DNA from: Catajapyx aquilonaris
Taxonomy: Eukaryota
DNA: 57,468 bases
Direction: 5' to 3'
NCBI GenBank assembly: GCA_000934665.2
Contig: JYFJ02002402.1
Coordinates: 1-57,468, forward strand
Made by a program: the position numbers and the translations under genes. How positions within the stretch are numbered: the stretch's first letter is position 1; each line of letters opens with the position of its first letter. Of the stretch, positions 1 through 57,468 are shown piece by piece. The notes beneath the pieces are model-generated. The model searched no databases, was not told where the DNA came from, and saw nothing but the letters and a program-made list of their open reading frames with translations.

Positions 1-806
1 GTCTACGTTGACATACGGCGAAACTGTAGGTTTTTCTCGTTTTTCTCCGTTACGTTTATGACGGAGCTGTCGGTTTTTGATTTTCACCCCCTCAATTATT
101 CATTATGCAGTATGTTATCAGAAACCATTATTTTCTAGGCTTCTCCAGTGTTCCCCTCCACTTCTTCCGCCCTTTTCTCCCACTCTGACATCTTTTCTCC
201 AACTGAACCTGAGTTACTGAGCTAGTCAGGGTGTGACCCGAGGTCAGGGGTCACACAATGTATTGCACTGTATAAAGCATATACGATATACCTACCAGGT
301 GTGTCCTTCTTTCTGAAGATTTGGAAAAGGCCACCCCTACCTGCTACAGAAGGCCTAAAAAGGGAAATAATCCCAACCATCCCATCAATGTCAACAATAT
401 ACTGGATGAATCTGAAGGAAAAAAAAAATGCAGGCATTCGCATCATTTTTATTTCATTACTTTACTCATCCTAAGCCAACACCTTCCATCCGGAGCACTG
501 AACCTGCCTTTTTAAAAATCCTGATTCGAGCACTTTCTTAGAAATTCACATCGTCACCCTCAATGAATCAGCAGAAAAGAGCAAGTCCGAAACGATGACT
601 AACATAAGAAAAAACCGCCCAAAAAAATGCACTATATTTACATATGTATACCATACGTTGGTGGTTATGTAACCAATGTCCTCTGTCCATTTATAGTACA
701 TTTTTCGTGATCTATGCGATCTGCCTCCCTACCACTGGGTAAACAAGTACAGGGTATTTCAACAAGTATGGCCAACTTTTCGTCAGATGATATACATGGA
801 TATCGC

Positions 807-2283
807 CACGTGCCATATGCTCTGCAACAATATCTCTTCTTCCAGCAACCTCCCTCCAGGTCTTGACTCCGACCTTCCCAAAGGTGTGTTGAATAGCATC
901 CGGAAGCAGCCCCGTATCCTTGTCCTTGATCCCCGTCGCGTGTCAGGATGCTGCCTCCCTTCCTCTAGATTTCCTTCTATTCATCCTCCCAAGAAAGGAG
1001 CAGGCCAGCACGTGGACCCTCCCCCCTTCTTCCTTTTAAAAAGTCTTTTAAAGAAAGCGCTCCAGGGGCTGAACTTCCAAGGAAACCCACCTTCAGCCCC
1101 CCATCTGCTTTTGCTCCCAGAGCAGGTGGGAACCCTTCTTTTTTTTATACACACACATACATCCATCCCTCCCCATTCTTATATTACTCGCCTTATAGAA
1201 AAGGAACCCTGGCACACGCAGATGTCTTGAGTCGCGAAATTCGGCCAGCTGGCACGTGCCCCCTCCTTCTCTTGGCCCCCTTTTTTTGTGTGTGTCTCCC
1301 CCTCCTCTTGATTTTTTGTGATCATTCTTATCGTACGTCTACCTTCACACCTGTGCTGATGTGGTACAGTTACAGTATGTCGGTATGATGCACGTACTCA
1401 GCGGGACACCGTTTTATAGTATTTAGGGCATTCCGGATTTTAAACCCGGTTTCATGCAACTCATTGCCTAATCAATCGGTTTAATTAATTATTCGCATAA
1501 TTATGTACGTGGATGAATTATCATACGACTTACATTATTTATACCTGGCATTAATGATGAATAATATTTATGTAATCTCCTTCACATAATATTATGATCA
1601 TATGCTGCAGGTGGGTTATTTAATGACTTGTATAGTGAACTACACTATAAATCGCAAACTACTGAGCCTCCCATGGAACATCAATTATTTTGAATGCTCT
1701 TCTAATGGTCTTGTAATTTTTTTTGCTGCTTAGAAAGCATTACAAGAGCATCTCTACTGAGTCTCTCATGGAACATCAATTTTAATGCTATTGTAATGTT
1801 CTTGTAGGCCTAATTTTTTGTTGCTTTTTAGCAACAAAAAAAGCATCACAAGACCATTAAAAGTAGTTTCTCCATGGGTGATGCTCTTTTGATACTTTGA
1901 GGCGGTTTGCGGTTTACAGTGTATGTGCCAAAATTTGGCAACACTGCCCAGCCCGGCCCTCCACTTGGACGTAGTATGCGATAGGCTACTACCAGTTGGT
2001 GCACTCCACGTGGTGACTATGATAACTACATGCACATAGGTGATAGGGACAAAGTCACGCCTATTCTGCACATGATTGACACTTACAGCAAGAAGCGACA
2101 CTCTTTGTCAAAAAATATATATAGTCCGGACAGTATAGCACTTATTGGACAACCTGTGGCAGTGCAATAAAATGTCCCACGTTCTGTCATTTTCTTGCAG
2201 CTGTAAGCAGGTTGCATCATCCTTATTTTTACGACTAAGCACTTAATTAGGCCTATACACGCGCCATGTTTACATTTCACGTG
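807..2283. promoter_or_regulatory. Cluster of five CACGTG E-boxes upstream of cyclin D (807, 1009, 1253, 2007, 2278)
   Basis: Exact hexamers read from the sequence; function is inferred. Confidence 0.45.
1668..1878. repeat. MITE-like interspersed repeat (two related units); relatives at ~26851-26918 and ~27696-27752
   Basis: Shared CCATGGAACATCAATT...AATGCT(C/A)TT(C/G)TAATG...AAAGCATTAC(A/G)AGAGCAT motifs in direct and inverted orientation. Confidence 0.55.
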
Positions 2284-2782
2284 GTTATACCCATGCAACA
2301 TGGCATACTTTTAATTAGGCAGCCGCAATATTTGCATCCGGATAATTGATCTTTCCAGCAGCTCTCCCTCCATTCCAACCAGTTATTACCGATGTGCTTG
2401 GTCGCTCCATAATCAGAAAAAGGGTCTGCTGCAATGAATTGTGTATAATGTGAGTGGGTGGTTGGGTGGACGTATAAAGGTGCCTATATGTACACACAGG
2501 GACAGATGCCGGGAGTGCAGAGTTCCCCCAGTGGGGTTGGTTGTTGGATAGGAATATGGGCCATGTGGAGGTAGGCAGGAAGGATCCGGATGGCTTGTTC
2601 CAGTGGGGGTAGGTGTACCTGGGGGCCCAGGTGCTGTCCCCTTCTGCTAGGCAAAGAGGGGGAAGTCCTGAACACTGGAAGGCCATCAGTGTGTGTGCGG
2701 TGCGTGCCGAGAATGGACGTTTGAAACTTCCCGAGGGTCGAGTACCGTATACAGTGTGTGACATTATATCAGTATAGAGAAG

Positions 2783-3917
2783 ATGGAGATGCTTCTGTGT
2801 GACGAGAGGCTGCTGGTGGCAGAGGCTGACCAGAGGCTGCTGCAGGACCCGAGGGTGCTGGATAACTTGTTGCAGCTGGAGTCTGCCACCATTCCTCCAA
2901 AGGACTATCTGAAGGAATCTATGCATCCGGAGATACAGCCGTACATGAGGAAGGTGGTCACCACATGGCTGCTCGAGGTTAGTGCACCCTATTGTACTCG
3001 TTAACCACCAAACTGGCTGATTCCGAGTTCGGTGGGCTAATTTGGTTTGTGTCCCTCAATAAGGTGTGTGAGGAGCAGGAGTGTGAAGAGCAAGTGTTCC
3101 CGTTGGCGGTCAACTTCCTGGACCGGTTCCTGTGCTCGTGTCCTGTACGTCGTTGTCACCTCCAGCTGGCTGCGGCCGTGTGTCTCCTGGTGGCATCCAA
3201 GCTTCGACAGTGCTGCTCCATCACCCTCGAACTACTCAGCTTCTACACAGACTACTCCGTGCCAGTCAAGTTGCTCAGGGTAAGCATCAGCAATCAAAAC
3301 ATTGCCAAATATTAGGCGCGCCATGTGTGTGAGGGGATGTCGTACTACGTTCACTAGTATCAGCATTTGTGAAGATCATGTATCCCTGAGGGCTTAAAAA
3401 GGCACGGTTGTTGCCTTACTGTAAATTGATGATAGACAAAAAAGGAACCGGGAGCAGGATGAGGTCTTTTGAAAAGAGAGGTTCTTCGGACAGGAAGGAG
3501 GAGGGTTTCCGGTACAGTCAACGGCGCGCGACGTTCCTCCAAGAACCGCCCTTCCGTTCTCACCGACAATCATCGTCTACTATATAGGGAGGGGGGGGTA
3601 CAAGACAAGAAGTGAATCCCCCATAACTGATGCACATCCGTTTGTTGTCCCTTCCCCCCTCCTTGCATTAGGAATGGGAGATGATGGTCCTGTCCCGTCT
3701 GAGGTGGGACATCGAGGCCGTCACGGCATACGACTTCCTGGACCACCTGGCCCACCGACTGCCCCTGACGACCAAGGCACGCGACAGAGTCCGAAGCCAC
3801 GCGCACACCTTCGTCGCCCTCTGCTGCACAGGTACACAGCGCACTCCATGTACTCTGTCATGAATTACAACAGTCGCTGCCTCAAATATCAGCTACTTAA
3901 TATATTATCAGCTAATG

Positions 3918-3991
<74 letters not shown>

Positions 3992-6900
3992 CAGCTAATC
4001 CGACTTGGGTGACCTTGCCAGTAGACGAAGTTACCATCGGCATAGCTCTTGGGGTCACGGAAGAAACACATGCCATCCACCACTACAAGGTGGAGAAACA
4101 TATTGTGGGCTAATAAATATTAGCTACCAATAAATATCAGTTAATTTAATAAAATGATCAAATAATAAAAATCAGCTAATCCGACTTAAATATGGGAGAC
4201 CAAGCTACCGCCGGCATAGCTCTCGGTGTCACAGAAGAAACACACCACAAGGTGGAGACACATTGTGGGGCATCAGCTAATAAATATTAGCTAGAAATTA
4301 AAAGTAGCTAATATTTTATTAGCAGCTTACATTATAGTAGCTAATAAGCAGCTAACATTTCAGTAGCTAATATTTTATCAGTAGCCAATATTAATTGGCA
4401 GCTCAGATTGTATTTTATTTATATATTTATTAGCGTATCCCACCTCCTGATCTCCACCTTGTCGTGGGGGGGGGGCGGTGTTTCTCCCGTGACCCCAAGA
4501 GCTATGCCGCCGGTAGCTTCATCTCGAGAGCTTCGTCTACTGGCATGCCACCCGAGTCGAATTAGCAAAATATTTTTGGCACCTTATAATGTTATTAGTA
4601 GCTAATTTTTGGCACCTTATATATTTGATAAGTAGCTAATATTTGGGCAGCTTTTAATATTAAGGGATGTGATTGTTGCCAGCACAAGAGAGTGGCAATG
4701 GGGTAGGTTCCTGGGTTGTGTGTGAACGACCCCATAGTATTTTTGCAGGCAGCTGTCCGATAGGTTCTATCAGCAATTAGTGTGGTCAAGTGGCAACGTT
4801 GCTGGTCCAGGTGCGGGCAAGCCAATGGATGGCAAGGGGGGGGAGATTTTGAATAGGGGCAGCTGGGCGCGTGCCACTGAACAGGCAGGGCTCCGGTCCC
4901 CCCTTTTTTCCCTTTTCATATGAGTGTATAGGGTCGCAGAGTGGTATACATACGAGAGGGTCCCCTAGCTAGGTTCAGATGCTGATGGACCATGAGAAGG
5001 ATAGCCCCGCATTGCGATTCGGGCTCCCCCCTCGAGGAAGCCCGCACGGTGGGAAAAAAGGACCGGGCTGCCGTACTTGTTGATGGCCAAAAATTATGCG
5101 CAACCTTGTGGTTGACAGGCGCAGGAATGCCAACGCAACTAATCAGTAATTAATATAGAAATGAAAAGCCAATAATTTCGCTAATTTCTCTAAACTGTCA
5201 CGGCGACTTATGTTTGCGCCACTTGCCATACCGCCGTTCCTATTGCTGGGGGGGGGGGGNGGGTACATATACAGCAACAGTTGGCAACATGGACCCCCCT
5301 GAGATGCAGCAAGATCCGGTATGCCCCAGTCACCTTCAAGGGTCTCTCCCTGCATCCCTCTTTTGAATCAGTCCTCCGGATAAATAATAAGAGTCCCTTC
5401 CCACGTTGGAAGCTACCTTTGGTCGACGTCTCCATTCAAGGCCCCGCATCTACCCCCCCTCCCCCAAATTATTGCTCACCACCCACCCTTCCATCCTGAG
5501 GGAGGGGGCTGACAAAGGTCAATTGGTGTGATCCCCCTCCTTTTCGTACGAGTAATGTGTGTGTGTGGATCGAAAAAAAGAGGGGGCAAAGAAGGGAAGT
5601 GGACTTCCTCCGGGTCAACCAAGCGAGGAGGAAAGATAGTGGTAAGCGCAGGATGGCCAGCGGGCACCCACTTCCTCCTCAGAATCAAGACCGTGAACCA
5701 AGACGACGACTCATACGCCACATATGCTCACACACGACGCCATATGTCTGTGGGAAACCAAAAAATGACATATATTTCCAACCTCATTGCCAACATTTAG
5801 AATTCGATGTATTTCCAACGCTACCTGGGAAACAAAAAAGGACATATTTCCAACCCCACTGCCAGCATTTAGAATTCGATGCATTTCCAACGCTACCTGG
5901 GAAACAAAATGACATATTTCCAACCCCACTGCCAACATTTAGAAAACGATATATTTCCAACGCTACCTGGGAAACAAAATGACATATTTCCAACCCCACT
6001 GCCAACATTTAGAAAACGACGTATTTCTAACGCTACCTCCAGATTGAAAATGACGTATTTCCAACGCTACTGCCAGCATTGAAAATAAATAAATAATGTA
6101 TTTCCAGCCGTACTTTTCGGAGGGGTTGGGGGTAGTGTGACAATGCGTAACATATATAGGGGAAGGGGGGGTAACATTTTGCCGCACACACTGTGGTAAA
6201 GTCCATTGCTCTGTGCGACAATGAGCATGAGACCAATGGTTTGAGCAGCTGGTGTTGGCGCGTGCAGCTCTCGTGCCCCTCTTTTATTTCGAGGGAGGGA
6301 TTTCCGGTGACGTCAGGGCAGGTGTCCCATCTCTAGCTTCTGGTCACCATATATTTTTGCTGGCATTGGTCGCAAAAACGGGAATTTTTGGCGAAGTGTG
6401 GCCTTCTGCAGAATTGGGGCAAGGGCCTTAGCGGCCTTCACTCGCAATATGCGACCCGTTTGCGGTATTCAGGACGGGAAAAAACCGGTCGGTCAAACGG
6501 GGATTAGGTTTTAACCGGAGTTCCTGTGCTAATCGGTCGTTCAAGTCACTACAAGTTCTACAGTACACACAGCATAACTTCTGAAAAAAGTAGGCAGCGA
6601 CCTCTGCCCCCTCTAAGCTGATTGGTGGAGCAGAAGCCAACTGCCAATCAGAATGGTGGGTACAGTGCGGTCCATAAGAAATCCTATCCTGTATGCCTTA
6701 ACCACAGAAATCGCAATATTTAGGACATGCCTAATTTTTTCTTGGAGAAGTTAGGCTGTGTACAGTGACAAGCCGGGACAGGACATGGGCAATATCGCAA
6801 TGTCCCGTCTCCACATGCGATGTCCCGTCTCCAAGTCGGAACATCAGGGGGGGAAAAAATTCCGAACTTTTTTTTTTTTCTCCATGCTGTACACAGTGCA

Positions 6901-7590
6901 TTGGGTTGAATATTCGCAATGTTAACCCACTGACACAGTGCGGTTTCGCATCAAAAAATTCTGCACGTACATCCTCCCAGCGTGAGAAATTTGGCGAAAC
7001 ACCAGTAGGGGCGAAGGTCCCCTCTTAATATATTTTTTTTGAAGCGGACAATTGCACGAAGTTCAACTAACCGGGGATCGATTAGTGGGTAAGATAACAC
7101 GCGAAGGGCGTGTGGGAGAAGATCCCTTATGCGCCCCTTACTTCCGACCCACACCTGACGCCCCCTTAAGACCATCTTGCCTTTTACTCTCTCTTTTTTT
7201 TGTGTCTGTTACTTCCGCCCACCTGCTTTGTTATTAAACCCATTTGTTACGGAACTTTGACCTTTACTTACAGAGGCGGATTTGATACAGACGCCGCCGT
7301 CGCTTGTGGCGTCGGCAAGTTTGGGCGCCGCTGCTAGGGGATTGTGTAGACCAGGGGAGACGTCGGCGACGCTTGCGACGCTGATGGCAGCTACGGGCGT
7401 CGACCCAAAGCAGCTCCAGGACCTGATGGAGCGGATCGACGACGCTGTCCTGTTGGCGTCGTCGACACAACCGACGTCGGTAGCGCCCACATGCCAATCT
7501 GGAGCCAAAGCGCCGACACTCAGCAAAAGCACGTCGGTTGCCGTCGGTGGGGGAGAGACCCCCACCGACGTTCAAGACGTCTGCTTCTAA
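2783..7590 (+). CDS. CycD: G1/S-specific cyclin D (4 coding exons: 2783-2977, 3064-3279, 3672-3831, 7274-7590; 295 aa)
   Basis: N-terminal LxCxE Rb-binding motif (LLCDE); cyclin box [47 protein letters not shown]; C-terminal TPTDVQDV phosphodegron (T286 equivalent). All introns are GT-AG, phases 0,0,1; spliced length is 888 nt. Confidence 0.96.
3876..4651. mobile_element. Foldback/MITE-like element in cyclin D intron 3 with an internal duplication
   Basis: Ends GCTGCCTCAAATATCAGCTACTTA / TAAGTAGCTAATATTTGGGCAGC are inverted. The block ~3992-4110 (GGCATAGCTCTTGGGGTCACGG...) is repeated directly at ~4174-4280 and inverted at ~4440-4567. No clear TSD. Confidence 0.7.
3919..3990. repeat. (AAT)n microsatellite, ~24 units
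   Basis: Uninterrupted ATAATA... run. Confidence 0.98.
5751..6108. repeat. Minisatellite with a 70-bp unit (dimer of 37+33-bp subunits, each beginning TATTTCCAAC), ~4.5-5 copies
   Basis: The unit TGGGAAACAAAATGACATATTTCCAACCCCACTGCCAACATTTAGAAAACGATATATTTCCAACGCTACC recurs at a 70-bp period (e.g. 5901 vs 5971). Confidence 0.95.
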
Positions 7591-8045
7591 ACCCCAAGCA
7601 TTTTAAAAAATACAAACCAAAACTTCAAGATCTCATGTCGACACGACAACAATTGAACAGAAAAGAAAACACCAAAGATATCTCCCACCCCGAGTGATGT
7701 CTATTGTTGAAAAATTGTACATTGTTGTAAGTTATTACAATCTCACCCCACCAAGTAGGCCCTTTCCGGCACATTGTCACAGTGACGAACAGTGCAACAA
7801 TGTAACAATTACTCATTAATTAATTTTCTGCTCATACCCATTGATTTAGGTTGTGTTCCCAGTTACTAGAGTATGGTAATCTTATTTTTTAATATAATTA
7901 TGCGCACCAAATATTATTTTGAGTAAAGAAAAAAAAACAATTGTAGCAAGTGCATTCTTGCATCTAGTCCCCCCCTTTTTTTTATATTTCTCTTAAGTTA
8001 AATGCTTTAAAAAAAAAAAAAAACTCAAAAAAGGAATGTATGTAA

Positions 8046-8097
8046 AATAAATAAAAGTTATGACTTAATGTGGATTGTTCCATGATTCGTGTTTATT
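8046..8097. terminator. Back-to-back polyadenylation signals: AATAAA x2 (+, 8046-8055; cyclin D) and AATAAA (-, 8097-8092; MGA-like)
   Basis: Hexamers read directly, with a GU-rich stretch between them; they lie between the two convergent stop codons. Confidence 0.65.
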
Positions 8098-8784
8098 GTA
8101 AAGAACAAAAAAAAAAAGTACAGCACATGGTAGAATCCAGGTAGTAAAAAAATACCAGGATCTCACACTACTGCTTTACCGAATAATACAAAAGAAATGT
8201 GTTTTACATTGCAGAAGAGTCATGTTCAGAATATGATCCCAACATACCTCCATCTGAAGCTGCAAAAGCACTTGATATAATAGAAGGAACAAAAAATATA
8301 TGACTCGTACCACGAGAAAATAGTACGAACAGGTGAACCAAACGTCCTACAGAACCATCAAGATTAATCAATTCACATAATTCTGATCGGCACTTTTCCC
8401 CCCCAAAAAATCTCTGCTATGCACCTGATTCTGCAGAGAATTTCGTTCACCTGTGCCTACGTTTTGCTCAAAATTGTACATATTGCAACAAAAATTTCAC
8501 ATAAACATGATTGGACATGCCAGCACACTTGGAAAAAAAAAAATGCATCGTCACAAACAGGAGACATGATCAAACATAGACAAAAAAAAAAAGCATGTGC
8601 AGGCTTTCAAGGTACATTAATGAACATGAAAAGCATTACCAGATATATAACACTGCTCCAAACAAGACGTCCCTAGAACCGGGGCTAACAATCGGAGTAG
8701 GTAAACTTTTCGCTTGTAAAATAAACCCCCGTAGAGAGAAAAAAAGATCAAAAAAATACTGGTTGCGAGTGGCACATGATTTGA

Positions 8785-11700
8785 CTACGCACAATCCTTC
8801 TGACTTGGATTTTTGACTGGATTCACGACAACACTGTTTGGGTTGGGACCTGGGTTCTGTGCCAGGTTTGAAGTAGAAGGCAGATTAAGCGAGTCCACAC
8901 TAATTACAGGGAGTTGCGCTATGGTTGGCAGGCCTGGTGTTGGACTTCCCACGGTCACTGGCTGGGCACCGACCATTTGCAGGACTTGAAATTGCGGCAT
9001 GGCGGCTGTGCCATTGCTGTTTGCCAGCTGCGCAGGGTAGTAGAGATGCACGTTCTTGCCGTTTGGAAGACAGACTTTCACTGGAATGCTGTTTACAAGA
9101 GATTGACCAACTGTAGTGCTGGCTGTGGCTGGTGCCCGAGGTCTAATGATGCGCAGGGTGTTGCCAGCAGGGCCTACTACCTTTACAGGCCGGGTAACGC
9201 CTGCATTGGCAGGAGCAATGGGCCTTTCATTGGACAACACACTTGAAAGTGGACCTGAAACGGATGTTGTGAGCTTGGACGTTGTGCAGCTTGATGCTGC
9301 GGTCATGATTGCTGCTGGAGATGACCGAACCAGAATTGGCATAGATGATGAAGCCACAGTCATAACGGACCCAGCCTCACTCCTAGAAGGCCCAGCCACA
9401 CTCATAACAGGCCGTACCATGTTTCCAACAGGTCTCGCCACTGTGACGGTTCCAACACTTGCAGCAGCTGGGCTTGTGGACTTCGCTGTACTGACTGATA
9501 CTGCTTTCCTTTGTACTAGAAGAGACAGGGAGCCTGGTTTGGAGTTCCCTAATCCTCGATTCTTAGCTGTAGCTATCAGATCCTCCTTCTGCAAAATAGA
9601 CAGCGTTCTCGGAATCGTAGACCGCATAACAACTGGAAAGCGGCGAACGGAACTGTCTGTTGTTGCCGGTGGCCGTTCAGCTCTGATCATCTGCACAGGC
9701 CCAGGAGGCCCTGATGTTGAAGGTGCTCGTGGTGAAACTTGAATCATTATTGGTTGAGTGGCCTGGCTCTTAGGTGCTTCTGGCGCCTTAGGCCTTGGTG
9801 CCCTCTCATTAAGAATTACAACATCATCGTCTTGATCAGGATGCTCTCTCGCCCATACTGAATCCACCAGCTCATCCAGAGCTATTTCAACTGTCATGGG
9901 GAGATCGGTCTTCTTGGTTGTGTTCACAGCTGTGTTCTCAGCTGTGTTCATGGTTGCATTGGTGCCCAGTGGCAATAGCATTGGAGGAGGACGCAGGCGT
10001 TTGGGTTCTGGTCCATTGTCAATTTCCACGTCTACAACTTCGTTTTCTGGAGGTGGTTGCCTCTTTCGTTGGTCTTGTCCCCTTGATGGCGCTTGTTCCA
10101 GAGATGCCTCTTGCTCCATCGGAGACTCCTGCTCCCTTGCTGATTCTTCTTGCCCCCTGCGCAGGTTAGCCCCGAATCGCTCTCTCAGTCTCTTCTTTCC
10201 CCGCAGCATTGCCCGCATTTCTTCCATTTTCTTCCTCTTCTCGCCCACCGGTAGGTCTGCCAAGTAAGAAGCACAATATGTAATGCACAGAATGGAGCAA
10301 ATTTGTTGCTACCCTTTCAAAACTCTTACAGATTAATACTCTACCACATGGTCCAAAGAAAGTCCTCATATCATGAAAAAATTATTTTTACTAATCATAG
10401 ACACCCAGAGATTAAAGCCACGTTTACATGTGAGTGATTGATCAGCGATGTTACAACATCGCTGATCAATCACTCGTATGTAAATGTGGCTTAAAGAGCC
10501 ACTGTCTCCAAACTTAAAAATTTGAGATAATATGCAAAAGGCTGTAATGACTAATGTTGGTTACTCTTGAATCTTGATGTCAATTTCAAACCACGAAAAT
10601 TAATAATAATAATATAATTATTTAATAATTCGGGTAGTGCTTCAAAATAAAATTTCAAGTTTTAATTTTTGGGACAGTGGCCTTTTAACATAACTGTAAA
10701 TCCAGCAGTGCTTGGCATTAATTGCCAATTAAAATTACAGCATAACAACTGATGCTGTAGACCAAATGGTGCAAGTTAATTTTGTTACCCGTACTTTCCC
10801 CTGACAGTGTCAGAGCCTCGACAGGCTCTAACCTGGCAGTGATGTGATGAGAGATGTAATGTGAATGGAGGACGGTTGAACCCACATCTGCTATGAAGGT
10901 AAGAGTGAATGATCATCCAATGAGTACATATATGGTTCAAGGCGGCAGCAAGGTCAGTGTGGAATATGGGGTGGACACATAATCCACAGAAATCATGTCT
11001 GCTTACAGTATTTTTAAAGACCAATGGTGGGGGTGTGGTGACTGGAGGGCAAAATGTGGTACTGATGGACTGATGTTCAAAAAATGATGAATCATTACAC
11101 AATGCCCATTACAACTGCATTAAGCTGCATGGTGACAAAAAATGGTTGCTGGAAGTGTGCAGTGCTGTATTCTCAAGTACGTAAATCAAGTACCTTCTTT
11201 GATGGTGTATAAGACGTGCAGGCATATAAGACACACCCCCCCATTTCAGCAGATCGGATTCAGAAAAAAAGGTTTTTAATGAATTTCAGCAAATAGGACG
11301 CACCGCGATTAATCAAGCAATTTTTTGGGGGACAAAAGTGCATCTTATATGCCGTAAAATACTGTAATTGATGTAAATCAATAATTTGTCCACAAACAAT
11401 TCTGCTTAGTCTCTCCACACATGTGATTTACTTGTAGGGCCATGAAAATAAGAATGTTGCGCACTCAGTAACATTAACATTTTAACTGCATCACTTAATC
11501 TCTATTAATATTTCTCCAGTCACAACTCATGCGATAATAAGTCCCATGCAGGAATAAATGAATTATGCATTGACTGAACACAGTTTCCAAGATGTCTATT
11601 GATAACTCTCAGGGATTGTGCAGCATTCCTCTTTTCATGTGCGGTCAATGTTGCCTTCTTCACACGTGGTTAGTAAAACTTAAAATACATCTACATGCAA

Positions 11701-14700
11701 ATTGCACCATATCGAGAGTACATTAATGTATTCATTCACTCTTGACCATACAGCGTGGCAGTTGTTCCCAACCTTTTCTTCATCGAGGCAACCCTACGCC
11801 CACCAAAAATTCTGAAGGCACCCCTAACATTACACTCACGTCAGTGTAATACTTCTTGTGAATAGTCACATTTCATAGTGAAAAGTAAAACAGTAAATAG
11901 AGTTGCATTACATTTCAGGCAGTGTGTATTATGACACGTATTATAAAATATTAATACAAATAAATTTCACATAGCCGAAAACTATATGATGCATTATTTT
12001 CGCAGCACCCCTGCATGATAAACGCGGCGCAATGGTTGGGAACCCCTGCAGTACGGAATCGGCCAGAGTTAATGTGATTTACATGAAGCATGTGCAGTGG
12101 TGCAGAACATAAAATAAAAACTTCCATTGGTTACATGTGTCCTGGACCACCTAAACACAGTTGTTCCTCTCAGAAAGGACAATGATAAATTATCATAATT
12201 TTAAAATTTTGATCAGACTCTGAAGACATAGTCAAATGTAAAAATAAAAATTGATTAACTGCCCTCACCTTCGAGAAGATGGTTGTACTGACCTAACAGC
12301 GCCTTATTCCGTTGGGCAACCTCGGCATGCTCTTCCGCTAGTTTATCTGATGTTTCCTGCAACTTATGTGACAAACTTGCAGCCTGGGGGGTCAAAATGA
12401 ACATTAGTTATTGAATGCATAAAGCAAGATATGATAATGAAGCTCTTGCCATTTCAAGTGTTGCCCGCGCAGATGTTGCTGGTGGCACACGTGCTGCAAT
12501 AGCCAAATTCTTCAGCAGCTGTGCATTCCTGCGCCGCCGATCCTTTTCGTGGGTACGTCGGACATCCTGCAAAACGTGGGAATAGATGGACATGCTAATG
12601 AGATGAAAATGATTTGGACTCAAAAGCAAATTGTTCCATGGCTATTTTGCAACCTTATTATTGGTCAATTCGTAACTAGGTCAAACACACCTTTTGCTTG
12701 GTATTTTACTGATGTAGAACAAAATGACAGTTTAAACACATGCACATTGTAATTTTTCACCTGATCAGGAACTGAACTTACCAATGTGTCTGATGATGAT
12801 TGCCATTCCACTGATAGGGCTGGGGAAACACTTCGGCTTCGATCAAAGCTCAATCTTGCGGATGGTGGGATTGACGGTGAGTTGTTCAGCAAGTCAGACA
12901 GGGTTATGGCAGGAGTGGCAGATGAAGTCGATGGTTTTGACTTTGCAGGAGACGGACGCTTGGGTGATTCCTGCGATGGCGTGAGGTTGCGAGGCCCATC
13001 TCCTAGCATAGCCTGCATATTTGCCGGACTTGTTGAGAAGAATGATCCCCTGGTTGCCAACTGGGGCTGTGTCTCATTCAGCTTCCGTCGCTTAAGCTCT
13101 GAACCACCACCTGCACGCTCACTTTGCGATCTCTTCATTTTCAAGTGGCGTGTTCTAACCCATGCCTTAAGAGCATTTAAGTCTGCAAAGTGCAACGTGT
13201 TGGGACGCTTGTCTGGATGAGGAATAGCGTAAGTGCCTCCAGGCATGTGCATGACTTGAGTTACCTCTCCTGGTTCAGGCAAATCGGTTAAAAGCAACTT
13301 TCGTCTGCGTCTTATGCTGTTATCTGAACTCACAAGTGCTGCTATCTTTCGAGACGTACGCGAGATTTCTGGCAGGCCAACATTGGCCCGTAAAGCGTTT
13401 GTAATATCACAGTAGACTGGGCCCACCACATCCAGCTCAGACTCGGAGTCATCTAAGTCATGTCGACTCCTACTCTTCCTTCTGGACTTCACCCGCTCTG
13501 CTGCAGTCGACATCACAGCATTCAACAGGTCTTCTGATAAAATGGACTGCACAATATTTTTGCCTTCATCCACATCATGACGCACTTGCAGGGTCTGCTT
13601 GCGGCTGTGACTTGACCTCTCACTTTTCTGAAATGACTGAATGACTTTCAATGGCTTGGTCGACGCTAGTTGTGGCCCTTCCACTTTTGCTGTCGGTACC
13701 CTTGGCTGATCAAAAAATGTCGGGTAGTATGGGCCTGAAAATGAAGAATATATATTTAAAAGTCATGGCAGAGAAAGTCGTAAGTTGTGCACATTATAGT
13801 TTTAAAATCCTAATTAAGGGCATCAAATTATCCAGGAACATGAATAGACAGCTTACCTACAAACACATGTGTAGTAATCCCAGGCAGTGCATAAACTGTG
13901 AGTCGATGATTACGAGGCATAACAGTACCACATGCAGAGCTGGTGAATATGACTGTCACTGTCTTCTTGGCTACATTTGCATGCTTGACTGCCGTCTGCA
14001 ACCGCAACCTTGGCAGCTTATTACGCAGGTTGGGTATGGTTACTTGATCTTCACTGCCATCATCAACTCGAACCAGAGCCCAAACCATGCTCGCTGGGGT
14101 AACGGGGAGAAGGACCTTCTGCGGATCACCTGGGCTGCCCAATGTTGGCACTCTGACATTCTTATCGTAGCTGAAGCCAGTGCCCACAAAGAGGTCGTCA
14201 TTAGTAACTACGTTGGGCTTTGGTAGGAAATCACCGAGTGGGTCAGGTCGGTCTGATGTCACACTGGAGTTATCAGACGCTTGTAATTGCTCGGCTGGTG
14301 CAGGAGTTAAAAATCCGGTGACTGGATCGATCAGTTGTGCAGGTACTATTCTCTCTTCTTCAATATCAATTTCGCTTTTGATAACTTCAGCACTGAAATC
14401 TGGAAGCTCTGTCGAAGTACTTGCAGCCATGCTGGGTGGATCTGGAATCCCCTCACTTTCCTCATGTTTCAACTCAGGGTCCTTCCAATCAAATAGCTCC
14501 GGCAGGAACGAAGCCCTCTCGCCAGTCTCATCATCGCTCCCATGATCGCTGCTAGACTCGCTCTTTGTGAGCACTCCAAGCCACTCCCAGTAGATTCCTC
14601 TCTTGCCCAAAATTGCAAGCTTCCCCATTTCAAAGTCATTCCCTTCTACATTCACATCTGGCGCCAGTATTTCAGCCACCATGTCAGGTAAATGGGTCAG

Positions 14701-17700
14701 TGTCTCTGGAGGAAGGTCCTGTATTCGTGTGCATGAAAGCCTTGGCTGCGCATCCTTTGTGGTCATCAAGAGACGGTTCCTGCTGTCCTGAACGTACCAC
14801 ACAATGTAGAGCTCATCTAACACCAGGCGCTTCAAGTGGCTCCAACGCATCAGTTGACGATCACTGCTCCCCCCAAAGTCAATCCTCTCCAGTATTTCTT
14901 TGCACCGATTTCCAAGAAGTTCAGACACATCCAACTGTTCTGATGGTAGGCTCAGTTCATATTCTTCGCTTGGCTTCTCCTGATTCTGGGCATATTCTGG
15001 ATTCAGAGAACACACACTTGTTATCACAATGTTACAGGTATCGTTTGCTTCAGGTTCTGCTGGAGTGGCATCTGGTGATGGATCACGTGCATCGTGATTT
15101 GGGACCCCATACTTCCGGGACTCCCCCTTCCCATCTCGCTTGGGGATGGGCCAACGGTGGCGGATACCACTGGTGCGGGCACAGAATTTCTCCTCGTCAT
15201 GCCACCAAGGGTCTCGTTCTACATTTCCAGCATTAACGGTACCTTGGATTGAGTTGTATGCAATGAGCACCTTGGGAAATTTAGGAATCACAGCTTTCGG
15301 CTTCTTGCCTTGTAGAGGAGAGCACTTGCAGCAGTACCTGTAATTGTAATAAGTAGCAATAAGCATGATTATGAACAATTAAAGCGAGAGTTAATGTGCA
15401 TTTACAGTAGGTACCCTTTTATTGCAAGTACCGGTATTTTAAAAAACTCTGGCAATTTAGACTTTAAAGTATTTGTCCACAAAATAATTCACTACTGTAG
15501 CTTCTATGTTAAAGGCCTAGATTTAATGCCATAAAAATTTCATACAGCACATAAAAAATGCCTTCATCACTCCCATGGGCATTACAAAGTATTTTAAATT
15601 ATTCCTGGGATTATGACAATTTATCCTCTTTTTTTCAAGCGCCACACAAATACAGGCAAATATGACCTAAATGTGCATAATCCACAAATTAAACGAAGAT
15701 TAGTATGAATAAAACTGAAGCACTTCCACTCTACGAGTACTGAATTGAACTTTGCAATAGCAATATAATCTGTCCCTTCATGATTGATCGACATTTGCAC
15801 ATTGAGTAAACCAGGATACATAAATCAAACATTTACGGGAACTGTTTATTTTTATGCTGCTTAACAAGCAGAAACTATTAAATTACTTGCAGCAGTTTAC
15901 CGTACTGGCTCGGCAAAAACATTTATGGCCTGGGACAATATTTTTGCCACGTAATTAGTGAGGCCTAATATTGATTTTACATGTGAAAATCTTCGATCCC
16001 AAAAAGGAGACTTATACACACAAGAGGGAAATGTGTAAATTTAGGCCGCCACATTTTTGTCATCTCGGGGAACTGTGGTCGAAAAAGTAGCATCTACTGA
16101 GAGCAACACAATGTTTTTTTTTTTGTTTACTGGAAAGCAGCTAAATAAGCAATCATTTGTAATCTTTCCTTTTGGCTGTCATGTACAGCATGATGTATTT
16201 TAAGATGCACGTACCTTAAATGATCCATACACAATGGCTTCACGTTGCCCATATTGAGCCTCTTTGTCCTCACTTGCGGCTCTAATTGCAACTTCGGATC
16301 ATCGAGAATGTACTGTTGGTAGACCTTCGGACTCACTGTTGCCTTGTGTTTAGGCATCACTGATGAAACAGGTATGTCCTCCCCCACAAAATTCTTCGTC
16401 GATCCACGTGCCAGCAGTTGTAAGACATCTTTTGTCATCACACTGTCCCTGAATTTTTCAGGAATTTTGGTCTCACGTTTGCGCCGCTCGCTCACCATCA
16501 TGACTTCATTAGCAGCACGAATAACAGTTGACTTGAACTCCTTCTCATTTGGAGCCAAGTTCTGGTTACTCTCATCCTCAATTCGAGCCAGCACAGCCGG
16601 ATTCAGTAATGAAAGCTTCTTGGTTCCCAGAGTGCGTTGCTTCCAGCTTCCATCTCGGCATCGGCATTGAAACATGCACTCAACACGCCCACAATGCTCT
16701 GGAATGTGAGCCCACTCTCCTCTGATGCTCTCGCACACACAGCCGAGTGAGCAATGGTCCTTTCCACATAAATCGTTGGAGCTGGACGAGCTCTTAGCAG
16801 GTGCACTAAGAGCAGAGGCTACGTTTTCAGATGCCTTCTCAGCAGGATCAGCAGGATCAATCGAGTCATATCTGGAAATGTCAGAGAGAGAAAAGTTGCA
16901 GTAATATTCATTGATTTATCATATTTGTTGTACAATTGCATTGGTTATATGTACACTAACAGGTTTATAGACTGTCAAATCATGAAGAAAAAAAATTATC
17001 AAACTCTCCCTACTCTTGGTAAACAGCTGGTAACAACTGGTAAAAAGGATCGACCAACTCGTTCACCACGCTAGAGAAATTAATAGCTGATAATTCATCT
17101 TTCTTGTCCTTTTTTGGCAGCAATTTGTCCCGAGTTCAATCCCCGGGTCGAGCGGTGGACACTTACGTAGAAAACGTTCCGATGGGTTCTCGCCATGTTT
17201 GCGTGGGTTTCCTCGGGGTTCTCCTGTTTACTCCCACTACCAAAAACCCACTATACGATTGCCAGATAGCCTTAGCTGCTTTGGCACAACCACAACCAAC
17301 CAACCAGTAATATGGCTGTTGACAAATATTACATTACTGAGCTTGTACTTACCCAACTTTCTCCACATCAATGAAAGTGGCCCCCAGCCTCTTGAGCTCC
17401 CGATTGATGGCAGTCCTCTTCCCACCACCCCTCCACCTCCACGGAAAGGACCGTCCTCCTCTCCTCCCTACTGGTCCTCTAATCTTCTGCTTCTGATCTG
17501 GAGGTGGGCTGGATGGGTGCGGAGGTGATAAAGGCACATCACCCTCCTCTCCCCTTCCCCATGGTGCTTGGTCCATCTGAATCTGCTCAGGAATAGAGCT
17601 GGATGAATGTGGATGTGGTGAAGGCGCTTCATCCCGAGGCTGCTTTGGCGGACGACCACGAGTGACCACTGTCACTTTCATTTTCCCTCGGTTTGAAGCC

Positions 17701-20700
17701 TGTTTTTTACCGGACTTATGTGGCACACTCTTCTTCACAACAGGCTCTGGTGGAACTACGGCAGAGGCAGCAAATTCAGCCCAAGCTGCATCCACGCTCG
17801 TCTGTGACTGACGTCTCTGCACCTGTCGCACTGAAGATGAGCCTGGCTGGTTTTTAATTTTGTATCTATTAAATATGTGCAGCATTGAGGTATTATCAAC
17901 AGTTCCTTTCGGTCGGGGCCCGGCAGAATGGATAGTTCCACCAATGGCCAACAGCCGGCCTTGATCCAGCATGTACAATCCTGTGCCCTGCCTATGACGC
18001 CTACGACCTGACCCACGCCATGCAACATTATTAACCTTTCTGGCTGAAGCCTGTTCCAGCATCAGTCGCTTCTCCCGCAGAGTCTTGGCTTTTGGACCTT
18101 TAGATGGTGAATAGCGCCTCTCAGGAGAACTTGACGGTGACATTGGTGGACTGACAATCATTCCTTCAGGAACAGTGATATCTGAAGCACAGTTCTTGGG
18201 TATCTCGTAGCTGATATTCAACTTGGCATGTGACGTGAGGTAGTCATCAAGTACGTTGCTAATAAATGCAGATTTCTTGGCCTGCTCAGGTGAAACGTGC
18301 TGCTCAATGCTCTGAAGATCACTTTCTTCAGATGCATCGTGTGGCTCAATCTTAGGAAGCATCAGGATTTCATTGCAATATAACTTTGGGAGAGGTGTAT
18401 CATCCTGGGTTGCTTCTAATGTTAGATCTGAAAACTGCGGCTTATCTCCTGCCTCTTCTAAGGTTGGATCTGACAGCTGAGGCTCATCCCGGACCGCTTG
18501 TGCTTCTTCATCTGTGGATGACTTGCCTTCAGCATCATCACTCGTGTGAAAGTTCTTATTCCTCCATCCCTTAATCATGTGAACATGTTTTGTCTTGGTT
18601 GGTCGCTTGCGTTCTCCACAATTTCGCTGTTGAGAAGGTACAGCACTCTTCTCATCAAACTGCAACAAGTCACTTTCATTCTCAAAGCTGACAAACTCCA
18701 CTCCATCCACCTTGTCAACTGATTCTTGCACGACTGGTCTCTGTGAAAGATCTTCATCCTCCTCGTCAGGACTCAACCTCAGGCGAAGATCATCTGAAGA
18801 TGGAGTGCCAGACCTACTGCGCCATGATTTAGTCTTCTCCCCTTGTTCTTCTTCATCCTTCTGCAGGGGAGCCACTTTCTTCGTCTGGAGCTTCGGGTGC
18901 ATATTCCAGGCCTTCTTCTTACATTTCATCGACACCTGCATACCATGGCTCAGCTTTCTCTGGACCACAGCCTTGAACAAGTTGTCTGGTTTCTTCCTCT
19001 CCACATTGCTGGATCATAAAATTTTAAGAGGTTGAGGTCAAAGGTAGTTGATACTAGGATGGTTAGAGGTGTAGATGTTGGTTCCGACCATTACCTGGTC
19101 GTCTCTAGGTTAAGGTTAGGTGTTGGATGGAGGATGTTTAAGATCCTCCTTAGTGAGTAGTGCTGTTGATATTTGTGGTATGGCTAAGGTGGGTTGTAAG
19201 AAGGGGGATCGTTGGTGGAACGAGGAGGTGGCTAAGGCTGTTAATTGTAAGAAGGAGGCTTACTTAGGAATGCTGCAGGGTAGTGTCCCTGCAGGGGAGT
19301 ATAGGTTTTGGAAGCGGGAGGCAGCACGGGTTGTTACGGAAAGTAAGAAGCAAGTAGGTCTAGAGGAGAGTGAGAGGCTGGAGAAGGCCTTCAAGGAGGA
19401 TGAGAAGTCTTTTTGGAAGACTGTTAGGAGGTTAAGAACTGGCAGTGGGGTTAGTGTAGCGGGTGTGAAGGATAAGAAGGGTGACATGCTGTGGGATGGA
19501 GAAGAGGTGAAAGGTCGTTGGGGAGAGTATTTTAAGGACTTGCTGTCGGCAAGTGATAAGGCCAGTGTTGCTGTTTCCGTAAGCTTAATTGGGGATGATG
19601 TACCGAGTAATGATGGTTGTGGGAATATATATCAGTAAGAAGGAAGTTGCAGCTGCTGTTTTAGAACTGAAACTAGGCAAATCCCCTGGGGTTGATGCCA
19701 CTTCTTCAGAAATGGTGAGGTGTGGCGGTGACGATGATGTTACTTTTTTGGCTTATTTATGTAGGGTTTCTTTCTTGTAGTTCCTAGAGATTGGAGGGAT
19801 GCTATTATAGTCAGGGTTGTGAACCGAACCGAACCCTTGCTCCGTGAACCTGATAACATCGGAGCCACTCCAGAGCAGCAGAGCCGGGTCCGGAGCAAGC
19901 GTCGGAGCTTGGTTCGGGGGAGAGTGGAGCCAAGGTCGGAGCAGTTCCGGAGCGGTTCAGAGCTTGGTTAGGTACAACATACCAACGCAACGGGGGGGGG
20001 AAAGGCAGAAAAACCGCTGGATTTACTCCAGCATATGCATCATGTTTTCATGGTGACAGAATGGCATTTTCAACACCCCCCCCCCCCCTACAGGGTGTAC
20101 CGGAAAAGTCACATTTTTATATGCATTTTTGTATGTTACATTATGTCATACTCATTTTTTGTATGTCACATTCTCATGTCATGCACATTTGTTGTATGGC
20201 ACATTTTTTATGTCATACTCATTTTTTGCATGTTACAATATCATATTGTAACATACAACAAATGCTCATGACCATTAGCTCTTGGTATGACATGAGAATG
20301 CGACATCCAAAAAATGGGTATGACATATTGTAATGTACAAAACTGCATATGATATAAAAATGCGACATATGCGGTACACCCTGTATCGCGAGTGCTTGGA
20401 AATGCCATTCTGCCACCATGAAAACATGACGCATACGCTGGAGTAAATCCAGCGGTTTTTCTGCCTTTCCCCCCGTTGCGTTGGTATGTTGTACCTAACC
20501 AAGCTCTGAACCGCTCCGAATCTCCCTCCGGAACCGGGTTCAACTCCGGAGGCGTTGGTCCGAACCAAACTCTGGATCAAACTGGCAAGCTCCCAACCAA
20601 ACTCTGGACCCGCTCCGACCTTGGCTCCACTCTCCCCCGAACCGGCTCGAATCCGAACCAAGCTCCGACGCTCGCTCCTGACCCGGCTCTACTGCTCCGG

Positions 20701-23298
20701 AGTGGCTCCGATGTTATAGGGTTCATGGAGCAAGGGTTCGGTTCCGTTCCCAATCCTGATTATAGTACCTCCGTATAAGAGTAAGGACGATTTGTGTGAC
20801 AGTAAGAATTATCGTGGCATTAGCTTGTTAAGTTGTATGCTAAGGTTTTCATAGAAAGAGGTAAGAGGGTCACAAGTAAGAGAATACTGAATATTCAGAG
20901 AGGGTTTATGTCGGGTAAGAGTTGCGTAGATCAGATATTCTGTATGATACTCGTGATAGAAAAGTATTTAGTTGTAAGCAATGTTGCCTTTGTAGACTTA
21001 AGAGAAAGCATAGTAGGGAAGGTTTGTGGAAAGTTCTGCGTCTATATGGAGTGAAGGGTTTCTTGCTGGGCTGTAAAGTCATTGTATGAAGAGAAGGCAC
21101 GAGGAAAACTGGTTGAGCAGGTCAACCAGTTTGTATACCTGGGTAGTGTCCCTGAGAGTAATGGTAGAATGGATGGGGAAATTGACAGGAGAGTTAGTTC
21201 TGGGTTGAAAGTGATAGGTGCCACAAGTAGGTTTTCTAGAAATAAGGACTTATCTTCTGCCTGTAGGTTGTCTGTCTATTCTCACGTTATTGTTCCTTCA
21301 CTTATGTATGGTAGTGAAGCGTGGGTTTGGTCAGACAGGCATAAGAGGAGGGTGTTGGCTACAGAGATGCATTATCTCCAGGCTGTTTGTGGGGTTACTA
21401 AGTTGGATAAGATTATGAATGAAGAGATTTTGCAGAGGTGTAATGTTAAGGAGACTGTTAACGATAAGGTGTGGAGGTCTACTCCAAGGTGGTTTGGCCA
21501 TGTGGAGAGGATGAAGGAGTGAACCTGGCCCAACCCATTCACTAAATTGGTTAGATAAGTACATACATCGTTTGTTTAGCTTTTGCTTACGTTTGTTTCG
21601 GTGGTCCCATCGTTTGTTTCGGAACAGATTCTTTGCTATTTAAGAAACAATGTGGATGGGGCTAACTTTACAGTGGGCAACCCATTCACTAAATTGGTCA
21701 GATAAGTACATACCAAACCTTGTTTGTTTACGTTTGTTTAGGCGATAGCATCATTTGTAATATACTATGGTTTCTATAAAAAAACCCTGTGCAGCTAACT
21801 TCACGCTAGCCCATATGACATTTCGTTACTAAAATAAACCTTATGGAGGAGATTGTGAAGAAGGTTTATTTGGTGGAGTTGTTGGTAAGAGGGGCAAGGG
21901 TAGGCCTAGGAAGACATGGTTCGACCAGGTGGGTCAGCTGGCACCTCCCACTTTTCAAATTTCCACGTATGGTCCAAGAAGGTGATGAGAGTACCCAGCG
22001 CCGGATTTACAGCAAGGCAACCTAGGCAGTTGCCTAGGACGGCAGATTTCAAGGGGCGGCAAATTTAGGCATAAAAAATGAGTAAACTACGAAAAATTAA
22101 TAATTACGCGACTGAAAGCAGCGCCTGATTTACCATTGGGCAGAGTAGGCAATTGCTGCAAGTTGCAATAAATATTTTTCAAGTAGGCTACAATAATAGG
22201 AAATAAAAGCGAAATCATTTCAAAAATTTCTCCGGGATGTTCTCAGCGCCAGATTTGCCACTAGGCAGAAAAGCCTATGGTCTGCCATAAGTTGAAAGAG
22301 TTGAAATATAAATTTTTGTATAAAATCAAATGAAATAAAGGAGAGAACGCGACAAATTGAATTTTTAAACGGCACTGGGGAGGGGGGGGGGGGGATCTCA
22401 ACTGCCCAGGGGCGGCCCAGAGGGTAAATCCGTCACTGAGAGTACCAAGTGAAGTGAACATTATCTTATTAAAATCATTCCAGCGGCAAAGGAAATATTA
22501 CTTAGGGGCTTCTACTTATGTAGCTTCCTTATGTAGCTTGATATTGAGATATGGTGTACGTATGTAATTGTTTTATAAAGTAACAACATTCTTTCAAAAA
22601 CGTCACTTATGCCAACTGGAAACTTGGGGTCCTTTGTAGAAATTTGAAAAGTGGGAGGTGCCAGAGGTGCATTCTTGGGGGTCTGCTCCCCATAGTATAG
22701 AAAAGATGACCATTATATTTGATACTATAATTTTTTACACCTTAAATTAGTTGGTGCAGATGAGAAATTTCTCTAAAAATTGGATAGGGTGATGTTGTAA
22801 TTTTAAAATCCTTTGGAACACCCTTGAACTGTGTGACCAAATTGCTAGTTCCTGAACAAGCTTTCTTAACGTTCAGTTCAAAGGCATCATCTTATCTACA
22901 AGTGGTGTCAGGGGTACATGTTAACTTCCCGTGTGTGTATTTTAAAATAGAAGCCATTCTTACGTTTTTCCTTGGTTCTCTCTTGACAACCGGACACTGC
23001 GGCGCATCTCCTTCATGTGCTGTGCCATAACTACCTCACGAGTAAGAGCAGGTGGTGGGTTACTCTCTTGTGCCTTACGGAGAATGCCATTTCTCTTGCG
23101 CCCACTCCCCTCGTACAGGTAGTGGATCAGTTCAGGCGGATTGTCATCAATTGGGTTGCCCAACTCATTGTTAGTTGGACATTCCTTTGGGATGACGGCC
23201 TGTTGCTCTTCGGAAACATGGCGGCAGCTGGTTGCTACAGCTTTATTGCTCTTTCCTTTCCCCACTCCCTTCTGCTTTCTTCTTTTCTTCCCAACCAT
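8785..23298 (-). CDS. MGA: MGA (MAX gene-associated)/Ocm-like protein with MGA cysteine-rich domain and C-terminal bHLH-Zip; exons 23298-22964, 19008-17353, 16871-16215, 15337-13857, 13734-12761, 12566-12450, 12383-12269, 10256-8785; 2268 aa
   Basis: CGKDHCSLGCVCESIRGEWAHIPEHCGRVECMFQCRC matches the recalled MGA/DUF4801 domain. CMDHLRYCCKC spans exons 3/4. RRTHEKDRRRRNAQLLKNL...TLEMAASLSHKLQETSDKLAEEHAEVAQRNKALLGQYNHLL fits a Myc/Max-family bHLH-Zip. Exon phases are consistent and the 6807 nt total is divisible by 3. Orthology is inferred from motifs only. Confidence 0.8.
10416..10491. mobile_element. 76-bp palindromic MITE, PIF/Harbinger-like (TAA TSD)
   Basis: AGCCACGTTTACAT...GATCAGCGATGTT ac AACATCGCTGATC...ATGTAAATGTGGCT flanked by TAA on both sides. 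Confidence 0.75.
10495..10684. mobile_element. TTAA-flanked MITE (Kolobok/piggyBac-type target)
   Basis: TTAA|AGAGCCACTGTCTCCAAA ... TTTGGGACAGTGGCCTT|TTAA. Confidence 0.55.
11191..11366. mobile_element. Tc1/pogo-type MITE remnant
   Basis: TAC...GGTGTATAAGACG at the left end and GCATCTTATATGCCGTAAAATACTGTA at the right form degenerate TIRs with TA ends. Confidence 0.55.
11759..12048. mobile_element. hAT (Charlie-like) MITE
   Basis: TIRs CAGTTGTTCCCAACC / GGTTGGGAACCCCTG; decayed 8-bp TSD CAGCGTGG/CAGTACGG. Confidence 0.7.
12384..12449 (-). other. Non-canonical GC-AG intron (66 nt) within the bHLH of the MGA-like gene
   Basis: Donor ATG|GCAAGA, branch-like ACTAAT, acceptor CCCCCCAG|GCT. The intron contains an in-frame TAA. 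Removing it joins helix 2 to the zipper in register, and no usable GT lies at this position. Confidence 0.75.
17118..17306 (+). mobile_element. 5'-truncated tRNA-derived SINE with a V-domain-like core and (CAAC)n tail
   Basis: B-box GAGTTCAATCC at 17132; core TTCTCGCCATGTTTGCGTGGGTTTCCTCGGGGTTCTCCTGTTTACTCCCAC; tail CAACCACAACCAACCAACC. Confidence 0.65.
19812..20758. mobile_element. hAT-type foldback MITE (947 bp) inserted in the LINE
   Basis: Perfect 8-bp TSD ATTATAGT (19804-19811, 20759-20766); ends CAGGGTTGTGAACCGAACCGAACCC / GGGTTCGGTTCCGTTCCCAATCCTG; long inverted arms. Removing it restores DAIIVPPYK in the LINE. Confidence 0.92.
20091..20383. mobile_element. Tc1/mariner-type MITE nested at the centre of the hAT element
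   Basis: TA|CAGGGTGTACCG ... CGGTACACCCTG|TA with internal ATGTCA-rich subrepeats. Confidence 0.75.
21938..22664. mobile_element. Inverted-repeat element (host of the hAT MITE at 21996-22438)
   Basis: CTGGCACCTCCCACTTTTCAAATTT at the left end and its reverse complement AAATTTGAAAAGTGGGAGGTGCCAG at the right. Confidence 0.65.
21996..22438. mobile_element. hAT MITE (443 bp)
   Basis: Perfect 8-bp TSD AGAGTACC; TIRs CAGCGCCGGATTTAC / GTAAATCCGTCACTG. Confidence 0.9.
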
Positions 23299-24551
23299 CT
23301 AAACTCCTGAAACGAATAATGAAAATCTCAAATCATGGGGAATCCTCCATATTTTAAAGTTGTATAATCCTCAGTGGAATCATATCAGAATTCATTCCTC
23401 TTTCAAATTTATGTTACCCATTTTCTCAGAATTATGATACATGTACAGGCTGCTTGAAAATAAATTCACGTGGGCATGATATAACAAGTAAAGGATGTCA
23501 TTCTGAATCATAAAGTTCGCCAGTGTTGTCACCATGACATGATTTATACCTCAAACGAAACTGTCTTTACTATGTTCTTTTCTTGTCTTCTAATTTTGTA
23601 CTAAACTAACAGCACTACATTCTGATTATCCGTATGAATAAGGCATACTGATACACAATCATCTCTCAAACAGGGCCAGTGAGGCACTCATAATTGCATA
23701 CATACAAAACACTGCTCAACAAAATAGAGCCTCAGCTGCAATTTTGACTGTAAATCATTTCAATTGAAATTAAGTGCCAAAAAATCACTAGCCTCTGGAT
23801 TTTTCAGTTGGAACACTTTATAACACAACCTGCCAAGTGGAATTTTACTGTGTTTTGTTTCAAGGGATGTGTAACAAGATGGACAGCAATCTTCTATTCA
23901 GTTGCACTAAGAAATTGAAATATTTGCATGTCCTCCTAACTTTGATCACTAAAAGGAATAGTGAAATGAGATATCTTATCTCTGACAAGAAGTTATGCAC
24001 CAACATAATTATTCGGTTGGCCATCTACTGAAGATTAATGTTTAAATTTAACTAACAGTTATCAGTGAATTGCAGGTTGGATAATCTTTTGGCTTCACTT
24101 TTTTCTTTTCTTCAAAAGTATTTAACTTGAGTGCTCAAAGAGTTCTGTAAGCTTGAATCTTGCATCTTCATTTCTACATAAATTATATCATATTCAAATA
24201 ATTTTCACTAATAAATGAGGTATTTTTATATGTTCTAAAACCAGTCACAGTGGTCTATCTCTGCTTACAATTTCCATGTTTATTCACAGTCCCACTCTAC
24301 AGAACACAACATTGTGTTCCAACTGCCTAAAAATAAGCAGCTTATTTAGTGTCTACAAATATTGCTTATGGACAATTCATAGGTACACCCATAATTAATA
24401 TTAAATACAAGTTCTTATCTGGGTACCAGGATCCAAAAGGAAAACCATATCCCAGCAGGACCTGAATACCCAAATTCCTACGTAAGCTTGTGGCATAGCA
24501 GCCAATTTCCTATCCCAGTTTTCCTAACTTGATGTGTGCAGATAAGAATTA

Positions 24552-24887
24552 CAGTGGTGCATCAATTATCCGAACACCGATCAATTGAACCATCGGTTAA
24601 CTGAACGTTTTTGGGTCGGCAAAAAAAAAACGAGCCTCGGCTCTCAAGCAAAAGAAATTGGCCTTTCCCCGCCCTAAACTGTAGGACTACTTCATGTAAG
24701 GACAGTAAGGTATATGTACAGTATTTTTAAGACGTGCTTGTGACAGAAAATATAGAGTTTTGTGGTTATATCACTGTTTCTTAGTTTCATATTGCTCCTA
24801 TGACACCTGTGCAATTTTTTCCCGTAAATGATCGGTTATCCGAACACCCCCTTGGCCAACTCTGTTCGGATAATCGATGCTCCACTG
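24552..24887. mobile_element. Tigger/pogo-type MITE
   Basis: TA|CAGTGGTGCATCAATTATCCGAAC ... GTTCGGATAATCGATGCTCCACTG|TA. Confidence 0.85.
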
Positions 24888-25828
24888 TACTTGAATTGTA
24901 CTAAATTATACCAGTTTTAATGTCCATCTGACATTGTGCACAGCAGCCATCTTGATTTCAAATTTGGAAGAAGTTTAGTGCAATGTGCCATTTGGTTACT
25001 TTCCTTGAGTTGGGAGTTGAGTTCCTTCGAGTCTCAAGGAATCCCATCTGAGATGAGACCGATATGACTCGAAGTACGTATGAGCAGTTGGTCTTGCTTT
25101 TTAATATGGCCAAGCCCAGCAATTAAAAATTAAGCACTCCAAGTAAGTAATTTGCACTCCAGATGAAAGCCTGGAGTGCAAACCTTGACAAAAAAGTGCA
25201 AATTCAACCCCTGAAATGTCGTCAAGTTTCACAGATTTTGTGAAACTCTAGCAGATGATCTTGTTTGCCTTCATTTAAGGCAGGTCAGATCCCCTTGCAG
25301 GTTGTAAAAGAATGAGTCCACACAGCCTAATATTAGTAGCTAGATGGTCATTAAAGATTACACCTGAGATTAAGCAGCTTAATGCCAAAATAGTCATACC
25401 AATTGGACAAGTACAGTATTTTAGATCACCCTGTATTGCCAGGCATTGCATGGTGCAATTGAGTCCCATACTTGCCACTGTTAAAGGGAAAGATCTTTGA
25501 AAAGGCTAAGGAAACTCCATATGATGAAAGTGATCTACGAAGGCAAGATTCTGACATCATTGTCACCAGCAATGAACCATTCGATGTGAGAATTAAAACG
25601 TATCACTGCCTGTAAACTGTTCTAAGGTGTACCATATGAAGCAGTGGAACGAAGAGTATACCTATTTCCTGACACCCTATACATGTATGTATGTACATGT
25701 ATGTACGACACCTTGTATCATACTTTGTAATTAACATTTATTACCAAACTTTTTCCCCCCATCACATTTACACCCTTTTTGACCTCAACATAAATAGCCT
25801 ACTGTATAAGTGTATATTTATCATAATA

Positions 25829-26493
25829 CAGGGTCATCGAAAAAGAATGTCTCAATGTTTTTTTGAAATGCTAAGAAAGGTCTAAAGTTTTTGTCTCACC
25901 TTAGTTTGTTTCAATGTGAGCTTAATTTGTTGATCAGCGAATAAAAAAACCGGTATCCGATATCGAGTCAAACCCGCTCAATCATATCTGAAGTTACAGT
26001 TGCGATCCTACCCTGCAGGTGCTGGAGATAATGGGCCTTTACACCACACACATTGCTCTTGATGATTCACATAAAAAGTCACCTCATTCATGAAACAAAC
26101 CTGCCATAGGAAAGTTCCATTTGTTCAGCCCCCCAGTGTGCAAAGTCTTCAATGAAAAGTGTCCCAATGCCTAGCCTCCTAAAAGCCCAGATCGTACCCA
26201 GATGGACTTTTTTTTGTGGCGATACATGTATGGTGAAAAGCTCCGGCATCGCCAGCACCTATGGGATAGGATCACAATGGTGACTTCAGTCATGTCTGAT
26301 CAGGTTAGGCACGACACCTATTACCGTATTTACATTTTTTGAGGGACAAATGGAGTTCATATCAAAACAAATTTAGGTGAGACCAAAACTTTAGACATTT
26401 TTTAGTATTTCAAAACTTAAATCATTTAGATATGTCTACAAGTTTTCGAGTTATAGGGTTTTTAACTAGAGACATTCTTTTTCGATGACCCTG
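25829..26493. mobile_element. Tc1/mariner-superfamily deletion derivative built from two inverted transposase 3' ends
   Basis: 25-bp perfect TIR CAGGGTCATCGAAAAAGAATGTCTC. The + strand reads *PPKSPDRTQMDFF(L)W...HLWDRI (WPPRSPDLTPLDFFLW motif); the left arm carries the same C-terminal region on the - strand. Confidence 0.85.
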
Positions 26494-26925
26494 CATATCC
26501 ATTTCAAAAAAATAAAAAATAAAAAAATAAAAAATAAAAAAAGTTAAAATCCAACAAGACGGTAATAAGTTGGAGTGTTAAAATGGTGCACAGTGAACAC
26601 ATCCGGCTGCCAGCTGCATATCCCAGGAATTGCAACACTCTCCGACATTTCATTACAAATAATACCATGTGCCCATTGGGCCAGATATGGATAAAAAGGA
26701 GAGATTCACAAGCCAAACGAAATGCAACCTTTTACCTCCAGTTGGTCCTACTGCATGTATATGTACAGGATGGCCATCAAGTCTGTACACATAGGTAAAT
26801 TGTAGGTTTTCAGGAGTCCACCAACTACTACTACACTGTAAACTGCAAACCATTAAAAGAGCATCATTATTGAGTCGATTTTTAATGCTATTGTAATGCT
26901 CTTTTCTGAGATTCATAGGGAAATG

Positions 26926-27694
26926 GGGTGGAATTTTCGTCCCACTGCTAGTTACTAACTTGCAGTACCAGTGTTGGGGATGGTTACTGCTAACTTAGCA
27001 GTAAGTAGCAGTGGAAGGAAAATTCTACCCATGGTCTTTTGTGATATTGTAATGTAAGTGACCATAATCATTGGCAAGTGCATAAGATGTGCTATTAAAG
27101 AATAAGTTTATTAGCGTGTATGACTACGTAATATTGTAGGGGCAACTTCCCCCTAAAAAGGTATTAACCTTATGGGCTATAATGAATTTAATTTTTAAAT
27201 ACTTTTGTAATACTTGGGTGGAATTTTCGTCCCACTGATAGTTACTGCTAACTTTGCTGTACCAGTGTTGGCAATGGTAGGCTACTTCTAAGTTAGCAGT
27301 ATCCAGCCCCCGGACACTTCCCCTACAATCTTATCTTATCGCCTGCCGGGGCATTTTGCATGAGGTGCTCACCTGAGAGCGCCATGAGACCTTTCACTGC
27401 GCTATTATGTGGCGACCCTACCGGACTACACTTAACTTTATAGGTACAAAATGGAAGTGCTACATTGGGGGACCCAACATGGTCGCCGGTGGCCATGTTG
27501 GACCTGCATGTAGCGGCTTCTCTTCTAACTTAGTTCAGCGTAGTCCGGTAGGGTCGCCACATAATACCGCAATGAAAAGCTGTCTCAAGTGAGCACCTCA
27601 TGCAAAACTCCCCGGCAGTTGATAAGAGGAAGTGTCCAGACCGTAGTATTCTAAGACCACGGCAGTAACTATCAGTGAGACAAAAATGCCACCC
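26926..27694. mobile_element. Two GGGTGGAATT...AATTCCACCC-type MITEs (26926-27030; 27216-27694, the latter with a nested ~330-bp foldback at 27313-27638)
   Basis: Shared GGGTGGAATTTTCGTCCCACTG..AGTTACT..TAACTT.GCAGTACCAGTGTTGG core; nested arms ATTATGTGGCGACCCTACCGGACTAC / GTAGTCCGGTAGGGTCGCCACATAAT. Confidence 0.75.
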
Positions 27695-28199
27695 CTTTTT
27701 TGTTGCTAAAAAGCATTACGAGAGCATTAAAAATTGATGCTCCATTGGGAGACTCTTAATTTCTTAACGGCATTGTCCTAAGCATGGGGTATCCAGCGAT
27801 GACGTAATGTATGCAACACCTTGCCATCTCGTACTGTAGTAATGCCATTTTAATGGTTTGCGGGTTACAGTGTATACACTACAATTACCAATGTGCCCAG
27901 ACTTTTGGGCCACCTTGTAGTTAGGTAAGCTACTAGGCTGTAGGTTCATCCAGACTGCCTTTTATTATATTTCCTTGTAACCTGACCAGCTATTGCACAC
28001 CTGGGCCCGCTTATCACCTGCCCATTATGCTGCAGCTGGCCTCAGCCCCACCCTTTCATGGCCATAATATGTCTCATGTTCACCTAGTCCTATGCATCAA
28101 CAGTACAAGTCAATGTCCTCAAACGTGTCGTCTTCCAAGCCCATTACGCTTTACGCCGTTTCGATACTATCGGCCGCACCGGACATGCGCTGGGCCCAC

Positions 28200-29050
28200 C
28201 CACCAATTCCCTTATTAAACCTGCCCCCACGACCTGCACCCAAATTGGCAGAAAACCTTGCAAAAATGTCCGGAATCGCATAAATAAAACATGCCACATT
28301 GAAACCACCAGCAGCGCCACCACACCTGTAGCGTCAGAAGCCTGCAACTCACCTCTTTAAAAAAATACCAATCAGTTCCGCCCACTTTCCCTCCCTTAGG
28401 CCCGAACCAAGTGTCGGCCCCGGTGTCCAAGCCTGATCCTGACCTCCTTGCGGTGTGGACGGACCCACTCTGGGAGGTTCAGACCCGGGAGAAGTCACGC
28501 ACAAACGGGTCTGAATCACCGGAGCCAACTTGAGCTGCATAAAAGCGTGCATCTATTGGCAAGATGGCCGACCCAGAGTTGCCAGGCCCAGCTGGGTCTG
28601 AGAAGGAGCGACCTGGAGCCGTCGAACGTGGCAGGGGTCACCAACTTTTAAGATGGGGTGGGTCGAGGGCAGGATGGACCCCGGGGCGAGCACTGGGTCA
28701 CTACCAGGGCGGACCGGGGGCTGGTACAAAGCGGTTGGGAATTCGCCATCGGTTGGCAGCCCTGAGACGCGAGACTGTCAGGCGCCATTTTGATATTGCG
28801 AAGCTTTGGAAATGCAACTGCGTGGCCTCTGACCTTATGGGCCATGGGAAAGCCCCCCGGAAGGTCAACAAATGTCGAGATACTCTCATCAGCAAGAAAT
28901 TCACCAACTTTTTCTCGGCTTTAAAGTCGTTTACAAGAGAATTGATCGGAGGAGAAATCTGCGCGCGCAGCTTTCGAGAGTTGCGCCACAGCCTTGCGTA
29001 CGATCGATTGCACTATCCAACATGGCGACTCTACAAGTTGAAAGGGAACT
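28200..29050 (-). promoter_or_regulatory. CpG-rich putative promoter and 5'UTR exon of the MGA-like gene
   Basis: GC/CpG-rich island; YY1/Pho-type AAAATGGCG on the - strand (~28783-28791), CAAGATGGCCG (28560) and CAACATGGCG (29018); strong minus-strand donor GAG|GTGAGT at 28353/28352. An in-frame TAG sits directly before ATG 23298, which suggests non-coding upstream exon(s). Confidence 0.55.
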
Positions 29051-30049
29051 GTAGTAGGCAGCTGGATGGTGTAGCTTGGAAAGTTTGGCAGATGGACAGA
29101 AAATATTATTGAACCAAGAAAAAGAGATGCGCTACAGATTACCTATTGTTACCAGCCTTTCAATCTCAACCACATCTAAATAATATCAAAGTCCTTTTCA
29201 TGCCTTAGAACTCAGACCATTATTATACCAGCAGCTCCAATAATATAATTTATTCGCGTACAATATAACTATTATAACTGCTTTTTATTAGTGACCGCGC
29301 AGGGGCAGCACAAGTCCTACTATTTCGCTCAACATGATCTGGTGATTACCCCGTAGGCCTACGCAGCCTAGGCCTACCACAGCTTTTGAAATTTAATTTG
29401 CAATTTTGATTATTCAGCTGCTCATTTCCACACAAAAACTTTTCGCTTAGGGGACGTCTTGCTCACGGTATCCCGATAGTTTGGGATCGTATCGCAACTC
29501 GCTTCGTCAGACGTGGTGAACACGCACACAATGGAATACGTAGCCTGTGTTGTCACCCTCATATTGAGAGATAAATTTTTGCCCCAAATATTTCCCAGGA
29601 AATTCCTGTCATTTCATGGGCGAATTCCTCATTTTGCATGACGTAATGCCTACTCTAAGTGTGGGCTTGAAACATATGGTACTCAGCCAACTGAGCCAAA
29701 GGTGCTAGCTACTGAAGAATGAGAGCTTTTGAGGGCTTTTCATGTGGTCATTGTTCATCAAAGTGAAATTCTCAGAACAAGAGTGGAGATATAATTGCTG
29801 CAATGGATGATACAAGTTCAGCACTAACTGATATGACAAAAGACTAGAATGAATGGTCAAAAAACCGGGCTTAATTTGTACCTATATGATGGCCCTAGCA
29901 TACACAAAGTGTCTCTATAGGTGTATGGGCCTATACCGGAGATAGAGTCTGAGCATTTGTGGACAATATGGGACAGTAATGTGGAGCATAGCTATATATT
30001 TCTAATTATTTCAACTCGTGAAATGTCATTTCTATTTGTGACAGCCAAG

Positions 30050-31445
30050 CAAAAGAAAACGTGCATTTAAATGATGGGTCTCAACTTGCTACTGTTGAAG
30101 TGAGTTGTTTGTGGTTGTAGATTCGTTGCACCATCTTTAAAGGGCCATTTCTAATATAACTTTAGCTACTTTACTAGCACAGACTAGAACTAGAAATCGC
30201 CCACATAGTTTTCGTCAATAATATGGTTGGTTGCTTCCTTTATGGGGGATCAGGTGGATCAAGAAATTACTTTGGTGCAGTTACTTCTAGCAGTGATCGA
30301 GATATTACCTGATAATATTGGGTGGAATTAATGCATGTCTTTTAACATGATGCACAAGGGTCAAGTAGGTCCAACTCGGTCCAACCATTTACCTCATGCA
30401 CAATAGATCAAAAAGTCAAAGAAATTCAGGACCTGAGTGAATAATTATATACTCAGCTAACACTAGTTGCTAATATTTTTGAGTGGTGCTGCAAAGAACT
30501 ATTTGAAGGTAACTGCTTAATAATTAGCAGACTAATGACAGAAATCGCTAAACACTATGGGTATTTCAGTTGATTGAAATTCCAGATTGGATGGCATATC
30601 AATATTCCCACACTGAATAAATTGGTCGTGAAGAAAAAAAATTAATCAAACTACTAAAAGTCACTGAGCTGAAGTTTACCAAAATTTTGGTTACAGAAGA
30701 CCCTATGCAACCCTGCACTTTCTATCAGCCGAGATTAATAAGTTGCGCTCCTTCAATTTATAGAAACGTTTGGGGGAATGTGGTTTTGTATGGAGTCTCC
30801 AGCATTTATAGACAATCAAAATAATATAGGCTACTCCTGGCAAGCTAACCTCCAAGGAGACTGCACATGACCAATTTTCCGACATTGCACTTGCACCCGT
30901 GTCCCATCCCTGAAAAATCCCCATCCCTACCTCATATACTTTCTTCCCTGGATGGAGTTTGAAGAAAATACGAAAAATTGAATGGAAAATATGGTGGCGT
31001 TCCACCCCCATAATATAGGGGCCCTGGCCCTAGCACGGGGTATTTAAGCCACATTGCTTAGTAGTTGTGCAAACTTCTACAGCTGTAGCTGGCGCAGTGG
31101 ACAGATGAACTGACATGCCCCCGGCCAGACTCAATAATTGTGGGAATCGTTTTTCGTCGCGACTCTATCTACATTTCCTCGACCTGCGGCGACCCTGTAT
31201 GACCCCCCTCCCCTCCAGTCCCGATTTCCCCCGAAAATGTTTACTACCAAAATGTTCAACCAGGTACAATGCTCATGCAGATTTGCAATGAATTTCATCT
31301 AAACTTTCTTTGTTTGCCTAATTTTTCGATCTCGTTTGTCCATATTTTTATTCCCCTTGATCACGGCCTTCCCCGGGACCCCTTTAAAAACATGCTGGTG
31401 ACTCCATTTTTGGTCGAGATCCAGGGGTTGGGGAACCACTCACTG
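30050..31445 (+). pseudogene. Highly degenerate hAT Buster/Charlie-type transposase relic with right TIR
   Basis: Fragments EIPDWM (~30576), ELKF..YQNFWLQK (~30666-30700, frameshifted) and ECGF (~30777) resemble the hAT C-terminal dimerisation region; GGTTGGGAACCACT end at ~31426-31440. Confidence 0.5.
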
Positions 31446-32372
31446 GTCTGGAAAGTGGAGACCACAGTGGGGATGTTAGGAATGCATATCATCAGGGATT
31501 GCTGATTTTATAAACAAGTAATCCGTGACGTAATATCCACCAGCCTCACACCTTTGACTGAGGGCCCAATGGTCAACGTGACGTCAACTAGCCACAAGCA
31601 AGAGGAACCAACCTCCACTCTCTACTGCCACACAATGGGCAGCTTCCCATCATGTCACCTAGAGGACTAGTTCATTACCTTTACCTGACAATTAAGCCAC
31701 ACACAGAAAAATATATTGGTCGAGTACTATTTTGATTGCTAAAAACCATTGGCACTTTGAATCGAACCCTATCGCTATCTTTCGGAACGTAATGTATAAC
31801 CTGCAGTATTAATGATTTGTTGTGAGGCAAAGACTGCCAGACACGTGCCTTGAGTGGCTGGATTGTAATGCTATTCAGGAAGGGTACAAACTTCAATATC
31901 AAAAGGGGCTGTGCATGTCAGTATAAAATGGCAGAAAATTCAAAACATCCCAAATCAAGGCCAACTGAGTTTCGGAAATGCAAGAAATGCATGAAATTTT
32001 GAAAAGTGGTAGGTTCTATACATTCTCATATGTACGTCGACAATATATTGGTACTGCATATATTTTTATTACCTTTGGATGGTCTGTTGAATTAACCCAG
32101 TAAGTTTTGGCACATCCTTCATTGATGCAATCTTTCTATACCTATAAAACGTAGCGCATGCTACCTGCAGTATTTGCCTAAATGTGGTCCTTAGTCATCA
32201 ACAATTCTGCACCTACATACTCCTCCACTTATTTCTTCCTCCAAGTGTCTAATAATGTTACTTTTGCACAAAACCTGTATGCTGATCATTCAGCATCTCC
32301 TGTCTGTATAGTATTGCTTCATAGTATTTAAGAGATATGTTGCCATAAAACTGCATGGGGGCTACTCAACTA

Positions 32373-32569
32373 CAGGGTGCTGATAGTCTGAACCCATAGG
32401 AGTTTCTCATATTACAGTGTTGTAGTAAATGGTTACTACGTAACCTAGTAATAGTGGCTGATTGTGTAAACTTCTTGTTGTACAACGTCACTATGGTTAC
32501 GGTAACCATTTACTACAACCCTGTAATATGAGAAACTGATATGGACCCAGACATATTCAGGACACCTTG
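32373..32569. mobile_element. Foldback Tc1-type MITE
   Basis: TA|CAGGGTG...CACCTTG|TA with inner arms AGTTTCTCATATTACAGTGTTGTAGTAAATGGTTAC / GTAACCATTTACTACAACCCTGTAATATGAGAAACT. Confidence 0.7.
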
Positions 32570-33065
32570 TATAACTACGCCAATCCTAAGAGATGTAGAT
32601 TAAAGTAATTTTGATCGGCCTCCAAACACCTACCCACTGAAGGCCGAATTGGTCTTTCCCAACATGCTTGCCATTATTTCAGTTGTAAAGCTTAAATGGG
32701 ATACCTACCTGCACCTTCAAATGTGGAGAAGTAGAGTGTCCAGAGGTTCCTTTGTATTCATCCTGAAAACACCACTCATACATATACCTAAATGCAATGT
32801 CATTTCTGTATGAAACAACCACGTATATTTTTGTAAAGGTGGCTCACCAGTTTCCATGTTATCAGTGCAATAAAATCTTATGAAATCAAGTTTTTGTACA
32901 TTCCCCCTCATTATCAATGGCCTGTGCATAATGCAAACCAAATCATATCACATCATGGACAGTATGACCACCCATGACATATCATTGAACTGTCTTGCTT
33001 AGGTGAATTCTATGCCAAGTCACTACCGTACGATATCAAGTGTAACATGGTGGTTCAGATACATA

Positions 33066-33678
33066 CGGAATTGTCGTAGTACTACTAGTTACTTCTACCT
33101 TAGTAGTATGACGAAAATTCCACCCATAATTTTAAAAAGCCATCACAGTTCTCAAACAACACATTGGGCCACTATCTACTATGAAATAGGCTGGGAGCAT
33201 AGTCATAGGGCGCAAAATTTAAGCAAAATTTATTGGGCAATTTTTTGAAAGTTCAATTTTTAATACTGAATCCACAATTGTATTGCTTATTTGATCAGTT
33301 TTTTAAAATGTTATGGCTTCCCTAAATTTATAGTGGCCTCATCCTAGCTACAACCATGTTGAATACTGGAATCTTTTGTAGTTGCTGCTAACTTAGCAGT
33401 ACCAGTGTTGGTTATAGTTACTACTAACTTTTAGCAGTCACTATAACCAACACTGGTACTGCTAAGTTAGCAGCAACTACAAAAGATTCCACATTTTGGC
33501 AATAACTGGAGACTAGGCCTGGAGTCACAGTGTGTAAGCTACACCCATAGCATAGCCGTGTTGTGGAGCTGTAGGGCCTTTCAGAGCCCATTATGTTCCT
33601 TACCCAGTCACACATGGAATTTTCGTCCTAGTTACTGCTAACTTAGCAGTAACTAGCAATGGAACGAACATTCCACCC
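33066..33678. mobile_element. Three further short copies of the GGAATT/TGCTAACTTAGCAGT MITE family (33066-33125, 33368-33490 palindrome, 33615-33678)
   Basis: Shared ACTGCTAACTTAGCAGT(ACCAGTGTTGG) core and (A)ATTCCACCC ends. Confidence 0.7.
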
Positions 33679-33699
33679 ATTCTGTCCCATTTACGCTCA

Positions 33700-34810
33700 T
33701 GTTTGGGCTCGTTGGGCAGCCATAATTAGGCACCGACATGGACCCCAAGTCTCCATAAACATTCTAGGCCTAGCGTCTCTTAACCCGCCTACCTTTGCGA
33801 TGCCGGCTGCACACTCAAAGCGGCGGATATGGTTGGATTCGGGGGGATCACGCCCACAAAGCCAGCGGGAACGCGGCACCAGTTCAACACCCTGAAGGTA
33901 CACCAGACAGAAGCGTAGTTGTACATGTACGAGCAGCCTAACAGTTCGACCTACGAGGCCTACTCGCAATATGGCGTCCCCAAACTTGGCCGCCAGATGA
34001 CACCACAATGCGCACGGCACTGCGCAACTAATCACACTGCGCATGCGCGTACTTTACCAGTACTGCCAACGTGCAAAATGCAATTAACTTGTAACTAACG
34101 CGCACTGACATTTGACCTTGACGCCGCAACTGTGCCAAAATGTAGGGCTAAGAGCTTTTTCTCAGGTAATGAGAGAGGCTACACCATCTAATGCCGATGT
34201 AATGCCGATGTAATATGACGCTAAGCAGCCATACTTCCAACTGACGTCACCAGTTGGAAACCAACAGGCCAATCCCCTTTCCCCGTGATGTCTCTGCCCA
34301 ATCCCCAGCCAGCAATGATAGCTGAACCCACAGCTTTTCCTTCAACGCATCTCACCTCTGGGCACAGCTTCAGCTCACCAGCACAGCTCCAGATGAGACG
34401 TGGCTTGCGAAGCTGGCTTCAAAAAATGAGATCGACGTGAAAACCACGCGAAGATGGAGGAGCTTACCTAGTGGAAAAACATGGAGGGGGGGTGTTGTTA
34501 GTCAAAGGTTGCCAGATCCAAGTTGAGGAAATGACGAGAGAGAAGGGGGGGGAGATATATGCAACGTGACCTAGTTTCATGAGCTGGATGTTGGTGGCGC
34601 GGTTTGCGTGGGAAGACATGTTTATTATTATTATAGATACGGACGGAGAGGGGGAGAAATGTTCAGGGTTTGAAAAGCTTCAAGTTAGATTTTATGAATC
34701 GGAATTTTGATATTAGAATATTCAGATTGAGCCCGATTGTGGCAGTTCGGCCATTCTCAACAGCCATTAGTCTGAGCTAGGTTGGGCGCATATGGCGGCC
34801 ATTTTTGGTC
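33700..34810. promoter_or_regulatory. CpG-rich putative promoter of the zinc-finger gene
   Basis: NRF1/Ewg-like TGCGCATGCGC (34038-34048), YY1-like ATATGGCG (33970, 34790), CRE TGACGTCA (34242), and local CpG enrichment. Confidence 0.5.
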
Positions 34811-35925
34811 CATCAGCTGGAGGGCAATTTGATAACAATAAGGTTGTTAAAAAAAAATGATAATGTAGGCTAATGCTATTATGTTTTTATGAAAATTGGC
34901 GTGATTACTTAGACATCTACATACAGAGTGTGAATGGAAATAAGTGCGCATATTTTGAGGAACGATAGAATGACTATAAAAGGGAACATTTGGGGGGGTA
35001 ACCTATACCCTTAGTTGATTCTCACCCGATTACCAGTTACACTTTTGTTAGGGCAGATGGTTACAATTACAGTTGTTACTTGAAAGATATAACAAGAGCA
35101 GCTATTATAGCTCTTGTTATTATTTAGGTTACTGAACAAATAGGAACAGTTCAGTTGATTTTCTGATATGCATAGACTGCAAGCATCATGTCAAATTTTT
35201 TTTAGAGCACTGAACTTCAAAATAAGCTAAATCAAAAGTTTTTTTTTTTTTTCATGATGAGGTTGACATCATTAATGATGATTGAAGAGGAAATGACAAT
35301 GATAATAACAGAGAGAGAGGTTGGGTTATTATTTACTGAAAGGTGGTAAAGTCCTCATTGGAGTGGTCATTGGCCACATACCCTATCGTTGTGTGTGATG
35401 GGCCCAATAAATCGTCCTATGCGTCTCTCTATACCTCACAATGGATCGAAAATGTCTACCTAAAACGACCGGTTTTCTAGCTGGTTCAAACCCCAACTCG
35501 ATCCATATTTTTCTCTCCCCCCCACCACCAGCTCTCTCTGCTGCTGCGAGTGCTGCCCCCCCTCTTCCTTTTCCCCCCCTCCAGAAGAGCTGTAATCTTT
35601 TTCTCTCCCTGGGGCTGCTGCTGCCTTCCCAACAAGTATGGCCCCTTCTTGCTGATCTCCCTCCCAGGTCTTATCCTGCCTACCACACAACACTGGTAAG
35701 CTTGGCATGGTGCGGAGGATTTAGAGGGAAAGAGAGGGGTCCAGACACACATGAGGGAGACTGAGGAGGAGGAGGAGGAATCAGCCTGGGCAAAGAGCGA
35801 GTATCTGGCCAGGCCTAGCAACATTGGTCTAGGCCCTTTGACACAGGGGGTCACTCTCTTTGCACAGGTCAGTATGACACAGGAGGAGACTAAGTGAGGG
35901 TTCCAACTGACGGACTGTGTTTCAG

Positions 35926-38385
35926 GGGATGATTGTTGCCGTGTGAAGCTGGCGGAGACTGCCACCAGGCCGTCGGAGGAGGAGGACGAGGAGGAAGAGG
36001 AGGACGATGGAGGGGACGCCATGCAGGTCGACACAGGTAATCACATTTTACTCCTGGCAGCGTAGTAGATTCATGCGTACATCGGATACGTACCAGCAGC
36101 TCTTGGTACCAGTAAGGTACGCAAGTCTCACAGTTCATGTTTAGCTGGTAGTACAAACGATACGTCCTAATCATGGCGAAGGTCTGACTAAGTCATTTCC
36201 TATAAGTAAGAGTCACAGCGTGGCAGTGAATGTGTCTCGATAATGGACATTATAAATAGCAAGATTTTGCATTTGTTTTGACTGTGAATCTATGAAGTTC
36301 GTTTGTAGATTGTGTCCTCTATCCGTGTGAACTGTTGAAGTGGTTAAAAAGGGGGGCATGTAAACTTACCTTGAAACTGGGGTTCATTCAGAGGGAATGT
36401 GATAACTGATAAACTTATGAATTGTGGGTTCAAGGTGAGTTGGATTTACCAATCCTTTCGTTTACACGGCCTGTGAATGCCTGATATGCAGGTGGATTTT
36501 GAGTTAATTGTCCCATGCATGAGTGCTTCTTAATTAACAACACACCTTTTATGTGCTAGTGGGTCAGTAAGGCATTTGAAAATGTAGGAGTTGTAATGAC
36601 GATACATTAAAGGTATGCCGGATCTGAATTTTATCTAAAATGTTGGATAGGTTTTTGCGATTTTATAACCAGCCAAAAGTTTATTCTAGCTGTTGTTTTT
36701 CAATATTTTTCCAGATTGTCGTTTGTCCCTGCATTGCTGTGAATGCTCAAAGAGCTTTGGGTCAGCAGCCCTTCTCCTGAAGCATTTCTCGGCGCATGTG
36801 GCCTCTTCCACAGCGGCAAAGAAGCGGCCATCCTCCTCCTCCTGGTCCTCCCCGTCATCGCCAGAGTCAGCCTCCTCCCCTGCCACCACTGCCACAGCCC
36901 CCCAGCCAAAGCAGTATCCAGGCTTCCGCACTCAACTGCAGAGGCTGGCGAATGGGAGTGCCAAAGAGGTGCGGAGGCGACGCAGAAGACGCCGGAGGAG
37001 GTGGAGGTTCCTGCCGGACGCACCTGACGAGGGAGCCACAGCTAAGGGAGACACAGACAGCGACAGTTCCTCTGAAGACAGTCCGGAAGATAGTATACTT
37101 CAATCAGCACTGACTCAATCGCCCCCGCCACCTACACTGTCACCACCACACGAGCCCACGTCACCAACCCGCAAGGGAAACATGGGTCTGATAGTGCTGA
37201 AACTAGACCTTCACGAAAGAGTGAGATCGTGTGTGCCGAAACTGGTCCTGCCTGGAAACTCGGACTCAAAGAAGATGGTGTTGTGTAATCCAGGGCAGAA
37301 GCTGCTTCCTGGGGACTTGGTTACTATCACCACCTCACCAGACAAGATGCCGGAGGTCAAGATGCTGCTGCCTGCCAGTGAGGTTAAACCTAAGCGGGAT
37401 GATGAAGATGACTTCGATCCTTCCAAATTTTGCCAGGTAAGAATTTATTTGATATTGAACCACTATTTTTCGCGGATACACCTAAACCGTGACCATTTTG
37501 TTACTTGTAATTATAAATCATGTGGTAGAAGCAGGAAGTGTAATCTAAACTTGTAGATATGCCCCGACTAACAGCATATCTCTTCACATAAAAAGTGTTA
37601 TGATTTGTCATTAGTGCGCAATAGAAATTGTTGCAACGGATGGATGTGTTTAGAACTATGAATTGTGGATTGTTTCAGGTGACCCTAGAAGAAGGCGAGG
37701 GTCGACTAGAACTGGGAGACTCCCCACAGTCTCCTCCGTCTTCACCTGAGTCACCACCACCATCAGTGAAGAAGCTGGTGAATCACAAGGTGACAGCAAA
37801 TGGACTTGGCCCGCAGCTTCAGCAACAGCAGCAGAAGAAGTATGTTTGTACCTACTGCCACAAACGATTCGGTTGGTCAACTGACCTAAAGCGGCACATA
37901 TTGACGCACACTGGAGAGAGACCGTTTGTGTGCCGTGTATGTGGAGCCGACTTCACTAGGAACTTCCTGCTCCAGAAGCACACAGCTAGAGTGCATCCTG
38001 GGGCATGGGTTGATGGATCTTCAGCGTCATCTGTCACCACCACACCTACCAAGGGGTCTACTGCCAATGACAACAGGTAGGCAGGAGTCCGTATGGCAAG
38101 TTTTTGTAAGGTCGGACATCTCCAACTGATTCCCGTGTTTATTTTGTTAGTCGTGCTTCCCCGAAGAAAGTCCAGCCAGCCGCTGTTGGAAGTAGTTCTG
38201 CAGGCGGCAGTGGCGGTGGCAGTAGCAATGGCAGTAGCAGCTTGGGTGTGCGGAAGAAGCTCATACTAAAGCTGAAACCTAGGTCGTCTGGCCCAGGTTC
38301 AGCTTTAGTGTGGAATGGAAATGGGAAGAAGAGAGGAGTTCTGCCCAGGAGTAGGCTCGTTTGGAAGGCAGAGTCAGGGACTTAG
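35926..38385 (+). CDS. C2H2 zinc-finger protein (one N-terminal finger plus a tandem C-terminal pair); exons 35926-36036, 36715-37436, 37679-38076, 38151-38385; start uncertain (ATG 36021 or an upstream exon such as 35668-35695)
   Basis: CCECSKSFGSAALLLKHFSAH and YVCTYCHKRFGWSTDLKRHILTHTGERPFVCRVCGADFTRNFLLQKHTARVH with a canonical TGERPF linker; GT-AG introns in consistent phases (1,0,2); stop TAG at 38383-38385. Confidence 0.85.
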
Positions 38386-41300
38386 ATTTCACGTGACAAG
38401 GAGATTACGATAATAATATTTAAAATGGAAATTTGGAAGCCTGGGCAGGACCCTAGGGCAGAAAATTATTTGGGACTGATTTTCTGGGGAGGTGACGCCA
38501 TGCATTGTTTATTTCATCCTGATGCTTTCAGTTATTTTTTTACTTTTTTTTTTTTGGCATTGGAAAGTCAGCTCTTGCTCAAATAACGAGCTGTATAACA
38601 GTATTTTTGGTTTCGATTGGTATTTTTTATTGGTGTATCAGTATTTCCTACGGATTTTTGTTCTAAAGAAAGTCACAGTCATGTGTTACTAACAGCACTG
38701 GAGTAAGCAAATCCATAAAGTAAGTGACGCTGGATTCTAAGATGATGTGCAAGTCAAAAAGGGTTGATGACCACTGCATGATGGTGTTGTTCTCCTACCT
38801 TTATAGTGCACACTTATTTCATGGTCACTGTGTCCGAAACATTAGCATAATGTAACAGCCTAGTGAAAGATCTGTTCCATGCATCAAGGTGCTTGTGTCG
38901 AGCATTCAAAAACAGCAGCAAAAGAAGAGCGTATTGATTGGAGGCTGTCCGTTTTAAAACCTATTTACGACCCAGTGCATTACAATTACTCGGAAAAGCT
39001 GGACGAAGGCCATTGAAGCAACAGTTTGAGATGTTGCATTTTCCACAAGCAACTTGGTGTGTGAAACCATTCGAATAGGCTGACTGCACCTGGTTGTTGT
39101 ACACCTTTTATTTATTCATCTCTATTTTTTTGAAGTATTAAAAAAAAGGGGGGGGCATGTGAAAACATAACCAACGTAATTTGAAGAGACAATAGTCACC
39201 TCTCCCTTCTCAGACGGAAAAGGAAAATTATTATAATTCAAATTCCACGCTGAAAATCTTTGGAAGGGTAAATATATTTTTTTGCTTCTTTCCCTAAACT
39301 AGTGCTACTGAATAACGAATACAAGTCAAAAAAAAAGACAAAAGAGTGCACATGAGAAACAGTGAGTCAAGACAAAAGTTATGGAGTTTAAACCTTCTTC
39401 AAGAAAGTGCAAAAAACAGGAAAGAAGAGGACAAGGCTTAAGAAATTACGAGAACGTAACAAGTTGGAAGAGGTGCGATTTCTTTCTTTCTTTTTGGTGG
39501 TAGCAGTCAAAACTCGTCAGTATTTCCTAGCAAAAAACAAAGAAAAGAAAAAAAAAAAAGGAGTCGAGTATTCTGTTGTATAAATAATCCTTCGAAGTAT
39601 CCTTCCCGATATTGAAAAGTGAATGGGTAACAACCTCAAGTTTTTATTTTTAATTCCTGTGTTAAGTTAAGTATATATTATTATTTTTTTGGCACAGTAT
39701 TTTGAAACTAGTCTAATCCCCCTCCATCTAATTGTACAGGGATTTTATGTTGACATTGTAATTATGTTGCTGCAGTTTTTTTTAGAGTTTAATTTGTTTT
39801 GTTTGTGATTATTATTTTTTTTTGACCCTCTATTGGGTGCCATGGGCCAAAAAAAAAACTAATTTCTTTTCATTGTAGACATAACTCCATGACCAACTTA
39901 CACTTTCATATATATTTTTTTCCCCTCTCTCTCTCCAAACCAAATTTTCCCGTGAAATCAAATTTTCATCCCACTTTTTTTTGATTTCTCTTGTGTTGTG
40001 TAGATAGTTTGATGTACAAAATGTTTTTTGAGTTATTTATTATTCAGGAGATGTAGTGGCGTTGGTGAAGAAAAAAAAAATGATAAAGGAATTTGATACC
40101 GGTGGGTTGCATGAAAAAAAGAAAACGACAAAGTACTTTTTTTTTTTTCGGAAGCGATAGTGCAATACAAGTCTGGGGGCTAAGTTGGGTGGAGTTTCAG
40201 ACTTATTATTATTATTATTATTTTTTTTCCTGTATGTGTACATTAGGCAATTATGTTTATAGTTTGTACATAACATATTTTTTGACATGCGACTTATTTC
40301 CACATGCATGAATTTACTGTGTTGAAAATTTTCCAGTATTGAATTAAAAGTGAATTAGCTTTTAGTATTGATCACCTGAGTTCAGGTGACAGTATTATGG
40401 TTTTTTTTAAAGAACAATTAGTCATGTGTGTTCAGTGTTTTTGTAAACATTATACTGGTTCAGCTTAACCAATGAAGTCACATGGGTCTGTAAATAATGT
40501 TTTTTTTTTTTAGATGGACGTGCTGGAATCCTTGCACTGGAAAAACTCTGAAACTTCACCCCGACTTTTATTCGGTTGTCTTTTGTTATTTTTGGTGTAG
40601 GAAAAGCGTTTTAAAAAAAAAAAAGGTCAGTGGTTTGGAAACTGGTGGGTTTCATAAGTGGTGGTTTTGTCGTCTGGTCTCTTTTCAACCACGTGTTTTT
40701 AAGTGTGGATAGACTTGCTCTATTTCTATTTATAAAGGAGTGGGCCTAAGGCAAGGAAGGCTTTTGAAAGAAGAAGTAAAGAAAAAAAAAGATGTAATGG
40801 GTCTTTTTTTGATCTCGACAGGTACGTGTCGTAATGACATTACCTACACTGGTTTGAGCCGGAGACAAGTGTAATGAGCTTGTTAAAAGTATTGTCCCCA
40901 CCCCCTGAAGTCTTGAGTATCTTTTTTCTGCATTGTAATTGAGTGAATGTGTGGTTTTATCCAGGTGAGAAAGTGAGGAGTGCAGTGAAGAATATTGAAA
41001 ATAATGAAAAAAGAAAAAAAGTATTACCAAGATGATTTGTTTTTTTTCTTACACAAATTAACCCAATTTTTCAGCTGGGACAAGGCTATACTGCAACGTC
41101 GGAAATCACGTTTGACAAACCCGGACTTGTTCCGGGCCCAAGAAAACTCGGACTCTGGCCTTACTCCGGCTAACGTCGAGGGATAAAACACAATAACAAC
41201 ACATGTTGTAGCATATAAGAACTTTAACATTGGTGTTTTTTAAATCATGATTGACAATCTCTCTCTCAATAATTCTACAAACACTTTTTTTTTAGTTTTT

Positions 41301-41485
41301 TTTTGGGAAGAGGCTTTTAAGAAATTGTGCCTCCTCCACAAAAATAAAAATACAATACAAATAATTCTGACAGTTTTTTTTTTTTTTTGGGAAGGACATT
41401 TCCCAAATGTCTCCAAGAAGCCCCCGAAGAATCAGCTAATGTCGGCTTCCAGGTCTGTTGCTGCCGCTGGACATTCTGCTCGACA

Positions 41486-44400
41486 TCACCGCCTCTTTCC
41501 GCTTCCTCCTTCTGCGCTTCTTCGAGTGATAAATTGCGTCAAGGAAAATCAACTTGTCTTCCATTTCCAATGGTCCCTGTTCCGTAGCAAAAGGATATTG
41601 TTTTTCACGCAAGTCGGCACGGTCGTGTGATCTGTCACGCTCGCGTTGTCTCTCCTTCTCTCGGTAGTGGAGGCTTGGTGATTTTTCCTGCAGAAATAAT
41701 AAACATTTTACTATCGGTATTTGGAATAGTGGAGCAGTCGTGGTAGTATTTTCTGGCAGATGGCGAGTCGATTAAAAAAAGTACTTCCCCCAAAAGTGTC
41801 GACATAATTGTAACATGTTGGAATGATCGCCTCGGCCAAAAAACAACCCCACAATGTGCCAACAGAATGATACATACCCTCACGTAATGATGCTTATCTC
41901 GGTGCTCCGGGGGTTCCCCGTTGGCGTGCATTGGCATGTGCCGAGCGAAATTCACTGTAACGAGGGAGATGCCATGTCAATGCTTTGGAACACAGTCAGA
42001 AGTTTTCCATAGGTCGGTTACACAATACAGGAAACTGCCTGTAAAAGGTACATTGTACTTGACACTTACTACGCTCCTCTTCCTTCTTTCGCTTCAGCTC
42101 CAAGCTTGTTGGTGACTCTTCCAAGCGTTCCTGTGTTAGGTAGGTGGGGGATGTGCAGGTGGTGGTGGTGGTGGTGAAGAGGAAGCAAAACTGTTAGGCA
42201 TGATAATGACTGGTGATGTCCAATTGAATTATTAAAATTCCACTGTGTGGGGAAGGAAATGGCTAAGTCGCTAAAATTTAAAGCAATTTTCCAAGCGCGC
42301 ACTGGATTTTAATTACTCGTAAAATAATTTGGCATCAGGCAAGCGATTGCACATATAGCGTACACCAGACAATGCATTTGACGAACAGTGCTCCTTAGCT
42401 CATTTCCTGTGACACAACCAATAACACCCTTTGGATCAACAACTGTGACCCAAATCCGCACCCTCTTTCTTTCCAGCTTCTTCTCCTTCTTCTCCTCCCT
42501 CAGCTTCTCCTTGCTCTTGGCCCTCTTCTCTTTTCTTTCCGCCTTTTCCGCCGCCAACCTGTCAGCCTCCGCATCAAGCGACAAGTCAAGGTCCCTAGCG
42601 TCTCCTCTGGTACGCTTTAAATCATCATTCTGGAAGATACAATATAAATGGGGACCGCCCAACGCTTATTAAGTACATCCAAGCCACGGACATGTGCTCC
42701 CCCTCCTTCCCTGCTGGCCTACATGTTTTTTAAAATATAAAAAGCCAATCCAAATAATAACCCTTTTGTCCCCCCCAAATTTTGCCTATACAACACACAC
42801 CAAATGGATTATTGTCATAAGTCCAAGCATCATTGCCAGTAAAAAAATTTCAGAGTATACTACTTGTCAAATCATTTGCAGTGATGTTAAGACAAAGCAA
42901 CATTAAAGAAACGATTTGAGATGGTTATGGCTAACATCACAAATGAGGTACCGTTATTAATAATTTTGTCGAATTTTCCTTTAAAGATGGGCGTTAAATA
43001 CATCACACAATGCCAATGGAAATATTTAAAATTGAGGAATCTCATTGAATTAATGTGTTCCTTGACTGTACTCCGTAACACATACCAACCTGTCTTTCCA
43101 CGACTAATGTTCATGTTTCAATCAGTTCTAACGTCCAGATAATCAGCATTACTCCCTGATGGTTGGAATTTTGTGTTCAGATATTGGGCTACTTCTGTCA
43201 AATGTACGTGAAATTAACACTGGCAGTCAATGAACACACCGGCCACCAATTAATTGCCAACCATTTTCCGTAACGCCTTTAAAAAAAAAAAGCATTACAG
43301 AAGGTTGTAAACACAAACACTGGCAATGAAGCTTGTCCGTGCCAAAAAAAGAGAATAAAACATTAAACCCCATAATTCACCCCCTCTAAACCGGGCCAAC
43401 CTTACCCTAGACCTCTGGTACCAGTATGATGCCACGGTTCTCACACCCTGGTTCGTGGCCACCTTATGGTATGCAGCAGAGACACACACCGGGGGAAGAG
43501 GACCACCAACCACCCCCATCGCTTTCACCGCCATAGACTTGTCGCCTTCCCCCATCTCTCTCAGGAGCAGAAGAGCAAAGAAGAAGCAGATTTTCGGATT
43601 GTGTAGGGGGAGAAACATGGACGGATCTTCTTCAGAGTTGAAAACCGCTTCCAGACGTGTCGAGGGGGGCATCCAGCAGGAATCACCGGAAGGTGCAGAC
43701 GTTGGGTGCCAGGTTTACAAAAAGCAGTGGAAGACCAATGAATGAAGGCAGTGGGTGCGGATCCCACATTCAGTCCGACTTATTAAGGCCATATTTTTTC
43801 AGCACTCCTCACCAATGCACTGCTGCATCTTCCAGTCTTCTCTTTCTCTCAAGATTAATTTCCAGTCCATCTCACTGAACCCGAAATGTGAGATTTCTCT
43901 CTCTCTTTATATGACCCGCATTCTCGACTAATTGCCACTAAAACCCGTAAACACGCAACTGCATTTTTTTTTTCCAGCGCTTTTTTTAAAAGCAAAGAAA
44001 CTGCAAACTAGCTATTGCCTTTAAAATCTTCCAGCATCTGGTTCGGCTAATTCTGGACTCGACCTCCATATTCACACACTGTAACCAGGGGGCGCCAGCT
44101 CCTCCGCATTTTCCTGTAACTTCCATGATTCGGCATATATTTTTCCTGAGACTCGCTTCTCGCTCTCTCCATTCCCTCAGACCAATTTTGCATATTCCTC
44201 ACCATCTCCTCACTTCAGACTCTCCAGTATTCCTCACCATCCATACATTTCCACCATCCTCCTGACATCTGCCATGATTTCGGTCTGAAGATATCCCCTG
44301 ATTTTCAGAATATTTTTCCCAAGTAGAAGGAGTAGTAGTAGTAGTAGAAGCGTAGGACCCCTCCACCTCTTTCTCATCATCAACTAAAGCCAGTCGCGTT

Positions 44401-44612
44401 GGGGGTGGTCGAACATTCAATCGGTTGGCACATTACGCGAAGTGTGGCTTAGAGTGGTTGGTTTTTTGTGGGGGGCTTTTACGACACCCGGATACTAACC
44501 TTCGATGAACCAGCTTGCTCAAGTTTACGCCGTTTGATGTCTGAAAAAGAACCAGAAAGAATAGACGTCAGCATATCTGACAGTGAGAGAGATTGTGCTG
44601 TACACAACTGCA

Positions 44613-44667
<55 letters not shown>

Positions 44668-47600
44668 TCATACCCCGTTATCAGCCATCGGCTCTTTAGG
44701 GGGGAAGTTTGTTTTGACTGGAACTCTTTGCTTTCATTTTACTGTGCTCTTTGGGATAGGATAGGGACGGAAGGAAGCGGCTGTGGCCTATTAATTACGG
44801 AAGCAACTCCGGAATTTTCCTGGAAGGACCGTGGGAAACCACAGAAAACCACGGTCAGAGTTGCCGGCCTCGGGATTCGAACCCAGAACCTCCCGATTAG
44901 CAGTCGGACGCCTTATCCACTATGCCAACCTGCTTCGGTCGCACAACTGCAATATACTACTCAAGAATGAAAATCTACCTCTGTCAAACTCCGGGGGCTC
45001 CTGACTTCTCCTCCGAAGGTCAGACCCACCGCTACCAGTGGATACTTCGCTGGCCTCCCTCTCGCGCTCACGATCTTCCTGCTGTTGTAGGTAAGAAAAG
45101 TGTGTTGGAAACCTTTTTCCACAGAGCAACAATTTGGTTTCAATGCTTTTCCAATCAACTGTGATCTTCTGCCTAATAATATGCATACTTTGCTCACATT
45201 GAAAGTAAAGTAGCCCATACCTTTTGAATTAATCTTTCCTCGGCTCTGAGCATCTTCTCCTCCCTTAGCCTCTGCCTCTCCTCACGTTTCTCCTTCAATC
45301 TCTTCTCCGCGGCCTCCTCCTTCTTTGATTTGGCATCCGAGTCTCCATTTCCTCCTCCGCCTCCTCTGGTCAGACTGATCCTTTCTTTCTCCAGCTTGTC
45401 TTTTGTGCTAAAAGTTAAGAGTAGATTACATTGCATGGTAAGATGACTTGAAAAAAAAAAAACGAAGTTGGCGTAATCATGAGCAGTTACTTCGCAACGG
45501 GGAATACAACTGTGATAACAATCTCATTCAGTTGGGCTCAGGTACAATGATGAATCCGAAAAGCTCGGCACAAGAACAAAGGGTACGTGAAAAATTAATA
45601 CACCCTTTCTACAGTTTGCTGCCCTACCCTATTCGTATGCAATAACAGCAAGCACTCAAGCACATGCAATTAGCAAAGCCAACAGAAAAATAACAGCAAG
45701 AATCAGCAAGACATGAATATTCAGTCAATAAATGCATGCAACACTCATGCCAAGTTTCTAAAATAACACACTACACTAATTCACTAACAAACTCCCTGGA
45801 ACCTTAACTACCATTGCTCGTATCTCAGGAGTATGTAATATTAATAATGTACATAGGAAACGTGAGTCTGTTAGTATGAGCATGCAATGAAGCGTGTGAT
45901 CCTGGAACTATGCTTACCTGACGTAATCACATTTTCAGCCTTAATGGCGTGTTTAGAGGTTGACTTTTCCGGCAACCTAAGAACGTTCTACCATTTAGGA
46001 CCGAAACTGCTCCTACACAGCAATACTTTGAAATAGCTCTGCAGACATCGCGAATGTTCCCTTCCTTCATTCTGCATGCAGACAGCAACTTTCACTGTCG
46101 GAAAGTTATTATACCATTGAGCACAATTTTAATGCTAATAATAGAGAAGATTACGATGAATAACTGACCTCATGAGTACTGGAATCTTCACCTTTTCCCT
46201 ACCCGATACCTATCATTCTGCTTTCCATTTAGGCCGTCCCATACTCTAACAAGGTGGTCCAGGTCTTTTTGGTGGCACGAAGGCAGTCTCAGCCAGAACT
46301 CACTAATATTGGCTTATGTGGATCTTGTCGGGTTCTCTTCCTTTTTCTGCCCCACTTGTGTGAGTGTGTGTAAAAATTAAGACGACAGACTACCAAAAGC
46401 CTTAGGAGCACTTTATACATGCCACAAAAATAATGAATTCTAACTTTTGGCCTCAACTCGAGTTCATCCAATGCTGAAACTGTCATGTGACAATTTCAAT
46501 GTTTTTCAAGCATTGCATCAATTTGTCACTTTGAGCTTCGAAGATGCTGCCAGCATATCTGGAGAAACATTGACAGCATGGGGCTTTTCTTGATAAAATG
46601 CTGTGACGTGCTGCATGATCACAATGCCTGGTCACCATTGTTTTACTGGCAGATGTGTTGAAACACTCATACATCATACTAGGACCTTCCTACACAGAAT
46701 TCTTGCCGTGTTGGATGCAGTCCCCTATGACTAACTTCAGATGTGGAGACCAAAACACCAAGAAACACATCCTGAACCTCTGATTGGCCATAATTGAATG
46801 TTTCATAAGCCGCATTCTTATGGGTGACCTTTGGCCAGGAAGTTTCCTGGTCATGCCCAGACACACATCTACTCTCCGATTCGCACAAGCCTGAACCTTT
46901 TCAGGTATATGCATATGCCAGAGGGGGTGAGCCGCCGCAAAATTATTCCCCGGTAACTCTGGTTTTCTCGACGAAACAGTGCTGGTACATGTAATTCGAA
47001 TGTCTAATTATCATAGGCAGCCCATGCGGGAGCTGCAGCGCTAAACAAACTGCACATTTTGTTGTGAGAAGCGGTATGGATATCCAAAAAAGGTTCCCTT
47101 ACGCGATTCGGAGAGTATTATCAGCCTGTAACTCAGACCTGCGTGAGCATGCAGGACTTTTGCGAGTGGAAGCCTCGAACGCTTCCCGAGTGAACTGACA
47201 CTTTTGATTTCTGGCTACATCACCACCATTGTTGTCACCATCACCCGCATGACCATGCAACTGACCTGCAACTATACTCCACATGCAATACAAGTTTCTA
47301 TGATTGTATTCATGCAACAGCCAAAATGAGAATGGTGTGGATGATTGCACCTGCTACAAGCCTGTACCACTAGGACTACAAAACTACGTGTCTTGACTGA
47401 AGTGAAAGGATGTCACAACCCAAAACCAGGAAAGGAGAGGCTAGCTTGCAACCTGAAGCAACGGTTTTTTCCTGTTCAAATTTTAAATGATTCTGTCGGA
47501 CTGCTTCACACGTGACTTGACGTTTATTAAATCTTCACGATTTTGAGACCATGAGCATTGCGGACTGTGTGCGGTGCAATTTGAAAGCCCACTACTTTAT

Positions 47601-50600
47601 TCTTGGGCCTCCCAATTTCACAGTGCACAGGAAAAGCCAATTGGGAACACACATGGTTTATTAGCATGTAATACTCAGCACAGCAATATAAAATGTCACA
47701 AGTAACAAAAAATCAACCAAATATAAAATGTTAGGACGCAAATTCAGCCAGTATACTGAAATTTAAAAACAAAGCCAAATGAAGAGCAACCAAAAAGACT
47801 TAGTCACAAGCTTTCAGGGAGCCGATTGTAAACGAACTGATTGTAAAGGTATCCAGTTTCCACCCACCTGCTGACTTCTCTGATCTTGACTCCATCCACG
47901 ACTGTCGAGCCTCCAGATTTCACACTGGATTCCGTCCCCCCGGCCCCCCTGCCTGACCCCACTGCCGGACTGTTGCTTGTGCTTCCATTTTTCTTCTCCT
48001 TGTCCTTTGCCTCACTCTTGTCCTTATCAGCATCCTTGCCTGAAAAGGGGGGGAAAAACATTTTGCAGTATAGTGCAGGGATCATAACTGCCTAACTAAA
48101 CTGTCTCTTCATGAAAAAACGGAGAGGATGTTTACATATAACAACACTCACCGCTCGCATGATTAAGCCCCAAGCTTCCAGAACCAGGCGTAACTTCCAG
48201 CTTGACGTTGTTCAGGTCACCATTACTAAGCTTTGATCCTCCAGACGAGGCGTTGTTACCTCCCGCACCGTTTCCTCCGCTGGTGTTTCCCCCTCCTCCT
48301 CCAGCCTTCCGTGTCACGTGATGGAACTTGTCCTCAGGGATCATGGCAGCCTTTTTGTGCTTAAGTTGCCCGTTGTATGAGGTGGCCAGGACGTACAAGT
48401 CTTGCCGCTTGTCCTTCTCCTCTTGGCGCACCTTCTCAATGCGCTTTTCGAGAACCTGGCCTAGGCTGCTGATCACAGGGAAGTGGGGCAGGATCTTGAT
48501 CAGGATGGCGATTGAGTTGCGTATCTGCACGTAGTCCTTCGACTCGAGGCACACAACAAGGGCCTGGGAAGCACAAACAGTAAACTCACGTTAGTTTTTA
48601 CAATTAATTCAAGTGACAATAAATTAGCTGTCACAGGATGAGTGACTGGGTGACAAATATAGCGCTATCTTAGGTGACTAATTAAAGTGCAAATTAAAGT
48701 ACTGTGACATATGACAAAATCTTACCTTGGCAATTTTGTAGTGCCATTTGTGACACACATGGCGGTAGTTCTCGTAGTCAACATGGTCGTTAGCTTCTGA
48801 TGCCTGGTTGCTCACACGGAACTTGGTCACAAAACCAGGGTAGTTGGCACATTCCTAACGTAAAAGATGAAGAGTCTGAAGTTACCCCATATTCCACCAG
48901 TAGATACTCACATTCATCAAGTTACGCACTTGTTTCCTAACACACTTTAAAGCACAGTACAGTGACAAACTGATGACCATAACTACAAAATGTCAAAGCA
49001 ATTATCTGACGCAACTGACCTTCTCAAAGATGGCTTTGTCAGAATGCCACCTCATTACCGTCTCCAGCATAGCACAAAGGAACCTTCCGTACCGGTTGGC
49101 CTCATTCTCCGTGCATGATGTCACAGTGTAGGTAATGTCACAAAATATCTGAGAAGAGAGCAAACAGTTACGTAATGCTGTATAAAGGATAGAACAACCA
49201 GATCAACTCACCCTGTCATAGCAGATGAGAGTGGAAAAGTTTGGAGTCTTGAGTGAATGGACGGTGTGCACAAACTTTGCACAATAGACAGCGTCAGTGG
49301 CCGTAAAGATGCACCGTGGGAAGAGGCACAGCTGCAGAAACTGCGTGACCGTCTCGTTTTTGGCCGACTTCGCAGAACGAGAGAGGAACCAGGAAGAACG
49401 CTCTTGTCTGAGACGGGCCATCACTCGCTCCACATGTTCACGCTGCTTACGCTCCTCCTCCTGCAACTTCTCCATGAGGGCCTGGCATCGTTCCTGTTCT
49501 CGCTTCCTCTTACTCGCAACCTGCTCAGCAATTAGACACACACATCATGACATAGGGTTAGGCAAGAGAGCTATTTTAAAAAAGCGAGATATTTGGGCAA
49601 AAAAAAGGACCAATAAGCACCTTATCACTTTCTACTTGCAAACTTATGGAGATTTTAAAAGTCAATAGCCTCACCAAGTCCTTATTCTCAGCCACTTGCA
49701 GAGACGCATGTTTTATCCTCTGCACCTCCTTGGTGTAGGCATCGGAGGGAACCCCCAGGTCGTACATGGTTAATGCCCAAAAGGTGACGTAGAACTGCGG
49801 GGAGATGTCCTCCCAGATCTTGGGCGGATGGAGTGGCCTCACAGATTCCACCACAGGCGTCATCACTTGCTCAACTGCTTCCACGTACTTGTGCTGCTTC
49901 TGCGCCGAAGTCATGCTCTTGTGGCCTTTGTCCGCACGACGAAGCTCGTCAAACTTGGACTGGAAGGAAATCAAGCGACGATTTCAAGAGCTGCTCAATT
50001 CCAATGTGTCGTAGCATAAGTAGTAGGATAAAAGCCTAATTTTACAAATATTCAATATAATGCAATGCTTCAAGATACTGCTAGAGAATACTCACGTTGA
50101 TGGAATTGGTGAACATGGGGCGAGCTAGGAAGAATGCAACATCCGCATGGATGAAGTAATCTGACAGAAGCTCACTGACTGGAGGAACTCGGCGGGAGTA
50201 GTCATCCATGCCCCAGTTGTTGGCCAGGAAGGTTCCAAATTGAACCAGCGCATCTTGGCACTATCAAATGTAAAATGTCATCTCAATATTCTTAATTACA
50301 AGATTGATCAAAAGTACAATAAAAGTGTATTTAATGGAAACACGAAGTCTGATGAGACATTACATTTGCTCCGGCCTCTTAGCAGGATGTACCCTACGAA
50401 AGACCCAACCTCGGTTTATGTAATTCCTGTGCACCTGCCAAGGTCAAACCTGTACTCACACCACTAACCAAGACTATTGATTTTCTCTGCTCTCACTTCT
50501 GCAAGACGTCTTTTTAGACTGTAGCCATTAGTTTCTTATATGTCCTTATTTCTTGCCTTTGGAGGCCTCGACTTACAACAAAGTACCACCCCTGCATAAT

Positions 50601-53600
50601 TATCAAGCAATAAGGAGAATCAAAACTTTGACCTTTATTAATTCAATATCGTCCAGATGACCCCCTTACTGAACGGTCAAACCATAAATTATGATGGTTT
50701 CAAACTCACCTGGTCGTAGAGCTTCCCAACAAGCTTGAGATGGCTGCTTTCAGTCTCTTGATACACAACACAGTTCCTCTGCTGGGCCGTGAGTAGGCAG
50801 AGGGCGAGAGCCAAGTCATTCTCCGCCAGAGCGTCCTTTAGACGCTGGGAGGATTTCTTGGTATTGCGCACCTGGCTGAAGTAGCCCGCCTAGAAAGTAA
50901 TTACGTAAACTGTCATGAAATTGCATTGTGACACATTTCACCGAAAGCTTAGTTGTTTCACGGCCAATACAAGTAAACATTCTCACAGTCACGACAACTG
51001 ACCTCTGACTTTAGGAGCTCTCCACCAGCCATGGCCTCAAGCTGGTCGGCCGTCATCTCCTCGGCGGCCTCGATTCCAGCCATCTTCTGCACTATCTCCT
51101 TGAGTATCAGAAGGTCAAGGCTCTTCTTTGCTCGCAGCTGGTTGGCCACATACTGAAGCAGCCCAGTAAGCTCAATGTTGTATTTCTTGAAAACAGCTCC
51201 GCAGAAGGCAGAGAGGGACTGGAGCCAGAGTGAGATGGTAGTTCCATCGTGCTTGGTTCTTTCCTTGTCAGGATGGGCCAAAGCCTCTACCACACAAAAT
51301 GCCAGAACATCATATGACAATGAGGTCAGGTACTTCAGGGAGTCCACCACGGGTGAGATCAAATTGTCATACAGCTGCACCTGAGACAATATCTAAAAGA
51401 AAAAGAAAAATGGCATGTCAATTTGTGTCCGTATGATTACGTGAAGTGGTATGTTCGTTATTGCTTGAACTCATACAATTTCTTAAAAATGAACTTATGC
51501 CAATAATGGTTAAGTTGTACTTCATTGCACAGCTTTTTTCGCCGCTGCCATATAAAAATTGCTCCTGTACCTCCAACACTATATTTTAATTCCAAAAAAA
51601 TACCAGTCGCAATCAAAGGCTAAAAATTTTTTTTTGATTGCCAAAAGAGTAATTACTAAACATTCGTGCAACACTGCCAACTCACATAGTCAAAAAGCGT
51701 CCCTGGAGAGCTGTGAGTAAGCTTCCCTATGAGCCTCCCAATGGGCTTGACGTTTTCCTTGCTGACACGCTTCATTAGAAACTTGATCCTCTTGGAGGCA
51801 TCAGCCTTCTTTCTGGTTAGGCGCGGATGAGGCTGCCACCCCTCGTTTTTCCAGCGCCCATACAGGTGATACCTGTGCTGATACGGGTACAAGCGAAGCA
51901 CTTGCCAGACCTCCTCCGCTGCACAACAGTTTGCGTCCATCAGGGATAGGGAGGGAAGCACCGTTTCATCCAGAAGGGTCAGCACGTTGTAGGACATTTC
52001 AGGTGGTCCTTCCTTGATGACTGCCTTGCACAGACGAAGTACCTGCCAACACCATTTCGTAAGCACCATGGCAATAACCATTCAGGCAACCAGTAATGCT
52101 CGAAGTACAAAGACACTCATAAACCTTACCTTGTAAAACAGGATTGGATCCTGGTGCAGGTGTGGCCCAAGGGCTAGTAGCATCGGAAATGCATCATCTT
52201 TGAGAGACTCCAGCGTTTCTGCTGCCTTTGGTGCAAGGGGACTGCTTGGTGGGGTGACTACGTGGCCCTTAAGCCTCTGTGAGAGCCCACTGTTCTTTCG
52301 GTAAACCCTCTCGATGACAGCGTGCACCAGGTGGCAGAGGGCTCGCGAAATGGGTGGGTGGGAGACCGCGAAAAAGTCAGGAAGGCGCGCCGTCAGTGCA
52401 CGGGCATTCTTCCAGTCTCCGATCCAGAGGAGGGCTTCACACATGCCCAACTTCTGGTTCTGCCTGTAACGCTCAAGGGGCGTTTCACCACTACCATCTG
52501 CAGCCGCGGCAGAGGAAGATGAGGAGACGGTTGAGGAAGCATTCACTCCATTGTTGCCAGAATCTTTGGTGGACACTACATTGACTCGGCGGGCATACTC
52601 GCGAGCCTCCTTCAGGTCCTTATCTGCTTCACGCTGGATAGCCTTGTCATCAGGAACCAGCTGTAAAAGCCAAGATTGGAAATTTGAAGAAGTCGACTAA
52701 TCAGTCTGGTAATGATGTAATAATGGAAACTTGTATCTTAACAGAGCCTTTAAAGCAGACGCAGAATCTGCAGTTTGATTTTCTGAGTCTTTGTTCTAGA
52801 AAAATTGATCTGGTAAACAGATTGCGCACTCATACATGCTAAAGCATTTCCCATACAAAAGTACCTTTCCATTGCAAGAGCCTACATGGACTGCACCAAA
52901 ATACACAATGACCTAATTTTGAAGGGCCAAACATTTGCAGGGCAGACTATGCTAATGTAAATACACTGTGATGTGGGATAGGATCCCTTCCAAGTTTATT
53001 CATGACTATTGTTAATGACCCCCCATTTTGGACACTACTCAGTTAACATTTATAAATGATCAGGTAAAAAAAAAATGGATCAAAATTACTCCTGCTGGTA
53101 TGTACCGGACTGCAGTTTACTTGAATTGGTTTTCCAATTATCTGCAACACATCTGCTGGTTACGTAATTCTAACCAGCCAAGTACGGGCACCGAGATTGA
53201 CCGTTTTGGAAATGTATGCCCAAAAAGTTTCTGCAGTCAGCTGGCCTGCCATAGAATAAGCCAACCAACTGACTCTAATCTCAGAAGGCACTCTATACCA
53301 TCGTACTCCAACATGTAACGTGCACTTAGGGGATCCAACATCGCATGATGGAACAGGTGCTTTATGTGTCACTTTTGTCCTGCAGCATTACTTATTCACT
53401 TTCAAAACCCATTGCTCTCTTGCCATGTAGAGGATCAATCAGGATCAATAGCAGCAATGCCAGGGCTGGCATTGTATGATGCTCTAGACCGCATCAATAC
53501 ATTGAACATCGGCGAATCAACAGTGCAGAAATAAACTATTTCTCTTTCACCAATCAACTTATTCATTCTCCTGTTTCCGATGCTTTTCAAATTCTTAGGT

Positions 53601-55182
53601 ACTAACCCTCGACACACATTATCGAGAAATGCTCATTAAAAGCCTACTCACCCATCCATAAATGTCATCCAATCCAATGACTCCATTTTGCAGCAAAAGG
53701 GCAGCAGTGGTGTAGAGAGAAGAAGGGGTTGGAGTTGTTCCATCTCTGTGCAAGCTGAATTTGAATCCAAGCACTTCGCAGAGAGTGTGAGGGTCTGGCA
53801 TGTACGCTCTCAGAAGAGGGACGAAGAATGGGTGGCGCTCTGGGTGGCACTCGAATGATTCGAGGACAACATCCAACACCCGATTCGGGTCCAGGTTGAA
53901 GCAGCCTGGAAATAAAAATAAATAAATTATGTAGATTTACACAGCACGCCATTGCACTGGCATTTGGGTCGTATATCAAATCAATCATTTAATTAAGCCA
54001 AACAAATTAATGACATGTTGGTTTTTCTTATGATATATGCATTGGCAATACATTTTAAGTGAAATGGTGACACAAGGACAATAAATTTCCAACTTTCCAG
54101 GACGAGGGAATTAAGTTTTGATCACAGACCCTTCCGATCAGATATGACAGGTCGTGATTTGGCATTTTATCTGATCATTCACGTCTGTAATCACCACACA
54201 AAAGGCATCAATAATTCATGCAGTTTCCCTAGACTGCCCTTTGTTGCACGTACGACCGAATGTATTCTGAAACTTATTACAACACATGCATGGCCAAATT
54301 GAAAACTATTCTTACCGATAAGCGACTTGATGACTTCCAGAATGTGGTTTGGCCCCAGGGCTGGATCAGGATCCTGGTTAAGTTCTGCGACCAGTTTGGC
54401 ATATCCTTCGCTCTCCTCCCTGAAGAGGTTGAACTTTTGCTGCTTGTAAAACAGCTTGGTCTTCACCTTTATGAACTTTGTGTGAAAAGACTTCTTGTTC
54501 TTCAGAATTCCGACATCCTGAAGGAAGTCAATCTCGAGCCTCTCCTTCAGCAGGGGTTCTGAAAGATACTGCAAAAGCAAGGGCAAAAAACGACACGAAT
54601 AAATGTCACGGGAATTATTTTTAAATAAATTAGCAACGTATGCGCTAATAAAAGTGGCCGACACATTCAGATCGAAAATTTGGTACCACATATCATACGC
54701 TACTCATGAAAACTTCATGTACACGCAGTGGAATAAGTACAATTTCATACCTTTTCTGCCTCCTTCACTATGGAGCAAAATCTCTCCCGATCTTCAGTTC
54801 TTGACTCGTTGCAGAGAGTCTCTGTATCCACCACGTTAATCACATCTACGATGATGGACGGCAAATCATGATGCATGGCCTGAAGTAAAACTCATGTAAG
54901 CAACCAGGTCAAGAAAATGATATCTTTTGAAACGGAGGCTGCCTTACCGACAACTCGCCCATGGCATTTGCAGTTGATTCTCGCCTCAAAGGTCCTTTGA
55001 TCCCATGCCATATGAGCTCATAGACAACTCTTGTCAATGCTGCGAAGAGGAGGAATTGCGTATTAATAACTGCCAGGCGCGGTGTTGTTAGATTTTCCTT
55101 ATACACACCTTTTCCTTTACTGGACGAGGCCAAAATTGGACTGACATCACTTCCGTCAACCAAGAGGTGACATTGCTTCATG
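41486..55182 (-). CDS. THOC2: THO complex subunit 2 (TREX mRNA export), 5' end unresolved; exons 55182-55109, 55039-54948, 54879-54751, 54568-54316, 53905-53652, 52660-52130, 52042-51686, 51392-51003, 50889-50710, 50260-50096, 49959-49675, 49520-49212, 49148-49020, 48854-48726, 48563-48152, 48039-47868, 45407-45221, 45081-44979, 44540-44500, 42629-42462, 42130-42070, 41954-41878, 41687-41599, 41525-41486
   Basis: Diagnostic THOC2 sequences [102 protein letters not shown] and [12 protein letters not shown], followed by a K/R/E-rich tail. All 24 exons are in consistent phase (~1540 aa). Confidence 0.96.
41526..41598 (-). other. U12-type (minor spliceosome) AT-AC intron, 73 nt, last coding intron of THOC2
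   Basis: Minus-strand donor ATATCCTTTT at 41598, branch site TTCCTTGAC at 41546-41538 with the branch A 13 nt from the end, and acceptor ...TATCAC at 41526. Splicing gives ...[16 protein letters not shown]. Confidence 0.93.
44618..44941 (-). mobile_element. Full-length tRNA-derived SINE with an (ATT)n tail in a THOC2 intron
   Basis: A-box TGGCATAGTGG (44927-44917), anticodon-like loop CTGCTAA, B-box GGTTCGAATCC (44883-44873), ~17 ATT units, and a perfect 15-bp TSD CACAACTGCAATATA (44603-44617, 44942-44956). Confidence 0.92.
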
Positions 55183-55497
55183 CTGCAAAAAATAACAAAG
55201 ACATTGAGACAAGAGACTTGGAATTCTTCTCACGTAGGCTACAATTAGGTGTACTACATTGCTCAAAAAGATACGTCTGTGTCTCGTAGTTGATTTTGCA
55301 TTGAAACCAAATGCAAAATCGTCTTCATATTTTTGACCAATGTAGTACATTATATGTCTCAACTAGCGGCTGTATAAAATGTAGGTACAAATGTAGGCGA
55401 AGATGCCATGTGTTCCTGATCCAACATCTGCCATGCTATCCCTTCCCCTCCTTCCCAACTCTGTGATCATATGACAGTCCTCTCAAGTTAATGTACA

Positions 55498-55624
55498 GTG
55501 GTGGAAATTAATGGATATCCACAAGTATCACTGCCTGGGAGAGCTTTTCCTTTGCTTCATACGGCTTCATGTAAAGGAAAAGAACAGGCAGTAATACTTG
55601 CGGATATCCATTAATTTCCGCCGC
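55498..55624. repeat. ~127-bp hairpin (MITE-like) in a THOC2 5' intron
   Basis: GTGGTGGAAATTAATGGATATCCACAAGTATCACTGCCTG pairs with CAGGCAGTAATACTTGCGGATATCCATTAATTTCCGCCGC. Confidence 0.8.
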
Positions 55625-57468
55625 AGCCCACGGTTATGTGAAACGACAAGGTTTGGAGAAAGTCACTGTGGCAGTTCCTTCATTACTGTTGTCTACTCTT
55701 TCAATGAGGGTCAAGGCATGTTGTAATTTATTGAAAAACCGAAGACTTCACATGATCATCTGACTAGGTCATGTTATAGTTCTCTCATTCATAAATTTTT
55801 TCTTCCACCCATCGGTTGGCCTTGACTCCTTTTAGTTTATGCATGGCATACTCTCCCTCCCTTCCTCCCCCACAAAACGGAACATTTCCAAGGAGCCCCA
55901 TATTGAACCTGTGGAGCATTACAAGGGAATTGAAAGGCCTGATTCCTAAGATTCCTTTTATTAGCCACGTGTGTCTGTGTCTCTTCATCAGTCTCACATT
56001 GGATTTCTGGTACACTAACCATCCTGGGGGAACTCATGAAAAGGCCGGCTTTGACACATCTAGTCACCCTCCCAGGTTTGTAGTAGCAGGAGATTACGAA
56101 TAAGGTTCATCTGTTTGCACACATTCGGCCCGTTCGGGGGTGCGGTAAAAGTATTCGATCGAAAAAGAGGCTGGAAACGGAATTCGGGTGGCGGTGCAAC
56201 ACTTTCTGAACTATCCGGCTGGATTTGTTCTACTTTCCGGGCGGAAAGATCTTTTCGAGAGCAGGTGTAACCCGCCACTAGCGAATCAAGTTGAGGCAAT
56301 GACGCTGGAATGATACACCATCAGATACACTTCTTGTAAAACTGTACACATGTTCTGGTAGCCAGTATAAAACTCAAAGACTATGAAGCTCAAGATGTGT
56401 GCACAAAAAAGGTGACTAACTTTCTGGCACCGACTCAAGCATTATAAAACCATTTGAACAAATCAATCACAAAGTACATGGGACAGAAATAGTGCAACTG
56501 CCATGCCCCACATACATTGTAGTGGACATGCTGTCCTTTCTTCCCGCCTGCCAATCATCTACGACAGCCACGTACGGTAGTGCACATGATTGGCTCGGGA
56601 GGAAGAAAGGGGCAGTGCTTCTGCTACAATGTACAGTTAGATGAGGTATAATCTTGTTTGCAACAAGAATATTGTTCTCCCCAACAACATGCAAATAAAT
56701 CCTGTGTTATCAGCCTTACAATGGGATGCATAAAGATGTGGAGTGCAAGTTGGTTACAAGTTGTCGACATACTGATGGATCTATTTTGTACGCTTCGATG
56801 CAGCAGTTGCTGATAGACGATAACAATAATAATATGCAGCGAACTTGTGCCAGACATCTTGTTTTCACCCTTCGTGAACATATTTCCAGTGGTGCATGCG
56901 GGTGCATGCTGGCACACAAGGTCTCTGATGGGGAATTTTTAATGAATGCTGCCCAAGGCCACATTTACATATATGCAATTTAATTGCTGGGCAATGCAAG
57001 CTGCAGTGGTTATGACGTCTCTATACATGCGATTGCACTTGCATTGCCGTGGGTCGCCACAGTACTACCACCGAATAAATTACGGTGTGCTGCCACCTCA
57101 TTGGTCGATTAGTCAATGACTTCATGCATACAGAAAAGTGACATAACACAAGTCTACTTCAAACAGACCTGAGCTATTTCATCAGCTATGCTCTCGCTTC
57201 CAGAACGCGATTGATACTTTCGGCCCAAACAATTGGCGTCATTGCTTAGCCAAGTAGTAAATGCAGCATGATCATGACCATGGTTGTAGCCATAACTTTG
57301 CCTACATATTTTTTCACCGCATGTCAGCTGTACAACCTGCTGCGTAATATTTTCTCCCATCTCTTCCACAAAATTTCACGGTATCGCGCTTACCGCCGGC
57401 AAAAATCCTTATTCCCGAGACCCATGGCCTGTAGAGGCGCTGAAGTCGAATCCAAGATGGGCGACAAG

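Follow-up and report, generated by a model that had tools for sequence, protein, structure and literature searches.

The terminal THOC2 intron of Catajapyx aquilonaris is a spliced minor-class intron that is unlikely to act as a C-terminal switch

The 3' part of the THOC2 gene of Catajapyx aquilonaris contains a candidate U12-type AT-AC intron whose incoming frame runs on without a stop codon. The question raised by this locus is whether the intron is real and, if so, whether its retention serves to exchange one C-terminus of a THO/TREX component for another. We analysed a stretch of 57,468 nt (contig JYFJ02002402.1 of assembly GCA_000934665.2), hereafter called the window.

The gene was identified from its domains. 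In the region from 48 to 55 kb, 9 of 14 scanned ORF pieces matched Pfam THOC2_N, Thoc2 or Tho2, eight of them above the curated cut-off, and the order THOC2_N, Thoc2, Tho2, followed by a charged low-complexity C-terminus, is that of THOC2/Tho2 orthologues. All of the best 120 of 934 database matches are named THO complex subunit 2 or harbour its domains, and insects stand at the top of these 120, at about 83% over the query exon. The modelled part of the gene (55039-41486, minus strand) comprises 23 coding exons and 22 introns and codes for 1516 residues with a single terminal stop, the 5' first exon(s) lying outside the model. Many of the introns are short; 21 are of the GT-AG type and the last one is AT-AC, direct contig joints backing only the last three of the 22. 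In a quick tree of 21 rows, the THOC2 protein of the window groups with those of Daphnia and insects, yet does not fall within the clade formed by 12 winged insects (SH-aLRT 100); by this placement, its source would probably be a wingless hexapod or a crustacean.

The last coding intron (41598-41526, minus strand, 73 nt, phase 2) separates the penultimate coding exon (41599-41687, 89 nt, ending in phase 2; the contig piece described below covers 41599-41686) from the coding part of the last exon (41525-41486, with TGA at 41488-41486). Its 5' splice site, ATATCCTTTT (41598-41589), fits the U12 consensus (A/G)TATCCTT (PMC3291851), and its acceptor AC lies at 41527-41526. The branch site, TTCCTTGAC (41546-41538), is of the TCCTTRAC type and leaves 13 nt from the branch A to the intron 3' end, as expected for U12 introns, for which a passage of PMC3584512 gives an optimum distance of 11-13 nt. 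The RTATCCTT donor and the TTCCTTRAC branch motif each occur once on the minus strand of the window, and the composite signal is expected about 0.0005 times per window from base composition. Two further U12-like donors, GTATCCTT, are found outside THOC2 on the plus strand, at 914 and 39597; neither has an exact TTCCTTRAC branch motif nearby.

Splicing of this intron was observed directly. A contig of the public run X1, a single run whose kind is not on record, joins 41599 to 41525 without positional ambiguity, skipping exactly 73 nt that read AT..AC at their ends on the gene strand. This junction contig, 458 nt long and at depth 54, covers four exons and leaves out 115, 190 and 73 nt between them; the two GT-AG introns upstream of the U12 intron are thus removed too. 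It continues without a joint from 41525 to 41296, where its coverage of the UTR ends. The initial annotation had proposed the intron from its donor, branch site, AC acceptor and length, and both the sequence and the contig joint bear it out: the terminal THOC2 intron of the window is a real, spliced minor-class intron. From established knowledge, we infer that it is removed by the U11/U12/U4atac/U6atac machinery. No contig of run X1 lies inside the U12 intron, and two upstream GT-AG introns carry contigs at a depth of about 9, but contigs of this run are unable to show the absence or the level of retention. Use of an AG acceptor lying 6 or 9 nt inside the last exon would preserve the normal frame and so does not open the basic one; neither acceptor is used in the contigs of run X1. 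A loose contig end at 42095 has no match in the window and was taken as unrelated.

The window intron has the position, phase and class of the terminal minor intron of mammalian THOC2 and is thus the orthologue of human THOC2 intron 37, which precedes the last of 38 exons and is described as a U12 AT-AC intron in a passage of PMC12547740. Its donor context, including three exon bases, is identical at 12 of 12 positions to that of the mouse Thoc2 entry in a supplement of PMC6717393. These two sources establish the vertebrate 3'-terminal U12 intron to which the initial annotation had pointed, and the second, through its Minor Intron DataBase tables, supplies the entry whose lookup it had proposed. 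In addition to the AT-AC class, the window and the mammals share a K-H junction before a short basic tail. In contrast, the intron measures 73 nt here, as against 463 nt in mouse and 476 nt in human in the supplementary entries taken as this intron. Mammalian THOC2 also has a second listed minor intron, whereas no other U12 donor is found among the 22 modelled introns of the window; this second intron was either lost or converted, or it lies upstream of the model. Passages of PMC12956336 and PMC5435706 name Thoc2 among minor-intron genes, and supplement file 5 of PMC6717393 holds a Thoc2 row with a single value, 0.24. We found no report of a minor intron of arthropod THOC2 or of a translated retained form in the titles and abstract starts of the papers listed for THOC2. 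The whole word 'THO' is absent from the main text of PMC3291851, which deals with insect U12 introns, and THOC2 gave no match in the searched supplement files of PMC4066798.

We then turned to orthologous insect loci. A pattern scan of metagenome contigs yielded 19 loci, of which 11 were rejected because their upstream translation is not THOC2-like. The other eight (L003, L007, L009, L010, L012, L013, L015 and L016) are insect THOC2 loci, corresponding to six distinct sequences and about three lineages, namely termite-like, ant-like (both judged by their tail peptides) and one other. All eight share the phase-2 position and the ATATCCTTT donor with the window. The acceptor of L016 is not within the locus, and the seven loci with a downstream exon all have a U12 branch site, an AC acceptor and an HRR..KRR tail, as in the window. 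Their introns are far longer (712-1113 nt in these seven, versus 73 nt), and their spliced tail has 10 residues rather than 13. At the THOC2 stop of the window (41488-41484, minus strand), TGA is followed by TG, giving a TGATG stop-start overlap. The same TGATG is present in all seven last exons, those of every locus listed above except L016; the frames downstream of it are not alike among the window and the insect loci.

Stored protein sequences gave a broader picture of the ends of THOC2. Among 196 of them, 82 have a spliced-type tail, 27 read through at KQYP and 87 have partial or other ends. The spliced-type tails read HRR..KRR in insects and HHKSS.KHR in vertebrates, and the spliced end of the window belongs to this group, matching the insect ends of the HRRSxEGKRR type. 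Judged by such protein comparisons, the conserved end of THOC2 is the spliced one, of 13 aa in the window. KQYP is what the U12 donor spells when translated; read-through models from vertebrates and insects break at this point, as does the window. Beyond it, the 27 read-through tails (6-62 residues) have in common only QYP plus a hydrophobic residue, with at most 5 K/R in 10, and some of these models may be chimeric. That gene finders would mis-annotate such an intron, as had been anticipated, is illustrated by Photinus and Zophobas, whose 'hypothetical protein' models read through the intron and end in QYPF.., while isoform-named models of the same species carry the spliced tail. Eleven of the 27 read-through proteins have RefSeq-style isoform names (from four lamprey species, Apis laboriosa and Petaurus), nine of them from lampreys, and such names may mean that unspliced or extended forms are backed by RNA.

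Two groups of read-through proteins deserve mention in their own right. The nine proteins from four lampreys (P0047, P0184, P0185, P0189, P0190, P0192, P0193, P0195 and P0196) have a 19-aa read-through tail at the U12 intron; lamprey THOC2 thus comes as several named read-through isoforms beside spliced ones, and is the best place to seek real retention. In a click beetle and firefly group (P0044, P0062, P0076 and P0123), about nine residues after the U12 donor are shared (QYPFNR.KY) and the stop sites differ, which suggests that intron sequence is conserved beyond the donor.

A different kind of alternative end appeared further upstream. Reading through the GT-AG donor at 44499 of the window (44499-44479, minus strand) gives a 6-aa end, VSIRVS, followed by a stop. 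Ten of the 196 stored proteins (from thrips, beetles, a termite-cluster member and sandflies) end at the matching donor, eight of them with a 6-aa VSIxVx, a likeness that exceeds the donor consensus. From this likeness, VSIxVx may be the end of a conserved short isoform of THOC2 that lacks about 150 residues at its C-terminus. A long 3' UTR of that isoform would agree with the contigs, at a depth of about 9-10, that lie in the intron at 44499 and in the one after it. This lead is possibly a better one than the U12 finding. Another THOC2 intron, 44978-44541, contains a tRNA-Ser(GCT) predicted by ARAGORN at 44862-44933 (minus strand), after which come a repeat-like stretch and, near 44615-44665, an (ATT)n run; it may be a tRNA-derived SINE.

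What would retention of the U12 intron produce? The initial annotation had given a 13-aa spliced end and a 54-aa retained end with a basic patch, and both are exact on the minus strand. The retained reading continues to a TAG at 41438-41436. Its basic patch, with 9 K/R in 10, comes from the 33 nt with which the last exon begins (41525-41493), read in a shifted frame that only a retained transcript would encode. In none of the eight orthologous loci is the frame open through the intron: it stops after 5-9 residues (codons 6-10) in 8 of 8, the reverse of the stop avoidance for which the initial annotation had suggested looking in aligned introns. Such stops, seen here in distant relatives, are one of the two observations that it had named as jointly refuting the switch, negligible retention being the other. 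The shifted frame of the last exon contains 1-3 K/R in 10 in 7 of 7 insect loci and is devoid of a basic patch, and none of the 27 read-through tails exceeds 5 in 10. Since all eight loci stop early and the read-through tails are alike only at QYP, neither stop avoidance nor the basic patch is shared among the sequences compared, all of which are distant from the window species. Compared with longer proteins, the 83-aa read-through piece had no homologue at E<=10 among 93 candidates, which is weak evidence.

The open frame itself is readily obtained by chance. When the intron was shuffled 100,000 times with donor, branch and acceptor fixed, it remained free of stops in 26% of cases. The 21 GT-AG introns of the same gene provide an internal control: their first 25 codons are open in 4 of 21, and one, the neighbouring 190-nt intron (41877-41688, minus strand) that is skipped in the junction contig, has a stop-free incoming frame throughout. 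Thus, an open frame through a 73-nt intron is common by chance, as expected of a short intron.

It is harder to put the basic patch down to chance. Synonymous recoding of the 13-aa tail gave 9 K/R in 10 without a stop with P = 0.0001 under uniform or core codon usage, P = 0.0006 under local codon usage and P = 0.003 given the purine content of these 13 codons (32 of 39 nt), for a feature that was chosen after being seen. Elsewhere in the coding sequence, the same shift gives two stretches with 7 in 10, both over glycine runs, and the other shift gives one with 9 in 10. The glycine codons of the region are GGA in 19 of 38 cases, and the start of the last exon contains four GAAG words. The patch would then be a GA-rich exon, made of GGA glycine codons and GAAG repeats, read one base off. 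Purine-rich enhancers in AT-AC splicing are reportedly the subject of one study. The GAAG repeats may serve as a splicing enhancer; since elements bound by SR proteins help U12 splicing, according to a passage of PMC3584512, selection for an enhancer could yield the patch as a by-product. Moreover, an in-frame stretch with 7 K/R in 10 is already present in the THOC2 protein, so an added NLS looks redundant. The 54-aa basic tail, absent from every distant relative examined, is probably a coincidence as far as these comparisons indicate.

It had also been argued that the retained form would escape NMD. This part is plausible, since the contig shows the UTR free of joints as far as 41296. However, passages of PMC4066798 report that unspliced U12 transcripts of human cells are kept in the nucleus and targeted to the exosome, and escape from NMD therefore does not imply translation. 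The same passages put the retention of human U12 introns at about two times that of the U2 introns beside them. According to PMC6717393, in the parts that bear on mouse and human, 467 of 722 minor introns show no retention in normal mouse tissues, and shorter minor introns are more often retained in both species. Mouse Thoc2 gave no match in a supplementary table of that paper that apparently lists 150 consistently retained minor introns.

Taking these results together, we consider it likely that the minor spliceosome removes the intron constitutively to produce the conserved tail, and that the 54-aa reading is a latent frame. This reading builds on the splice signals, on the observed junction and on the match in position and class between insects and mammals. 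An ancestral terminal U12 AT-AC intron of THOC2 would have shrunk here to 73 nt; the minor spliceosome would excise it and join the short last exon, thereby giving the conserved basic C-terminal tail. From established knowledge, unspliced molecules would mostly be slow-splicing intermediates, nuclear or degraded, and could at most limit THOC2 output. Such a limit on host-gene output would resemble the minor-intron switches regulated by U6atac, a model that, as outlined in passages of PMC3728624, controls the amount of mRNA and not the choice of a protein tail.

Of the other readings, the one that fares best shifts attention from the gained sequence to the lost one, although we regard it as doubtful. 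Mis-splicing of the intron in animals at large, by retention or by use of another 3' site, would generate an NMD-insensitive THOC2 without its basic tail; the replacement sequence would be unimportant, and minor-spliceosome activity would tune TREX through the lost tail rather than through a gained NLS. Insects and vertebrates do share the position of the intron, 8-13 codons ahead of the stop, and its class, but U12 introns are position-conserved generally (passages of PMC3584512), so no special role is needed. In one patient described in PMC12547740 (passages), the THOC2 +1A>G variant moved the acceptor by 7 nt and replaced the tail; NMD escape is predicted and the variant is presumed causal. 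Deletion of exons 37-38 of mouse Thoc2 is hypomorphic (passages of PMC10853216). Human THOC2 uses alternative U12 3' splice sites after RBM41 knockout (passages of bioRxiv 10.1101/2023.10.12.562036 and PMC11039992) and has an alternative-3'-site (CAT7) row for normal tissues in the supplement of PMC6717393; however, alternative U12 3' sites are possibly splicing errors (PMC3584512, same passages), and the literature examined gives neither regulated retention nor a protein product. We rank loss of the tail above gain of an NLS because it is the spliced tail that is conserved and because disease has been linked to its damage. The general proposal that, from arthropods to mammals, minor-spliceosome activity decides by NMD-insensitive retention or by use of another 3' splice site whether THOC2 carries its basic tail, the stop-free 73-nt intron of the window adding a 54-aa tail with a 9-in-10 patch, appears to us just as doubtful as this reading.

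Still less probable is a switch restricted to this lineage, in which the retained RNA would be exported and translated and the polybasic 54-aa tail would alter the localisation or RNA binding of THOC2. The open frame, the improbability of the patch under synonymous recoding, the very short intron and the lack of a downstream joint as far as 41296 all speak for it. They are outweighed by the lack of conservation in the eight loci and the 27 read-through proteins, by the frequency of open frames among shuffled introns, by the equally basic shifted-frame stretch elsewhere in the gene and by the post hoc choice of the feature. Such a product would be reminiscent of splicing-accessible coding 3' UTRs, in which a frameshift near the last exon gives an NMD-escaping new C-terminus from the 3' UTR; that system, in passages of PMC7392665, involves penultimate-exon splicing in mammals and proline-rich destabilising tails, in contrast to U12 retention and a basic tail predicted here from sequence alone. 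Thus, the functional switch to a basic tail put forward by the initial annotation is unlikely. Finally, the idea that the spliced contig stems from a processed copy in DNA and not from mRNA can be dismissed with near certainty: no kind or library is recorded for run X1, but the run contains a fraction of 0.51 of the sampled words of the stretch, near the exon share, its contigs total only 32 Mb, its exon pieces have no differing letters from the window, three introns are skipped at splice signals, and a processed copy would itself still reveal use of the junction.

The spliced intron extends the known minor intron of THOC2 to arthropods, a result of small but practical value. Gene models that end in KQYP.. 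at the U12 site are often read-through artefacts, and for this gene the 13-aa spliced tail is the right C-terminus. Were the switch true after all, so small and stop-free an intron would offer a convenient test case, and the minor spliceosome's activity would be tied directly to the tail region with which THO/TREX binds nucleic acids, a region whose loss causes disease in people and R-loop accumulation in mice according to passages of PMC10853216. The choice of tail would then constitute a protein-level link from the minor spliceosome to TREX.
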